A stretch of DNA of 64,000 nt from a virus. Its lineage: Duplodnaviria > Caudoviricetes. Where the stretch lies: positions 32,001 through 96,000 of the IMG/VR virus record IMGVR_UViG_638275558_000001. One strand, written 5' to 3'. The notes beneath the pieces were generated by a model. The model was not told the DNA's origin. It did no database searches and was given only the letters and a program-made list of their open reading frames with translations. Positions within the stretch are counted from its first letter, which is position 1. Each line of letters begins with the position of its first letter. The translations under genes were made by a program, and so were the position numbers. Positions 1 through 64,000 of the stretch are shown here, piece by piece.

Positions 1-2
1 GA

Positions 3-1343
3 GCTAATTATATCTGAAATAACTTCCAGTTGGGACTCTCTGATAAAGAAGGAAATAAAATCTTTTATTTTATCTTTCAATTGATTCCAGAGATCGTAAC
101 CGGGTACGTATTCCTGAAAATCTGTATTCAACCATATATTAAGTACTTTTCCCACACTTTCTATTCCCTCCTTTATTTCCTTACTATTAACAGATAAACC
201 AATGACTTTGTTAATAACATTTTGTGCAATAGTTTTAACTATACCCTCAATGACTTTTTCATCCAAACTCTGAGAGGGTTGAAGAATATAGATGTTAGAT
301 ACAAGGTTCTGGAGTAATAGTAGGGCTTCGGGGGAAACATTTTTCATGAATTTATCTAAAGTGGAGTAAAGCTCTTCGAGTTCTTTCTTTGCTTTATCAC
401 TGAGACCGATTATTTCCGCTATTTTAAAGTTAATCTCTTTAATAATGGGCAAAGGTAGCGAAAGTGTTTCGAGATTTTGATTGAACTGGTTTTTATACTC
501 TCTGATATCGGTTGATTTGTAAGTAATGACATGGGCAATGACGCCGCTGGTTTCAATTGTTCCGGTAAATGTGGATACTTTTATTTTATGGTAAAAGTCA
601 TTTCTCGGGTGTATAAAGAGAATAAAAACATAATCATGTTTATAATTATCCCAATAGCTATCGTTTTGAGCAATACAGACGGTGGTACTTTTGTTGGTGT
701 TGGTTTCGGTTAACATTTCTTTGATTCCTTGATAGGATATTTCAGGTAAAAGTCGAACAAGTACGGCATCGCTATCTTCCATTTCCGGTTTATTATGATA
801 GACAAGTTCTATGTCCCCGTTCTTGATATATTTTCTGACGGCTTCCATGGTGTTGTTCCAGCGATCCAGGTAGCGAACCGTATAAGAGGGGAGGTATGTA
901 TCGATGATCTGCTCGAGATCGATAAAGCTTTTAATAAACTTGAACTTCATAGAATGAAGTTCGTCTTTTCTTCCCTCCTGACTCAATTTTTTATTGATAA
1001 CAAAAAGAGCCGCCAGTTTATCTACATTGCTGAGCATGTTATGATAATAAAAACGATTCTCCACCGGAATATGACTTTCATCCGATCGATTTGTATACAT
1101 TGCTACAATACCCTGTAGAATAAAAACCTGAGCCTGCTCCGGAAGAGGTGTGTTGTAGGTGGTTTTTGCCGATTGCATAATTCGATCGACAAGTTCTTTT
1201 TTGACCTTATCTTTTACAAAACTGAAAAACATACTTTTAAGCTCTTGCTCTGTAGCCGTTTCCGGATCAATTTCTATATTGAGTGTGGGGTCTTCGTTTA
1301 TTTTTTGTGCCAGCTTACGTGCAAAATTAATATCGAATTGCAT
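3..1343 (-). CDS. Large hypothetical protein (>447 aa, runs off window); paralog of 61756..63549
   Basis: Not in ORF track. Manual translation from ATG 1343 (MQFDINFARKLAQK...) is open to the window edge. TATTTAA motif upstream. Shares the VCI/VCV...Y...F.HP motif with the 597-aa ORF. Confidence 0.8.
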   Translation of the reverse strand, partial: MQFDINFARKLAQKINEDPTLNIEIDPETATEQELKSMFFSFVKDKVKKELVDRIMQSAKTTYNTPLPEQAQVFILQGIVAMYTNRSDESHIPVENRFYYHNMLSNVDKLAALFVINKKLSQEGRKDELHSMKFKFIKSFIDLEQIIDTYLPSYTVRYLDRWNNTMEAVRKYIKNGDIELVYHNKPEMEDSDAVLVRLLPEISYQGIKEMLTETNTNKSTTVCIAQNDSYWDNYKHDYVFILFIHPRNDFYHKIKVSTFTGTIETSGVIAHVITYKSTDIREYKNQFNQNLETLSLPLPIIKEINFKIAEIIGLSDKAKKELEELYSTLDKFMKNVSPEALLLLQNLVSNIYILQPSQSLDEKVIEGIVKTIAQNVINKVIGLSVNSKEIKEGIESVGKVLNIWLNTDFQEYVPGYDLWNQLKDKIKDFISFFIRESQLEVISDIIS

Positions 1344-1360
1344 ATTTGTAGACTTTTATT

Positions 1361-1954
1361 TTAAATAACTTTTCGTTTTCGGGTATAAAAAGGTCTGGTT
1401 TTGCTGGTGGATTCCTCCACCTGAATGTTCAGCGAGAAGTTCGGATCACGCGGAAATTCCTGATAGTTTTCCATATGCATTAAAATTTTCAGGTGATAGT
1501 TTATTTCCGCCACAAATACCAGTTCATCAGACGACGGGTTGATCATACGATCGGAAATTCCTTCTACGACAATATCCCATACCGCCGCATTGTCTTTGGT
1601 AAGGATAAGATCGGGTCTTACGTTTGAGAGAATCTGAGTGATCTCGCTTTCTTTTGTAAGATAATAAAAAGCACGATAGTTGACTTTATAGGGAACCGGC
1701 ACCCTGTACTGAATGGTGGATTGGTGTTGATTTTCCGTAAAGGTAAGAAAAGCAGGAAAATTCTGTATAACTTCGATTCCTTCTCGCATGACAACAACGA
1801 AGGGATACTCCACTTTGAACATATCCGTTACCATCGATTTCCTTTGCGCCTGAGATTTGTCGAAAATAATGCGCGGTTTGGTGCCAAGAGCCTTTTGATA
1901 GATTTCTTTTGCAAAAACTACGGCAAAGTAATCGGCTGTAATAATTTCGTTCAT
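1361..1954 (-). CDS. Hypothetical virion protein, possibly tail-completion (gp15-like)
   Basis: 197-aa ORF coupled to the portal stop; YP...R and VPY.V.Y pattern only weakly suggests function. Confidence 0.5.
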   Translation of the reverse strand: MNEIITADYFAVVFAKEIYQKALGTKPRIIFDKSQAQRKSMVTDMFKVEYPFVVVMREGIEVIQNFPAFLTFTENQHQSTIQYRVPVPYKVNYRAFYYLTKESEITQILSNVRPDLILTKDNAAVWDIVVEGISDRMINPSSDELVFVAEINYHLKILMHMENYQEFPRDPNFSLNIQVEESTSKTRPFYTRKRKVI

Positions 1955-3552
1955 TCTTCTTCAGGGAATGGAAGTTCTTCTTCACCACCACCCGTTTCTT
2001 CTTCGAATTCTTCGAAGGCTCCGCCAAGATTAAGTTCGCCGCCCAGTTCTTCTCCGCCTTCCGTTCCGAAATCGAATTCCGTTCTTCCTCTTGGCGATTC
2101 GATCGGGGAGCCGCGCTCGCCAAGGAAGTCGGCGGGGGTTGTTTCCTCACCGAATCCGCCCGTGTCGAAAAGACCGCCGCCACCGGCTGCTTCCGCCACT
2201 TCCTCCTGGGGCTTGAGATCGTAGGGAATCTGAAGAATGTTACTATAAATCCAGTCTTCACGAACCCAGCCTTTGAGGCGTTCGGCAATACCGATTCGCT
2301 GCTCAATCACGGCAAAGCGCTCACCTTCCACAATCGAATTCGAGCGGTTCATTACCAGGCGGAAATCCTGATCGGCAAACTCTTTGTTCATGCGCACCAT
2401 GCGTTCGAGTTCTTCCACAAAGAACCCCTGAATGCGTTTGATCGTGTTGTTGAATTTGATATCCTGAGTAGCCAGTGTGTTTTTAGCATTCACGTCTCCT
2501 TCATAACCAATGAACGCCTTTGGTACCTTGAGTGCGGAGATGAGTCGGTTGAGCATGTATTCCACATCTTCAGCAAGATCTACTTTGGAACCCTGAAGAA
2601 TATCGATTTCCACCGCACGACGATCTCCGCGCCGGGGAATGAAGTAATCTTTGAGAATGCTTTCGATAGAAAAGTAGTTATCGATTCCGAGAAATTGATT
2701 CTGATTATTTCTTACCCAATAGTCTCGCTTATACTGCATGGCAATATTGGTCAGATATTCGTTGATCTTGTCGGGCGGCACGTTTCCGACATCTACGTAA
2801 AACACCCGTCTATCGACACTACGAACCACACGGTAAAGCATGAGCGCATCTTCCATGAGTCGAAGCTGGTTCCATATCGCTCGAGCACTTTCAAGGTAGC
2901 TTCTACCATAGGGGAAGAAGTTGGTGTCGATTTTGTGAGAAAAGTGAATGACATCTTCCTCAGGAATATCTTCGTTAAAGTATCCGCTTACAACGTTACG
3001 GTAAACGTCGGTAATAACATAATACCAGGTATCCGTTTCGGGGTTATATCGCTTTGAGAAAATGTAAGGAGAGACCACCTGAAATTTTTCGATCGTGCCA
3101 TCCGAACCTTTTTCAAGAATATGAAGAAACATATCTCCGTATTTGATCATGTTGCGAATGATAGGATAGGCGTTCTTTTCAATATTTATAACATAATCCA
3201 GATAGGAGAGTATTGCTTTTGCAAGCTCAATGTCTTTTGTTACCACATCCACAATATTACCGTTTTCGTTGGGAATCGTGCATTCATCTGCAATGATATC
3301 CAGCACCGTGGAAATAAGCGGATCGGTATAATCCATGCGATCGTACATATCGTAGAGGAAAAACCGGTTGAATTCTATTCCTCCGTAGAACCTGCTCGCA
3401 TACCCCGCTGTCGCAAACGGGTGGTACATGTTAATCGGAATCATGGAAGAGCCACCCGCACCGTGCGGCGCTCCCATACCATACATCGGAGAAAGGAAAT
3501 TGGTGAAGTTGACAGCTTCGTTCAGTTTTTTATATTTTTCCAGAGACGGCAT
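1951..3552 (-). CDS. Portal protein (T4 gp20-like)
   Basis: Motifs YGRSYLESAR..WNQLRLMEDALMLYRVVR, RRVFYVDVGNVPP, DYFIPRRG, ALKVPKAF. Start reassigned to ATG 3552 (MPSLEKY) downstream of TATTTAAC; acidic Gly-rich C-terminus. Confidence 0.93.
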   Translation of the reverse strand: MPSLEKYKKLNEAVNFTNFLSPMYGMGAPHGAGGSSMIPINMYHPFATAGYASRFYGGIEFNRFFLYDMYDRMDYTDPLISTVLDIIADECTIPNENGNIVDVVTKDIELAKAILSYLDYVINIEKNAYPIIRNMIKYGDMFLHILEKGSDGTIEKFQVVSPYIFSKRYNPETDTWYYVITDVYRNVVSGYFNEDIPEEDVIHFSHKIDTNFFPYGRSYLESARAIWNQLRLMEDALMLYRVVRSVDRRVFYVDVGNVPPDKINEYLTNIAMQYKRDYWVRNNQNQFLGIDNYFSIESILKDYFIPRRGDRRAVEIDILQGSKVDLAEDVEYMLNRLISALKVPKAFIGYEGDVNAKNTLATQDIKFNNTIKRIQGFFVEELERMVRMNKEFADQDFRLVMNRSNSIVEGERFAVIEQRIGIAERLKGWVREDWIYSNILQIPYDLKPQEEVAEAAGGGGLFDTGGFGEETTPADFLGERGSPIESPRGRTEFDFGTEGGEELGGELNLGGAFEEFEEETGGGEEELPFPEEE

Positions 3553-3630
3553 ATTCTCCACTTTTTTGTTAAATAACATTAACCTAATAATGTACCAAAT
3601 AACGAAATGGTTTCGTTTATTTAAAAGAAA

Positions 3631-5496
3631 ATGACCTATCGGGAAGCCAGAGCACTTTTCAACAAGATCAAAACACTCCCTGATTATAGAAACCGCGTTG
3701 TCATTCGGATGTCTGAAATCAGAGAAAGACCCACCTTCAACCCTCGAGGACAATATAATACCACACCCCCCGGCACTTATGCCTATCCACTTGGCTTCGT
3801 ACTGGACATCGGGGGTGGGGGCGAGGATTTTGTCGATTTTATTGCGGGTATTATGCTTTTGCCCTACGCTTCACATGCCGAATGGGTACATATCTTTTAC
3901 ATAAAAGACATGGGTTGTTTTCTGAATCTTGGGGATAAAGAGGATACAGAGGAATTCCTGAGAAAGTATGCAGAGAAAAATCCTTTTATAAATACTTTAA
4001 TAGAGCACATTCGCATTTATCAGCCGATAAATGATAATACGCTCTTTCCCATTCTAAACCGCTATCTTGTCGGAATGCCTTATGAAAACATATCAAGCGA
4101 AGAGTTTCACCAGAGTTTCAACAGGGTTCTGGAAAAGCTGAAAGAAGGATACATAGACATTTTCAAAGGTGTTTACCAGCATATCACCCCAGATGACGCA
4201 CCTGCTGTTGCTTTCGTGAACGAATTCAGAGATTTTATTTCCAATCTGGGGGATTATCACACTGGAAAAAATATACTGGAAGTGGCAATAGCCCGAATTG
4301 TGTTCGCCGTTTTCAGACGTCATGAACTTATAGAAATGATCGAAGCAATGATCGGTAATGCACCGGGAGAAATTACCTCCTCACGCTTTATCAACTATCT
4401 TCCGGTTTCTGATTCCAGAAGTCTGAGTGCATTTACCCGATGGTTTGCCATTACACATCGCCTGTTTTACTATGCTTTCAATAAAGGGGTAATCAGAGAG
4501 CAATATCTTGAAGAATCGGCTACGCTGTTTGTGGATATGATTTTCACCATTGCCTTTTCAAAGGAAAAAATAAGAGCTGCTATGGATACAATGTTCAGAA
4601 TGTTAATAGATCAAATCAAAGATAAAGGTATACCCAAATCCTATCGGGTTTACAGCGAACTTGGTTATTGCGGAATATACGATCCGGGAACCGGCGGTGT
4701 GCATGAAGCCGAACCTGCTCAGGTGGTCTGGTGGGATCCCTCCGTGGTGGAATACTACGGGGCGATTCCCAACATAGGGATGCGAGAACGTAAAATTCAG
4801 AACCTGAAGGATTATATAACCGCCCTTGACGTGGTCAGATTTTTTGTCAAGGTGTTTATATACAATAAACATTTACTTACACAAGAACCCCGTTTGTTTA
4901 ATCAATCGGCTGAGGATATTGCTTGGCATTTTAAAAGAATATTTTATAAGAAAGAATTCATTTACCTTTTTGAAAAAGGTTTGCGGATGATTAGTAGATT
5001 TATCAAAACAGGAAATGTAAATCAGTTGATGTCTCTTATTCATGATGTACTCATGTTGCACCTTAGAACAGATCTCCTCGCGAGGGTATCTGCAGTTTAT
5101 AGATCATACTCTCTTGAAGATTATTATAACGAAGAACTCAAACATATGAAGAGGGTGGTAGGTGATATTGCCGATAACATGGTTGCACTTCTTACAAATT
5201 ACGCCGTGGATATTCTGACCGGTAAAGAGCAGGTTAAGGATATAGACAGCGCATTTTCCCATTATCTCGATCATCTCAGAGAAAAACTTCAAGAATTGTT
5301 AGATAAGTCTGCTTTAGAGTTGCGCGGAAAAGCAGGTACAAAAACACTATTGCAAAGATCTTTAGCAGTAGAGTCGGGGATAGAGTCTATTCTTTCAGGA
5401 ATTATCTTCATGAGAAAGTTTCTGGAAGCTTATGATTCGGATAGAGAGAAGATTGAGGAAGCGTTCAGGGTGGTAAAAGAAAGACTAAGGGATTAA
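3631..5496 (+). CDS. Putative ADP-ribosyltransferase-fold protein (paralog of 13740..15158)
   Basis: 621 aa with R.S...FNP...Y.TTP.GTYAYP and GY.GI.D.GTG..H..EPAQVVWW.P blocks shared with the paralog; TATTTAAA 5 nt before ATG. Confidence 0.6.
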   Translation: MTYREARALFNKIKTLPDYRNRVVIRMSEIRERPTFNPRGQYNTTPPGTYAYPLGFVLDIGGGGEDFVDFIAGIMLLPYASHAEWVHIFYIKDMGCFLNLGDKEDTEEFLRKYAEKNPFINTLIEHIRIYQPINDNTLFPILNRYLVGMPYENISSEEFHQSFNRVLEKLKEGYIDIFKGVYQHITPDDAPAVAFVNEFRDFISNLGDYHTGKNILEVAIARIVFAVFRRHELIEMIEAMIGNAPGEITSSRFINYLPVSDSRSLSAFTRWFAITHRLFYYAFNKGVIREQYLEESATLFVDMIFTIAFSKEKIRAAMDTMFRMLIDQIKDKGIPKSYRVYSELGYCGIYDPGTGGVHEAEPAQVVWWDPSVVEYYGAIPNIGMRERKIQNLKDYITALDVVRFFVKVFIYNKHLLTQEPRLFNQSAEDIAWHFKRIFYKKEFIYLFEKGLRMISRFIKTGNVNQLMSLIHDVLMLHLRTDLLARVSAVYRSYSLEDYYNEELKHMKRVVGDIADNMVALLTNYAVDILTGKEQVKDIDSAFSHYLDHLREKLQELLDKSALELRGKAGTKTLLQRSLAVESGIESILSGIIFMRKFLEAYDSDREKIEEAFRVVKERLRD

Positions 5497-5522
5497 ATAC
5501 TGGTAATTGGGATTGTGTGGAA
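5492..5522. repeat. 31-bp inverted repeat, copy 1
   Basis: ATTAAATACTGGTAATTGGGATTGTGTGGAA is the exact reverse complement of 22896..22926. Confidence 0.9.
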
Positions 5523-5612
5523 TGGGTATTTTTGAAAAGAAGGTGAATCTGAAAGAGGGGTGGATCCACCTTACAACATTTCCGTAGAAAGAGGCAAAAA
5601 GGGGAGAATGCT

Positions 5613-5705
5613 ATGAAGATCAAAAAGGTAATTATAGCGCTGCTGTTTCTACTCACAGCCTTCCAGCTTGGGGGGATTATGGCATTGTATCTTTTTCCGC
5701 GATAA
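5613..5705 (+). CDS. Small membrane peptide (30 aa)
   Basis: MKIKKVIIALLFLLTAFQLGGIMALYLFPR; GGGGAG SD upstream; stop abuts the tRNA. Confidence 0.55.
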   Translation: MKIKKVIIALLFLLTAFQLGGIMALYLFPR

Positions 5706-5779
5706 GCGCCTGTAGCTCAACCGGAAAGAGCACCAGCCTTCTAAGCTGGTGGTTGTGGGTTCGAGTCCCACCGGGCGCT
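5706..5779 (+). tRNA. tRNA-Arg, anticodon UCU
   Basis: Acceptor stem GCGCCTG/CGGGCGC, TAGCTCAA D-arm, anticodon stem CCAGC-CTTCTAA-GCTGG, GTGGG-TTCGAGT-CCCAC T-arm; CCA not encoded. Confidence 0.95.
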
Positions 5780-5814
5780 CAGGTGTAATCAGAAACAAAA
5801 AAAGGGAGGGAGTC

Positions 5815-5997
5815 ATGACAGTCATATGGGCAATCTTTTTTATAGTCATGGTGTTGATGGAAATTCGAACCTTTCGGGTAAAGAGGTATCTGGAAGATCA
5901 CTCCACCCGACAAGGTTCTTATGCAACCGAATGGTATTACCGGGTGGTGAATGAAAAGGAGGAACGTAAAAAACCGGGTTCGCAATGGGATTTGTAA
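5815..5997 (+). CDS. Small membrane protein (60 aa)
   Basis: GGAGGGAG SD before ATG 5815; hydrophobic N-terminus MTVIWAIFFIVMVLM. Confidence 0.65.
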   Translation: MTVIWAIFFIVMVLMEIRTFRVKRYLEDHSTRQGSYATEWYYRVVNEKEERKKPGSQWDL

Positions 5998-6311
5998 GAA
6001 AAAAAGAGCGCCTTATTATCAAGCGTGATTTCGACGCGCTTAAATTTGAAGACGCGTTCGATCTTGAGATCGTGTTTCACGTCAACCCCGAAGTTGAAAT
6101 TATTGATCGGGGAGAAGACGTGGTTGTCGTATATGCCCCGCTTGGCATTTTGGGAAGCGGGGAAACAGTTGAAGAGGCAATGAATAGTTTGCTTCTTCAG
6201 GCTGTAAAGGAATATAAAGAGAGCACTTATGAAGGAGAGCGAGAGATACTTCGTTCCTTTATAAAGTTGTACACGTCGTTTCTCCCGCCCGACTGGAAAA
6301 GTCGGGTTTGA
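5985..6311 (+). CDS. HicB-like antitoxin-domain protein
   Basis: VVVYAPLGILGSGETVEEAMNSL matches the HicB P.L....GET.EEA..N signature. Confidence 0.55.
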   Translation: MGFVRKKERLIIKRDFDALKFEDAFDLEIVFHVNPEVEIIDRGEDVVVVYAPLGILGSGETVEEAMNSLLLQAVKEYKESTYEGEREILRSFIKLYTSFLPPDWKSRV

Positions 6312-6370
6312 GTAATAGGGCATTCGTCTGCTCTCATGAGTAACCGATAACCAAACAAACGGAGGTAGCC

Positions 6371-6778
6371 ATGAAAGAGGTCAGCGTCACCCATGTCGTC
6401 GTTTGCCCCTTCTGTGGCAAGACGGGCGAAGTCACCATTACGGCGGATGGGAGTGGTCCCCGCCTCGTGGAAATGGAGCGCATTTGCCCCCACGTAGATA
6501 CTGAATACGACGAAAGAAAGCGGGGGATTTACGTACATTTCAGTGACGGCGAAAGGGGGGACTACGTCTTCCTATACGCCCCCCTTGCGCTGTACGTCCG
6601 GGAGGGCGATCCCCATCTGATCGCCCGTGCGCTCCGCCGGCGGGGCTTTAAGGTACGGGTCGACGGGCGCCACATCATCTTCAAGACACCCGTCTACCCG
6701 TATCCGGTGGACTTGGCGCTTAGGCAGTATATGCTTAACGCCGGGCGCACGGTCTCATACAAACACGTGCATCTGTGA
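6371..6778 (+). CDS. Zn-ribbon protein with HicA-like C-terminal motif
   Basis: GGAGG SD; CPFC...CPH; ALRRRGFKVRVDGRHIIFKTP resembles HicA L..GF...R..GSH..F..P; GC-rich DNA. Confidence 0.5.
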   Translation: MKEVSVTHVVVCPFCGKTGEVTITADGSGPRLVEMERICPHVDTEYDERKRGIYVHFSDGERGDYVFLYAPLALYVREGDPHLIARALRRRGFKVRVDGRHIIFKTPVYPYPVDLALRQYMLNAGRTVSYKHVHL

Positions 6779-6794
6779 AGATTATGTGAGGGGG

Positions 6795-6823
6795 TTGCGC
6801 GGCGCTTGGCATTTTCGTATATT
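6795..6823 (+). promoter_or_regulatory. Sigma70-type (early) promoter
   Basis: TTGCGC-17 nt-TATATT, same cgTAT.TT context as the promoters at 53080 and 61707. Confidence 0.6.
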
Positions 6824-6860
6824 AGAACTGTCACCAACCAAACAAACCAAGGAGGTAGCC

Positions 6861-7085
6861 ACGAAAGCGATTGACGTTCTCAAGACATTCCCAGCCCCGG
6901 ACAGCTTCGAGGGCGTCTATTACTGTCCGGAGCATCCAGAGGTTGAAATCAAAGAAACCGTCCGTTGGACGGAGGTTCCAAACCCCAACCCCGACGCCCG
7001 CAACCCGGTCGCAGTACACCGGGTTGTGGACCGCTGGTGCCCGGTCTGCGGGAGACCGGCTGTTCTGGGAGCTCGATCCGCATGA
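6861..7085 (+). CDS. Small Zn-binding protein (74 aa) with ACG at the start position
   Basis: Leader AACCAAACAAAC..GGAGGTAGCC repeats that of gene 6371 but is followed by ACGAAAG rather than ATGAAAG; CPEH...CPVC motifs. Confidence 0.6.
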   Translation, partial: TKAIDVLKTFPAPDSFEGVYYCPEHPEVEIKETVRWTEVPNPNPDARNPVAVHRVVDRWCPVCGRPAVLGARSA

Positions 7086-7212
7086 CGGGTGTTTCGGCGA
7101 TATTCGCAATCTTCGCAACGCCGAAGCAAAGCTTGCCCGCCACATTTTAAAGTAATTTCCGTTTATATTTACTTATATTTACATAGGGGTTTAGAACAAA
7201 CCGGAAGATATT

Positions 7213-8106
7213 ATGAAGTGGTTTAAACGACTTACGACGCTGGAGATTTCCCTTCTTATTCCTCTCTTTATTTCCTTGAGCGTTTACTTCTCCACTCAGG
7301 GAGTCGCCAAATTTGTGGCGCTTCCTGTGTGGGTGGTGGCACTGGTAATAGCGGCTATTGACGTGGCAAAGTTCGTAAGTGTGGGTCTCCTTGTTACCAC
7401 AAGGGGATGGCTGCTCAAAACAATTCTGATTCCGGTCATCCTGTGCGCCGTCTTTGCCACTTCTTTCAGTTTTTATGCGGCACTTGTTTATTCACACGCG
7501 GAGTCGGTGTCTTCAGAGAAAGTTGAAAACATCACAGAAGCTACCATAACTCGTGAAACCGTTCAGCGTCAGATCGCGCGTTATGAGCAGCTTCTTGAGG
7601 AGGTTGACCGTTCTATTGAAAATATGAACAACACAACCACAGAGAGCATCTGGCAAGAACGTCTCCGCAAGCGAGAGTTGGAGTCGCTGGTGAATCGAAA
7701 GGAGGAGTACCTTGCCGCTATTGACTCTCTTGAAGCCGTTCTTGTAAGCAGCACGGTGGAATCGAATCAGCGTCAAAATCTATTTTTCCTCAACTATATT
7801 ACTCCCAACTTCTATTTCGTGCTTCTTACGATCATTTTCGATCCGCTTGCCGTTCTTCTTTACGCGCTGTTTGTGCGCATGCTGAAGCAAAATGCGCGTG
7901 AGGAAGATGAAAAAGAAGTGAAAGAGGAAAAAACGGGAGTGGAGGTTGTGAAACCTAATGAACCCGAAGAGCAGGATTTCGTTTCCAAGCAAGAGGAAGC
8001 GGAGCAGCTGCTGATGGATAAAGTTTTTCAAACCAAACGCTTTGCATTTGATCCAACCCGAATGCAACCCCAGAAGGTGGTTATACGGGAAAAAAGGAGG
8101 AGGTGA
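7213..8106 (+). CDS. Multi-pass membrane protein with coiled coil
   Basis: Three N-terminal hydrophobic segments, coiled coil, IIFDPLAVLL helix; tandem TTATATTTAC upstream. Confidence 0.8.
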   Translation: MKWFKRLTTLEISLLIPLFISLSVYFSTQGVAKFVALPVWVVALVIAAIDVAKFVSVGLLVTTRGWLLKTILIPVILCAVFATSFSFYAALVYSHAESVSSEKVENITEATITRETVQRQIARYEQLLEEVDRSIENMNNTTTESIWQERLRKRELESLVNRKEEYLAAIDSLEAVLVSSTVESNQRQNLFFLNYITPNFYFVLLTIIFDPLAVLLYALFVRMLKQNAREEDEKEVKEEKTGVEVVKPNEPEEQDFVSKQEEAEQLLMDKVFQTKRFAFDPTRMQPQKVVIREKRRR

Positions 8107-8107
8107 T

Positions 8108-8362
8108 ATGTACATTGTAAAAAAAGTCAGGATATTGAGTGAGACGGCAACGGTAATCGTCGAATATTCAGATTACAGGGCAAATGTATGGGTTGGGAAG
8201 GGAATCTCCTGTAGAGCCTTTCTCAAAAGCAAAGAGGTTAGAACAGGGGTAATCCCTTACCTGACCATTTACAAAAGATACCCCAGAAATGGAAAGCTAC
8301 TGGAAGATTTCTTAAAATCGATGGAACAACAATATGTACAACATACGCGTCAACACATATAG
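8108..8362 (+). CDS. Small-ORF array member (MYIVKK)
   Basis: GGAGG SD then ATG 8108; array N-terminal signature. Confidence 0.7.
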   Translation: MYIVKKVRILSETATVIVEYSDYRANVWVGKGISCRAFLKSKEVRTGVIPYLTIYKRYPRNGKLLEDFLKSMEQQYVQHTRQHI

Positions 8363-8660
8363 TGTAGGGCTGCATTCGCACCAAGTTCCGATTCTCAAAG
8401 CAGCCAACGATCCTTCCATTGTTGATCACAACATGTATCTGTACATTACCGCCCGCCACCCCTTTTTGCGGCTCAAGATAGATTTCACGTTTAACGGCAA
8501 CAAAAGGGTGGCGTCATCGGCAATTATTTCCATGCACAACAGGGGGAAAGATCTGATTAAAGAATATAAGCTGTTCGATCTTGATATATACAAACCGACA
8601 ACTGCTTCGTATAAACCCTCAGATAAGACCAAGACTGTAAAGTTGATTTATAACTTTTAA
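8334..8660 (+). CDS. Small-ORF array member (MYNIRV)
   Basis: 108 aa; ends KLIYNF. Confidence 0.7.
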   Translation: MYNIRVNTYSVGLHSHQVPILKAANDPSIVDHNMYLYITARHPFLRLKIDFTFNGNKRVASSAIISMHNRGKDLIKEYKLFDLDIYKPTTASYKPSDKTKTVKLIYNF

Positions 8661-8683
8661 ATGATAATAGACGTTGGGTGATT

Positions 8684-8986
8684 ATGTATTGTCTTCGATA
8701 TAAAATAGCAGATATACGTTGTGCCGCCCTTAACGTACATGCGTCGAAAGTGGCACCCCCCTCCTATGTAGACATAGTGATTAAGGGGGTTTTTAAGATA
8801 AAAAAAGGGGCGCTCAGTATCGCGGTTCATCCTGATACACCTGTGGGAGACATAAGGTTTGATTGTCTCATGAAGGTTTATGGAAGCGGAGATGTGTTTG
8901 AAATACACTGTTTTAAAATCATTTTTCATTTGAATGATATTAAAAAGAGGTGTTATCGGAATCTTTTAAAGTTGGTTATAAGTTAG
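8684..8986 (+). CDS. Small-ORF array member (MYCLRY)
   Basis: ATG 8684; ends LLKLVIS. Confidence 0.7.
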   Translation: MYCLRYKIADIRCAALNVHASKVAPPSYVDIVIKGVFKIKKGALSIAVHPDTPVGDIRFDCLMKVYGSGDVFEIHCFKIIFHLNDIKKRCYRNLLKLVIS

Positions 8987-8993
8987 TGTAAAT

Positions 8994-9290
8994 ATGTGGG
9001 TTCTAAAACGGCAAGAGCAGGAAATAGGGATAAAGAGTCAGGATACGCCGATTCTGGCTCCTATTAATGCTGAGGTGGAAATACACATAGAAAAGTATAT
9101 AGGCGGATTTCCGAAGACAAAAGGCTTGTATGCAGAAGTGATCTATGCGTCAAAATATAACAAACCGGTTGTTTTTGCGCAAACCTTAAATGCGAACTAC
9201 GAAATGTACTTATGTTCTATTGGTATTTATAAAAACGTCGGAAGACAGAATAACATTATAAACATCTTAAAACTTTATGTAAACCTGTAA
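8994..9290 (+). CDS. Small-ORF array member (MWVLKR)
   Basis: 98 aa; ends ILKLYVNL. Confidence 0.7.
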   Translation: MWVLKRQEQEIGIKSQDTPILAPINAEVEIHIEKYIGGFPKTKGLYAEVIYASKYNKPVVFAQTLNANYEMYLCSIGIYKNVGRQNNIINILKLYVNL

Positions 9291-9294
9291 CACC

Positions 9295-9582
9295 ATGTAC
9301 GTTTTAAAAATTAAAAAATACAGCTTTCATACCGGATTTTACAAAATTCCGGCAAATGGTATGGTACGGGATCCTGAGAATGGGTATATTGATCTTTGTC
9401 TCAAAACGGAACTCCCGTTATGTGCTTTCTTTGTAAACTATGAGGAAGAAGATGAACCGCGCGTTTTTGTTATAAAAGAGGCTGGAAAAGATCCTCAGGA
9501 AACTATCGTAGAATTTATTGTAAGTAAAAACTTTCCCATTAATAGGAATTTCAACATAATCAAACTGATATTTGCGCCATGA
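9295..9582 (+). CDS. Small-ORF array member (MYVLKI)
   Basis: 95 aa; ends IIKLIFAP. Confidence 0.7.
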   Translation: MYVLKIKKYSFHTGFYKIPANGMVRDPENGYIDLCLKTELPLCAFFVNYEEEDEPRVFVIKEAGKDPQETIVEFIVSKNFPINRNFNIIKLIFAP

Positions 9583-9809
9583 TGGTTGTTGCCGGTAGAA
9601 ATTACAAGCTGGAATCCAGCGAAATGCTGATTCCCAACGTGGTGGTTACATCCAAAAACCGAATCTATAACGTTTCGATATGGGTTATAGACATCGGATA
9701 TTTCTATGCGGGAAATGAACGGGGGTATCTTGGATTAAGATGTGGGGTTGAAAAAACGTTTACTGGCTTTAAAATTAATGTCTATAAAACCACAAATCGC
9801 GGGAAGTGA
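9579..9809 (+). CDS. Small-ORF array member (MMVVAG)
   Basis: 76 aa; ATGA overlap with the previous ORF. Confidence 0.65.
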   Translation: MMVVAGRNYKLESSEMLIPNVVVTSKNRIYNVSIWVIDIGYFYAGNERGYLGLRCGVEKTFTGFKINVYKTTNRGK

Positions 9810-9810
9810 T

Positions 9811-10071
9811 ATGTATATGATAAGATTGAAATGCCACGATTATCCCAATACGGTCAACAGCAAAAAAATGGTTAATTACAAAATAACTCTGAAATCAGAA
9901 CACCCATCAAACACACTTACCATTCTGATAAACTGGGTTTCAACCAATATCGAAAGATATGGCAACCATATTATGTTTCAGCGTCCCGGTTATTACCTGA
10001 GCGCTACGTTTTTGTTTAAAAAACATCTTTATTTCAAAGGCGGTTACCATCTACAAAGCTTTCGACTGTAA
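9811..10071 (+). CDS. Small-ORF array member (MYMIRL)
   Basis: ATG 9811 right after the previous stop. Confidence 0.7.
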   Translation: MYMIRLKCHDYPNTVNSKKMVNYKITLKSEHPSNTLTILINWVSTNIERYGNHIMFQRPGYYLSATFLFKKHLYFKGGYHLQSFRL

Positions 10072-10086
10072 AAAATGTAAACCGAT

Positions 10087-10347
10087 ATGTATCTCATAAG
10101 ACATAGTCTCAAAAATAGGGTTGCCTATCCAGAGGATCCTTACTACAAACCACCGGTTTCCACCGGCGGGAAATGGGTTACGCATCTGGGAAAGCTTTGT
10201 AAAATAGAATTTCACGCACTGGTTTTGCAGAAGGAAATGTGGGAAGAGATAAGAAGTAGGAACAAATCACTATTCAACGATCGGATTCGCAAAGTACTTT
10301 TGTACGATACTGAAGAAAACCTATTTGCCATATATAAGATAATCTGA
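10087..10347 (+). CDS. Small-ORF array member (MYLIRH)
   Basis: 86 aa. Confidence 0.7.
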   Translation: MYLIRHSLKNRVAYPEDPYYKPPVSTGGKWVTHLGKLCKIEFHALVLQKEMWEEIRSRNKSLFNDRIRKVLLYDTEENLFAIYKII

Positions 10348-10580
10348 TGTTTCTGCTTAAGACAACACCGCGCAATCACAATCCGCGTCAGGTATGGTTG
10401 AAACTACCTGACCAGAGACGGGTGTTTTTTGAGGTTTCCTACAGATTCGTAGAAATTTCACATGCGACTGGAAACCGTGTTAACAGAATTCTATTACAAC
10501 TCCTGTCGGAATATCATTTTACATTTGTAAAAAAGGCGGACTATGCTGCTGGTCAAAAACAGCCACATCGATCCCAATGA
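10347..10580 (+). CDS. Small-ORF array member (MFLLKT)
   Basis: 77 aa; TGATG coupling. Confidence 0.7.
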   Translation: MFLLKTTPRNHNPRQVWLKLPDQRRVFFEVSYRFVEISHATGNRVNRILLQLLSEYHFTFVKKADYAAGQKQPHRSQ

Positions 10581-10761
10581 TGGTGAAATGCGGCTAAAAT
10601 ACAGCCGCGTTATGGATGTTAAAATTTATCTTGGGGCGTTTGGGAAATACCCAAACCCCCGAAGGGTGTCTTATAGTCTGGCACCCTTTGATGAACTGTT
10701 TGAGTTTGCAAGCTGGATGTCACTTTTGATGATAGAAAAGCACATAAACCGGAAAAAGTAA
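10543..10761 (+). CDS. Small-ORF array member (MLLVKN)
   Basis: 72 aa. Confidence 0.65.
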   Translation: MLLVKNSHIDPNDGEMRLKYSRVMDVKIYLGAFGKYPNPRRVSYSLAPFDELFEFASWMSLLMIEKHINRKK

Positions 10762-10762
10762 T

Positions 10763-10942
10763 ATGTACGTGTTTAAAGTAAGTTATTTTATGAACGGCGA
10801 GCCGATAGGCATACGTACCCTTTCAAGGTGGGTGCAGGTTGAAATTGCCTACTGGGGTAAAGAAGGTACACGTTATAAAAGAGTTACCGGTGGGAGATTT
10901 GAGGAAAATGATTACTGGTACGAAATAGAGATAAAAAAATAG
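10763..10942 (+). CDS. Small-ORF array member (MYVFKV, 59 aa)
   Basis: Below the ORF-track cutoff; manual translation MYVFKVSYFMNGEPIG...YEIEIKK*. Confidence 0.65.
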   Translation: MYVFKVSYFMNGEPIGIRTLSRWVQVEIAYWGKEGTRYKRVTGGRFEENDYWYEIEIKK

Positions 10943-10953
10943 AATGTGTCATT

Positions 10954-11184
10954 ATGTATCTTATGAGAATGAATAAAAGTGTACCAATAACACCCATTTC
11001 CGGGAGGGGGAGTACACTGAGCGGGCATAGCGAGATTAGAATAGGAGCCGCGTGTTTTCGCGCCATGCACTGGACTTATATAATAAGTGTACACATACCG
11101 AACAATCAGTTTAGTGTTTGTTTAATGGAAAAAAGAGAATTAATAAACGTATTTTTAGACAAGCATATAAAATGTACGTATTAA
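10954..11184 (+). CDS. Small-ORF array member (MYLMRM)
   Basis: 76 aa. Confidence 0.65.
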   Translation: MYLMRMNKSVPITPISGRGSTLSGHSEIRIGAACFRAMHWTYIISVHIPNNQFSVCLMEKRELINVFLDKHIKCTY

Positions 11185-11396
11185 GTACAGGTGTTGATGA
11201 TCCACTATTTATGACCGGAACTTCTACACCGGGTGTGATCACTCCCAAAGAGGGTTTTTATACAACCCAGAAGTTTATTCGTGTGTGGTTTTTTGTACGC
11301 TACTACAGTGTTCCCCCAAAATCCCACAACGTTGTACATTTTACCAGCGCCAACCATTATAAACTTATAAAAAAATTCTATTATGTATACTATTAA
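11172..11396 (+). CDS. Small-ORF array member (MYVLST)
   Basis: ATG 11172; ends YKLIKKFYYVYY. Confidence 0.65.
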   Translation: MYVLSTGVDDPLFMTGTSTPGVITPKEGFYTTQKFIRVWFFVRYYSVPPKSHNVVHFTSANHYKLIKKFYYVYY

Positions 11397-11700
11397 ATTA
11401 AACAAAGGGGTTAAAAACAACGAATGTTTTGTGGTTGTCGGAAACGAAATTCTCTCCAATGACCCCATTGTAAACTATAATATATTTAGCAAACAGGATG
11501 ATCTGTTCGCATTTACAATTCAATACTGGCATAGCTTAAGAACACTGGGACCAGAAGGCACACCACTTGATCTGGAACTGACGTCTAATGCGATAAATCT
11601 TGGAAGGATTTATAACGAAGAAGATGAACCCTTCCCGGATTTCATTTTTGAAAAACTGATATATAAAGACTTTCAAGAAAGCTCTAAATTTGGGTGGTGA
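11383..11700 (+). CDS. Small-ORF array member (MYTIKL)
   Basis: 105 aa; FEKLIYK near C-terminus. Confidence 0.7.
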   Translation: MYTIKLNKGVKNNECFVVVGNEILSNDPIVNYNIFSKQDDLFAFTIQYWHSLRTLGPEGTPLDLELTSNAINLGRIYNEEDEPFPDFIFEKLIYKDFQESSKFGW

Positions 11701-11972
11701 TGTATATAACAATCAGAAAACAAATCGAATCGGTAGTATACGTAGAACCTGAATTGCTATATCATATGTTCGTAGAAATGCTGGGATACGATGTGGTAGT
11801 TTATACGCTATATGCCGCCCAATGTACCAAATATCCCGATAATAAAACGGGGGTGGTTAAGATGTTTAGTAAAAAGAAGGTGTTTTATGTGCTGAAGGTG
11901 ATAAAAGTGAGCAGGAAACCTTCTTTCTGGAAACGTCTTTTAGAATGGGTAAAAGCTATTATCAGGGGGTGA
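11700..11972 (+). CDS. Small-ORF array member (MYITIR)
   Basis: TGATG coupling; 90 aa. Confidence 0.7.
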   Translation: MYITIRKQIESVVYVEPELLYHMFVEMLGYDVVVYTLYAAQCTKYPDNKTGVVKMFSKKKVFYVLKVIKVSRKPSFWKRLLEWVKAIIRG

Positions 11973-11973
11973 T

Positions 11974-12141
11974 ATGTATTACCTCAAGTTGCCGGTAGCA
12001 AAGCACTCACCCTTTGATTGTATCTGGGTGTTGTTTATGATACATTACTTTCCTGTAAGTGTTTCTTTAAACACCCCGAACGCTGTATATTTTAACATCA
12101 AAAATTTTAAACTTATTAAGAGAATTTATCAAAGGTTATAA
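11974..12141 (+). CDS. Small-ORF array member (MYYLKL, 55 aa)
   Basis: Below cutoff; manual translation ends NFKLIKRIYQRL*. Confidence 0.6.
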   Translation: MYYLKLPVAKHSPFDCIWVLFMIHYFPVSVSLNTPNAVYFNIKNFKLIKRIYQRL

Positions 12142-12171
12142 TGTGGAACAATCAACTTTGGGGTGATCACA

Positions 12172-12456
12172 ATGATTGTACTTAAAACACCGATACTCAG
12201 AGTTACTTCGTGGTTAGATATTAGAACCGTTTTGTACGTTGAGGGGATTGGATTTGTTACCAGAATCCCCTGGATGTGGGATATTATCTTTGAAATTGTT
12301 TACGTTTATAATAAAATTGAGCGTAATGCTTGTTATTATACCAATTACATCAATTTCACTTTGAATCTTGATTCAGTAGGCGGTAAAGCGTTTGCTGTGT
12401 TGAAAGGGGTCGCACCAGAACAGGTTTTTTCCATTATTATGGTGGTTAGAAGATAG
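12172..12456 (+). CDS. Small-ORF array member (MIVLKT)
   Basis: ATG 12172; 94 aa. Confidence 0.65.
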   Translation: MIVLKTPILRVTSWLDIRTVLYVEGIGFVTRIPWMWDIIFEIVYVYNKIERNACYYTNYINFTLNLDSVGGKAFAVLKGVAPEQVFSIIMVVRR

Positions 12457-12465
12457 AAAGGTGTC

Positions 12466-12576
12466 ATGTTCGTATTGAAAATGCGTGTTGTCGAAAAGAT
12501 TAGAGATCATTATGTACCTTCCGACTATAGATCTTTTATACGTCTTGGTAACTATACTTGGTTCTATCTTTTTTAT
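12466..12576 (+). pseudogene. Last array member (MFVLKM), interrupted by the IS
   Basis: AT-rich array-type N-terminus switches to GC-rich IS sequence near 12577; joining to 13710 gives in-frame ...FYLFY-EYP*. Confidence 0.5.
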
Positions 12577-13709
12577 CATGACACCCATGACATACCGTTG
12601 ACACCGGCGCATAATACCTTCCCACAAACGTTTGCCGCCATGCAGACGCTCACGGTCAAATGCAAGCTGGTCCTCTCTAAGGAGCAGCGAGAAGCACTTG
12701 ACACCACCATGCGAGCGTTTGCCGCCGCGTGCAACGATGCAATCGCCGTCGGTCGAAGACTGAATACCGCGTCGAACATTCGCATCCACCGCGTCTGCTA
12801 CAGCGACCTCAGAGCAAGGCATGGTCTTACAGCCAACCTTGCCGTCCGTGCCATTGCCCGAGCAGCAGGCATTCTCAAAGTCAAGAAGCGCCAGTGCAGT
12901 ACAGTACGCCCGACAAGCATCGACTACGACGCCCGCATCTTCTCCTTCCGAGAAGCCAACAAGCGCCGTGGTCTGGAAGACGCGGCAAGGAGACTACTAC
13001 ATCGGTATCCACATTAACGTAGAGACGCCCCCACCTGAAGATGAGCACGGGTGGATTGGCGTCGACCTTGGAATCGCGAGCATTGCCACGCTGAGCGACG
13101 GCACGGTGTTCAGCGGCGACCAGATAGAGCGGGTCCGTGCTCGGTATGAAAGAACCCGCCGCTCCCTCCAGCGAAAAGGCACGAGGGGCGCAAAGCGCGT
13201 CCTGAAACGGCTCTCGGGAAGGGAGCGGCGCTTCCAGCAGGCGATCAACCACACCATCAGTCGCCGTATCGTAGACCGGGCTATCGCCGAGGGTAAGGGT
13301 GTCCGGCTCGAAGACCTCAGCGGCATTCGCAAAAGTGTGCGCGTTCGAAAATCGCAGCGCAGAAGAATCCACCGCTGGGCGTTCTATGATTTGCGCATTA
13401 AAATCGCGTACAAGTGCGCCCTTGCCGGGGTGCCCTTCGAGCTGATTGATCCCCGATATACGTCTCAGCGCTGTCCGGTCTGCGGGCATACCGAGAGGGC
13501 AAACCGCAAGAGCCAGAGCAAGTTTGTCTGCCGCTCGTGCGGATTGGAAGCGAACGCCGATGTGGTTGGCGCAATTAACATTGCACTCGGGGGCGTTGTC
13601 AACCGTCCCGAAGTAGCGCCCGATGATGTCGAAGCGGTGTTGCATGGTCAGCGCCGAACTGAGACGGAGGGCAGCTACAAGCCCACGACTGAAGTCGTGG
13701 GTAGTTGAT
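12577..13709 (+). mobile_element. IS200/IS605-family (IS1341-type, tnpB-only) element
   Basis: GC-rich island with tnpB; right-end hairpin CCCACGACT-GA-AGTCGTGGG (13682-13701) then TAGTTGAT; candidate TAM TTTAT at 12572-12576; ATGACA-17-CATAAT promoter at 12587-12615. Left boundary approximate. Confidence 0.8.
12640..13708 (+). pseudogene. tnpB: TnpB RNA-guided nuclease, frameshifted by internal deletion
   Basis: N-part MQTLTVKCKL...DARIFSFREA in one frame; C-part (GVDLG, RLEDL, TSQRCPVCG, CRSCG..NADV) in another; junction at AAGCC 12953-12957. Confidence 0.88.
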
Positions 13710-13739
13710 GAATATCCATAGCCATTTATTTAATCAAAA

Positions 13740-15158
13740 ATGCTTCTCGAAAGCCGAAAAGGAGAATTCCTACAACAGGAAATTCTTCGGTTGTATAAAA
13801 CCTATGGGGATCGTCTTCTGGTAAGATTTTCCAGCGCCGAACGCGAAACCTTCAATCCCGACGCCGACTATTTCACAACGCCTATCGGTACTTACGCCTA
13901 TCCTGTCGGTGCTATCTTCCACATTTCGGAAGACGATGTGGTGATCGATCCCGACATGTACGGGGTTTCCGAAAGAAAATATATTTATTTTTTTGTGGCA
14001 AGTAAAGATGCTTCTTGGCTTAACATATCCTCTCAACATCCGGCGTTTGAAATTCCCCTTGTTTTGTACAACCAGTTCAGAAATTATGCCGATCTCTATG
14101 ACGTTTCACTGGATGATGTTTTCCGGAATCGAAACAGTATGGAAAGCTATCTTACCTACTGGTGCTTTGCCATTGCATCCCGTGTTTTCTCCGATCTTAC
14201 AGAGACACTCAAGCAGAACTTGATGGAATTGCTTCGAAAAGATCTTCCCCGTATGCGGGGATATTATCAGGAGCTTTCAAATATTTGCAGGGAATTTGAC
14301 GTCGATGTTTCAAGATTCTATCATGCACGTAACAATCCCGAAGAATGGCTCAATTTGCTGATTGCAGAACTTCTTGACCGGCTCAACAGCGGCTTCAGAC
14401 ACATGAAATCAGCCGGGGATGTAAAGCATAAGTATTTCATGTATCCTCTGATCGTTTTTATAACATTGCTTCACAACAGGTATGCACCTTATCCGAATTC
14501 CATTGAAGCGGCTTATAATATAGGAGCCAAAAAAGACCCTGTTGTTCTGACGGGTTTCCTTCGAAAGGTGGGATATGATGGAATCTGGGATCATGGCACC
14601 GGAGCCATTCACTCCAATGAACCCGCTCAGGTGGTCTGGTGGAAACCCACTGCTGCAAGGCTGGTGAACAAAATGGATAACCCTCTTTATGTTTCGCCTT
14701 CCTCCATAGGATTCGGTTATCTTGCGTTTGCCGATGAAGGGGTTGCACCCTCCAATGAAAAACAGAAAAAATATTTATGGAATCTGATTTTAAGTGGTAA
14801 AATGGATGAGTTTATTGAAATCATGGATATGATCATGTACCGTAAGTATCTTGCAGCGCTTTTCAACGCGTTTTTGAATGAAAGACGGGTGGCTCTCAAA
14901 CACGCTATCGGATTCAAGGCATTCAAGGAATATCTCAAGCAAAATGCAGAGGAAATCAGAAACTTTTTCAGAGTGAGCAGCAATGCGCCGGTGCAGCTTG
15001 TATGGGACCGGTTCAGAAAAGCATTCAGAATTTCTGAATTACTTCGAAACTACGAAGAATTGATTGACCGGCACCCTTATGAGGTGGATGATTTTGCCCA
15101 CAAGCTTCTTGGTAATTTTAACTTTTTGAAAGAACTGATTAAGCCCACCAGACTATAA
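13740..15158 (+). CDS. Putative ADP-ribosyltransferase-fold protein (paralog of 3631..5496)
   Basis: VRFS...FNPDADYFTTPIGTYAYP and GYDGIWDHGTGAIHSNEPAQVVWWKP; TATTTAAT 5 nt before ATG. Confidence 0.6.
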   Translation: MLLESRKGEFLQQEILRLYKTYGDRLLVRFSSAERETFNPDADYFTTPIGTYAYPVGAIFHISEDDVVIDPDMYGVSERKYIYFFVASKDASWLNISSQHPAFEIPLVLYNQFRNYADLYDVSLDDVFRNRNSMESYLTYWCFAIASRVFSDLTETLKQNLMELLRKDLPRMRGYYQELSNICREFDVDVSRFYHARNNPEEWLNLLIAELLDRLNSGFRHMKSAGDVKHKYFMYPLIVFITLLHNRYAPYPNSIEAAYNIGAKKDPVVLTGFLRKVGYDGIWDHGTGAIHSNEPAQVVWWKPTAARLVNKMDNPLYVSPSSIGFGYLAFADEGVAPSNEKQKKYLWNLILSGKMDEFIEIMDMIMYRKYLAALFNAFLNERRVALKHAIGFKAFKEYLKQNAEEIRNFFRVSSNAPVQLVWDRFRKAFRISELLRNYEELIDRHPYEVDDFAHKLLGNFNFLKELIKPTRL

Positions 15159-15210
15159 AACGCAAAATAATTAAAAAAATGAAAGTTAATTAAAATAAAA
15201 GGAGGTCAAA

Positions 15211-15791
15211 ATGAAGAGGTTGACAAAAGAACAGTTTATTAACAATTTTCACGAGCCCAACTCGCTGCATTTGTTCCCATCTATAGAGGATTTCATTAAC
15301 CCTCGACAAGGAGATATTACTCAATCCTACTGTTATGTATTACCTGTTCAGGATTTAAAAATCGACAACAAAATGGGCATACCGGTAAATTTTGATTTAT
15401 CACAGGCTTTAAATAAGATGATAGGTTCTAAAGGTGAGTTGAACAAAAATTTGATCAAACAAAAAAACTCGGCACTTAAGGAATTAAAAAATATATTACA
15501 GAAGTTTCACAAAATTTTACAATCATTAAAATCTAATTTTAATGAAGGGATAGCACTGGTTTTTCATTCCTTTTTTTTTATGAAAAAGTGCACTCCTTTG
15601 ATCATGCTCGCGCATCGTATGATTATGTAAAAAGCAACCCCAAAAGTGTTTTAGAGCCACTCAATGAAGCATTAAAATACGATGAAGAAATCGTCGAGGA
15701 AGCTATTAGAGAAACAGTATCAGATTATCTGGAAAGTGGAGACTGGTATGATATGATTGAAAATGCAGTCGAAAAGTATTTGAGGGGTTAA
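15211..15791 (+). pseudogene. Paralog of 18664..20244 N-terminus, split at a T9 run
   Basis: LTKEQFINNFH...CYVLPV...GIP...GIALVF matches the paralog; frame changes at T9 (15571-15579); one extra T fuses it with ORF 15588..15791. Confidence 0.6.
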
Positions 15792-15804
15792 TTAAAAGAA
15801 AACC

Positions 15805-17211
15805 ATGCTTGATCAGCTTCTTTCTCTTTCCGGGCTTTACTTTGATCAACAGCTTTTTGCGGGTTCACCGGGAGAGTTGTTTTTGCGGTTGGTGGCGGAA
15901 GCACTCGATGAAGCGGAGTTCAATGTAAGGAGTCTGCAGAACCGAAGCTATCCGCTGACTGTAGAGAATACTGATGATCTGCTGAGACTGGCACACCTGA
16001 ACGGTGTAAGTATTACCCCCTACGTTCAGGGAATTGTCAAAGCAGAACTTCTTGTTACTTTCCCCATTTCGGTTACCACATCTGTTCCTGACTTGACAAC
16101 ACATGCACCGGAAATTCTCTACATGGATATTCTTGCCGATACGGATTATTTCTATCTGGATTATACCGATTTCCGCCAGACCGATACCCGTATCATTACC
16201 ACCAGCACCAATCTTATCTACTCAAGAGACGTAGTCTTTCGTCATGGTAGGGTTGAGCGGAGAAGCTATCCGGTAAGTCAGACGATCCCCTTCATGATGT
16301 TAGAACTTGAGGAAGATGTGGTGGATGTTAAGAACGTTTTCGTGGAATACCCTGATGGAAGGCTGGTCAAGTTTTACCGCTCACGTAATCTTCATGAAAA
16401 TCTGGTGGTTGAAAATGCGGTAATTTACAACACCCGCCACATTTACGACGTGGTGTTTTCCTCGGGGAGAGTGCATTTGCTTTTCGGTAGAAAGATTTCT
16501 CTGGAAGACCCGATTTCACATACCGGCTATACTTTTCCCGCCGGAAGCACCATATATGTCGACACGGTTGCAATCGATCCGACTACCCTGAACAGCTTCA
16601 TTCCGGAACTTGAAGCAGATATCAAAACCGTTAAGATCAACAACCGTATTGGGGCAACCCCTCAGATTCAGGTGCTCACCGAAGGTGGATACACTTCCCG
16701 TCTTAAAGACATCGAATATCTCAAACGGGAACTGCTTGTCGCTCTTCAGAAAGACGAACTGGAAAGAGAAATCGCAAAATATTTCGATAAATACAGATTC
16801 GTTCGAGAAGATGATATTGTCTATGTGGAAGGAGCCATATACCGCAACGGTAGATTCACCTTCCACGAAGCCGATCGATTCTATATGCAGAAAGTGGTTT
16901 CCACCTACAACCGCAACATGATCGTCAGGAAAATTCCGATCACCCCCCTCAAGATCATCATTCGCGCTTCCAACATTCTGAACCCCGGAGAACTGATCAC
17001 TTTCGTAAAAGATTATATCAGAAAACTTCCGATCGGTGGAACGTGGATCACAAATGAACTTGTGGGGTTAATAAAAGAAAAATTCAATGTCGTATGTGTG
17101 CTGGAAATTTATTTTGGAGAAACTTATGCCCGAAAGGTTTCGGAAGATATTATCATCTACGACGGCGTACTCGACGTTGAAAGTGTAGAAGTCAAACCCG
17201 TACTGGTTTGA
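15805..17211 (+). CDS. Baseplate wedge protein (gp6-like)
   Basis: LLRLAHLNG N-terminal motif and V.LLFG segment typical of gp6/J-like wedge proteins. Confidence 0.65.
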   Translation: MLDQLLSLSGLYFDQQLFAGSPGELFLRLVAEALDEAEFNVRSLQNRSYPLTVENTDDLLRLAHLNGVSITPYVQGIVKAELLVTFPISVTTSVPDLTTHAPEILYMDILADTDYFYLDYTDFRQTDTRIITTSTNLIYSRDVVFRHGRVERRSYPVSQTIPFMMLELEEDVVDVKNVFVEYPDGRLVKFYRSRNLHENLVVENAVIYNTRHIYDVVFSSGRVHLLFGRKISLEDPISHTGYTFPAGSTIYVDTVAIDPTTLNSFIPELEADIKTVKINNRIGATPQIQVLTEGGYTSRLKDIEYLKRELLVALQKDELEREIAKYFDKYRFVREDDIVYVEGAIYRNGRFTFHEADRFYMQKVVSTYNRNMIVRKIPITPLKIIIRASNILNPGELITFVKDYIRKLPIGGTWITNELVGLIKEKFNVVCVLEIYFGETYARKVSEDIIIYDGVLDVESVEVKPVLV

Positions 17212-17591
17212 TGGGGCGCTATGCAAAAACCAAGGGAAGGAAATTTCAGAACTTTGTAAAATCGCTGCTTGAATCCACCTTCAAAAATTGGAGCTTCAAG
17301 ACAGCAATCATGGGCGAATCAGGTTCAGATGTCAAGATATTTCCGGAGCAGATTTTTTCGGTTGAAGTAAAACACCACAAAAACGGATTGATCAGAAAGG
17401 ATGATATGCCTTCTGAAACCGTACTCAAGCAAGCACGCGAGCTTATCCGTAAGGAAAACAGTCATTTCTGTTTGATCGTTTTGAAGGAGAATTACAAAAC
17501 CCCACAATATTTTGTGCTTTATCGAAACGGAAAGCTGAGAAAGCTGGAAGATATATCGGAGCTTAAGGAAATTGTAAAAAGATATAAATGA
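17211..17591 (+). CDS. PD-(D/E)xK nuclease, Holliday-junction-resolvase-like
   Basis: AKTKGRKFQ...GESGSDV...SVEVKH. Confidence 0.75.
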   Translation: MGRYAKTKGRKFQNFVKSLLESTFKNWSFKTAIMGESGSDVKIFPEQIFSVEVKHHKNGLIRKDDMPSETVLKQARELIRKENSHFCLIVLKENYKTPQYFVLYRNGKLRKLEDISELKEIVKRYK

Positions 17592-17594
17592 TAG

Positions 17595-18578
17595 TTACTT
17601 TGAGAGAAAGACCGTATTGGAGATATATTTACCTGTTGAAAATTCCATAGCGGCGCTTAAGCAAAAACTGGCAAGGTTAGCCGCTGCAAACGAAACCGCA
17701 GGTGGAACGCCTGGACCCCCCATTTTGCTGAACTCCTGAGCAAACTTGCGCATCATCTTCGTCATGAAAGAATTGAAAGATTTTCCAAGAAGCGCATTTT
17801 CGGTAGCGCTACTGGTATTGCCTATATAAACCCTGTCTCCATGTAGATACATCCGTTCGGTGGAAATCCTCACCTTTCTCTCCGCACCCATTAGCAATTC
17901 TTCCTGCATGGCAAGGTGCAATTTTTTTGCAGCCACAAGGATTCGCTCACGTTGCAGCAGGTGCAGTGAATCCGATCTTATTTTAACAACGTAACCGCCA
18001 CTTTCTTCATCCACCGACTCATTCTTGAAAGATATTTTATATGATTTCAGATTTACCTGATCGCCGTCTATTTTACCATAGATTCCATACGGGGATTTAT
18101 CTTCGTCGACAGAAGTGGTTAAATCGTCAGAGACTTCATCACTGTACTTTCCAAGAAACAGATTTCCCTCTTCGTCAAACCATAGCGCCTGCATTCCCTT
18201 TCCGTTGAGAAAATATTCACCCGGAAACGATCTTATCCGTGCCCGTTTCAATTGATTAATCGTAACACCACTTTCATTGTCGTTGGTGGTTTGAAGGTAG
18301 TTTGACATGTTGACGGGGAAGGGGAAATACCAGAGCCTTCCATTGATTTCCACATAAGCAAGGAGATCACCCACCTCAGGATAAAATCCTATGTGCACGA
18401 AAAATGGATAGGCTACACCAATCACTTCTTCAGAAATGTCTTTGATTCTGACCGCCATGTATCTTTCGGGAGTATCGACATCATCTACTTCCAGTACCAA
18501 TCCGAATTTTACCGGAGATGAAAAGAAAGATATTTTGCTGCTTTTGTTAGAAAAGAATTCCTGAGTGTTGAACCCCAT
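17595..18578 (-). CDS. Baseplate spike/hub protein (gp5 OB-fold-like)
   Basis: AYP...YPEVGDL; beta-repeat region; GDRVYIG...ENALLG C-terminal spike-type motif. Confidence 0.6.
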   Translation of the reverse strand: MGFNTQEFFSNKSSKISFFSSPVKFGLVLEVDDVDTPERYMAVRIKDISEEVIGVAYPFFVHIGFYPEVGDLLAYVEINGRLWYFPFPVNMSNYLQTTNDNESGVTINQLKRARIRSFPGEYFLNGKGMQALWFDEEGNLFLGKYSDEVSDDLTTSVDEDKSPYGIYGKIDGDQVNLKSYKISFKNESVDEESGGYVVKIRSDSLHLLQRERILVAAKKLHLAMQEELLMGAERKVRISTERMYLHGDRVYIGNTSSATENALLGKSFNSFMTKMMRKFAQEFSKMGGPGVPPAVSFAAANLASFCLSAAMEFSTGKYISNTVFLSK

Positions 18579-18663
18579 TTTTTATTTTATTTTTGTTAGT
18601 TAAACATATAAACTATATAGTTTTCTTTTAAATAAAACACCAAATGATTTTTAACACTTCATA

Positions 18664-20244
18664 CTATTGAAGATTTTTCAGAATACGATCCACGACCTGT
18701 TTCCATTTTCGGTTATCCTTATATTCACCAACAATCTCTCCTGCTATCTCGAATACCGCTTCTCCAAAATACCACAAATGTTTTTCCAGTTCTACGTGCA
18801 CATGATATTCGTTCCTTTCAATATAGTCTTCAATTAATCGTTTGATAAAATGATGTAAAACGTATTCACCTTCGAATCTTTCTTTAACATAAAACACCAC
18901 AATTTCTGCTCCCAGAGATACCGCATCTGTACCTCTTTGACTGATAGGTTCATCATAACGCATTCCAACCACAATACTCATAAGAACTTCTGAGGGTAAT
19001 GGATGACCTTCATGAGAGTGGAAAAGATAGTGGTTAGTTATTTTAGTCAGCAGCTTTTTTACCGTCTCTCTATCCAGAAAGTGTGTGTAGTTATTGATTC
19101 TATCTTCAATATAGTCAACGAATTCCAATTGCAGTTTGGTGAATATAAATTCTTCTTGGGCGTATAGTTTATCATATACAAAATCTACAAGATCATCATT
19201 TTGTTCATTGTACTGATCAATAATGGAAGTAACAATTTTTTCTATCTTATTCTCTATAAATTTATCTACGTTCAATGCGTGTTTTAAACCTTCCTTTATA
19301 ATCTCTAAAATTTCGGGGTCTGATAAATAATCTTCCCACAAATCATCTTTAAGCATATCTTTATAAACAATGAAGGCAATCGCATCTTTTACCGGTTCGG
19401 GAATGTGTGGAATAAGGTCTTCAGGTTCATTTATGCGTATTGCTCTTTCGATCAACAAACGAATATAAAAATCTATAGATTCGGGGGTTTGAATATTAAA
19501 GTCAAGTATCCTATCAAGGTCTGTTCTGTCATCAATGCCATATTTTAGCAACAGTCTCTGCTTATAAGATGGAATAGACGGCACCTGTTCCACAATAAAT
19601 TCATAAAGAGGAGAACCCTCTTTAAGATTGATTACAAAAAGGTCTCTCAAATAATTAGCAGCCGTCATCTTTACTCGAGCATTGACAAACGCCATTTTTA
19701 TAACGTGGGGTTCATTATAGTTTTGAACAACATTAAAAAGTGAATGGAAATGTTCAGTTGATTCGGCTACTATTAGTTTCCCATTTCTGGTTCCCACTAT
19801 CATAAAAGAATAAAACAGGGATGTGAAATATTCCTTGCCGGTTATGCTGTATGGAAAATTAGACTTTCGTAGTCCACAAAAAACAAGGGCTACGCCCCTG
19901 TCAACAATTGATTTCAACTTGTTTAATATTTGCGAACCTTTGGTTTTTATCTCATTTTGTTTATGAATAATGAAGTTTCTAAGTTGCAAAAATTGATCTT
20001 GGGTGACCCTTGATGAATGCTTATAGATATAATTGAATGTTTCTAATAAGTGGTGATTCAAGGGAATGCCTTCTTGGGGATGAAAACTAAGTTTTTCTAC
20101 GGGTAAAACATAACACCTTAAAAACAGCGAATCCCCACTATCGTTTGGTAAAACATACATGAACCAGTTAATTGAAGAAAAAAAGCTTAACGCCTCTTTG
20201 CTGTGGAAGTTATCCGCAAATTGTTCTCTTGTCAGTATCAGCAT
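18664..20244 (-). CDS. Hypothetical protein, paralog family with 15211 and 31035
   Basis: Start reassigned to ATG 20244 (MLILTREQF) by alignment to 15211; TATTTAAT at 20283-20290. Confidence 0.8.
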   Translation of the reverse strand: MLILTREQFADNFHSKEALSFFSSINWFMYVLPNDSGDSLFLRCYVLPVEKLSFHPQEGIPLNHHLLETFNYIYKHSSRVTQDQFLQLRNFIIHKQNEIKTKGSQILNKLKSIVDRGVALVFCGLRKSNFPYSITGKEYFTSLFYSFMIVGTRNGKLIVAESTEHFHSLFNVVQNYNEPHVIKMAFVNARVKMTAANYLRDLFVINLKEGSPLYEFIVEQVPSIPSYKQRLLLKYGIDDRTDLDRILDFNIQTPESIDFYIRLLIERAIRINEPEDLIPHIPEPVKDAIAFIVYKDMLKDDLWEDYLSDPEILEIIKEGLKHALNVDKFIENKIEKIVTSIIDQYNEQNDDLVDFVYDKLYAQEEFIFTKLQLEFVDYIEDRINNYTHFLDRETVKKLLTKITNHYLFHSHEGHPLPSEVLMSIVVGMRYDEPISQRGTDAVSLGAEIVVFYVKERFEGEYVLHHFIKRLIEDYIERNEYHVHVELEKHLWYFGEAVFEIAGEIVGEYKDNRKWKQVVDRILKNLQ

Positions 20245-20497
20245 ATAACCTAAGCAAAGTTTATTATACAAGGTAAATTTGGATTAAATAATAACCAGAC
20301 TTCTCAGATGTAATTATTCGTCTTTTCCAACCACATCAGAATAAAACGTTTCTATTTCGTTAAGATCTTTGTTGATCAGAGTTTCAATTTGTTTTTTTCA
20401 GCCCCATGACACACCCTCCATTTTTTGGCATACTAAACAAGGCAAAACCCAGACAGTTCCATAGCCGCCGACTTATTTAAAGAAAAATAAATGAAAA

Positions 20498-21364
20498 ATG
20501 CTTCAAGTACTGAAAGACACCTATTTAAACAGCGCTTCCCCGCATAACAACTATGGAGCCGACGAAATTCTCCGGCTCAATGCCACTTCCAGCATTGCAT
20601 TGCAGTTTGAAAACCCGATTGGAACGGGTTATGAGATTCGCCTGTTTGTTGCCGACGCGTGGATTCCCCATGTAGAATATCTGGGTGGGGGAAGCTATCA
20701 CCGGCTGCTCCTCACCGTTTCGCTCTACAGCTTTTCTATGGATGAAGGATATGGAACCGAAGTAGAACCGCTTATAAGCCAGAGTTTCAACTATGCGTCG
20801 CTGTCAACGCTTCCTTTACCACTGGAAGTTCGCACGGTAAGCGCATTTATTCATCTGGCACCGCTCAAGCGGCGTATGGTAAGCATTCCACTTACAAACT
20901 TTTTCAACGCCGGAAACTTTGTTCTTATCGAATCGGCTGAGGAAATGGCGGTCAACTTTTTCAGCAGACAGACGCGCACGGCTTTCATTCCCTATACTAT
21001 TCCGACAGTATCCTTGCAGCCCCCGGCGCTTTCAGACTTCGTATACGATACCCGCATAGACGACTACGGAGTATATCTGCAGGCTTGGGAGCGGAAGATT
21101 CCCATTGCGGTAAGGGGTTATCTCATGCAGACGCTGTCATACATAGACCTCTCAACCGTATGGTTTGAAGTATACGTGTTCGACATGATCACCGGTGAGG
21201 AACACTATTATACATCGCTGCTTCCCACTCCCGTTGGGAATAACTGGTACTATATTGACATGAGCCGTGTCAATATGAAAAGAACCCAGTATGTGAGACT
21301 CAAACCGGTTGGAAGCACCAACGACATTTTCCTTTCCTTCCACAACCGCTATCTGAGACTATGA
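20498..21364 (+). CDS. Putative virion structural protein (DNRLRE-like N-terminus)
   Basis: KDTYLNSASPHNNYGADEIL motif; late-promoter motif upstream. Confidence 0.6.
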   Translation: MLQVLKDTYLNSASPHNNYGADEILRLNATSSIALQFENPIGTGYEIRLFVADAWIPHVEYLGGGSYHRLLLTVSLYSFSMDEGYGTEVEPLISQSFNYASLSTLPLPLEVRTVSAFIHLAPLKRRMVSIPLTNFFNAGNFVLIESAEEMAVNFFSRQTRTAFIPYTIPTVSLQPPALSDFVYDTRIDDYGVYLQAWERKIPIAVRGYLMQTLSYIDLSTVWFEVYVFDMITGEEHYYTSLLPTPVGNNWYYIDMSRVNMKRTQYVRLKPVGSTNDIFLSFHNRYLRL

Positions 21365-22887
21365 ACACCCAACAGATTATAAAACAGGAGCTTGAAAAAT
21401 GTAAAAACGATCCGATTTATTTCATTCGTAAATATGTGAAAATCCAGCACCCGATCAAGCGCGTCATACCGTTCGATCTATACCCGATTCAGGAGAAACT
21501 CATTAACTTTTATCATACACACCGATATGTAATCACGGAAAAACCCCGCCAGATGGGTGTAACGTGGTGTGCAGTGGCGTATGCACTTCATCAGATGATC
21601 TTCAACTCCAACTACAAGGTACTGATTGCAGCCAACAAGGAAGCCACGGCAAAAAACGTGCTGGAACGTATCAAGTTTGCTTATGAGCAGCTTCCCAGAT
21701 TTCTTCAGATTAAAAAACGTACATGGAATAAAACCTATATCGAATTTTCCAACTATTCTTCCGCAAGAGCCGTCTCTTCCAAAAGTGATTCTGGACGTTC
21801 GGAAAGTATTACGCTTCTGATTGTGGAAGAAGCCGCGTTCATTTCCAACATGGAGGAACTCTGGGCTTCGGTGCAGCAGACGCTTGCCACCGGTGGTAAA
21901 TGTATCGTCAACTCCACCTACAACGGGGTTGGAAACTGGTACGAACGCACAATCCGAGCCGCCAAGGAAGGAAAAAGCGAATTCAAGTATTTTGGTATCA
22001 AATGGAGTGATCATCCTGAGCGAGATGAAAAATGGTTTGAGGAGCAAAAAAGATTGCTTCCCCCACGTGTGTTTGCTCAGGAGATTCTCTGCATTCCTCA
22101 GGGTTCGGGAGAAAACGTCATTCCGTTCCATTTGATCAGAGAAGAAGAATTTATCGATCCGTTTGTGGTAAAATACGGTGGAGATTACTGGGAGTGGTAC
22201 CGCAAACCCGGTTATTACTTTATCAGCGTAGACCCTGCTTCGGGTAGAGGGGAAGATCGATCCGCCGTAGGTGTGCAGGTGCTGTGGGTAGACCCTCAGA
22301 CGCTCACCATTGAACAGGTGGCGGAATTCGCCTCCGATAAAACCTCGCTTCCCGTCATGCGTCAGGTGATCAAGCAGATTTATGACGAATTCAAACCACA
22401 ACTCATTTTCATCGAGACAAACGGTATCGGCATGGGGCTCTATCAGTTCATGGAAGCTTACACGCCCAGTATTGTAGGATACTATACCACACAGCGGAAA
22501 AAGGTGCACGGATCGGACCTTCTGGCAAAACTCTACGAAGACGGTAGATTGATTCTGAGATCGAAAAGACTCTTGGAGCAGCTTCAGCGCACAACATGGG
22601 TTAAAAACAAAGTGGAAACAGCAGGAAGAAATGACCTTTACATGGCGCTTATCAACGGTCTCATGGCTATCGCTACTCACGAAATCATGGAAGCCAACCC
22701 TGAATGGGAAAAGATTAACGTAACCTTCAACAGTTATCTTGGGAATAAGGTAACCCCCAGCACGCTCGACATCAACCAAGAGTTTGGAGGAGAATTTACC
22801 TATATCGCCACACCGAAGGTAAATCCTGATCTGAACAAAAATCTATTAATTCAAAAAAAATCCGAAGATTTCATCTGGTATATCTGA
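21361..22887 (+). CDS. terL: Terminase large subunit
   Basis: F.LYPIQ adenine motif, KPRQMGVT Walker A, LLIVEEAAF Walker B, STYNG motif C, VDPASG.G.D nuclease, IETNGIG. Confidence 0.95.
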   Translation: MNTQQIIKQELEKCKNDPIYFIRKYVKIQHPIKRVIPFDLYPIQEKLINFYHTHRYVITEKPRQMGVTWCAVAYALHQMIFNSNYKVLIAANKEATAKNVLERIKFAYEQLPRFLQIKKRTWNKTYIEFSNYSSARAVSSKSDSGRSESITLLIVEEAAFISNMEELWASVQQTLATGGKCIVNSTYNGVGNWYERTIRAAKEGKSEFKYFGIKWSDHPERDEKWFEEQKRLLPPRVFAQEILCIPQGSGENVIPFHLIREEEFIDPFVVKYGGDYWEWYRKPGYYFISVDPASGRGEDRSAVGVQVLWVDPQTLTIEQVAEFASDKTSLPVMRQVIKQIYDEFKPQLIFIETNGIGMGLYQFMEAYTPSIVGYYTTQRKKVHGSDLLAKLYEDGRLILRSKRLLEQLQRTTWVKNKVETAGRNDLYMALINGLMAIATHEIMEANPEWEKINVTFNSYLGNKVTPSTLDINQEFGGEFTYIATPKVNPDLNKNLLIQKKSEDFIWYI

Positions 22888-22895
22888 AAACGGCT

Positions 22896-22926
22896 TTCCA
22901 CACAATCCCAATTACCAGTATTTAAT
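22896..22926. repeat. 31-bp inverted repeat, copy 2
   Basis: TTCCACACAATCCCAATTACCAGTATTTAAT, reverse complement of 5492..5522. Confidence 0.9.
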
Positions 22927-22964
22927 ATCCCTCTCTGATATACTCCCCCGTTATTTAAAAGAAA

Positions 22965-24341
22965 ATGCCACTGAGTAGAGACATCATAAATCGAATCAAA
23001 GAGAAACAGGATACTCTCAGAGAGAATATTACCTACAGCGCAAAGCTTCTCAAGAAGATTACAGAAACCAACCTTCAGAAATTCTTTTCAGAGACGCTTA
23101 CATGGGGGATAAGGGAAGCCAAAAACCTTGTACTGGCACAACTTCCTCCTGAATACAGAACTCAAAATCTAAACAACCCCACACTTACTCTTCACTGGTT
23201 TACCTTCAATTTCAATCCCTTTGTTTACAAACGCGAAGTTAAAAGCAAACTTTATGATTCTCCGACTCCCAAGGTTTATCCTCTTAAAAGCCATGATTAT
23301 GGGTATAGAACGGAGCTTTTGAGTGGGTCTCCGGTTCCTGCTCCCAACCTTCGCTATATTGTCAGATACAATCCTGAAACCGATCGTCTTGAAGCTCGCA
23401 CGGTGGATATTACCACCGAAGAAGGAATCAGATATGTGTGGGGTGCGTCGGGTAATATTCCTCAGGATACGCTCGAGTTTACATCGCTACGTGGTCTTGG
23501 TAAAGACGATATGATCGATCTGGCTCAGAGCGGCGTTCCCTATGAGAACTCGCTGGTGCAGCTTTTCCGAAACAGAGCTTCCATTGGGTTTCAGTATGAT
23601 GAAGACCTTCGCAAACCCATTCAGGTGGATCGTATCAATATGGAAGGATTTACTCAGAACGAATCGGAGATTATCAATGATTATGTTACGTTCTATTTCA
23701 AGAGCGTAGTGAGCGGCTGGATATGTCAGTTCAGAGCTTTTATCAACAGTTTTGGTGAATCCACCAACGCTTCATACAACACTCAGGATTATATCTTCAA
23801 CATCATCAAAATGTATTCGTATATCAATGTAGAGACCACCTATAACATTTCGTTCACCCTGTTTCCTATGAGTAAGCAGGAGCTTTCAAAAATATGGGGT
23901 AAGCTCTCATTTCTCAAAGCACACCTGTTTCCGGCAAAGCGGGTAACACCCGGCGGCAACTTTGTACCTCCGGTACTTGAAGTAACGCTTGGCAACGTCT
24001 GGAGAAAAAGGAAGGTGCTTCTTACTTCTCTCAATATCTCATTCGGGGAAGATACCGTATGGGAACTGGATCCAGGTATGCAACTTCCCCAGTGGATCAA
24101 AGTGGATCTGAATTTGATTTTGCTGTACGAACAGAATATTACCACGGAAGACTGGCTTCAAAACCGCGTTAAAATGTTCGATTATACGACAAACAAGCCG
24201 CCTTCTACGCTTGCCGCCTCCGACTCCATGATCGATCCCGCAACAGGCGTGGCACTTGACATTTCGACGTTCAAATACCCGGAACCCGAAAGTTTTAACC
24301 TGAAACTTGCAAAACTCGATATACTTAAAAACCTTGGATAA
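22965..24341 (+). CDS. Baseplate/tail-tube initiator-like protein
   Basis: FRAFI..F.ES, ISFTL, PP.L.VTLGN, LTSLNI...WE...G.QLP..IKV pattern of tube-fold baseplate proteins. Confidence 0.6.
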   Translation: MPLSRDIINRIKEKQDTLRENITYSAKLLKKITETNLQKFFSETLTWGIREAKNLVLAQLPPEYRTQNLNNPTLTLHWFTFNFNPFVYKREVKSKLYDSPTPKVYPLKSHDYGYRTELLSGSPVPAPNLRYIVRYNPETDRLEARTVDITTEEGIRYVWGASGNIPQDTLEFTSLRGLGKDDMIDLAQSGVPYENSLVQLFRNRASIGFQYDEDLRKPIQVDRINMEGFTQNESEIINDYVTFYFKSVVSGWICQFRAFINSFGESTNASYNTQDYIFNIIKMYSYINVETTYNISFTLFPMSKQELSKIWGKLSFLKAHLFPAKRVTPGGNFVPPVLEVTLGNVWRKRKVLLTSLNISFGEDTVWELDPGMQLPQWIKVDLNLILLYEQNITTEDWLQNRVKMFDYTTNKPPSTLAASDSMIDPATGVALDISTFKYPEPESFNLKLAKLDILKNLG

Positions 24342-24344
24342 ATT

Positions 24345-24563
24345 ATGAAAGTATATTCTTTTTCGGGAACGCGACGCGCTCAGAACATAGCCGTACAGGA
24401 ATATGGAGATTACTCCTACTGGCAAGATATGCTGCTTGCAAACGGTATTTACTCCGGATCGATCATTCCCCCGTATGTTCCGTCGCTTTCCATTTACACC
24501 CCGGAGGAACTCGAGAACCGTCTGGTAGATAAATACCATATTCCCGATCTGAAATATTTTTAA
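24345..24563 (+). CDS. Small baseplate protein (gp53/tail X LysM-like)
   Basis: IA..EYGDYSYW..LLANGI motif. Confidence 0.65.
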   Translation: MKVYSFSGTRRAQNIAVQEYGDYSYWQDMLLANGIYSGSIIPPYVPSLSIYTPEELENRLVDKYHIPDLKYF

Positions 24564-24566
24564 CCT

Positions 24567-27419
24567 ATGCTGATAAGAAGCCTGCACCCTTCCGTTGTAA
24601 AGTATATCAGACAATTTGCTTCGACATCGACGGTTCAGAAGATTTCCGCAAGGCTTGTGTTCATGGTGCGCGTGAGAGACGCCGCACCTTTCAGAGCGTA
24701 CAACATTGTCTTAAACAACATAAATTTCTATACCATTGAAAACGAAATCACTCCTGATCTCCAGTCGTACTACGATTATCTTCCGGCTCCAGCTATTCTT
24801 TCGGTGGACGTCGATCCGGCTCCTGACGGGATATACGGTATGATGGCGCGTGCCACCGTCAATGTGCGTTGCTTTTCTCTCAAACAACTTCGGGAACTGG
24901 AGTGGAGCCTGTTTCCGGGAATTACGGCGCTCATTGAAGTAGTGCGCACAAACAATGAAATTCCCGTGGATTTTATTTCTGATCGCTATGTGCGAAATCC
25001 TTCGCTTCTGAAAGACATTCTTTTTAGCCCGCAATCGGTAATCAAACTCCATGAGAGAGATGAAGGCAATAGGATATTTTTCCCCGGAATACTTAAAAGA
25101 ACAAATGTTTCGTATAACAACAATACCTTTGACATTACCTTTGAGTTTAGTAATTTTAGTATAGCTTCCGTATTTTTTTCTCGAAACTACGATATTAAGG
25201 ATGTAGAGACGGCTCGAAAAACGCTGGCTGGTTTCTACAATGAGCGCTGGAGTACGCTTTCCAGCCAGAAGAAAGTCAGATCGGGTCAGGATCTGAACCT
25301 TGACAGAACCTATCAGATGTTCGGTGGGGGGAATAAAGCATTTCCCGCCGAAAAGGGTATTGAAGTGGGCGTGGGTACTCATTTCGATACAGGCGACAAA
25401 ACTTTCGCCCCTTCGCTTCCTTCCAACACCTTCGAGTCGCTGGAATATATTCGTTTTGAAGATTTCCTGAAGGAAATTCTGATTCCCTATATTCGGGACA
25501 CCTACCCGGAAGATGTTCCTCCGGAAATGGCAATTCTACCGATCGACATAGACAACTCCTATATGTTCATTCATAAACACTTGAGAACCAACAACGTAGA
25601 TATCATTTTCCCAACCGAATACATGGTGTTCGATTCTACGAATATGACGCCGGATTACATTATGGGATTTTCAGATTATGAGGATCATGCAGAGTGGTTC
25701 GAGAAGAATTTCGGGAAACCTTACACCCGTCACCCGATTGGATCAGTTGGTAAAGTGGGGAAAGTGATGTTGGCTCGAAAGTATCTTTCCGAACTGATCG
25801 GAGAATTCGAACGCGGCGACGACAAGCCGTTCAGTTTCATTATTGATAGAATCATTCAGGATATAATAAAATCCACCTATGGCTTTTCTCAGCTTTTCCT
25901 GATGAAGGTGGGAGAGCAATACGTCATTTATGATAATAGACTTCTGGATGTAGAGACGCCTGTTCAGCAGGTGGAAAACAAATCCCGTCTTGAACCGGAA
26001 GAAATCAAGATATGGGAACTTCACGACATCAGCTATACGCTGGATATTCCTGAATATCTTGCGATGGCGGTAATGATGAAGCGTCTTTCAGACTCGCTGA
26101 ATACCTACGTCAACGATCCAGTGGATTTCCTTATTCCCGGTTCCGTTGAGGATGTGGTGCTGAAGACGCTTACCGGAGAGCGTGTGAAAGGAACCGCGCT
26201 GGAAGATACCACGGAAAGTTCGGATGTGGTTGTTACCAAGGTGAACCTGAGCGCTGAAGTAATCCGTGCACTCATGAACAATCCCAATTTCAGAGCGCTC
26301 ATGAATGTAATCAAAGAAAATGAATCGGGGGGCAACTACGAAGCCATTGAAATAGAACATATTATAGCAAAACACGGAAGTTATGATAACGCTTTTGCGC
26401 TGGCGCGGCTGGCGAACACCCGCTTTGCGCGGGGTAAAGTGTGGTATCGGGTAAGAGGCGATCAGAAAGAGGAAATTACCGGAGAGCTTGTAAGAAAGGT
26501 CGAACAGGCTTCCAGCTTCAGCGATCTGGTTACGCACCCGTTCGTCGATGTGCCGAAATCTCAGGTGTCGCTTCCGGTTTCTCCCGGAAGATATACCACC
26601 GCCTGTGGCGCTTACCAGTTTACGGAAACAACATGGCGGTGGATCGAGAGAGAGTACGCCGATCTGTGGCGGGAGCTTAGTAAGAAAGCGGATGTGGCGG
26701 TGGATTCCGCCGGAAATGAAATGGTGGTTACCGGTCTTCCACCCGCTACGGTATATGAATATCAGGCGGTTGTCGACACTACCGTTCAGTCTCGAATTGT
26801 GGTTCCTCCCACCCCCGTCAATCAGGATTACATGGTGGCAATTTATCTCACGATCATTCTCAACAACGCAAACCTTACCGAAGAAGAGTGGAATCTGTTT
26901 TTGAACGAAGGATTCGGGTTTAAGCGTGAGGAAATAGTTAAAGAAAAACTTACCACCCATTTTGCTTCCCTCAGAAAAGTCAATCTCAATGCTTCAATCA
27001 GAAGAGACGCGTTTGAGCGCAAAGGAAATGTCAGTACATTTTTGAGTATAAAACATAAGGATCTGAGCGAAACAAAAAGTGTTAAATCTATTACATTTGA
27101 TGTAACGAAGGTTGACGATAGATATGTAGCCTACATTCCCATGCACCTGTCAACCTATTACAAAGTGCTTCTTTATATGGGCACGCTCCCGGAAAGACAG
27201 CGGGGGAAGGGTGCTCAGTATCTGACCGGTATTACACTCAACATAACGGTTCCGGGTAATTCGCTCTGGAGGATTTTTGACACGTTCAAAATAGAAGGTA
27301 TTCCCGAAATCTATTATGAAAACGGCTATTTCATTGTAACGAAAATCTCCCACAACATATCAGGCGGAACATGGACCACCGGGGTTACGGCAAAATACTT
27401 TTACACGGGCAAAACGTAA
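24567..27419 (+). CDS. Baseplate hub protein with inserted lambda-type lysozyme domain
   Basis: ENESGGNY...TACGAYQFTETTW...TPVNQD; C-terminal LNITVPG...F.IEGIP..Y...YF.VTKISHNI...WTT hub signature. Confidence 0.75.
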   Translation: MLIRSLHPSVVKYIRQFASTSTVQKISARLVFMVRVRDAAPFRAYNIVLNNINFYTIENEITPDLQSYYDYLPAPAILSVDVDPAPDGIYGMMARATVNVRCFSLKQLRELEWSLFPGITALIEVVRTNNEIPVDFISDRYVRNPSLLKDILFSPQSVIKLHERDEGNRIFFPGILKRTNVSYNNNTFDITFEFSNFSIASVFFSRNYDIKDVETARKTLAGFYNERWSTLSSQKKVRSGQDLNLDRTYQMFGGGNKAFPAEKGIEVGVGTHFDTGDKTFAPSLPSNTFESLEYIRFEDFLKEILIPYIRDTYPEDVPPEMAILPIDIDNSYMFIHKHLRTNNVDIIFPTEYMVFDSTNMTPDYIMGFSDYEDHAEWFEKNFGKPYTRHPIGSVGKVGKVMLARKYLSELIGEFERGDDKPFSFIIDRIIQDIIKSTYGFSQLFLMKVGEQYVIYDNRLLDVETPVQQVENKSRLEPEEIKIWELHDISYTLDIPEYLAMAVMMKRLSDSLNTYVNDPVDFLIPGSVEDVVLKTLTGERVKGTALEDTTESSDVVVTKVNLSAEVIRALMNNPNFRALMNVIKENESGGNYEAIEIEHIIAKHGSYDNAFALARLANTRFARGKVWYRVRGDQKEEITGELVRKVEQASSFSDLVTHPFVDVPKSQVSLPVSPGRYTTACGAYQFTETTWRWIEREYADLWRELSKKADVAVDSAGNEMVVTGLPPATVYEYQAVVDTTVQSRIVVPPTPVNQDYMVAIYLTIILNNANLTEEEWNLFLNEGFGFKREEIVKEKLTTHFASLRKVNLNASIRRDAFERKGNVSTFLSIKHKDLSETKSVKSITFDVTKVDDRYVAYIPMHLSTYYKVLLYMGTLPERQRGKGAQYLTGITLNITVPGNSLWRIFDTFKIEGIPEIYYENGYFIVTKISHNISGGTWTTGVTAKYFYTGKT

Positions 27420-27428
27420 AAAAAAACT

Positions 27429-28130
27429 ATGAGCAAGTACTTTCTAAAACCAACTTCTTACGCTTCCGACGTTTATCTTGCACCACACGTTCCCGAACTG
27501 GAATACGTTCCAAAGGAACTGATAAAAGGGTTTGACATGCTCCTCAACTGGATCAGTGCACTGGAAACAAATCATCTGTTTTACAGCGCAATCAACTATC
27601 TGGCTAAAGATTACCATGTAAAGAAACACCGCGAATATGTGATCCATTTCATTTATCCTAAATTCAATCTTTCGGAAAAGGATTATCCAGAAAAAGATGA
27701 AGATTCCCTTATTATGCTTCCCGATCACCCTTTTGCTCGGCACCGCAAAGAGGAAATCTTAAAACCATTTAAGGGTAGATATCTTGCGTTTACCGCTTCC
27801 GGAAGATATCAGTTTATTCGATCCACATGGAAACATCTTGTAATGAATTATCACACTCAGAAAATTACCGCCTTTTCTTCGCTAAATCAGGATTATCTTG
27901 CGCTGTGTCTTGTAAGGGAAGCCTTAATGCGCGTTAAGGCAACGGGGAATAAACGGTATATGAACCTCTGGGAGTATTTTATAGACTACGGATATATTCA
28001 TTTCGATGAATTCATGCACCATAAACAGGTAGTATATGCCCTTTCAATGGTATGGGAAGCTTTCCAGAAATTTCCTGAGGGGCTTCAGAGTGATGAATTT
28101 ATTAAAGAATATGAAAAGCTCTATCGCTGA
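27429..28130 (+). CDS. Lambda-type lysozyme/muramidase (endolysin candidate)
   Basis: ISALET (catalytic E), HP, TASGRYQFIRSTW, FSSLNQD. Confidence 0.8.
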   Translation: MSKYFLKPTSYASDVYLAPHVPELEYVPKELIKGFDMLLNWISALETNHLFYSAINYLAKDYHVKKHREYVIHFIYPKFNLSEKDYPEKDEDSLIMLPDHPFARHRKEEILKPFKGRYLAFTASGRYQFIRSTWKHLVMNYHTQKITAFSSLNQDYLALCLVREALMRVKATGNKRYMNLWEYFIDYGYIHFDEFMHHKQVVYALSMVWEAFQKFPEGLQSDEFIKEYEKLYR

Positions 28131-29323
28131 CGAGTTTCTGTTACATACCCCGTCGATTTGATCTGCATAATCGCTTCTCTTCTGGTAGAGTCGTACAGGA
28201 TAGAAGTCTCATGATCCATGTAACCCAACTCTCCGGCTTTTTCATGAAGGATACCGCTCAGCGTCTGCGCCAGGTTCGAGTTGGGAAGAATACCCGGCGT
28301 GATTTCGATAAGATATTTTCCTCCCTGTTTCGATCCGTTGAGTTTGCCGCCCCCAAGACCAAATTCCCGCAAAACAGATTTCAACCTTTCGACGTTAATT
28401 TCTTTGCTTTGAGCCGTAACGTATATCGAGATCGTATTCCGCTCTTTTTCCTGCTGGTATTTGTGGTTGAACACCACTTCGATCTTTTCAGGGGTTTCAA
28501 AAGCAGTTTGCAGTCTGGAGACAAAACGCTCAAGTACCGGAATGCGGAGCGCGGCTTTTACAAGTTGACGCGTTCCCTTCTTCTGGATAATTTTGTGAGA
28601 GCGCTGAATGATGAATGAAAGATGCTGAAGCACTTCCACAGTGAATTCGGCAATGCTTTCGTCTACTTCGGCAAGCTGATCGTCGGGTAAATTGTCGGCT
28701 TCTTCCAGCGATTGATAAAGTGCGTTAATGTATTGCCTTACTTCATCAGGGATATAGAAATGCATGACCGGCTCAACTCTGAAAGGTAGCGTGCCGTAAA
28801 AAAGTACGGCATGACCGTTTTCTCTGTTAATTTCGATCATGGTGGTACCGATATTCTGTAAATAATTACCTTCAATCGGCACCCTTCTTTTGGACGCCCG
28901 CTCCAGAGGAATCTCCATCTCCTCCTGTTCGATTTCTTCCTCTTCTTCCTCCTCTTCTTCCTGAGCTAAAACAAGCATGTCATCTTCTTCTTCCTCGACA
29001 TAAGCAGGCTCACCGGTGGTCTTGAAGAATTGGAGCGTAATGATTGCCACCTCTTGCGGCTGAGGAAGTCTGATCACACCACCTTCTCCCCACCCCGGCG
29101 GCGGCTCAAAACCCATGCGAATCAGCGCTTGCATTTCCTCCGGGGTTGGAGCCGGAAGTTCCATACCCCCTTCGGTAATCTGACAGATAATTGAAAGCTC
29201 CGGGGGATTGATGCGCCTTACGTAAACGATGCGATCGTAAGGGCTGTACGCACCGACGTATTCGTGCTCCTGCAAAGTGGAAAAATAGGAAAGAAATGTC
29301 TGTATTCCCTTTAGCGGATTCAT
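28121..29323 (-). CDS. Hypothetical late protein with poly-Glu tract
   Basis: 400 aa; TATTTAAA 5 nt before ATG. Confidence 0.8.
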   Translation of the reverse strand: MNPLKGIQTFLSYFSTLQEHEYVGAYSPYDRIVYVRRINPPELSIICQITEGGMELPAPTPEEMQALIRMGFEPPPGWGEGGVIRLPQPQEVAIITLQFFKTTGEPAYVEEEEDDMLVLAQEEEEEEEEEIEQEEMEIPLERASKRRVPIEGNYLQNIGTTMIEINRENGHAVLFYGTLPFRVEPVMHFYIPDEVRQYINALYQSLEEADNLPDDQLAEVDESIAEFTVEVLQHLSFIIQRSHKIIQKKGTRQLVKAALRIPVLERFVSRLQTAFETPEKIEVVFNHKYQQEKERNTISIYVTAQSKEINVERLKSVLREFGLGGGKLNGSKQGGKYLIEITPGILPNSNLAQTLSGILHEKAGELGYMDHETSILYDSTRREAIMQIKSTGYVTETRQR

Positions 29324-29329
29324 TTTCTT

Positions 29330-29662
29330 TTAAATATATGCTTCTTCAGGAACAAGCGAAATGGTGGGAGGAGACGTGATTCGGGAAAAATCTTTAAATT
29401 CATAATCATTCCCACGATACAGTAGATATGGAGAGATTCCCCCTACAGGCAAAGGTGGTGTGGGTTTTCTTGGGGGAGTACCACCGCCGCCGGGTTCATC
29501 TTCATCGTCATCCATATCTTTGTTTCTTTTTCCACCAAACAGATTTTGGCGGTATTTTGCCTCGAAAATAATTTCAATAATGTAGTAAAGAACAACGCAC
29601 ATGACGATACAGGCGAGCAGAAAAACGCTGACGACAAATATGTACTGGATCAGGTACTCCAT
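29330..29662 (-). CDS. Membrane protein with Pro/Gly-rich linker
   Basis: N-terminal hydrophobic helix; DDDEDEPGGGGTPPRKP. Confidence 0.65.
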   Translation of the reverse strand: MEYLIQYIFVVSVFLLACIVMCVVLYYIIEIIFEAKYRQNLFGGKRNKDMDDDEDEPGGGGTPPRKPTPPLPVGGISPYLLYRGNDYEFKDFSRITSPPTISLVPEEAYI

Positions 29663-30342
29663 GTTACAAACCGTTCAAAACAACTTTTACATACGGGTTT
29701 ATAATGGCTTACCTCCGGCACAATTAAATAAGGGTCTTCCAGAGGGTTCAGGTAACCCATTCCCCTCAAATCCACACTTCCATTCACAAATCGTATGTTG
29801 TATTGCGTTGGATTACCGCACTCACAACGACTGGAAATGTTTATTTTAATGGGATTGTATTTTTCTTCGATCTGTTTCCATACCGGAAATTCTCTTCCAA
29901 GATAGTCGGTTCTGAGACCGCTGAGCACCACTTCTATTTTCCACGAAAAAATAAATTCGATCTCTTCAGGTGTTGCAAACTGGAATTCATCAACGGCTAT
30001 GAGCGAACACCTACCGGTTTTAAGCTGGAGATATTCGGCTTCATAAAATGTGGGGTTTTGAATGAAGTCGGTAAGATTGTAAACGCAAGAATGGGTAAAT
30101 CCGCTTCGAGATTTCAAGGTAGGGGAATAGCCGTAAATGCTTCCGGGTTTAAAGACAAGATAATCGTCAAAGTTTTCTAAAAGTTTTATAAGAAAATGAG
30201 TTTTACCCGATGCCATCGCCCCGTTGATGACGGTAACGGAGCGGGTTGAGCGTTCCTTCAGAAATTTTATAACAGCCTTATCCAGTTCGATATTGTGCAG
30301 GGTGGTATCTCCGGAAAGCGTCTCAGGGAAATCGTACTTCAT
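29650..30342 (-). CDS. tdk: Thymidine kinase
   Basis: GAMASGKT P-loop, SRSG, IAVDEFQF, GL..DY.G..F, CECG...Y.PVCKSCF. Confidence 0.92.
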   Translation of the reverse strand: MKYDFPETLSGDTTLHNIELDKAVIKFLKERSTRSVTVINGAMASGKTHFLIKLLENFDDYLVFKPGSIYGYSPTLKSRSGFTHSCVYNLTDFIQNPTFYEAEYLQLKTGRCSLIAVDEFQFATPEEIEFIFSWKIEVVLSGLRTDYLGREFPVWKQIEEKYNPIKINISSRCECGNPTQYNIRFVNGSVDLRGMGYLNPLEDPYLIVPEVSHYKPVCKSCFERFVTWST

Positions 30343-31031
30343 AGTTGATTTATTTTTAAGCCGAAGTCTCTGACCACAAGGGGTTTGTCATCGGTTCTAC
30401 CCCAGTTGTCGATCAGGGTAAAATCCTCACCCAGCAGATTGAATTGCCGAATCAGCCTTACGGTTTCCCGGATTACAGGATTTTTAAGAACGGTGAAGTA
30501 AAAAGTGTGCCTATCTTCTACGCTTACGTTGTCAAGCGTGAGTCTATTAATGGCATTTCCAAATATATCGGCAAAACGCCTATCATAAGCAGAAACCACC
30601 TCGAAACCCTCGAACGTTGCGTCTTCCCGTAAGTAGCGTTTCCGGATAAACCCTTCAATCAGAACACTATAAACATCAAAGTCAATATCAGCGACACTTT
30701 CAAAATAGGCTTCATTGACAGGTGCGACAAATTCGGTGATTAGAACCCCACCTTCTTTGAAAACCTGAGCGTAGTCGACGGCGATTTCACTTCCTGACCT
30801 ACGCACCACCTCATATTCGGTAATGTTCTGTTTGATTCCATTGTCATTATGAGCAATTTTCAAAACCAGTTCGGTGTCGGGTATTCTGAATACTTCTCTC
30901 CCTCTTCCCCTTTTGACGGGTTCAAGGTATTTCTTTTGAGCCAGAAGGTAAGCCGCGCGAAGCGGGTTTTCACTTCGCTGAAAGTAAGTCAGAATATCCC
31001 GGAGCGTGTCTGTTTCTTTTAAGGTTATCAT
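30339..31031 (-). CDS. Protein-kinase-like fold protein
   Basis: GRGREVF Gly-loop, VLKIA, QNITE (alphaC Glu), D...DNWG catalytic loop, DFG. Confidence 0.75.
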   Translation of the reverse strand: MITLKETDTLRDILTYFQRSENPLRAAYLLAQKKYLEPVKRGRGREVFRIPDTELVLKIAHNDNGIKQNITEYEVVRRSGSEIAVDYAQVFKEGGVLITEFVAPVNEAYFESVADIDFDVYSVLIEGFIRKRYLREDATFEGFEVVSAYDRRFADIFGNAINRLTLDNVSVEDRHTFYFTVLKNPVIRETVRLIRQFNLLGEDFTLIDNWGRTDDKPLVVRDFGLKINQL

Positions 31032-31034
31032 AGG

Positions 31035-32414
31035 CTAATCCAGTGTTATATCATACATGATTTGTGCGGCAACCACTTCTTTAAAATATTCAACGAAATC
31101 TCTGTCGTCTCTAACGTCCTTTAAATACTTTTCTATTTCCGGTTTTACATATTCAAAAAACTCATCCATAATAACTTGTTTGATAAATAATGTAAAATGA
31201 TCCCCCTCTTCATCCATATTGAGTTTGTTAATGATAACACCATAAGCAATTCGTATAAAGGTTTGTACATCTATTACGTGGCGAAGGTCTTTCTGAATAA
31301 GGATATTTTCTATCTTATGCTTTATTGGAAAATATCCGGAAAGAAACCGAATCGCTTCCTCAAGATTTTTGCTGACAAAAGCTATAATATCGCTCTGCAG
31401 TTTTCGCAAAATATAATGATAATGTGCATCTTCGATTTTATAATAAGCCGCATCTCTGAGATAATCGTATATCTGATCCGCGATATTAAGATGATCTATT
31501 GCTTCCTTTATGGCTTTTGCTTTGAAATTTCTGTCAAAGAAAATTGGGTGTTGCCTTCTTTCCTCTTCTTCAAATTTACGTACAACATATTGTGCGATCG
31601 GATTTAAATGATCTTGCCCGTAATGATAAGCCGCGAATCTTATGACATTTGACCAGAAATATTCGATTTGGGGAGGAAAAAGCACATTTATTAGACTGGT
31701 TCCACCGTATTCTTCATAAAGAAAAGAGCGAACACACCAGCGGATAATGTCTTCGTTATTTTTATAATCCGACAGAATCAAATAAACCTGATTGGTGGGA
31801 TCGAAGCCGCCAAGTACATCTCGAGTCAATTTTGAGATTGTCTCTTTCAGTTCAAAAGAAGGGGTGGTTTCTTTTAGCAGGAATATCATTCCGTCCCCGC
31901 GGGGTATTTTACCTTCGTGGATGTAAAAATAGTAGTACATTTCACGGGTTACAATGATATTCCAGAGAGGAGTAGCCACCCATTGATAAACTTCGTCATC
32001 ATACCGCGCCCCTATAAGTATAGAACCCATAAACAGAAAATCTATATCTCGATACTTTTCATTGAGCGTGCTTACCTCAATAATCACAAAAAAATGGTCT
32101 GTCATGGACTTCAATTTTCTTTCCAATAACACCAATGTTTTTCCTGTTTTTATCAACGCTTTCCGTGTTTCTTCAAGTAGTTCACCCGCCCATTGGTGCT
32201 GTCTTAATTTTTCTTCAATGAAATTTTTGTAAATCTGTTGGTACATAACATTTGACAGGCTTGTTCTGGTAAGATCCTCTGAAGTCAATATGAAATAGTT
32301 GGTGTTGTAATAATATGGGGTGTTTGGGGGCAAATTGGTTTTAATAAACTGTTGACTTAACCCGTTGAACAACGGTTTATTAAGAACAAAGGTATCGGTG
32401 TTTATCGTTTCCAT
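31035..32414 (-). CDS. Hypothetical protein, distant paralog of 18664..20244
   Basis: Shared blocks LKETTPSFE/LKEGSPLYE and EGDHFTLFIK/EGEYVLHHFIK. Confidence 0.75.
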   Translation of the reverse strand: METINTDTFVLNKPLFNGLSQQFIKTNLPPNTPYYYNTNYFILTSEDLTRTSLSNVMYQQIYKNFIEEKLRQHQWAGELLEETRKALIKTGKTLVLLERKLKSMTDHFFVIIEVSTLNEKYRDIDFLFMGSILIGARYDDEVYQWVATPLWNIIVTREMYYYFYIHEGKIPRGDGMIFLLKETTPSFELKETISKLTRDVLGGFDPTNQVYLILSDYKNNEDIIRWCVRSFLYEEYGGTSLINVLFPPQIEYFWSNVIRFAAYHYGQDHLNPIAQYVVRKFEEEERRQHPIFFDRNFKAKAIKEAIDHLNIADQIYDYLRDAAYYKIEDAHYHYILRKLQSDIIAFVSKNLEEAIRFLSGYFPIKHKIENILIQKDLRHVIDVQTFIRIAYGVIINKLNMDEEGDHFTLFIKQVIMDEFFEYVKPEIEKYLKDVRDDRDFVEYFKEVVAAQIMYDITLD

Positions 32415-32417
32415 TGG

Positions 32418-32435
32418 TTTTTATTTAAATAAAAA
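32418..32435. promoter_or_regulatory. Bidirectional late-promoter palindrome
   Basis: Perfect 18-bp palindrome TTTTTATTTAAATAAAAA between divergent ATGs at 32414 and 32442. Confidence 0.7.
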
Positions 32436-32441
32436 GAACGT

Positions 32442-32828
32442 ATGAGAGAACCTTTTCTGTTTCGAGATCCGACAATCGAAAGCTTTGGAAGCTTTTTATT
32501 GGAATACCTTGACATTCAGGAAGTTCGTGTTAAAACCGAATTTTTCGGCGGTAAACTGCAAAAACTCAAAGATGGTTATCATTTTCCGGATGTAAAACTT
32601 AAACCCGGTAAAGATGTCGAAAAGTTCCGAACTCTGTGCAACGCATTCGGGTTTGATGTGGAAATATCCGAAAACGGGATAACGTTCACAAAAAGACAGG
32701 AATATTGTTTTATCGAGGAGGCTCTGAAAAAGGCGACAGAGAAATATCAGATTTTCGTTCTTGCACCAATAGAAGTTGATCTTGTTTTTACATGTTGCAA
32801 CCAGATATTTGTCGAATATGAAATATGA
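32442..32828 (+). CDS. Hypothetical protein
   Basis: 128-aa ORF, first of the adhesin operon. Confidence 0.7.
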   Translation: MREPFLFRDPTIESFGSFLLEYLDIQEVRVKTEFFGGKLQKLKDGYHFPDVKLKPGKDVEKFRTLCNAFGFDVEISENGITFTKRQEYCFIEEALKKATEKYQIFVLAPIEVDLVFTCCNQIFVEYEI

Positions 32829-34276
32829 GCACTGTTAAAATACCTTTAGCCGTTAACATATACGACCCCAAGGGCGACGAATGGGAATTTATCTACAGCA
32901 ACTATGCGGTAGAAGTTGTAGGAAGTGAATATCTGGTTCCGGTTGTAACACTGAAAACCGGATCGGTTAACTATTTCAGATTCAATGTGCTTCTAACCTA
33001 CTCTCAGACCGGGTCTTTCCCCCTTTATCTGAATTTTCTGAACAAAAACACCAATCAGATCAATGTAGTTTACCGAAATATCAGTTACAGTTATATCAGT
33101 TCCAGCAATGTGAACTGGTATCCCACAAGTATATCCGGTCTTCTTGGTTGGTGGCAAGCATATCATCCGTCACGTGTTAAAGATTACATCATAGACCGCA
33201 CTGAAAACCAGAGCCATCTGGTAAAAATTGAAAGGTATACCTATAATGATCAGTGGCTTAACCCTACAACAACATTCGTTTCTCATGAGAGTAATAGGAT
33301 AAAAATGATGCTTCCAATGAATGATTTGATTGATAATCACGGGAATAACTGGGTGTCAGAACCCCGAAATTCTTATGTAGGATATGTTTCACAATCTCAG
33401 AAATTCCTGTCGAAGGAATACACTTTTTTCTATGTTTTTTCGGTAGTTGAAAAAAACCCCTATGTAACAGTAAGTGGGGAGCCGCTGATACCGGGTGCTG
33501 CATATCCCGCCCTTTCAACAAGCTATTACTCTATTATTCCCAAGGGTGGCGAATATCTGGCTGGTTTACATATATTTCGTTCTAAAACTTATAGTTCTGT
33601 AAACGATAAAATGAATACGGCTTCTCTTATGATTCTTTTTACCACCTATCCCGTTATAAGTAGTTCTACGTTTGCTCCGGAATATAAGGGGGATAATGAA
33701 AACGCTTTTTCCAATACACAATATCGCATACACCCCGCTATAGCGGCTATCGGAGAGAAAGATTTAAAGTCTCATTATGTTCCGGGAATAAGAATAGTCT
33801 ATCATACAGAATCTACAATGAACCCGGGAGTTCAGCTTTATGAGCTTTATCTTGGTTATAAGAATACCACTTCACTTTATGAACTGGAAGTAACTTCTTC
33901 AGATATAGCACGTTTTGATGTACCTACCATTGTAGGGTACCGCATTAAACAAAGTGGTAGCGTTATTTCTTATTCTGTTACTTTGAACAATGAACCGCCG
34001 GTATGGTATGTAATTACGGCAAGCATTCCTTCCATCGATCTTTCTGATCCGATTTTTACCGATCATAGAAACGAAGCCGGCATTATTATAGGGTCGCTGT
34101 ACGGGTATCTATATGATTATCAGCTTGGAGATGTCGGAAATCTTTCGGCTATTTATCGGTGGGGATCCAAGGGTATTTACTTTTATGAAGCACTGTTATA
34201 TACCCGCTCGCTTGACGATGCAGAATACCAGCAAGTGAACGAACACCTTGTTAAGAAATACCGATTCGGGCTGTAA
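32825..34276 (+). CDS. LamG/ConA-like virion adhesin
   Basis: P.SISGLLGWWQ...YEALLYTRSL...V.EHL.KKY. Confidence 0.65.
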   Translation: MSTVKIPLAVNIYDPKGDEWEFIYSNYAVEVVGSEYLVPVVTLKTGSVNYFRFNVLLTYSQTGSFPLYLNFLNKNTNQINVVYRNISYSYISSSNVNWYPTSISGLLGWWQAYHPSRVKDYIIDRTENQSHLVKIERYTYNDQWLNPTTTFVSHESNRIKMMLPMNDLIDNHGNNWVSEPRNSYVGYVSQSQKFLSKEYTFFYVFSVVEKNPYVTVSGEPLIPGAAYPALSTSYYSIIPKGGEYLAGLHIFRSKTYSSVNDKMNTASLMILFTTYPVISSSTFAPEYKGDNENAFSNTQYRIHPAIAAIGEKDLKSHYVPGIRIVYHTESTMNPGVQLYELYLGYKNTTSLYELEVTSSDIARFDVPTIVGYRIKQSGSVISYSVTLNNEPPVWYVITASIPSIDLSDPIFTDHRNEAGIIIGSLYGYLYDYQLGDVGNLSAIYRWGSKGIYFYEALLYTRSLDDAEYQQVNEHLVKKYRFGL

Positions 34277-35547
34277 TGGGAAGAATAAATACGACATATT
34301 TTATTTATCTGTATTTCCCGCGTATAGATATAAGCGGTCTTGATAATATACATATTGAAATAGAAATATTGGGTGGCTTTAGTTTTACACCCGTTTCTTA
34401 TACCTACAATACATCTGGCTCTTTTATTACAACAGAAACCCCCGTTGTCAGGGTGATGGAAAATCGCACACCGGATATATACCTTCATGTTGTGAGTTTA
34501 AGTGCTTTATATAGTAATTTCGACCCCTCTCTTCATTCTTGGCATATCTGGCTTGATTTCACAAGGCTTACGGCTTCTAAAACCGACGGTCAACCTGTTT
34601 ATACATCGGATATACAATCCATTCAGAGTGATATATCTATGGAAAACTCCGGAGGCTATACGTATTATGAAAATATTATGAATGGGCTTCCTATGGTGCG
34701 AACCAACAATACAGGATTGACAAAAACCGGTGGCATTCTGACGGATGATCCGATCATGGTAGTCGCAGCGGTTTATATCAGCCAATCCGCTACATATTGT
34801 CGTCTTATAAGCTGGGGATATAGTATTAATGAAGCATGGGATGTATATGCTGAGTTTTCTGGCGCGTTGGTAAGATTTATATTTGTCACCGATACGGCGA
34901 CGGCTGGGAGCGGTCCTACTATAACCAGTGACTGGTTCAGTTATCCTCAGGGGTTTGTACTTGCCGCATGGCAAGAGGATGACGAAACCATGCATTTCCG
35001 GATTATGGATGAAAGCGGAAATGAGTACGATTATCCTGTAATTACCGGACGCGGGGGCGGATTTTCAAACTTCAGATTGTTCGATATTTATTATCCAAGT
35101 TACAACTGGGGATTTAATAATTATGTGGGAGAAATCATTGTTCACAATGATATATATATGGTTGAAGACGTCTTTCATTATATGGCTTTCAAATGGGTGC
35201 CGGGATTAACCGGAAGGGTGCGGATAAATCGCTTGTGGGAAAATCTTTATAAACCTGAATTATATACATCGCTCAATAGTGTTGTACTTATTACAGGCTC
35301 AACATCTTTTACCGGTTCTATTATTAATAACGATCCAATTATTCTAACTTCAATAAATAACATAGATACACTACAATGGAACCCGCAATTTACCGGATCT
35401 ATTGTCAATAACAACCCAATCATCCTAACCCCGGTAAACAACATAGATACACTACAATGGAACCCGCAATTTACCGGATCTATTGTCAATAACAACCCTG
35501 TTTTGTTAACAACGATAAGTAACGTATTACTTTTGATGTTTAATTAA
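34276..35547 (+). CDS. LamG-like virion protein with C-terminal 27-aa repeats
   Basis: W.D...L....G..V, NGLP.V, VGEIIV...Y...KW; repeats at 35311-35514. Confidence 0.65.
   Translation: MGRINTTYFIYLYFPRIDISGLDNIHIEIEILGGFSFTPVSYTYNTSGSFITTETPVVRVMENRTPDIYLHVVSLSALYSNFDPSLHSWHIWLDFTRLTASKTDGQPVYTSDIQSIQSDISMENSGGYTYYENIMNGLPMVRTNNTGLTKTGGILTDDPIMVVAAVYISQSATYCRLISWGYSINEAWDVYAEFSGALVRFIFVTDTATAGSGPTITSDWFSYPQGFVLAAWQEDDETMHFRIMDESGNEYDYPVITGRGGGFSNFRLFDIYYPSYNWGFNNYVGEIIVHNDIYMVEDVFHYMAFKWVPGLTGRVRINRLWENLYKPELYTSLNSVVLITGSTSFTGSIINNDPIILTSINNIDTLQWNPQFTGSIVNNNPIILTPVNNIDTLQWNPQFTGSIVNNNPVLLTTISNVLLLMFN
35311..35514 (+). repeat. 81-bp coding tandem repeat, about 2.5 copies
   Basis: Unit TGSIxNNxPIILTxxNNIDTLQWNPQF; 59 bp identical at 35359-35417 and 35440-35498. 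Confidence 0.9.
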
Positions 35548-35566
35548 TAAAAAAACCACGAAAGCT

Positions 35567-37180
35567 ATGCCTTATTATTTCGAGTTTAAAGTTAGAGAAC
35601 TGGATCTTGAACCGGTAAGTGTAACGCTCTCTCCGGCTCCAAGTTGGGTTTCGGTTTATAAATACAACACCCAGCCTTTTGACCAATTTTACGGAACTTA
35701 TGACATTACAGTGTTTCTGGTAGCAAACCCACCCCCGGGAACACCGGATGGTACCTATTCGATAGGGCTTACTTTGAGCGACGCGCTGGGCGGAATAACC
35801 ACACATTCAGTCAATTTCATAATCAACACTTCTGGAACCATTACATTTGATCCTGTTTCGGTGCCGGGGCTCTGGGGTTGGTGGCAACCCGGAAACTGGC
35901 TTACTCAGAGCAGTGATACTTTCAATGATGTGGCTATATGGTATGACGCTTCTCCGGGGGCACATCATCTTACACTTGATAGGAGAATTACTATTTTACC
36001 ATGGAATAGTACAGATGCTGGAAGTGCTTATGTCGGATCTTACATAAAAACACTTTCGGATAATTCACTTCTGTTTTCATGGAGCCATGTCAATCACCAA
36101 TTTGCCAATATGAATTATTCGTCGGGGGCTGATAACTACAAACCCGAAAATGTTTTGATTACAAAAGATACTTCTTTTTACTCCAATCAGTACTCTATTT
36201 TCTTTGTTTATAGAAATCATCTCGACTGGTTTTCTCATCGTATAACCGGAATGAGATTAACTATAAATCACTATGAATACTGGGCAACCAATATATGGGA
36301 CTTTGATGTTGAACGGGGTAATAATCATCTTGCAATGCCGGTCTATTCCCCGGTGGTGATTAACAGAGCGGCGCCTTATACAACCGTCTCTTATGGATCA
36401 TACTGGAATGACGATTATAATCACGGGTTTGTCGGCGGCTGGTTTATTGCGTTCTGTCTTCCTCCCTATGCCGCTAATCCGTCAGCCAGAGACGCTTATT
36501 ACTATGATGACGGGGGCGGACTTACCACCATGAGCGTATTCAACTATGCCCCCGGCTATTACCAGAATAATGTTCCGCATCAACCTTATATTACCATATT
36601 CAAAGTTAATAAATATGCTTCTCAAACAGATGGGTCTCTCGGTATTCACCCTATTAAATTGTTTTATTACACCAATGAAGAATATGCGTCTATGTCGCTA
36701 ATTGAAAGAAACAACAGGTTCAGCAGATTTGTCTTTACTAAAGATCAGTGGAATGCTGTTGGATATATTGTTGAGGAAAATCCCCTTATTTCCAACAGCG
36801 TTGTTATCGGTTATTCCTACACTTACAGCATTTATTTCAACGAAACAACTTCCGTTACAAAATCTCTGGAAGTAACATTTTATGACATAAATGGCAATTT
36901 CAGACCCCCGACAACTTATGCTTATATTGACGGTTCAGACAACCAGCAGGCATATATAGACGTATATGGTGGGTTTGGCATAGGAACACGTTTTGCGACA
37001 GCTCAGAGTCAATATTATGCCAACACCGGTACTATAGGATGGAGAACTTATAACTTTACACCCGGGGTGTTTTCTCTCTCTTTCAAGGAATGTCTGTTTT
37101 ATACCCGCGCATTATGGAACGAAGCGCCCCAGATCATGGATTATCTTATGAAAAAACACGGTATCCCGTTTGTAAGCTGA
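35567..37180 (+). CDS. Ig/cadherin-like plus LamG-like virion adhesin
   Basis: APSWV...GTYSI....D then P.SVPGLWGWWQ...ECLFYTRAL...YL.KKH. Confidence 0.65.
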   Translation: MPYYFEFKVRELDLEPVSVTLSPAPSWVSVYKYNTQPFDQFYGTYDITVFLVANPPPGTPDGTYSIGLTLSDALGGITTHSVNFIINTSGTITFDPVSVPGLWGWWQPGNWLTQSSDTFNDVAIWYDASPGAHHLTLDRRITILPWNSTDAGSAYVGSYIKTLSDNSLLFSWSHVNHQFANMNYSSGADNYKPENVLITKDTSFYSNQYSIFFVYRNHLDWFSHRITGMRLTINHYEYWATNIWDFDVERGNNHLAMPVYSPVVINRAAPYTTVSYGSYWNDDYNHGFVGGWFIAFCLPPYAANPSARDAYYYDDGGGLTTMSVFNYAPGYYQNNVPHQPYITIFKVNKYASQTDGSLGIHPIKLFYYTNEEYASMSLIERNNRFSRFVFTKDQWNAVGYIVEENPLISNSVVIGYSYTYSIYFNETTSVTKSLEVTFYDINGNFRPPTTYAYIDGSDNQQAYIDVYGGFGIGTRFATAQSQYYANTGTIGWRTYNFTPGVFSLSFKECLFYTRALWNEAPQIMDYLMKKHGIPFVS

Positions 37181-37181
37181 T

Positions 37182-38168
37182 ATGCTGGAATTTACCTACA
37201 GTGGTACGTTTTCATACCCGGATAGTCAAACACTTTCCAGTTTTTACTGGATTATTAACGCCCCGTCTGGAAGTGTTGTTACTTATTCCGAAATTTTAAA
37301 CCCCCCGCTTAAAGAAATCCCTATTGAAGTAACCATTTCCCTCGATACCACAAGTATACCGTCAGGAAATGTAACATGGAGTGTTAACTTTTTTGCATAT
37401 ACAACCACCTCTATTACAGGAGAAGTTTATCTTTATATTTCCAATATCTCAGGATTGGAACCATATAGCATATCTATCTTTCTGACTTCAAGTTATGAGA
37501 AAGAAGGGCTCTGGAGAAATCTCGGGTTGGGTGAATCTTTTTACTGCTATTCGCTTTCCACCACTCCGAATGTACGATTTATCAAACACACCATTTCTCT
37601 TCAGAGTATCAGTTTGATACCAGCCGGTGGTAGTATCAAATGGGAAAAACCCCCGGAAAAAACTTATTATTCTTTTTCGATTTTCGCCAAAGGGTTTTTC
37701 CTTAGAACAGTTGATTTTGAGGGGTTGACTACAAGTCAGCTTAGCTGGTATAATGATATTCCATTTGCTGTTTCAGGAGCCTATCTGTATACCGGATCAG
37801 GATTTCCGCTCATTACTTTTATCAACCAGAGTATGCTTTATCTGGTAACTTCATCGGGGGACTTCAGTAACTTTGTTTTTAGAGATCTGACAACTAACAC
37901 CGATGTGTTTTCTTTCAGTGTGGAATATCCAACGCTTTCTCTTGCAAGAATATATATCACCTACGATGGGAATGATTTTGTCATAACATTCAGCAGTACT
38001 GTTAGTGATTATTACTATACCTATAATTTGCCCGGACTCAGTTTTTCTGATCATCTACTTATTGGGAATTATCAATCTTTTTCGGGTCATTCCGCATGGA
38101 ACTCTTTTATTGTACTTGACTATAATGCGACAGGAAGTGCGTACCAGACAATAAGCAACCTGATATGA
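37182..38168 (+). CDS. Putative structural protein (Ser/Thr/Tyr-rich)
   Basis: 328-aa beta-rich ORF in the adhesin operon. Confidence 0.65.
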   Translation: MLEFTYSGTFSYPDSQTLSSFYWIINAPSGSVVTYSEILNPPLKEIPIEVTISLDTTSIPSGNVTWSVNFFAYTTTSITGEVYLYISNISGLEPYSISIFLTSSYEKEGLWRNLGLGESFYCYSLSTTPNVRFIKHTISLQSISLIPAGGSIKWEKPPEKTYYSFSIFAKGFFLRTVDFEGLTTSQLSWYNDIPFAVSGAYLYTGSGFPLITFINQSMLYLVTSSGDFSNFVFRDLTTNTDVFSFSVEYPTLSLARIYITYDGNDFVITFSSTVSDYYYTYNLPGLSFSDHLLIGNYQSFSGHSAWNSFIVLDYNATGSAYQTISNLI

Positions 38169-38431
38169 GCCATTTTGATGAACTACACGAACATTACAGC
38201 ACCACCACGCTCAGCGTTAACGGGGTAGTGGTAAGTCATAGTTACAGAGCATTTCCTTCGCTTAGCTACGTTGAAATTACGCTGTACAACGTACCTGCAC
38301 CTACTGGATCAAATTATTTCTTTGTTTATGATCACGTTTACAATCAAAACATATTTCTTTATGCGCTGAAACCTCAGGATATAGGGAAAGAAATTCTGGA
38401 AACGGTTAGTTTCAGGATTATTGTTGATTGA
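38165..38431 (+). CDS. Hypothetical protein
   Basis: 88 aa; ATGA coupling. Confidence 0.65.
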   Translation: MSHFDELHEHYSTTTLSVNGVVVSHSYRAFPSLSYVEITLYNVPAPTGSNYFFVYDHVYNQNIFLYALKPQDIGKEILETVSFRIIVD

Positions 38432-38434
38432 TCA

Positions 38435-39958
38435 TCAATAGATAATAAATTCTGGTTTTGTAAGCGTAATATTGATCTCAAACCACCCGTCTTCGATAAA
38501 CAGTGCCCCTGCTCCTGAAAGTGTGTAATTTCCTGTAATTATATTGATTCTTCTGTTGAAATGGGATGTAGTCAATTCCCATATACTACCACCCGAAACA
38601 AACGTCTCAAATTCTTCTTCCTCTATAACAGGTTGATGTTCTATCTCAACCAGACTCATAGAAGCAATTATGGTGCGCCTGTAGTTGAATTCAGATATAT
38701 GATTCATTTCTATTGTGCTGTAGGAAACGAGTCGGAATTGTTGATGTTCGGGAATGGTGATAACCGAAAGAGATATCCCGTCTACTTTGTGAGAAAAGAA
38801 AATTCTGTTTTGAGCGAAGTTTGAGTAAATAGAGTCGTGGGTTTTGGTATATGTCCCAAGCCCGATATATCTCAAATAATATCTTACCGGATATTCCAGA
38901 CTACCGCTGAAGTTGTAGATTTTATCAAGAATGCGTTCCTGAAGTGCAGCATATCGTATTTCACTTGCTGTAAATACATAAGGTATGGTGGTGCGGATAT
39001 ACGGGAATGTAATATAATCCAGTTCAGAGCCGGTAAGTGCTATGATACCTTTGAAAATCTCATTTGGAAACGTGATATAACTTATAGATAATTGTGTATA
39101 GGTATAAAGATAGGTAAGTCTCCTGTTTTCAAACGTTTCTACAAAGGAAATGGTATCCATTGAATGGCTTGCGAAGAAAAAGAGATAATTTTCAATCAGA
39201 TGCTGTAAAGTAGCATTAACAAGAGATTTTGTTAAACGATTAAAATAGAGGGTTCTGTTGAAATGAAAAGATACATAATCTAACCCGTAATTATTGGTTC
39301 GAAGTGCAATAAGATCAGTGTTTTGCTCAACAGGAGCATTTACAAACCCTGAAAGCGTTCTAAAAAGGGTATATATTTTCCCCGTCTGAAAAGCCTCTAA
39401 GTTCAATCCGATCGGATCGGTAAGATATCCCCTGAAATATTTTTCATTGCGCAATTGTGTATTGAAGCTTACGTAATAGCTGAAGGAGTAAAGGGTAGTT
39501 GGATCAACTGTATCGTGAACAGGAGGAACAATCAAATCATAAGTCATGGGGAGAAAGTCTATTTTTTCAATGCTGATTGGATCATAAAACTCATTTTTCC
39601 ACCCAATGCGGTTGAACACAAAGAACGGAGGAACTCCTTCGGTGGAATAAGTGCCAGCGGGTATGGAACCAGACAAAACGAATTCTGAATAAGTGGGTCT
39701 GTAGGTGTAAAGCCGATAGATGATAGATTGGGAATACTGAGATGTAGTAGACTGATGATATACCGAAACGGTGAACGAATGGGTTCCGGATACGAACCCA
39801 CTCATTGTGATATAAAGAACCAATTCTTTGTATTCAGGATTTCCCTGATAGAAATTATCAATTATGCTGTGCGAAAAAACAAAAGGTGGAAGGGATGATA
39901 CCACTTCCACCTGATTGAGAAATACCCTTCTTACAGGGTAAGAAACTGAATAAGTCAT
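38435..39958 (-). CDS. Putative structural protein
   Basis: 507-aa ORF downstream of the adhesin gene. Confidence 0.7.
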   Translation of the reverse strand: MTYSVSYPVRRVFLNQVEVVSSLPPFVFSHSIIDNFYQGNPEYKELVLYITMSGFVSGTHSFTVSVYHQSTTSQYSQSIIYRLYTYRPTYSEFVLSGSIPAGTYSTEGVPPFFVFNRIGWKNEFYDPISIEKIDFLPMTYDLIVPPVHDTVDPTTLYSFSYYVSFNTQLRNEKYFRGYLTDPIGLNLEAFQTGKIYTLFRTLSGFVNAPVEQNTDLIALRTNNYGLDYVSFHFNRTLYFNRLTKSLVNATLQHLIENYLFFFASHSMDTISFVETFENRRLTYLYTYTQLSISYITFPNEIFKGIIALTGSELDYITFPYIRTTIPYVFTASEIRYAALQERILDKIYNFSGSLEYPVRYYLRYIGLGTYTKTHDSIYSNFAQNRIFFSHKVDGISLSVITIPEHQQFRLVSYSTIEMNHISEFNYRRTIIASMSLVEIEHQPVIEEEEFETFVSGGSIWELTTSHFNRRINIITGNYTLSGAGALFIEDGWFEINITLTKPEFIIY

Positions 39959-39970
39959 GGTTTCATATCA

Positions 39971-42013
39971 TCACTTAAGGATTACAAAGTGGTCAGCATG
40001 AACGTCTGCACGGTTCATAAGCGTGAAGCTACGCGCGGCAAGATACTGTTCAAGCAGGATAATATCGCGCTCCGTCGGTGATTTGATAATAACCAGTTCG
40101 TAAATGCTACCGACAAGCGGGCGCACGCCGTCGGTACCAATTGTGAGAATATTGATTCCGTCTGGACCCACCGCCACATTGTTCATCAAGGGGATACCGG
40201 AAATCCGGAGCGAACTGTTCCCGCTGAACACACCCACTACCACCTGATCGCGGGTAGCGAGTGAAAGCGTATATTCCGTGCTGGAGCCTCCGATTCCCCA
40301 GTTGTGGGGCATTTCACAGAAAATATGGGGGTTGACAGAAAGTGTACCACCGGAGAACAACCCACCGTTGGCGAAAGAACCCACAATACCGATAGCGAAC
40401 GGCTGCTCGATTTCCAGACCGGTACCTTCGAGACCCATCGACCGAAGCCATTCGTTTCCACGGAACACCACCGCCGACAATCCGTTGTATGCATCCCGCA
40501 CGAAAATGGGCTGGTTATCCGGGTTGGATTGTGTGAGGGAGTAAGATAGATAAGCCGATGTTGAAACATATGCTGGCACCCACGCATCAACCTTATCGCC
40601 CGTGTTGTAGGAAGCCGTGAGGGTGTTCGCATCAAAGCGAAGCACCACTTTGGGCACCCAGCTTTCAATGGTTTCCGCCGGATCGACAAAATAGGGGATG
40701 TTATATTTCTTAGCCAGATAGTTTTCAACGTTCTGACGTTCAGCGTTGGTAAGTTTACGGTCAAACACGCATAGCTCAGCAATATAGCCTCTCAGGTTCC
40801 ACCCTATGAACATATTCGATTCAACACGGTTACCGGTCTTACCTTCCATATACCGCACACCGTTGATGTAAATGCGGTCAAGCGGATATTTGGGGTGGGA
40901 AGTAGCAAAGCGAACATCGTTGGTTGTTGGCGAACCAGAGAGACCACTAATGTGGTACAGATTGACATATGAACCTGTTTCATTTTCAAGTATCACCGTA
41001 ATGATATTCCAGTCATTCAGGGGTACAAAAGCGTCTGCGGGTTGTGGAACAGTATTGTACCCACCGTAAGAGTCCGGTAGTGCGTTGGAGACTCGAGGGT
41101 TGCGATATGAAGAGTTCAAATAAATCCAGTGTTCAACCTGATTTTCTTTTACTTCAAGGCGGGGCACAATTACTGAATAACTGTGAACATTATTTTCATC
41201 AACCATTCTGAAATAAGGTACATCCGTATCGTCTGTGTTGTGAGTATCCGACTTTGGTTGAGGATCCCACATGGAGAACATCCACAGAAACCTACCCGGA
41301 ATGTTTCCGTAATTTACTGAATTGTTAGGAATGGGATTAGAAGAATTGGTTGTAATATTGCTGTAATTCGGATGATAAACCCACACCGATCCACTCTGCA
41401 CAAACACCCCAGATGTCGTATCCGGGAGTCTATCCAGTTTGGCAACCATGATAATGGTGCGTTCAGTATTCTGAGAATAATCTCCGGTGCCCGGATAGTT
41501 AATACGCATAACCGAACCGGAACCGAAATACCAAGCCGGATAACCGTTGACAATATTTTCGACGAAAATAGGTTTGCGGAAATCGTTAACCTGAGTAGCT
41601 TTAAATCCGGAATATGCGGGAACAAGGTTGGGAATTTCGTCAACGTAATCGCCGGTTTCAAGCTGAGGAGTGGAGCCGTCGGCGCTCATCCAGATTTTGC
41701 AGTTGGGGACGTCCGACGGCGAAGAATACGCATTGATCGTCTGAACATAAATGGGATAAGTGCGAACTGTTTCCGGGGTAACGCCATCGGTAGAGCGTAC
41801 CGTAATGCTGTAGGTGCCCGGCGCTACACCCGACAGATCACCGTATACACTCAGAATCCCTTCGGTGCGCCCGTCGGGAAGAATGGACTGGGTAAAATCA
41901 TATCCGGTAACCCAGCTCGGGGCGGCGGAAACCGTAGCAGTAATCGTATTACCGTCGTTATCGTAGATATAAATGGAAAACGTTACGGTGTTAGAACTCT
42001 GGTAAGTCGGCAT
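39971..42013 (-). CDS. Ig-like plus tandem LamG-like virion adhesin
   Basis: AAPSWV..GTYSITV..TDG; two repeats W..AD...GD.VD...TQ.N...P.F....NG; IAELCVFDRKL...VENYLAKKY. Confidence 0.7.
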   Translation of the reverse strand: MPTYQSSNTVTFSIYIYDNDGNTITATVSAAPSWVTGYDFTQSILPDGRTEGILSVYGDLSGVAPGTYSITVRSTDGVTPETVRTYPIYVQTINAYSSPSDVPNCKIWMSADGSTPQLETGDYVDEIPNLVPAYSGFKATQVNDFRKPIFVENIVNGYPAWYFGSGSVMRINYPGTGDYSQNTERTIIMVAKLDRLPDTTSGVFVQSGSVWVYHPNYSNITTNSSNPIPNNSVNYGNIPGRFLWMFSMWDPQPKSDTHNTDDTDVPYFRMVDENNVHSYSVIVPRLEVKENQVEHWIYLNSSYRNPRVSNALPDSYGGYNTVPQPADAFVPLNDWNIITVILENETGSYVNLYHISGLSGSPTTNDVRFATSHPKYPLDRIYINGVRYMEGKTGNRVESNMFIGWNLRGYIAELCVFDRKLTNAERQNVENYLAKKYNIPYFVDPAETIESWVPKVVLRFDANTLTASYNTGDKVDAWVPAYVSTSAYLSYSLTQSNPDNQPIFVRDAYNGLSAVVFRGNEWLRSMGLEGTGLEIEQPFAIGIVGSFANGGLFSGGTLSVNPHIFCEMPHNWGIGGSSTEYTLSLATRDQVVVGVFSGNSSLRISGIPLMNNVAVGPDGINILTIGTDGVRPLVGSIYELVIIKSPTERDIILLEQYLAARSFTLMNRADVHADHFVILK

Positions 42014-42047
42014 TGTTTATCCCGGTTTTGTTTTAAATATTCTTATT

Positions 42048-42299
42048 TCACTCAAAATAAAAAGTCAAATAGAGATAAGGCACAGAAATACTGCTATAGT
42101 CATTGATGGAGTCTATATAGTCTTTTCCAATATACATGTGTGTGATAACATCTCCGCTATTATAGTCATACATCAAGATGTATTCGGCTACATCGGGAGG
42201 AATGTTGTTCATAAAGAACCCTGAAAATGTTATGGAGTAAATATTTCCGTCAAACTGTTCGTCAATCATACTGACAGTTTGCGTCAGATCCCCCCCCAC
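42048..42299 (-). CDS. Probable frameshift extension of 42262..43968
   Basis: Frame opens at the G8 run (42290-42297); no SD seen; loss of one G fuses the ORFs. Confidence 0.5.
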   Translation of the reverse strand: MGGDLTQTVSMIDEQFDGNIYSITFSGFFMNNIPPDVAEYILMYDYNSGDVITHMYIGKDYIDSINDYSSISVPYLYLTFYFE

Positions 42300-43968
42300 T
42301 ACCCGTTACAACATACAAACTGAAAGATGAGTGTGTAACGTTAAATTCCGGATAATAAGAATTAACCGGCACCACTGAAAGAGTTTTTCCATAGAAAATA
42401 TTTCTTACCGCTTCTTTAAAAGCATTCATTATGGTTTCTTTTCGGTAAAAAGGTTCGGTGTTGTAAGATAGATTGATAAATCCATAGATTTTATCTCTGT
42501 ATAGAGAGTAACTGTAACCTACTCTATAGTTAATTAAGTTGTATTCCTGATTTAGTGTATGGTTAACAGGCTGACTGTATACCCATTTGTAAGCAAGCCA
42601 GCGGTGTTTTTCATACATGCTGGATATAAGCGGCTTTCGAGAGATCACAGGCGATGTGTTTCTTTGAGTAGCATTTATCCAGTAATTGATAGGCGATTCC
42701 ACCTTTCTGCTCATGATGTTTGTTCTATTTCCGGCAATGATCGCTCTTCTTAATGTGTGTTTATTAATCGTTTTGAACAATTGTCGATAGATAGTGCGGG
42801 TCTTGTTTTTGACAGTGTTTCCGGTTCTATGATATGCTATAAGTATCTGTCGGAGTTGGTTGAGATCAAGGAGAAAATTTTGAGTTTTCTTTACAGAAGT
42901 GAGCAGGACGTTACCCTGAAAACTTGGAAAGAAGTCTCTGGTGGTACGGATAACTTCCCGGATTTTTAAAAGTCTCCGGTCAAAATGGGGGATATCATAG
43001 CTTGCATAAATGTTAGTGCCCCTGAAGAACAATCCGATTATTCTATCAATGGTTGTTTTATAGTTTAATTTTATTGTGCGTATGGTTAATTTTATCAAAC
43101 GTTGCATCTGATTTGCTATAAGGTTAAGGTACTTTTTAAAACTCAGAAGTCTGATGGTTACATATGGCTCTAAGGTGGAATAAATGATTTTTCCAACAAA
43201 TCTGACCTGTTTAATAATCTGTTGGTAAAAACGTAGCACATAGTTAACCGGTGTGTATCCGGTCAAAGTTTTAAAGAAAGTTTTATTCACCAGAGTCGAT
43301 TTAATGAGTGATCTGGTCTTGATGATAGTTTTAATAAAAAAGTTTTTGATTGAATTCAACAGACTGTTAAAGGAGGTAGATATATTTAAAACTTTAAAAA
43401 ATTCTTCAGTGCTCCATACAAAAGCGGAAAGCAATTTATTGAAAGTTTTTAAATTGGGAAATCTCAGTTTTAAAGTGGGGGTGTAGTTGACAGGTGTGTT
43501 TTTTGTTTTCAAGATATACTTGAACTCATTAGAACTAAGAGGTTGGTTGACAGCATTATATCCATTGAAAAGCGTAAGTGCGTAGGGGTTGTCGTAGTTG
43601 TTGTCAAGGAAAAGTCGAAGTGCTGTCGGGTCATCATTTTCTATCAACAGCGGATCATCAATCGGGTCTATATAAGGATCATAGGGAACGGAAAATATAT
43701 CCCTGAAATCGTTTGTCGAAGTATAAATATAAGATAATGTATAGTTAAAGATTACCGACTTTGTTTCATATTTGTCAGTTGAATAAAACCTGAACCGTAT
43801 ACTTCCAGTATACCAGTCAGGCGGAAAGGAAGATGCCGTTAAAAGATTGAGATAGGTTATAGTAGACCCGGAGTGCGATACACCAAACCAGAACTTATTG
43901 GGTGGGGATTGTTGAACGATAAGTGGGCTGAATACTCCTCTTCCTTTGTGGTCTACTTTAAATCTCAT
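42262..43968 (-). CDS. Hypothetical late protein with very basic central region
   Basis: 568 aa; K/R/I/F-rich middle. Confidence 0.7.
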   Translation of the reverse strand: MRFKVDHKGRGVFSPLIVQQSPPNKFWFGVSHSGSTITYLNLLTASSFPPDWYTGSIRFRFYSTDKYETKSVIFNYTLSYIYTSTNDFRDIFSVPYDPYIDPIDDPLLIENDDPTALRLFLDNNYDNPYALTLFNGYNAVNQPLSSNEFKYILKTKNTPVNYTPTLKLRFPNLKTFNKLLSAFVWSTEEFFKVLNISTSFNSLLNSIKNFFIKTIIKTRSLIKSTLVNKTFFKTLTGYTPVNYVLRFYQQIIKQVRFVGKIIYSTLEPYVTIRLLSFKKYLNLIANQMQRLIKLTIRTIKLNYKTTIDRIIGLFFRGTNIYASYDIPHFDRRLLKIREVIRTTRDFFPSFQGNVLLTSVKKTQNFLLDLNQLRQILIAYHRTGNTVKNKTRTIYRQLFKTINKHTLRRAIIAGNRTNIMSRKVESPINYWINATQRNTSPVISRKPLISSMYEKHRWLAYKWVYSQPVNHTLNQEYNLINYRVGYSYSLYRDKIYGFINLSYNTEPFYRKETIMNAFKEAVRNIFYGKTLSVVPVNSYYPEFNVTHSSFSLYVVTGSGGGSDANCQYD

Positions 43969-44671
43969 TTTGTTCGTAGGTTATGTCATATTCGTCCAGT
44001 ATCAAAGCGTTGTCAACAAATAGAGAATTTTCATATCCGTGCATGAATGGAATGGGTTCTCCATCGAGTGATATGTCTTGAATACCAATGAATATGGGAA
44101 AATACAGACTGATCGATATATCCATTACTTCTATAATCGGATAATGATATTCGATAGTTATATTGAATACTGTTATTTCAGGGTAATTCAAACTTATGGT
44201 GAAGATAAACCCATATTCCATAAGAGGGTGATATAGATTAATTGAAATGGTGTTGAAGTTAATGTCAAAATCGAGGGTGGATTCATATTGTGTGCTGAAC
44301 GTTTTGCCGTTTATGTCGCTGAGATCAGGTGAATAAAGATAAATATTAAAATCGAGGGGGGTATCTATAATCAAAGCTTCCATATCTATATAATAGAGGT
44401 CTATATCGGCAATCTTTTTTCCTTGATAATACACATCATATTCCAGATCTTTTGAAAAACTGGTACTGAAAAAATACCGGTAAGTGTCAAACAGATCAAG
44501 AATTATTGAAACTGTGTGTTCGTTTTGGAAGACCAGACTATAACTGACATCTGAAACTAACGTCAGACTACTGGTACTTACAGGATATCTGAAATAAATG
44601 TCTCTATAACGTAAATACCTGTCGGCTGATTCGGTATATACTTTTATTATGTAATCTGTATTAATACTCAT
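43958..44671 (-). CDS. Hypothetical acidic protein
   Basis: 237 aa; short I.I.L.YP repeats. Confidence 0.7.
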   Translation of the reverse strand: MSINTDYIIKVYTESADRYLRYRDIYFRYPVSTSSLTLVSDVSYSLVFQNEHTVSIILDLFDTYRYFFSTSFSKDLEYDVYYQGKKIADIDLYYIDMEALIIDTPLDFNIYLYSPDLSDINGKTFSTQYESTLDFDINFNTISINLYHPLMEYGFIFTISLNYPEITVFNITIEYHYPIIEVMDISISLYFPIFIGIQDISLDGEPIPFMHGYENSLFVDNALILDEYDITYEQNEI

Positions 44672-44978
44672 AATTTATCGATATAAGTTCGTTTCCCTTT
44701 TTAACCAGAATAGTACTGATGGGTACATTTCCGTTCATGAATTCACCAAGCATATCGATAATAAAATCTACTTCTTCCCTCACTTCCAGCATAAGTGTGG
44801 GGGGTATTTCAAGATAGACAATACCATCTTGATAGGAACCTTTTACATATTCACGGTTTTTATACCAATTGATATATCGGCTCATAGAATGTTGAATTTT
44901 CCAATCGTCTTTTTTAAAGGAAAACATTCCTTCATATTTGTTGAAGGGATCGTAAACGAAACCGACGTAGTCTTTCAT
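44661..44978 (-). CDS. Hypothetical protein
   Basis: 105 aa; TATTTAAA 7 nt before ATG. Confidence 0.75.
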   Translation of the reverse strand: MKDYVGFVYDPFNKYEGMFSFKKDDWKIQHSMSRYINWYKNREYVKGSYQDGIVYLEIPPTLMLEVREEVDFIIDMLGEFMNGNVPISTILVKKGNELISINYEY

Positions 44979-45042
44979 GTTTTTCTTTAAATAAACAGGC
45001 GGTTGTGTTTTTATTCAGAAAAAACTTATTTAAAGAAAAAAG

Positions 45043-45411
45043 ATGTATACCGAACTGTTCAAGAAAAGCAACCCGCACAACTCATATTACTATCATTACG
45101 TGCATTTTGACAGTAATTCAAACACACATTCAATCGATGTTCCCGGCGGAAATGCGCTCAAAAACATTCTTATTGTGGGTAACGCTTCTACCCCTTATTT
45201 TGTCTCTTTTAAAATCTATACATCGCATAGCGGGTTTGTGCCGGTTCCAGTATCCTACGATTACGAAGCGCTTGGAAACAATGCGCTGATTACCCCTAAT
45301 ATCTCTTCATTTGCAGTTTTTTCCTCTATTCAAACCTCATCGCTTCGCATTAGCATTACCAATATCACCCCGTTTAGCGGAAGTGTTTACATACTGTTTA
45401 AAGTCGAGTAA
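45043..45411 (+). CDS. Putative structural protein
   Basis: 122 aa; TATTTAAA 8 nt before ATG. Confidence 0.7.
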   Translation: MYTELFKKSNPHNSYYYHYVHFDSNSNTHSIDVPGGNALKNILIVGNASTPYFVSFKIYTSHSGFVPVPVSYDYEALGNNALITPNISSFAVFSSIQTSSLRISITNITPFSGSVYILFKVE

Positions 45412-45414
45412 CGT

Positions 45415-46503
45415 ATGTTTTACGAACCTTCTGTAAGCTTTTTTGCAGTATATCCTCAGTACAGCACCAGCGCGGCTTTTCTCACAGAATTCAATAAATC
45501 ATCGGCGTGGGTGCTCCACAAACTGGGCTACCCGGTGGTATCGGTGGAATTGACGAAAGATCAGCTTATGTTTCTCTTTCACGAAGCATGGCAAGAATAC
45601 TCTCAGTATATTTCAGAATTTCTGATTCAGGAAAACTATGATAACGTTTTAATAAAAAACATTTTCCAGACGGAAGGGGAAATCTTTGAGAAGTTTCCCA
45701 AACCTAACAGTTCGCTTATCATCGAGCTTTCTGATCGCTATGGAATGTACGACATGAACACCGAATATGTAATCATTCCACTTACCGCTTCTCAATCGGT
45801 TTATGACTTGAAGAATTACATTACCGCATCCGGAAAAATTCACGTTCAGCAGGTGCTTGTCAATAGACCGCGCGTTGGTCTTGGTTCTACGCTGTACGGT
45901 AATGCTTTTGTCTTCAACAACTATTCTCCCTTCACCGTAGGATACGGCGCGGGCTGGAATATCGGTCAGGTGCTCACGCCGCTTTCCTATCTTGCCACCA
46001 CCATGCAGGCTACCGATCTTGCCTACAATATGTATCGCAAGCTCCACTTCTTTGAAATTGTCTCTGGAAGTATGATTCGCATTTCTCCTGTTCCCGATTC
46101 CAACGACTCCCGGCTTACAATCAGATACAAACTGGAACGGGAAGAAGGTGATCTTATTGAAATGTACAATTCAATATTTTATACGAAAACAGGTCTCCTC
46201 GATCTGGAAAAACTAAATGAAAACTCCCTTATTGTGCTTCGGCATATCTTCCTCATGAAGGTGATCGATACGCTTATTTTCATCCGCAAGAAGTACGACA
46301 ACTACGCACTTCCCAATGCGGAACTTACGCTGAACGTCGACAACCTGAAGGAACTCAGGGAATCCACCAAGGAAAAGATCGACAAATACAAAGAGTGGCT
46401 TGACAACATGAAACTTCACGCAAGGCTTCAGCGGAAAGGAGAAGAAGCAGAAGCGCTGGAGCGGGAACTCCAGCGCTATCCTATGGGGTTCCTATTTATG
46501 TAA
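45415..46503 (+). CDS. Neck/head-tail adaptor protein (gp13-like)
   Basis: KLGYPVVSVELTKDQL...EA..EY; RKKY...LP...LTLN..L; P.GF terminus. Confidence 0.8.
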   Translation: MFYEPSVSFFAVYPQYSTSAAFLTEFNKSSAWVLHKLGYPVVSVELTKDQLMFLFHEAWQEYSQYISEFLIQENYDNVLIKNIFQTEGEIFEKFPKPNSSLIIELSDRYGMYDMNTEYVIIPLTASQSVYDLKNYITASGKIHVQQVLVNRPRVGLGSTLYGNAFVFNNYSPFTVGYGAGWNIGQVLTPLSYLATTMQATDLAYNMYRKLHFFEIVSGSMIRISPVPDSNDSRLTIRYKLEREEGDLIEMYNSIFYTKTGLLDLEKLNENSLIVLRHIFLMKVIDTLIFIRKKYDNYALPNAELTLNVDNLKELRESTKEKIDKYKEWLDNMKLHARLQRKGEEAEALERELQRYPMGFLFM

Positions 46504-46507
46504 TCTC

Positions 46508-46663
46508 TCACCTGCAATCACTCAGCGTGCAGGCGCCCATGGGGTGATCTCCTCTACCGGGCTTTTTGAACGGCGGTGGAATCTTATGTCCCGGTTTGTG
46601 GTGTGCAGTAACTTCCTCAACCTTTCCATAGGTTGTGAGCATGGGGGTAATCCACCTTTTCAT
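46508..46663 (-). CDS. Lasso/RRE-type RiPP leader-containing peptide (51 aa)
   Basis: Below cutoff. MKRWITPMLTTYGKVEEVTA-HHKPGHKIPPPFKKPGRGDHPMGACTLSDCR; W-x-x-P-x-L-x-x-x-G-x5-T leader; GGAG SD and TATTTAT upstream. Confidence 0.75.
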   Translation of the reverse strand: MKRWITPMLTTYGKVEEVTAHHKPGHKIPPPFKKPGRGDHPMGACTLSDCR

Positions 46664-46795
46664 GGCTTCTCCGATTTTTTATTGTTGGTTCTTATAGATA
46701 AATAACCCTGTGGCACGCATCGTAAGTGAAAAACCACCCCAACAGCCACCACCGGTTCACATAACGGAAAAATTCTTTGCCTTTTTTAAACTCTT

Positions 46796-47068
46796 TCATG
46801 ATTGTTCTTCTTTTGGAAGATTCAGCTTAATGGTGATATAATCCGAGTCGGGGAATTCTTTTCTTAAATCCTCCAGCGACTCATACACAAAAATCATCCC
46901 GACGGCACCGGTGTTAGCTATCTTAGAAAGTGGATAGACGACTTTCTGAACGCCGTTATTGATGACAACCTGCAGGTCATCCAGAAAGTTAAGCTGCATC
47001 GCGACGTAATACACGCGCTCTTCGTTATTGTTGTCGTTCATGGCACACAGGGTTTTAAGGTTACGCAT
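46796..47068 (-). CDS. Hypothetical protein
   Basis: 90-aa ORF in the polymerase operon. Confidence 0.65.
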   Translation of the reverse strand: MRNLKTLCAMNDNNNEERVYYVAMQLNFLDDLQVVINNGVQKVVYPLSKIANTGAVGMIFVYESLEDLRKEFPDSDYITIKLNLPKEEQS

Positions 47069-47597
47069 GGTAGTCTATTTTTACAATGTAGGTTTTGTCG
47101 TTATATTCTATCATGTGATAATGCGCCTGATAAATATGGGTTCCTTCCAGAAATAGGGGCTCGTTACCTTCAAGGTAGACGAACACCATATCTTCGTCTC
47201 CACCCCCCTGAGAAAGGCGGATAAAGGGAGTGTGCTGACTCTGGTGAGTAATACCGATAACAACATCGGGGTTTTTCTCGATAAAATCGAGAATTTCCCG
47301 CTCCTGTTCAGTGGGTTCAAAATGCTTCCATTGATACACCCGGTAGGGGCGATTCGAAGCGATGTAATAGGGAAGAGAAGCTACATGTCGGTTATAAATA
47401 TCCAGAACAATCTCTTCAATATCAGTATTTTCTTTATTTTTAATTTCTTCCTCGAGTAGCATGTTAAGATCAAGTATCATGTGAGCCAGCGTGCTGACTT
47501 CTGCTTCATGCATTTTAATACCTTTCTTTTCAAGGATACGAACAATGCCTTCAGTGTCGAATTTGAGAATCATGGCGCTAATGGGTTTAGTTTTCAC
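47061..47597 (-). CDS. Hypothetical protein
   Basis: 178-aa ORF overlapping the polymerase stop. Confidence 0.7.
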   Translation of the reverse strand: MKTKPISAMILKFDTEGIVRILEKKGIKMHEAEVSTLAHMILDLNMLLEEEIKNKENTDIEEIVLDIYNRHVASLPYYIASNRPYRVYQWKHFEPTEQEREILDFIEKNPDVVIGITHQSQHTPFIRLSQGGGDEDMVFVYLEGNEPLFLEGTHIYQAHYHMIEYNDKTYIVKIDYHA

Positions 47598-49155
47598 TCT
47601 CTACAAGAAAACGAATAAGATCCTCAACGGTTTTTATCTTTGTAGTATTTTCAACATACCCGAGACTTTTCAGCAGATCAATTGTTTTCTCTGAAATGAT
47701 CTGACAGTATTTGTCTCTATCTATGTATTTTTTAACGATTTCAAGACCCTCCTCATCATCCTCACGTATGCTAAGTGCGTGGATATTGCGGAGCCTGTTG
47801 ATATGCGTTTTCTTTCCCGCTTTCAGAATATCCCACACGCCGCTCCCATGTTCGGGGTTAACTTCTTCCAGAGAAAGCGGGAGATTGGTTCTGGAAGGAT
47901 CCAGCATGGTGCAGTAGAACCAGTAGATCTTGTCTCCCATTTGCGGGGGTTTGCATCCTATAATGGAAGCGAAAAGCGCTCCCTTATAATGAATGGGAAG
48001 TGTATGGTCATACATTTTTATGAATATCTCAGAGATTGGGACATTCTCCTTTTTCATCTTCATAACTTCCTCTACATACTCCACATATCTTTCGGCGCTG
48101 TCAGACGAAGATATTTTCATTTTGTGATAGAGATCTTCAATAGACCAGAAATTCTTTTGAGACACAAAGTTATTGTAGAACGCTATGGTGGCGGAAATGA
48201 CATCGATGTCGGGTTGGCTGATATACTTCAGGTAACCCCTGAAATACTTCTTGACAATTTCAGGCACCGAAGAGTTGATCACTTCGATTCCCTTCATCTC
48301 TTCTTTACCGTCTACAGTAACCGCAAAGTAGCGGTTGATTTCTTTGATAAGAATGGATTTGAACACGAACTCCTGCTTTAACTCCAGCTTGAAATCTTCT
48401 CTTGCATTAAAGTTATTTTCCATATAGTCATTGATAAAAGAGTTGAGATGTTCTTGAAGCTCACCGGCTTCCGCCACCGGATCATCCGTAAAAGCTTTGA
48501 CGAAAATGGAGTCGGTATGCGAATAAATGAAGCGATCGCGAATCTGAGAAATCACGGAGCGAATAGACATGCGCCCGGCGGCGGTTACACTTTCCGCAAT
48601 GGGAAGGCACCCCATGTACACCGAACGGTTTCCGAAGATACCGTACATGGAGTTCATCATAATTTTAAGTGCCCATTGACGGAAATGGTGTTCCATGTTG
48701 CCAGTTTCTTTGAAAAGCTTACGTTCTTCCTTACGTCGGGTGAAAATCTCCCGAATGATAGAAGGAAGCACGCCAACCGGCTCTTTCCTGTAAAACCAGC
48801 AGATACCCGACGGGTTGGGCACCATAATGATATTTCGACTTTTTAAAAATTGCCGGAGTTCCTCAAAGCTGTTGATGACAAAGAGGGGTTCACTCCGGTA
48901 AGAAGGGTTCATCCCTGAATCGAAGATGTAGAGGGGAAACCCGAATTCCGGTTCTTCCTGATCTACCGGAATCACTTTGTTCTCCACCCGCATACACCCG
49001 TAAAACTCCGTTACGAACGTAGCGGGATCGATATTGAATTTGCTGATTACAGAGGGGTACAGCGATGTAAAATCAAGATCGAATACGTTGAAGTAAATAT
49101 CGGGGTTGGTAAGTTCAATGTAAGCACCGCGATAACGATACTTGTTGATGTTCAT
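47587..49155 (-). CDS. Family B DNA polymerase, polymerase domain only
   Basis: Y.GA, DFTSLYPS, KIMMNSMYG, YSHTDS, KGIE; starts just before region II, so no exonuclease domain. Confidence 0.93.
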   Translation of the reverse strand: MNINKYRYRGAYIELTNPDIYFNVFDLDFTSLYPSVISKFNIDPATFVTEFYGCMRVENKVIPVDQEEPEFGFPLYIFDSGMNPSYRSEPLFVINSFEELRQFLKSRNIIMVPNPSGICWFYRKEPVGVLPSIIREIFTRRKEERKLFKETGNMEHHFRQWALKIMMNSMYGIFGNRSVYMGCLPIAESVTAAGRMSIRSVISQIRDRFIYSHTDSIFVKAFTDDPVAEAGELQEHLNSFINDYMENNFNAREDFKLELKQEFVFKSILIKEINRYFAVTVDGKEEMKGIEVINSSVPEIVKKYFRGYLKYISQPDIDVISATIAFYNNFVSQKNFWSIEDLYHKMKISSSDSAERYVEYVEEVMKMKKENVPISEIFIKMYDHTLPIHYKGALFASIIGCKPPQMGDKIYWFYCTMLDPSRTNLPLSLEEVNPEHGSGVWDILKAGKKTHINRLRNIHALSIREDDEEGLEIVKKYIDRDKYCQIISEKTIDLLKSLGYVENTTKIKTVEDLIRFLVESEN

Positions 49156-49172
49156 AGCAGAATACGTTTGTT

Positions 49173-49727
49173 TTACATTGCGGGATCAAAATGGGTATCT
49201 TTCACCTCGATAAGGTAGGTGTCTTTTAAATCACATTTGTATAATACGCCATCGAGTGGAGAAAGATCAATAATTCTCAAAACTTCATCCGTATAGAATT
49301 TTCGCTCGATAAGATTATGCGTTTCCAGACGTTTGCAGTACTCGAAGATAGCGTCTCCAACAACATAGCTTTCCAGGTGCCAGCAGGCAAGCCCATCATA
49401 ATGATAAAGCCCCCACCAACCATTTGCTCTTTCCCTGACCACTGCAGGGATAACCCCCAGATCTTCAAGAAATGCTTCAAGTTTATTTTCATCCATATAA
49501 AGCAAATCGCGTCGCATTATGTTTTTTCCCCGCTCCTCAAGAAACGCATCAACATACATCCACCCGGTTTCATCCCGGATAAGCTTGCGAAGTGAAGGGT
49601 ATGCCTCAACCGATGTAAACCCGGTCTTCAAATCGGTAATAATATCCCGCGAAAACCGCATAACGAAATAATAAGGGGTTTCGTAGTCGATAAGTTTTTC
49701 AATAATTTTAATGATTTCGTACTTCAT
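49173..49727 (-). CDS. Hypothetical protein
   Basis: 184-aa ORF; no Exo I/II/III motifs seen. Confidence 0.7.
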   Translation of the reverse strand: MKYEIIKIIEKLIDYETPYYFVMRFSRDIITDLKTGFTSVEAYPSLRKLIRDETGWMYVDAFLEERGKNIMRRDLLYMDENKLEAFLEDLGVIPAVVRERANGWWGLYHYDGLACWHLESYVVGDAIFEYCKRLETHNLIERKFYTDEVLRIIDLSPLDGVLYKCDLKDTYLIEVKDTHFDPAM

Positions 49728-49748
49728 GGCTAAAACGCTACTTCATGG

Positions 49749-50252
49749 CTAATACGCTACGGTTAGTTTAAGTGTCGGGTAAACCTTTCCATTAACTAAT
49801 GCCACGCCCACCCCCCCGTAAATGGATCCGAAAAATCTCTTCTGGAAAGAAAAGTCGTAATAATTGAGCCCTACGGAAGCGCTGATAAGGTTGTGCGTTT
49901 TTCTAACCTTCAGCGCAAAATCTTCCTGCATGAAACGTCCGGTTTCCGGGTTGAAAAACGTTACGCGGAGCGTGTTGCCCTTCCACGTGGCATATCTTTC
50001 CGGAAGAAGCCCGTAGAGTTTCATGTCCACCGGCTTCGGACACTCCACCGTGTCAATCTTCCCCACGGGCGTCTCCCGGTAAATGATCTGTTTGACCGGC
50101 TGGGCAAACTTCCCTTCAACCTTCAATTCTGAAGGAAAAACTCTGTCCGAAAGTTCCACTCTGACTTCCGGTCTGTAAACGGTGCGGTTGACGTAAAGAT
50201 GTATGTTAACCGCGATCAGGATCAAAAGGAGTGCTTCTTTCCAGTACTTCAT
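49749..50252 (-). CDS. Membrane-anchored protein, possible lysis accessory
   Basis: N-terminal TM helix; C-terminal amphipathic beta strands ending in Tyr. Confidence 0.6.
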   Translation of the reverse strand: MKYWKEALLLILIAVNIHLYVNRTVYRPEVRVELSDRVFPSELKVEGKFAQPVKQIIYRETPVGKIDTVECPKPVDMKLYGLLPERYATWKGNTLRVTFFNPETGRFMQEDFALKVRKTHNLISASVGLNYYDFSFQKRFFGSIYGGVGVALVNGKVYPTLKLTVAY

Positions 50253-50578
50253 AAGTCTTCCTCTTCTTGGAATTTGTCTTCTTCGTCTCTGATCATAGCG
50301 TATAGAATGATCAGATAGTTAATTGCGTCAATGATTCTACCTTCGACAGCATCCCGCTGGTTTTTAACCCCTCTGATCCAGCGTGCCACCCCTCTTAAAT
50401 GTTTATCCAGAAATACATACAGCACTTCTTCCCTTGAAATACCCAATCGCTTTGCAGTTTCTTCAAAATTCTGAAATACATTGTCGGTTTCGGCATACTC
50501 CTGTTGGGCTTGGAGTCGGACACGATTTACTTCTCCAATAAGCTCTTTTACAATGCGTTCGAATTTTGTGGTATTCAT
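50249..50578 (-). CDS. All-alpha NTP-pyrophosphohydrolase-like (DUF1599-type) protein
   Basis: EYA...NF..A...DKH...EGRIIDAINYLIIL; GGAGG SD. Confidence 0.65.
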   Translation of the reverse strand: MNTTKFERIVKELIGEVNRVRLQAQQEYAETDNVFQNFEETAKRLGISREEVLYVFLDKHLRGVARWIRGVKNQRDAVEGRIIDAINYLIILYAMIRDEEDKFQEEEDL

Positions 50579-50626
50579 GGATTTCCTCCATTAAGTTTCT
50601 GGTATTTATCTTATTTAAAGAAAAAG

Positions 50627-50896
50627 ATGAATACTCCCCGCAAAATATTTCTTAATCCACCCACCTCAAGATCCCTACAGGATATTGAATACCTTTACCT
50701 CACCAACAAACACATCATTACCGGCGCGATAAATAAAGCCGGTATGAGCATTGATGAAGCTTGTGAATGTGTTGTGGGGGGGATCGTGCTCGAATATAAA
50801 GAAACACACGGCATCAATATTTTTGATAATCTGACTATGGCGGTGGAGTATTTCATTAACAGGTACAAAGAGGATTTAAAAACCGGGCGCATTTAA
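50627..50896 (+). CDS. Small hypothetical late protein (89 aa)
   Basis: Start reassigned to ATG 50627 after TATTTAAA (50612-50619). Confidence 0.65.
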   Translation: MNTPRKIFLNPPTSRSLQDIEYLYLTNKHIITGAINKAGMSIDEACECVVGGIVLEYKETHGINIFDNLTMAVEYFINRYKEDLKTGRI

Positions 50897-51438
50897 CTCA
50901 TCATCTTTTCGTTGATAAATTGAATGAGTTCCTGTACGGAAGGATAAAACTGTTCCTCGAAAATCTGGTGGTTTGTCTTTATCAATTCTTCAAGTTTATC
51001 CACATCCGCCCCGATCTTTTCAAAAAAGGTACGGGCTTCGGAAAACAGTTCCCCTCTGGTTTCACATTCGGTATAAACCAGAAGAGGAACCATAACCCGG
51101 TAGAAAAATTCTTCCGGTGCTTCCCTATCAACATACTCTTCAATAAGTTTCTCTGTAATAGGAACCCCGCACGCCTCAAACACGTCATCCTGCACGGCGA
51201 AGTGAATGACGCCGTTATACAAAAGGTGCCGCAACCGCACCTTCCACATCAGGGAAGGGTCGGTTACGAACTCATACACCATTTGGAGAGCATTCTCGAG
51301 AGGAACCTCCTTTAACGGAAGCTCCTCAATTTCTTCTTCGATCGGGTAGAAGACGTTCTCTTCTTTGGAGAACTTACGCTCCGGGGTAATTATAATCCAG
51401 AGCGCTTCTTTGACCTGAGCAGCGTTCAAGTTGCCCAT
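50893..51438 (-). CDS. Hypothetical acidic protein
   Basis: 181 aa; AGGAGG SD. Confidence 0.75.
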   Translation of the reverse strand: MGNLNAAQVKEALWIIITPERKFSKEENVFYPIEEEIEELPLKEVPLENALQMVYEFVTDPSLMWKVRLRHLLYNGVIHFAVQDDVFEACGVPITEKLIEEYVDREAPEEFFYRVMVPLLVYTECETRGELFSEARTFFEKIGADVDKLEELIKTNHQIFEEQFYPSVQELIQFINEKMMS

Positions 51439-51462
51439 GTTGTACCTCCTTGTTTTTGTTAG

Positions 51463-53046
51463 TTACAGATTAAACAATTTGCTGGTTTTCTCGAACTCCT
51501 CGAACCACTGTTTCCGGAGTTCATCCGAACCCCTGTATTTCAGGGGCTTGCTATCTTCTTTAACTTTCGATTCCGGTTCAGGTTGCTCCTGGGTTTCGAG
51601 TTTCAGGGGAATTTCAACTTTCCCTTTGAGTTCTTTGAGCTTGTTCTCAATACCCGGCGGAACAATCCGATTTTTGAAGACCAGTTCCACCGCTTTGTTA
51701 ATCACTTCATCAGCGGCTTTACGGGTGCGCTGATAAATGGCATCCTGCTGAGCCTCTTTGAGTAAATACAAAGCGCGGCGTTTTAGATAATCCTCGCTGG
51801 CGCATCTCTGCATGGTGAACTCCAGCGAACGTCGGTTGTGGATTTCGCTGTTAGCCATAAGGCTCTCCCACCACATATACTCTTTTTCAGAATTGAGGAT
51901 ATAAGCCCCCTTGAATCTGACATAGGTATCCTCATCAAGCTTGAACCAGTATGCATCATAGAAACTGTACCCCCGCAAGGAATCGTCAATAACGTACCCC
52001 GCAAGGGGTTCGACAAAAACAAGCTCCAGATCGGCTACTGATAGTACATCGATCATATAGTCGCATCCTTTGTTCATAGCGTCTTTGAATTTTTCTCTAA
52101 TCATGGCTTTTTCCTCCTTTGGTTTATCGTTAAACCCACCAACGTCAAAAAGAGGGAGTTTGTTTTTCGGATGGAGACAGAATTCGGAGTTTTTGGGCAT
52201 ACCCCGCTTCCAGTGTTCCACCCAGCTATGACATACTTCCTCAAACATATCGGGGTATGTCTCTCTGAACTTGGGAATTACGTATCGATAGAATTCGATA
52301 TCGTATTTGAATAGCGCATTTCTTATAACCGTAGGATCTTTTTCCATTGTGCTCTGTACGCGGAGATTTCTATGAAAATCAAGACTCTGGTACAGGAAGA
52401 AAAACGTTGCGTTCACAACAAAAAGATATGCTGTAAACTCGATCCAACTAAATGCTCTATATTCGGTTGCAACAGGGTAAAATTTGTAAAGCCAGTAGCC
52501 CACGAAACCAAACGCCACAACCTTCAAAGGTTCGTGTACCTTGTTCACAACACGCGGGCTGTAAAGCTTAAAACCCGAAAGCACGTTGTACGTGCCGGTA
52601 ACGAACCACCTCCCAATCCAACACAAACCGATAGAACCCGATACAAGAATGGTGATCATTGTCTGGCTCATGTGGGCGACGGCTTCGTGGTGCCCGAGCA
52701 TAAACGGGAAACCAATAAACCGCCCGAATATTAGCAAGACCGGGAATGACAGAAGGTCCCCGGTTATAATGCAGACGGCGGCAATGAATGCAATCCACGC
52801 AATACCGGCGGCAAACGTAAACGACAGATAAAGGGCGTCGTTAAACGCTTCCGCCTCCTTGCGCCACAGCTTCAAATTATCTCCATAATAAAACCCCAGA
52901 ACCGGAACCGCTACAAGATAGCGATCCAGCCCCTCCACCACTTCCTTCTTGCTCAACTCAAGTTCGCCCTTACCCCACTTGAGGAGCTTATCTCGATAAA
53001 GCTTGAAAGCTGTAAGGGCGTACTTTCTTGTTACTCCGGCGTACAT
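51463..53046 (-). CDS. Early multi-pass membrane protein
   Basis: Several hydrophobic helices plus soluble C-terminus; likely start ATG 53046 behind a sigma70 promoter. Confidence 0.75.
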   Translation of the reverse strand: MYAGVTRKYALTAFKLYRDKLLKWGKGELELSKKEVVEGLDRYLVAVPVLGFYYGDNLKLWRKEAEAFNDALYLSFTFAAGIAWIAFIAAVCIITGDLLSFPVLLIFGRFIGFPFMLGHHEAVAHMSQTMITILVSGSIGLCWIGRWFVTGTYNVLSGFKLYSPRVVNKVHEPLKVVAFGFVGYWLYKFYPVATEYRAFSWIEFTAYLFVVNATFFFLYQSLDFHRNLRVQSTMEKDPTVIRNALFKYDIEFYRYVIPKFRETYPDMFEEVCHSWVEHWKRGMPKNSEFCLHPKNKLPLFDVGGFNDKPKEEKAMIREKFKDAMNKGCDYMIDVLSVADLELVFVEPLAGYVIDDSLRGYSFYDAYWFKLDEDTYVRFKGAYILNSEKEYMWWESLMANSEIHNRRSLEFTMQRCASEDYLKRRALYLLKEAQQDAIYQRTRKAADEVINKAVELVFKNRIVPPGIENKLKELKGKVEIPLKLETQEQPEPESKVKEDSKPLKYRGSDELRKQWFEEFEKTSKLFNL

Positions 53047-53079
53047 GGCTTTCCGGGTTTGAGTTATCAATCTGCTTAT

Positions 53080-53108
53080 AACATACGCCGGAAATCCAGA
53101 AAAGTCAA
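53080..53108 (-). promoter_or_regulatory. Sigma70-type early promoter
   Basis: TTGACT-17 nt-TATGTT followed by AGCAGATTGA, as at 61707. Confidence 0.75.
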
Positions 53109-53113
53109 GGGGA

Positions 53114-53686
53114 TTACGTTAATTTTTTACGAAGAAGAAGACGTGCTACGTCGTCAAAGTAAATGGCGGTTTTAGTGGCGTTGAGACGCTTGACTTTGAG
53201 CGGTTTATAAAGTCTGTTCTTGATAAAAAACGAAGCTCTGATAATTTTCCAGACGTTTACGTAAAAACTACTATTCTTTTCGTAAAAAATGCAGAGGGCG
53301 ATAAAATCGTCAGATTGGGGGTTATAGACAAGCCGGTCATTTTTCTGAAACACCCAAGACCTCTCTATTCTGGTGTATCTATATCTGGGTACATCCTCAC
53401 AGGTTTTAACATGTATATATCTACCCTCGCATATCAGATCAGCCGCATAGGATTTGTCTGAAGTGATAGTCAGATCGGGTGGGGTGCATTCATAACCAAG
53501 GTTGGTGAGATATTCATAAACGGCGAATTCTCCTATTTTACCAACAAAATAATTCCATTTTATTCTTTCGGGGTTGTGCTGGTGGCGCTTTTTGTATTGC
53601 TCAAGCACAATCCCGTCGTTTATCTGATTCTTAGCATATTCCATGCAGATGGGCACATACTGATCTACTTTTATCATCTTACCCAC
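53114..53686 (-). CDS. Putative PD-(D/E)xK nuclease-fold protein
   Basis: GKIGEFAV...PD...ADL....IHVKT. Confidence 0.55.
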   Translation of the reverse strand: MGKMIKVDQYVPICMEYAKNQINDGIVLEQYKKRHQHNPERIKWNYFVGKIGEFAVYEYLTNLGYECTPPDLTITSDKSYAADLICEGRYIHVKTCEDVPRYRYTRIERSWVFQKNDRLVYNPQSDDFIALCIFYEKNSSFYVNVWKIIRASFFIKNRLYKPLKVKRLNATKTAIYFDDVARLLLRKKLT

Positions 53687-53688
53687 CC

Positions 53689-56600
53689 TTACCCAAGAGC
53701 GATACTTGTGGACGGATTGATAAGGTACATCACCGCCGTTTCACGGTAAAACGTTGATTTTGTGTAATGGATCCCAAGCGAAGAGACAAAGGGAGTTCCC
53801 GGATAAGCCATTTGTGTGTTGTATCTATTGACACCGCTTTTCGGAAATGTATCTGCTACAATGGAAAAGACCGCACCCTCGCGCTCTGTTGCTATACGGT
53901 CGACTGTAACGGTATCCGGAATTGGAATTTCACCATCGAAAGATTTGAACATACTGAAAGAAAATTGCTCAAAATGAGGGATTGACTGAGTCATCTGAAA
54001 TGCGTAGAAAGGTTTACCTTCAATTACCACTCCCGCGAAGAAATTCTCTCCGGCAAAAAGCTGACGAAGCAACAAGATAGCGTCGCGGGTTTTGTTTACC
54101 ACCTCAAGCATATCCTGATTGCGGGTTTCAATAACGTGTACATTATCCCCCTCCGCCAGATTTCTAACGCGGTTGGAAAGATTTCGCTGCAAAAACACCA
54201 CGGCGGAATAAGGAGTATCTTCGAGTTTTTGAACAGGGTTTTCGGTAATGATATGATCCGGTTGATAAATCGAGCCTTCGAAAGCGTTATCCGTAATGAC
54301 TCCGATATGTCTCAGATTGGATTCCATGTAGGAAAGCGTTGAAACATAATAACTGTAACTGATCGTCGATGTGGTAACCTCTGGAAACATGCTGTAGGTG
54401 TGGTTGTCAATGAGCCACATTGAGATAGTACTGTCAGATGTACCTTTCAGGTAGAAATAAACCGAAGTGGAAATAACAGTAGGCATTACCATCATCATGT
54501 AGCTCATGCTGTAAAGCTGATCTATTCCGGGGAAAAGCAGCGTAATCACTTTCCCCTGAAGCACCACATTGAACGGAAGCAGCGAAAGACCATTTTCCAA
54601 ATCTCTCATGTAGCAGACGCCGTGGAAATTCAGACTATCTACAACAAAACCGGAATTATCAATAACATTTACAGAAACTGAAGTTATAAGCTCGCCGCGA
54701 GATGTATAGACCGGATAGTTAAAAGCCCCGGTTACATAATAGGGGTTGGCGTTGCTGACGGTAATGGAGAAGGTAATAGAATCGAGAAAGCTATTGGCGG
54801 TAACTTCATAATATTCTCTAATATCCTTATGTTCATTATAGGGAATGAACCCGTAAAACGTAAAATAATTATTCAACACAATATCTTCCGGAGGAATGTT
54901 TTGACTTACCGGTATAATGTGTTCCGTGATGTAATACTGATCCCCCAGAAACGCGTCATGAATGATCACATCAAACTGATAATCTTTATTTCGTAAATCC
55001 AGCGATTCAGCCAGCGTGTTTAACCATTTAACTTTCATTTTGCGATTGAAGGCGTGATAGGTAATACGATTGATCTGATCGTGCAGCGCGTCGAACGCAT
55101 CGAGAAGTTTTCCGGTAAGCTGCTCAAGCGTTTGAGACGGGTTCTGAGTTGTCGGTTCATTCAAAATATTTGTTTCCACAAACTGAAGATCATTGCGGAA
55201 GTAGAAAACATCCATGATATTCCCGATCATATCCATATAGGTGAGATATGAAGGATCGAACACTTCTTCAGGAAGTCTTGAAGAAAGGCGATACGGGTTG
55301 GATACGTCGTATTCAGTCGCAGCATAAAGGTGCATATCAAGAAGCACCTGATACGGATTGACGCCCGGATAAATTGAAGAAAACGAAGGAAATACTTCTT
55401 CCCAGAAATGTATGGGGAGCAGATAAAAGGTACCCGGAAGCGATGTCGAGTTGTAGTAGTAATCCAGATATCCCAGCGCGTAACTCTGACGAATGGAGTC
55501 GTCTCTAAAGTAATGGTTGATGTGCGTTACGTCTTCCGAAGCAAACCATTTAATGAATGGAAGGAAGCTATCGTAGAGTTTATTTTTTATTTCCTTATAT
55601 TTTTCAGCCTTCTCCGGATAAAAACCTGAAAGCGTGGTGATAATCTCATCATATTTCCTGAGCAGCGTGATTCCTTTGAACGCCGCCTGAATGAGCGCTT
55701 CTGCTGACCCGAATTTGACAAATCCGGAGAGCAGATGGAAATTGGATTTCTGCTCCATACTTCCGAAGCTAAAAGACGGGATATAGGTGTTGATTCGATT
55801 GTATTCAATGTATTCCAGTAGATCGACGGGACTCCTATCTTCAAATTCGAGATGAAACACGTTGTTGGCAAACGCATCTTCCCTACCCCCAATGGCGCTG
55901 AAGGTAACCGTGTCTGTTTCCGTGAGATTTACCGGAATGGATTCCTGCAAATCCACCTGACGCACAAGATACACTTCTTTTGTCGAGTGAAGGAGTGATG
56001 AAGTTCCATATACATAAAACGTTTCCTGATAATAAACCGGGGTACCCAGTTTATGAATATTCCCGTTTACTTTAACCAGAATACTGTAGCTATTCTGGAT
56101 TCGAGCGGTTACTTCAGCGTAATAGTTGAACAGGTCTTCAAAAGTGATACTGGTGCTGATGTAGTTTTCAAAAGCTTCGTTAATCTGGTTTTCAAGTTGT
56201 TCTATGGCTTCGACGGCAAATGAAATGGTGAGGAATATCTGATTGAGACCGGTTTGCGCAGAAAGGTATTCTTTCGAAAGTGGTTCGGCTTCTTCAAGAA
56301 CTTGCTGATAAGCGGAAATTTCATTTTGATAAAAATTATTGAAAAACTCCTGTACATCGTTGAAACTGACGGTAGAGGTGAGTTCCAGCCGGGAGGTTGT
56401 AAAACTAAACGCCTGCTCTTCTACGTAGCTGTAAGTTCCTAATTTTTTGAAATAAGCGTAGACGGGATAGGAGTCTACAGAGAAGGTATAAACAAACGGA
56501 AGCGAAATGGTGGGTTTTTCAATTCCTTCAAAAACTTCAGCCGGAACAGAGTCAACCACCAGATAGACGTTTCCACTTCTTACATACTTGGAGGTTACTT

Positions 56601-56748
56601 TGCCAATAAAATCAACGGAATAAATGATTTCCCCGGCTGAAGAACCGCTGAAGTGTTCAATGTAAATGTAAGGATTTGTGTAGGAAAGAGAATATGGAGT
56701 AAACCCGGCTACAATTTGAGAACCCGAAATAATTATAAAATCTTGCAT
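53689..56748 (-). CDS. Large putative virion structural protein
   Basis: 1019 aa; TATTTAAC upstream; Y.DMIG...D segment resembles baseplate proteins. Confidence 0.7.
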   Translation of the reverse strand: MQDFIIISGSQIVAGFTPYSLSYTNPYIYIEHFSGSSAGEIIYSVDFIGKVTSKYVRSGNVYLVVDSVPAEVFEGIEKPTISLPFVYTFSVDSYPVYAYFKKLGTYSYVEEQAFSFTTSRLELTSTVSFNDVQEFFNNFYQNEISAYQQVLEEAEPLSKEYLSAQTGLNQIFLTISFAVEAIEQLENQINEAFENYISTSITFEDLFNYYAEVTARIQNSYSILVKVNGNIHKLGTPVYYQETFYVYGTSSLLHSTKEVYLVRQVDLQESIPVNLTETDTVTFSAIGGREDAFANNVFHLEFEDRSPVDLLEYIEYNRINTYIPSFSFGSMEQKSNFHLLSGFVKFGSAEALIQAAFKGITLLRKYDEIITTLSGFYPEKAEKYKEIKNKLYDSFLPFIKWFASEDVTHINHYFRDDSIRQSYALGYLDYYYNSTSLPGTFYLLPIHFWEEVFPSFSSIYPGVNPYQVLLDMHLYAATEYDVSNPYRLSSRLPEEVFDPSYLTYMDMIGNIMDVFYFRNDLQFVETNILNEPTTQNPSQTLEQLTGKLLDAFDALHDQINRITYHAFNRKMKVKWLNTLAESLDLRNKDYQFDVIIHDAFLGDQYYITEHIIPVSQNIPPEDIVLNNYFTFYGFIPYNEHKDIREYYEVTANSFLDSITFSITVSNANPYYVTGAFNYPVYTSRGELITSVSVNVIDNSGFVVDSLNFHGVCYMRDLENGLSLLPFNVVLQGKVITLLFPGIDQLYSMSYMMMVMPTVISTSVYFYLKGTSDSTISMWLIDNHTYSMFPEVTTSTISYSYYVSTLSYMESNLRHIGVITDNAFEGSIYQPDHIITENPVQKLEDTPYSAVVFLQRNLSNRVRNLAEGDNVHVIETRNQDMLEVVNKTRDAILLLRQLFAGENFFAGVVIEGKPFYAFQMTQSIPHFEQFSFSMFKSFDGEIPIPDTVTVDRIATEREGAVFSIVADTFPKSGVNRYNTQMAYPGTPFVSSLGIHYTKSTFYRETAVMYLINPSTSIALG

Positions 56749-57665
56749 TCCTCTTTTTCTGTTAAATAATAACGCAATAAGTCAAGTGCATCTTTGGGAT
56801 AGAAAGGCTGATAGTCTTTCATGGAATGTGGATATTCGCCCCAGTCTTTGTAACCGGCGGGAGGAAACAGAAAACCAACTTTACATACGCCGCTATAGAG
56901 TTCCAACACTTTAGAAATTTCTTCAACGCTTACATCCGAATCAAAACAGAACACCAGTTCTTTAACCTTTAATTTTTGCACAACGTAGGAATCCGGAATA
57001 CGATTCTTTCCACAGAGTACGCACATTCCCACACCCAACCCATCCGTTGCATGGGGAAGCATATCGAACATTCCCTCGAACAGATAAATCTTTCCTTTTC
57101 GAGCCGCTTCGTAGAAATAGACCGGGAGCTTACCCACCATATAGGAAAGATACCGAACCTTATCGAAAGGTTGATAGAATTGAACGTTTCCTATGGAATC
57201 ACCGAAGGCAACCCGCTTTTCATCTACCACCTTGAAAAATCCTTTTGACGACATATAGCTGAGAAGTTCCGGTTTTACCCGGCGCTCTTCAATGATGTGT
57301 TTGATAACCGGATATTCGATATTTTCCTCTGAAAGAGGAGCCGCCTTTTTAAAAAGCGAGCGGTAGTAAAAGTTTTTCTTGACGTTTGTCTGTTCAACAT
57401 CCGTAAAATCGATATCACCCGAATTCTTATAATATGAAATGAGTTCGACAGGTTTAAATCCGAAAATGCGCTCGAAGTCTCTATAAACGGTGCCTGAAAA
57501 CCCACAACGGAAACAGATGAAAAGAGGGGCGTCTATGGAAAAGTAAAGCGTGAGTCGGCGGTTGTTTTTATGCGGGGCGCACTTAGGGCACAAACAGGCT
57601 ACTTCTTTACCGCCCCCGGCAACTTTAGCTTCGCTGAAGTATTTGGTGAGGATTTCTACAATCAT
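56733..57665 (-). CDS. DNA primase (Zn finger plus TOPRIM)
   Basis: CPKC...CFRCG; LFEGMFD; FCFDSD; KDWGE. Confidence 0.9.
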   Translation of the reverse strand: MIVEILTKYFSEAKVAGGGKEVACLCPKCAPHKNNRRLTLYFSIDAPLFICFRCGFSGTVYRDFERIFGFKPVELISYYKNSGDIDFTDVEQTNVKKNFYYRSLFKKAAPLSEENIEYPVIKHIIEERRVKPELLSYMSSKGFFKVVDEKRVAFGDSIGNVQFYQPFDKVRYLSYMVGKLPVYFYEAARKGKIYLFEGMFDMLPHATDGLGVGMCVLCGKNRIPDSYVVQKLKVKELVFCFDSDVSVEEISKVLELYSGVCKVGFLFPPAGYKDWGEYPHSMKDYQPFYPKDALDLLRYYLTEKEECKIL

Positions 57666-57684
57666 GGTTTTTTCTACAAAAACT

Positions 57685-58290
57685 CTAAGGAATCACAATG
57701 GTTCCCGGTGTAGTAATCACAGGATGATTTAAAGTAATGTTCACATCGGTTACCGTTATATCCGGCGGAATCGTTGAAATGTCAATCGGGATATCGCAGT
57801 ATTTGCTCTGAGAAATCTCTACGGCTTCGACGGTTACGGAAAAATTGAAATCATCGTCGGTATCGAATGCAGCCATGAAAAACTGTTCATCGGTACGTAC
57901 GTTGACAATTTCATACCATCTTCTGGATTCCCCAAGCACCAGATCTCCCGGTTGTGGAAAATAGTCGAATTCTTTCAGCACATTCCTAAGAAGATGAAGT
58001 CGGAGTTTCCGCACCGATCGCATTCCAACCTCCTCTGAAGCCGGTTCCCCAACCTCATATTCCACACGACAGGGGATCCGGTACATTTTATATTCTCTAA
58101 TATCTTTCTTAGGAGACTCTCCATACAGATAGTGCAATACGTCGTTTTCGTCATCTTCCACCGCGTTTTCAATAATACGAACAAAAAGGAAGTTGGCGTT
58201 GAGAATATCCTCAAGCGCTTCAAGGGCAAAATGCTGAAGAAGATTGAGTTCCCGTCTTCCCCAGAAAAGAGGATTACGCTTTTTTATCAT
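57685..58290 (-). CDS. Neck/head-completion protein (gp14-like)
   Basis: LYGES..K; P.PGDL......YEI.NV...FF; TATTTAAA 5 nt before ATG. Confidence 0.65.
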   Translation of the reverse strand: MIKKRNPLFWGRRELNLLQHFALEALEDILNANFLFVRIIENAVEDDENDVLHYLYGESPKKDIREYKMYRIPCRVEYEVGEPASEEVGMRSVRKLRLHLLRNVLKEFDYFPQPGDLVLGESRRWYEIVNVRTDEQFFMAAFDTDDDFNFSVTVEAVEISQSKYCDIPIDISTIPPDITVTDVNITLNHPVITTPGTIVIP

Positions 58291-58292
58291 TT

Positions 58293-59609
58293 TTATTTAA
58301 ATAACCCCTTTTCAATTCTCTCCGTTAGAAGCTTCTTTTCCGACTTTTGCATTTTCTCTTCGTCGCCGTCAAGGCGGGCAAAAAACCAACTTTTATCATG
58401 ATAATCCATAAGTCGAAGAGCGAACCTTTTGCGAAACTCTCCGGGGTTTTCTTCCGGAGAAACCTGTTCGGAAATCTCTTTATAAATCGTATCAAAAGAT
58501 GACTCAAGCTGATTTCGCATATCGGTATAAATTTCTTTGAGTTTCATCACGGTTTCCTGTTCATCCGGGGTAAGTACAAAATCATCAAGTTTGTTTTCAA
58601 GAAAAAGATCGGCGAGCTTCTCAGGAGTGATTGTAGTTTTAATCCGGTGGAGCTCCAGATATACCGGGTGCTTGATCTTTGTGCGGTAATAAACACGCGG
58701 GGCAATTTCCTGTACGGCTACAAATCCTTCATATACCACCTCATAACCGTCTCTCAGGCTTTTGAAAAGCGGTGTAACTTCCTCAAATAGTTCCTGAAGG
58801 CGATTGGCACGAAAAAGAGTATAGTTTTGCTCTTGAGACAGAACAGCCGGTAGCTTAAGATTTATTTTTCCGCCACTTTCGTTGAAAATGCGTACGGCTT
58901 CTTCGGAGGGACCCACCTCGAAATATCCCTTCTCCGGATCCACCGAACGCACACCGATCAGAATGATATTTGGCTCCTCATAAGGAACCACCACTCGCGC
59001 GTCCGGATGAACCATTTCAAATATGTAACAGTATGAGGAGTTCAAATGATAGAGAAGGTAAGGCGGATATTTCTTTTCAAAGGTTTCCCAGAACAATTCT
59101 CGATATGTTTTATCCATATGAGTGGTAACCATTCCGTTTTTGACAATGGATCCATTTGCGTCAATACTCCCAAGAGTGTGAATTTTCCACCCTTCATCAT
59201 AATATAAAACCACACAAGTACCATCCAGCTTTTCAACCAGTTTCATGGGAAGTTTGAACATGAAACCGGCTTTGCGCTTTTCATTCAGGGGAGACGCGTA
59301 ACGAAGCGTCTGATAATAGTTTACGATTTCCGGCTGGAGTTCTTCCCCCCAGTTGAAAAATTTGTCAAAGGGATAAGACAGAACTTTCCAACCACTATCC
59401 GTTTTGCGGAGAATCGCCCCGCGACAGGCAAGGTGATATATCTTATCAAACTTACAACCAAGGTGATATTTGAACATGTATAGATCACCCCGGTTTTTGC
59501 ACATAATCCCCTCCTTGCGAAGGGATTCGACGGCTACTTCCGGAGACTCAAAAGAGTTCAGGTGTTCGATAAGGTACTCAACCGGGTATTTTACGTTCAT
59601 CGATTCCAT
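58293..59609 (-). CDS. rnlA: RNA ligase 1 (Rnl1 family)
   Basis: CRG, PFDKFFN, EKLDGT adenylation motif, FEM, EGFV, KIK; recalled as the RM378 thermostable RNA ligase. Confidence 0.95.
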   Translation of the reverse strand: MESMNVKYPVEYLIEHLNSFESPEVAVESLRKEGIMCKNRGDLYMFKYHLGCKFDKIYHLACRGAILRKTDSGWKVLSYPFDKFFNWGEELQPEIVNYYQTLRYASPLNEKRKAGFMFKLPMKLVEKLDGTCVVLYYDEGWKIHTLGSIDANGSIVKNGMVTTHMDKTYRELFWETFEKKYPPYLLYHLNSSYCYIFEMVHPDARVVVPYEEPNIILIGVRSVDPEKGYFEVGPSEEAVRIFNESGGKINLKLPAVLSQEQNYTLFRANRLQELFEEVTPLFKSLRDGYEVVYEGFVAVQEIAPRVYYRTKIKHPVYLELHRIKTTITPEKLADLFLENKLDDFVLTPDEQETVMKLKEIYTDMRNQLESSFDTIYKEISEQVSPEENPGEFRKRFALRLMDYHDKSWFFARLDGDEEKMQKSEKKLLTERIEKGLFK

Positions 59610-59705
59610 AGCGTACTATAAGTCTTGTTTTGAGTTTTCGGAAGCGTCGGTTGATCAGGGAGTTCGTCTACAACTTCATAGTTTCCGGATAGGAAACCGT
59701 AGCAA

Positions 59706-61673
59706 TCACACACCTCCTTCGTAAATCTGTTTACGGGAATTGGTTACAAGTTTTTCAGCTACGCGCAACATTTTGTTACTCCACTTTTCAACCGGGGTTT
59801 CCACAAGGAAATGACCAATACGGGTATCAAACCGGTTGAAGCCCACATTGTTGCGCTGAGCCGCGCGGTCTTTATCCAGCGCCGCCACGATCGCCAGCTT
59901 CTGCTGAAGCTCCAGCGCATAACCCCGCTCTTCCTCCGAAATGGTTTTACTTTCTTCTTCCTCCTCCCGCTGCTGCTTCTGCTCAGACGTAGTAATCACA
60001 TCGAGCAGAGATACAGGCTTCTCAAGTTGAGTCTTCATACGCTCATGATTGAGTGCCTTTTCGATAATTTCAATCTTGCGCGTCAGGTAATCGGCAAAGT
60101 TTTCATCCAGCGTATGACGCGCAACAATGTAGTGAATATCCACACATTCGGCTTCCTGACCAATGCGGTGGAGACGATCTTCCGCCTGCAGGATATTGCC
60201 GGGTACCCAGTCCAATTCCACAAACACGGCGGTCTTAGCACGCGTCAGCGTAATGCCGACACCAGCCGCCAGAATGCTGCAGAGCACCACGTCCACCTTA
60301 CCACTCTGAAAATCCTCCACCGCCTTTTGACGCTGCACCACATTTTCCTCGCCGGTAATGCGGGCGTAGGTAATACCTTTAGCTTCAAGCACCTTCTGAA
60401 TGATCTCGAACACATCATGATGGTGTGCAAACACAACCAACCCGTCCACTTCTTCCTCTTTCACAAGAGAAACAATATAGTCAGCAGCGAACGGGGCTTT
60501 GTGAATGGCATAAAAGCGCCGCATTTCTGCAACGCGCTCAAACATAACCTTCATTTTTTCATCAAACTCCGCCATTGCCTCAGCCAGATCAGCGCTTTCA
60601 ACCCCAACCCGCTCAAACTCGCGGAGAACGGAAATATAATTTTTGAGATTCTGGAGATCTTCAGCCAGCTTGAAAATTTCTTCTTCAGCAAACATCTTAT
60701 TAAGTTTTACAGGAACGATTTTACGGCTTTTCGGCGGAAGCTCCTTGAGCACATCTTTTTTCAAGCGACGAATCATGATAGTGGAGCGAAGCTTTCCCTG
60801 AAGTTCTTCAAGGTTACTTGCACCACGAAAATCCCAACCATACCCATTATAGTAAGCGTTGCAATACCGCTTGGCGTAGCCCCAGAAATTACCAAACACC
60901 TTCGGAGCCGCCATCTCAAGAATGGGATAAAGCTCAATCGGTCTATTGACGATAGGAGTACCGGTAAGAAAGAGCACCTTCCCGCCCTGTTCTATGGAAG
61001 ATTTGACAATAGATTTTACAAACCCGGAGCGCTTCGTCTTCGGGTTTTTGATATAATGGCATTCGTCTACGATCACAAGATCGTAAGCATAATCCTCTTC
61101 CGAAATGCGGTGGAGAATGTCATAATTGATAATGTAAATGGTGTTTTTCAGAGAAAAATCGACTTCATTGCCGTTAACCACAATAATTTCTTTTTCGTGA
61201 ACCACCCAGCGCTTCAATTCCCGCTCCCAGTTGTACTTCAGAGAAGCGGGACACACTACCAGCACGCGATCGGGGTTCATTACATTGATAACCCCGGCGC
61301 TCTGAATTGTTTTTCCGGTACCCATTTCGTCTGCAATGAGAGCACCCGGATATTCTTTAAAAACTTCGGTAACAAAATGCACCCCCGCCTTCTGAAATGG
61401 GAAATAATCATATCCGGTAGGTGCAGGTACGGCAAAATCGCTGCTGGTGACGCTGCTGAGCTCGAGCTTGTGATTTTTTTCTTCCAGGAGAAGGTTGTAC
61501 TGCTGAGCAGCCTTTTCGTCGAAATAACCTTTCAGTTTACTCGCATAATCGAGAATTGTCGTATACCATACCCTCTTATCCGGATCCCACTTCCACCCGG
61601 CATTTTTGGGGATCAGACGTTCTTCGTAGGTTCCTTTCCACTCGAACCGGTTGTTGTAAGTAACGTAGCCCAT
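59706..61673 (-). CDS. SNF2/SMARCAL1-like helicase
   Basis: ADEMGTGKT, VCPASL, DECHYIKN, LTGTP..NRP, GVGITL, QAEDRLHRIGQ; likely start ATG 61673. Confidence 0.93.
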   Translation of the reverse strand: MGYVTYNNRFEWKGTYEERLIPKNAGWKWDPDKRVWYTTILDYASKLKGYFDEKAAQQYNLLLEEKNHKLELSSVTSSDFAVPAPTGYDYFPFQKAGVHFVTEVFKEYPGALIADEMGTGKTIQSAGVINVMNPDRVLVVCPASLKYNWERELKRWVVHEKEIIVVNGNEVDFSLKNTIYIINYDILHRISEEDYAYDLVIVDECHYIKNPKTKRSGFVKSIVKSSIEQGGKVLFLTGTPIVNRPIELYPILEMAAPKVFGNFWGYAKRYCNAYYNGYGWDFRGASNLEELQGKLRSTIMIRRLKKDVLKELPPKSRKIVPVKLNKMFAEEEIFKLAEDLQNLKNYISVLREFERVGVESADLAEAMAEFDEKMKVMFERVAEMRRFYAIHKAPFAADYIVSLVKEEEVDGLVVFAHHHDVFEIIQKVLEAKGITYARITGEENVVQRQKAVEDFQSGKVDVVLCSILAAGVGITLTRAKTAVFVELDWVPGNILQAEDRLHRIGQEAECVDIHYIVARHTLDENFADYLTRKIEIIEKALNHERMKTQLEKPVSLLDVITTSEQKQQREEEEESKTISEEERGYALELQQKLAIVAALDKDRAAQRNNVGFNRFDTRIGHFLVETPVEKWSNKMLRVAEKLVTNSRKQIYEGGV

Positions 61674-61706
61674 GACCGCCCTGTCTTTGGCTGTCAATCT
61701 GCTGAT

Positions 61707-61735
61707 AATATACGACACTGAACAAGAAAAGTCAA
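61707..61735 (-). promoter_or_regulatory. Sigma70-type early promoter
   Basis: TTGACT-17 nt-TATATT followed by AGCAGATTGA; -35 lies in a GTCAA-gggg-TTGAC inverted repeat. Confidence 0.8.
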
Positions 61736-61755
61736 CCCCTTGACAGAAATTTCAA

Positions 61756-63549
61756 TTAGAAGGGAAACGAAAGTTGAACAAACAGGTGATTGAAATGCTT
61801 CCGATAGCGCGTCGGAAGATCAAAGGTGTCGTGGATAAACTTTTCAAATTCATCTTTTTCACCCTCTAAAACATCATCAAGCCATAGTCTTCGACGTTCA
61901 AGGCTCCCAATAATCGCCTCAATCGGATATGCTTCTATAAAAGCATTACCGGGATAATCATCTACAACACTCCTCACAACTTCTTCAATGTTTGTTGTAT
62001 CTATCAATCCCCTTTCCGTATAATACACTATATGTGGTTCTTCGTTTGATCCGTAATCTGATTCTAAGTATACTATAACTTCATATTCTACTATATCTTT
62101 AACATACTCGATAATACTTTCTATTCCACTTTCAACCATTTCCTCTACTTTCTCCCCCCACTCTTCATCAAAATGATCTAAAATATCATCCGAGTTGATT
62201 ATTTTTTCTATAAGATCATAGTTTACATTTTCAGGTTTAATTGTGCTGTAAAAATATTCAAAACAGCCGGTTGTCGACATATTTTTATAAAGAGAAGCAA
62301 CTACATCGGGATATGCTTCGTGTTCCGCCCATTTACCAATATGTTGTTTGAAAAGAAAATAGGCGATACGATAAGAACCTCTGTTGGCTCTCCTTTTTTC
62401 TATATCTTCTGGCAACTCTATATTAAGATATTCATGAAGGTCTTTAATACCCTCCGCTTCCCCCATATGATCAATTGCGATATCTACAAATTGTCTTATG
62501 AGATCGACAACCACCGAAAGATTGATATATTCCTCGAATTTATTCTTCTGATAAAGCACAAATACCTGCAGGGTTTCAGCGGGAATATAAACAGTATCAT
62601 AATTATAAGCGAGGACGCTCCTTACACTGTCTAAAGCCATATTAATATAATATTCGATTGCATCTTCTGAAGGTGCAAGATTTTCTACCAGATGGGGATA
62701 TTTTTCAGCAATCACATCCAGCATCCGCGCCGCATAAGTAGCATAGGGTTCTTCGTCAATCGGTACCATTGTATTATCAGGAAGGTGAAATTCCTTTCCC
62801 TTACCAAATGTAGCGATTGCGTAAACAAGTCCGTCATACGGATTGCTACTATCGGCTTCGAAATCTATTCCCGGTTTGATCGCCGAAGGATGAAATACCC
62901 CCACGAACAAGGGATAATAATAGTTGAAATGTTGATCGCCAAGTCCCACACACACATGAATATGATTACCAATCATCCCGAGAATACGTCTGTTTTCCAC
63001 CACATTTTGGGGGTGATATATGATCATAGAATTGTCTTCGTAGATAATCAAATCCGCATATTCTGTGTGCATAAGCTGACGAAACTTCTCCCACAATGCC
63101 AGATAAGAAGCCCCCACCTCTTCCACTTTTCCGGCGCGTTGATATGCCCCAACGACTTTTCCGGGATCGAGAAGCTGAAGGTTATCCGTAAGATCAAATT
63201 CCCTCAAAACGGAGGGTTGGTGTCGCACCGAAAAATACCAGCGAAATGGCTCGATGTAAAGAGGGAGATCGATCGGATCGATTTTGTCGCTCATCACCAT
63301 ACGATAAAAATATTCAACCAGCGCATTTGTCGAGATAAGGTTATATTCGGGATTGTTGCGAAGCGGCTCAAAAATAGACTGAGCAACTTTGTGAAGAATA
63401 TTTCCAAAAAATAAAATACGCTCCCCCGGATCACGGGGAACTTCTCCAAGATTTAATTGCTGAGCCAGAAACCTGAGTTTGTTTTCGGGAAGTTTTGCAA
63501 GTAGTTCTTTACCCCTACGGGACCCCGGAGCAGGAAAAGTAAACGCCAT
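61756..63549 (-). CDS. Hypothetical late protein, paralog of 3..1343
   Basis: 597 aa; HVCVGLGDQHFNYYYPLFVGVFHP vs TVCIAQNDSYWDNYKHDYVFILFIHP; TATTTAAA upstream. Confidence 0.8.
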   Translation of the reverse strand: MAFTFPAPGSRRGKELLAKLPENKLRFLAQQLNLGEVPRDPGERILFFGNILHKVAQSIFEPLRNNPEYNLISTNALVEYFYRMVMSDKIDPIDLPLYIEPFRWYFSVRHQPSVLREFDLTDNLQLLDPGKVVGAYQRAGKVEEVGASYLALWEKFRQLMHTEYADLIIYEDNSMIIYHPQNVVENRRILGMIGNHIHVCVGLGDQHFNYYYPLFVGVFHPSAIKPGIDFEADSSNPYDGLVYAIATFGKGKEFHLPDNTMVPIDEEPYATYAARMLDVIAEKYPHLVENLAPSEDAIEYYINMALDSVRSVLAYNYDTVYIPAETLQVFVLYQKNKFEEYINLSVVVDLIRQFVDIAIDHMGEAEGIKDLHEYLNIELPEDIEKRRANRGSYRIAYFLFKQHIGKWAEHEAYPDVVASLYKNMSTTGCFEYFYSTIKPENVNYDLIEKIINSDDILDHFDEEWGEKVEEMVESGIESIIEYVKDIVEYEVIVYLESDYGSNEEPHIVYYTERGLIDTTNIEEVVRSVVDDYPGNAFIEAYPIEAIIGSLERRRLWLDDVLEGEKDEFEKFIHDTFDLPTRYRKHFNHLFVQLSFPF

Positions 63550-63566
63550 TTTTTTATTTTAAATAA

Positions 63567-63998
63567 CTACGCCCCAAAATCCACATAAAGATAGCAAATT
63601 TTCCAGCTATCCTCCATCGAGATAGTATATTTTTTATCCCCCTCTTTTTTAATCTGATAATCTTCCTTACCGACATAATGTAAAAATTGCCTTATAAGTT
63701 GCCACAACCTATCATATTCCTCCGTTTCATCAGTGCAAGCCAGCTTGTACTGATAATCAACGAAGGACATATCGTTTATTTCATCATAAAAATTGTCATT
63801 GCCCCCCACAATGATAACTTCTGGATCAAATACAACCCATTCGATAAAATCAAGCATAAACTGGCTTAATTCCGGATTTTTAAGAATATAACGCCAGTTC
63901 CAGCGCGATTCATGATCACATCGATCAAGCCTTTCTATCACCTTATAATCTTCATTATATCTGGCAAGTAGAAAACGTCTCATTTCGGCAACGTTCAT
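63567..63998 (-). CDS. Hypothetical protein
   Basis: 143-aa ORF. Confidence 0.7.
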   Translation of the reverse strand: MNVAEMRRFLLARYNEDYKVIERLDRCDHESRWNWRYILKNPELSQFMLDFIEWVVFDPEVIIVGGNDNFYDEINDMSFVDYQYKLACTDETEEYDRLWQLIRQFLHYVGKEDYQIKKEGDKKYTISMEDSWKICYLYVDFGA

Positions 63999-64000
63999 AT

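Follow-up and report, generated by a model that had tools for sequence, protein, structure and literature searches.

A phage homologue of Rhodothermus lasso-peptide precursors in a genome without lasso maturation enzymes

The virus record analysed here comprises 129,908 bases (CheckV completeness 100%), and the window, a stretch of 64,000 nucleotides, corresponds to bases 32001–96000 of that record; unless stated otherwise, positions are those of the window. On the minus strand, at 46508..46663 with the stop codon included, lies an open reading frame (ORF) of 51 amino acids that starts with ATG at 46663–46661 and ends with TGA at 46510–46508. The sequence confirms its coordinates and translation as they were originally predicted. 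On one side of the ORF is a convergent plus-strand gene (45415–46503) with a weak match to the head–tail adaptor phrog_211, and on the other are several consecutive minus-strand genes, among them one for a DNA polymerase (47587–49155). A 53-amino-acid antisense ORF overlaps the 51-amino-acid ORF. The GC content of the ORF is 53%; that of the phage is 42%, and that of the host precursor genes described below is 54–62%. Among viral contigs, the neck protein and the DNA polymerase have no close phage relatives, and only two loci, 23–25% identical, were found; a megablast search with the region found no match in the phage collection.

The encoded peptide falls into three parts, all on the minus strand. 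The leader (residues 1–20; 46604..46663), which contains W4, P7, L9, G13, K14 and T19, is matched by a profile of host leaders. The His/Lys/Pro-rich spacer (residues 21–31; 46571..46603) is defined by alignment with host peptides. The core-like last 20 residues, F32 to R51 (46511..46570), are matched by a profile of the corresponding host residues, contain K33, G36 and D39, and end in S48, D49, C50 and R51.

A Shine–Dalgarno-like GGAG (46669..46672, minus strand) lies 5 nt upstream of the ATG, as had been predicted. Farther upstream, 35 nt from the ATG, is TTATTTA (46699..46705, minus strand), a partial match to TTATTTAA, the enriched upstream word of the phage, which is usually found 7–12 nt ahead of the start codon. 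Of 153 upstream regions of the phage, 35 contain TATTTAA (2.7 expected). Followed by an A-rich run, TTATTTAA precedes many starts, often in divergent pairs (for example, at 44994 (−), 45026 (+) and 50611 (+)), a pattern suggesting that it is probably the main promoter or initiation signal of the phage. The extra A is present at 38 of the 54 TTATTTA sites and is replaced by T in the copy upstream of the ORF; the 16 sites that lack it are, as read from their contexts, mostly away from start codons. The TATTTAT originally described as a late-type motif does exist, as TTATTTA (46705–46699) and then T, but its reading as a promoter is weak, and we rejected an own late promoter for the ORF because the motif lacks the extra A and its distance of 35 nt is atypical.

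Beyond the stop codon, by 31 nt, a scan followed by folding identified a terminator-like hairpin (46452..46477, minus strand) within the 3′-terminal part of the convergent gene on the plus strand. It has an 11-bp stem with 7 G–C pairs, followed by a U/C-rich run, and a folding energy of −26.3 kcal/mol (z −2.93; 1 of 200 shuffles was as good). We infer that the ORF is transcribed by read-through from the polymerase-containing block. The sole RNA-library contig examined (X19, depth 4) spans 46207–46557 before continuing into unlike sequence; it is a variant, could stem from carried-over DNA and gives no sign that the ORF is transcribed.

The ORF belongs, at the margin, to a curated lasso-peptide family. 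NCBIfam model NF033534 (‘rhodolasso’, lasso peptide) matches residues 3–51 with 32.4 bits (E 5.5e-8), above its curated cut-off of 30, so the comparison with lasso models that had been proposed as a check turned out positive. In a six-frame search with the same model the ORF scores 30.3 bits, just over the cut-off. Because the cut-off is passed, the ORF can be filed as a marginal member of NF033534, although its 32 bits are far under the 50–114 bits of cellular members. Another model, NF033528 (lasso_cyano), matches only the leader (residues 3–20) with 20.1 bits, under its cut-off of 33.

Because the NCBIfam seed might include the phage protein, we built a host-only profile from 9 distinct sequences representing 10 host genes, with five weak sub-threshold NF033534 hits excluded, and scored it against the 3,589 stop-to-stop segments of at least 20 amino acids in six frames of the whole phage genome. 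The ORF ranks at the top of all 3,589 segments (44.0 bits, E 2.5e-12); the runner-up reaches 7.6 bits (E 0.57). Split profiles recover it from either end: the host leader-only profile matches with 26.1 bits (E 8.5e-7) and the profile of the last 20 host residues with 24.2 bits (E 4.3e-6), ungapped over 19 residues, and the next-best phage segments have E values of at least 0.18. On this profile evidence, the phage ORF is a diverged homologue of the host lasso-precursor family, in its leader as well as in its last 20 residues. The original description of an orphan precursor with a lasso-type leader is right in that the phage has no maturase for it, but understates the relationship, which is to the host’s own precursor family.

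Single-sequence searches are far less revealing. Pfam and PHROGs searches with the peptide gave no match, and a word-based protein search with the single peptide as query returned one close variant only. An exhaustive phmmer search of 1.84 billion representatives recovered two genuine relatives, P0001 and P0002, and no cellular homologue at E 1e-3; two further matches, P0003 and P0004, were set aside as spurious on inspection, being long repeat-rich proteins. Given this lack of a cellular homologue in the single-sequence phmmer search, profiles were required to reveal the host link. Peptide scans of genome contigs, of viral contigs (with the single peptide and with alignment A4) and of metagenome contigs found nothing. 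The nearest clusters in the ESM Atlas are unnamed peptides of 52–58 amino acids with Gemmatimonadota or Rhodothermota labels (scores 0.88–0.89), which we treat as leads only.

The host lineage was reached through a different gene of the phage. A TnpB/IS605-type element (12300–13900; GC 0.59) contains a TnpB ORF (12821–13708, +) and an overlapping ORF (12466–13017, +), and the best genomic relative of the TnpB gene, at 77% protein identity, is in a metagenome-assembled genome named ‘uncultured Rhodothermaceae bacterium’ (L002, genome G001). The DNA of this region is 92–99% identical to genome G030 and 93–99% identical to G003, both of which carry the lasso cluster; it has no match in G048, G075 or G098. 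In the host copies about 86 additional bases separate the two matching pieces, and in the phage the reading frame is broken in two, so that the phage element looks damaged.

We searched 201 genomes sampled from the order of G001, Rhodothermales, with NF033534 and found matches at E ≤ 0.01 in 11 of them and above the cut-off in 6. Five of these carriers (G003, G030, G048, G075 and G098) score 97–114 bits, often with tandem pairs, and G087 scores 50 bits. The carriers make up six of the seven genomes of one GTDB family (the seventh being G062); none of the other 194 sampled genomes of the order passed the cut-off. Exact look-up of the peptides returns the NCBI name ‘lasso peptide [Rhodothermus marinus]’; members labelled ‘[Rhodothermus profundi]’ and unnamed metagenomic ones came from a profile search.

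We read the loci of five of the six carriers; the sixth, G087, has its precursor on a 1.9-kb contig. The lasso genes of G003, G030, G048, G075 and G098 are split over two distant loci, which in G003 are about 0.9 Mb apart. The first locus holds a kinase gene, a cyclase gene, one or two precursor genes, an exporter gene and a PqqD gene. In G003 the precursor genes lie between an ABC exporter and a cyclase that matches NF033535 (‘lasso peptide isopeptide bond-forming cyclase’) with 847 bits. In the same genome an HprK-related kinase is encoded upstream of the precursor locus, and just downstream is a PqqD protein that matches NF033536 (‘lasso peptide biosynthesis PqqD family chaperone’) with 80.4 bits (cut-off 80). 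The second locus encodes a B2 peptidase (NF033537, 73.4 bits; cut-off 33) along with one further HprK-related kinase and one further PqqD protein. PF13471 and PF05402 were found in all five host genomes searched (G003, G030, G048, G075 and G098). Within about 8 kb of the precursor locus, G048 also encodes a glycosyltransferase, oxidoreductases and a nucleotidyltransferase of PF14907. The host precursor genes have AGGTG-like sites at a distance similar to that of the phage GGAG. Judged by gene content, the Rhodothermus host lineage has a complete RRE-bearing lasso pathway with homologous precursors, which is what the proposed check of host genomes for lasso clusters had sought.

The phage itself encodes none of these enzymes. 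At E ≤ 10, no match to PF13471, PF05402 or PF00733 turned up anywhere in the 129,908-base genome, with control genomes positive, and a host HprK-like kinase used as query found no match in the phage. The predicted absence of a cyclase, a peptidase and an RRE from the window thus extends to the entire genome. It had also been predicted that the window holds no radical SAM gene, and the sole radical SAM ORF of the phage does lie outside it, about 18 kb from the precursor-like ORF at approximately 97.0–97.4 kb of the genome (L116:1036–1875, minus strand; 279 amino acids; PF04055, 38.6 bits). The rest of the genome, in which maturases had been proposed to be sought, therefore holds no lasso maturase, but does hold this one ORF, with weak matches to peptide-maturase, MoaA and viperin models that are far under the cut-offs of those models. 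We rejected it as a maturase because the matches are weak and generic and radical SAM proteins are not part of lasso chemistry.

The motif of lasso-peptide leaders is (Y/W)xxPxLxxxGxxxxxT, and the phage ORF contains it as W4-x-x-P7-x-L9-x-x-x-G13-x-x-x-x-x-T19. In an alignment of 14 peptides, 2 of phage type and 12 cellular, the five residues of this pattern that had been recognized originally (W4, P7, L9, G13 and T19) are invariant in 14 of 14, as are M1, K33, G36, D39, S48 and C50; K14, T46 and L47 are nearly invariant. The cellular peptides are 45–53% identical to the phage peptide in this alignment and 38–51% identical in smaller ones. KPG occurs twice in the phage peptide (K23–G25 and K34–G36) and, in the reference genome, C45 and C50 form a CxxxxC pair, both as originally noted, but the pair is not a conserved feature because C45 is His in two of the six phage-type variants.

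The most divergent part of the phage peptide, compared with the host peptides, is the spacer. Between T19 and the ring-like motif the phage has 12 residues, A20 to P31, among which His, Lys and Pro abound and Cys is absent; the hosts have 5–11 residues, in which an invariant Cys followed by Trp or Tyr is present in 12 of 12 cellular members and is absent from both aligned phage-type sequences. The residue seven before D39 is Phe (F32) in the phage and Gly in most host peptides.

The rule that places Thr at position −2 of the cleavage site would start the phage core at H21, where a small residue is expected, with K27, I28 and P29 at positions 7–9 and no Asp or Glu among them. Characterized lasso rings comprise 7–9 residues, according to PMC13352647, and the lack of an acid 7–9 residues past the canonical Thr(−2) site makes ring formation uncertain. 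The core was originally called non-canonical on these grounds, and the His start and the missing acid are indeed present, but both are consequences of applying the Thr(−2) rule, which the host family breaks as well: no family member, the 12 cellular ones included, has Asp or Glu at positions 7–9 after the Thr(−2)-x site. In the weaker lasso-like peptides of other Rhodothermales, 4 of 5 have an acid at these positions. In cellular members of the Rhodothermus family the invariant Asp (D39 in the phage) instead follows a Gly by 7 or 8 residues, and this Gly is itself 5–11 residues past the Thr(−2)-x site; Phe32 as a ring start would require cleavage 11 residues beyond that site. These positions suggest that the family may have either a cleavage site elsewhere or a different ring chemistry.

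The resemblance to host genes is confined to the protein. Blastn of the phage gene against host DNA gave E values of at least 0.39, with no match at the precursor genes. In the last 20 codons, 8–10 of 20 third positions agree with the three host genes that align end-on; two other host genes compared align out of register, with 16–19 of 60 nucleotides in agreement. The lack of DNA similarity and the few agreeing third positions indicate that the phage copy is old, and residues retained despite such divergence speak for selection on the protein.

Related phages retain the frame, and conservation among them had been proposed as a check on the prediction. The phage-type cluster consists of six distinct sequences on 19 contigs, with one form on 14 contigs, the longest of 100,869 bases, and the frame is intact in all six variants. 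The variants show W4R (P0009), G36S, G38E with A44T, T46M, or an insertion of two residues together with C45H; none alters F32, K33, D39 or any of the last five residues. The most diverged variant, P0002 (107 amino acids, on a 948-base contig), joins about 67 N-terminal residues of a homologue of the 178-amino-acid ORF at 47061–47597 (−) to residues 12–51 of the peptide. It lacks residues 1–11 and differs at K34, R37, G38 and H40, and it keeps K33, G36 and D39. Either a genuine deletion or faulty assembly may have produced this fusion.

DNA near-identical to part of 46200–47700 is present in 20 of the 24 sequencing runs listed; these 20 come from 13 studies, and 16 of them have at least half of the sampled words; their labels include soil, compost, manure, landfill and hot springs. 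We aligned contigs for four runs (X1, X7, X14 and X19). Contigs of X1 and X7 cover the ORF with 2 differences each; the one they share, 46589 T>C, falls in the third position of codon G25 and leaves the amino acid unchanged. At 46505 X1 is missing 11 letters, and at 46725–46729 it carries an insertion of 342 letters; the X7 contigs also break at the latter site, and X7 has a further joint from 46630 to 47034. In X14 (a 17.9-kb contig) the flanks are kept, and 46500–46696, which includes the gene and its ribosome-binding site, is swapped for 418 other letters. Because this close relative has the whole gene replaced, the gene is dispensable, and the replacement together with the insertions and breaks in relatives indicates an accessory cassette in a variable spot.

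The original suggestion that the phage may borrow host RiPP machinery, or decoy it, agrees with the match to a lasso model, with the complete pathway of the host lineage, with the recurrence of the gene in related phages and with the lack of a phage maturase. Our preferred reading, held tentatively and at somewhat less than an even chance, is that the ORF, which the profiles show to be a long-diverged phage copy of the host precursor (A) gene, is used as an alternative substrate of the host lasso line. The ORF would be transcribed as the last gene of the leftward DNA polymerase block and translated from its own GGAG site, and the conserved leader (W4, P7, L9, G13, K14 and T19) would dock on the PqqD-type RRE chaperone of the host. 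The peptide could then enter the line of host B2 peptidase, lasso cyclase, tailoring enzymes and ABC exporter. The product would be a phage-specified lasso-type peptide with the K33-x-x-G36-x-x-D39 ring motif of the family, a 12-residue tail and a different N-terminal part; the phage would provide only the substrate and the host all of the enzymes. Several observations sit poorly with this: Phe replaces the usual Gly seven before D39, the conserved first Cys of the host spacer is missing, one variant carries W4R and P0002 is without residues 1–11, the gene can be replaced, and its NF033534 score is far below the cellular range. Some of the same features would suit a decoy that binds the RRE, the peptidase or the cyclase of the host as a dead-end or poor substrate, titrates the machinery and stops host lasso-peptide output during infection. 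In favour of this, every hallmark of the leader is conserved and the phage lacks lasso enzymes, and normal processing would be expected to suffer from Phe at the putative ring-start position, from the basic, Pro-rich spacer of 11 residues and from the missing first Cys. A pure RRE decoy, however, needs the leader only, yet K33, G36, D39 and the C-terminal tail are also conserved, and this conservation of the core favours a substrate; moreover, the literature searched yields nothing on a host lasso peptide that harms phage. We consider a decoy unlikely, while giving it an appreciable share of the probability; with both readings taken together, the phage peptide probably either enters or blocks the host lasso machinery.

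Readings in which the peptide has no part in lasso chemistry are less probable. The gene might be a relic, acquired from a host long ago and now a drifting, dispensable passenger without a role; its variable surroundings (the replacement in X14 and the insertions or breaks at 46725–46729 in X1 and X7), the damaged host IS element elsewhere in the phage, and the existence of the W4R variant and the fusion form fit such a history. We nonetheless find it improbable, as all six variants, found on 19 contigs, have an intact frame, the family-invariant residues are all kept even though synonymous sites are saturated relative to host genes, and the gene is flanked by a ribosome-binding site of its own and a terminator-like hairpin. 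To a small phage protein that works independently of the lasso pathway, such as a basic Pro-rich peptide acting on a host target and resembling precursors only by ancestry, we assign a similarly small likelihood: the His/Lys/Pro-rich middle is unlike that of any host member and P0002 retains residues 12–51 without the start of the leader, but the invariance of the RRE-binding and cleavage hallmarks of the leader would be left unexplained. That the ORF arose by chance in an intergenic gap has almost no probability. It is short and overlapped by the antisense ORF, but chance is refuted by the host-only profile (E 2.5e-12, unique among 3,589 segments), by both half-profiles and by the curated cut-off that the peptide passes.

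The use of the phage peptide as a host-line substrate can be carried further, to a proposal that we hold a little more doubtfully: that a lytic phage reprograms a natural-product pathway of its host through a substitute precursor alone, with the B1, B2, C, kinase and exporter proteins of the host making a new lasso-type molecule that serves the phage. If so, the product might be directed at uninfected neighbours, at rival phages or at a target in the host, and its ring would start at Phe32, or possibly Asp39 would be joined by the side chain of the invariant Lys33. No earlier RiPP gene of a virus would be ‘substrate-only’ in this way, and the case would expose an unusual processing rule of the host family, in which the ring motif lies 5–11 residues beyond the canonical Thr(−2) site.

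The closest known relatives of the phage peptide are the Rhodothermus lasso precursors themselves (NF033534), which it resembles in length (47–52 amino acids), leader hallmarks, K-x-x-G-x-x-D motif and sequence (38–53% identity); it shares with the main host type a 12-residue tail after the Asp and identical last five residues. It differs from them in that the phage genome lacks B1, B2, C and D genes, in its longer, basic, Pro-rich spacer without the conserved Cys, and in the Phe that replaces Gly seven before the Asp. Complete bacteriocin and RiPP clusters known from prophages, such as that of sublancin on SPbeta, bring their own modification, export and immunity genes. Both cases involve a phage-carried RiPP precursor gene, but here there is the precursor only, which would depend on host enzymes. 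Cyanophage psbA likewise derives from the host, is maintained by selection in a lytic phage and functions together with host proteins; here, by contrast, the copy is the substrate of a secondary-metabolite pathway and not an enzyme or a structural subunit. Fusilassin (fuscanodin), a lasso peptide with Trp as its ring start, offers a precedent for a bulky aromatic residue at ring position 1, as Phe32 would be, although the family is unrelated.

Kinases and nucleotidyltransferases are lasso tailoring enzymes that act on the C-terminal Ser, according to PMC7533575. The host cluster resembles the paeninodin and pseudomycoidin clusters described there in its pair of HprK-related kinases and, in the case of G048, in a nearby nucleotidyltransferase of PF14907; it differs in that their modified Ser is C-terminal, whereas S48 is fourth from the end. 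By analogy, we infer that the invariant S48 is a candidate tailoring site.

What is new here is a precursor-only copy in a lytic-type phage, the matching enzymes of which are owned by the host lineage. The literature searched, which includes PMC11118758, contains no account of a phage-encoded gene for a RiPP or lasso precursor only, of ‘rhodolasso’, or of lasso peptides in Rhodothermus; genome-mining supplements, which fall outside that search, may list the host cluster. The Rhodothermus lasso family is itself marked as unusual by these results, its conserved ring-like motif being offset from the canonical cleavage site. The pathways that make RiPPs are guided by the leader and tolerant of many cores, and for this reason may be easily hijacked by a small precursor gene. 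Both the phage and its host are culturable thermophiles, which makes the idea directly testable. If it is true, viruses would exploit or block bacterial secondary metabolism in a new way, through a pathway that is present in six of the seven genomes of the host family.
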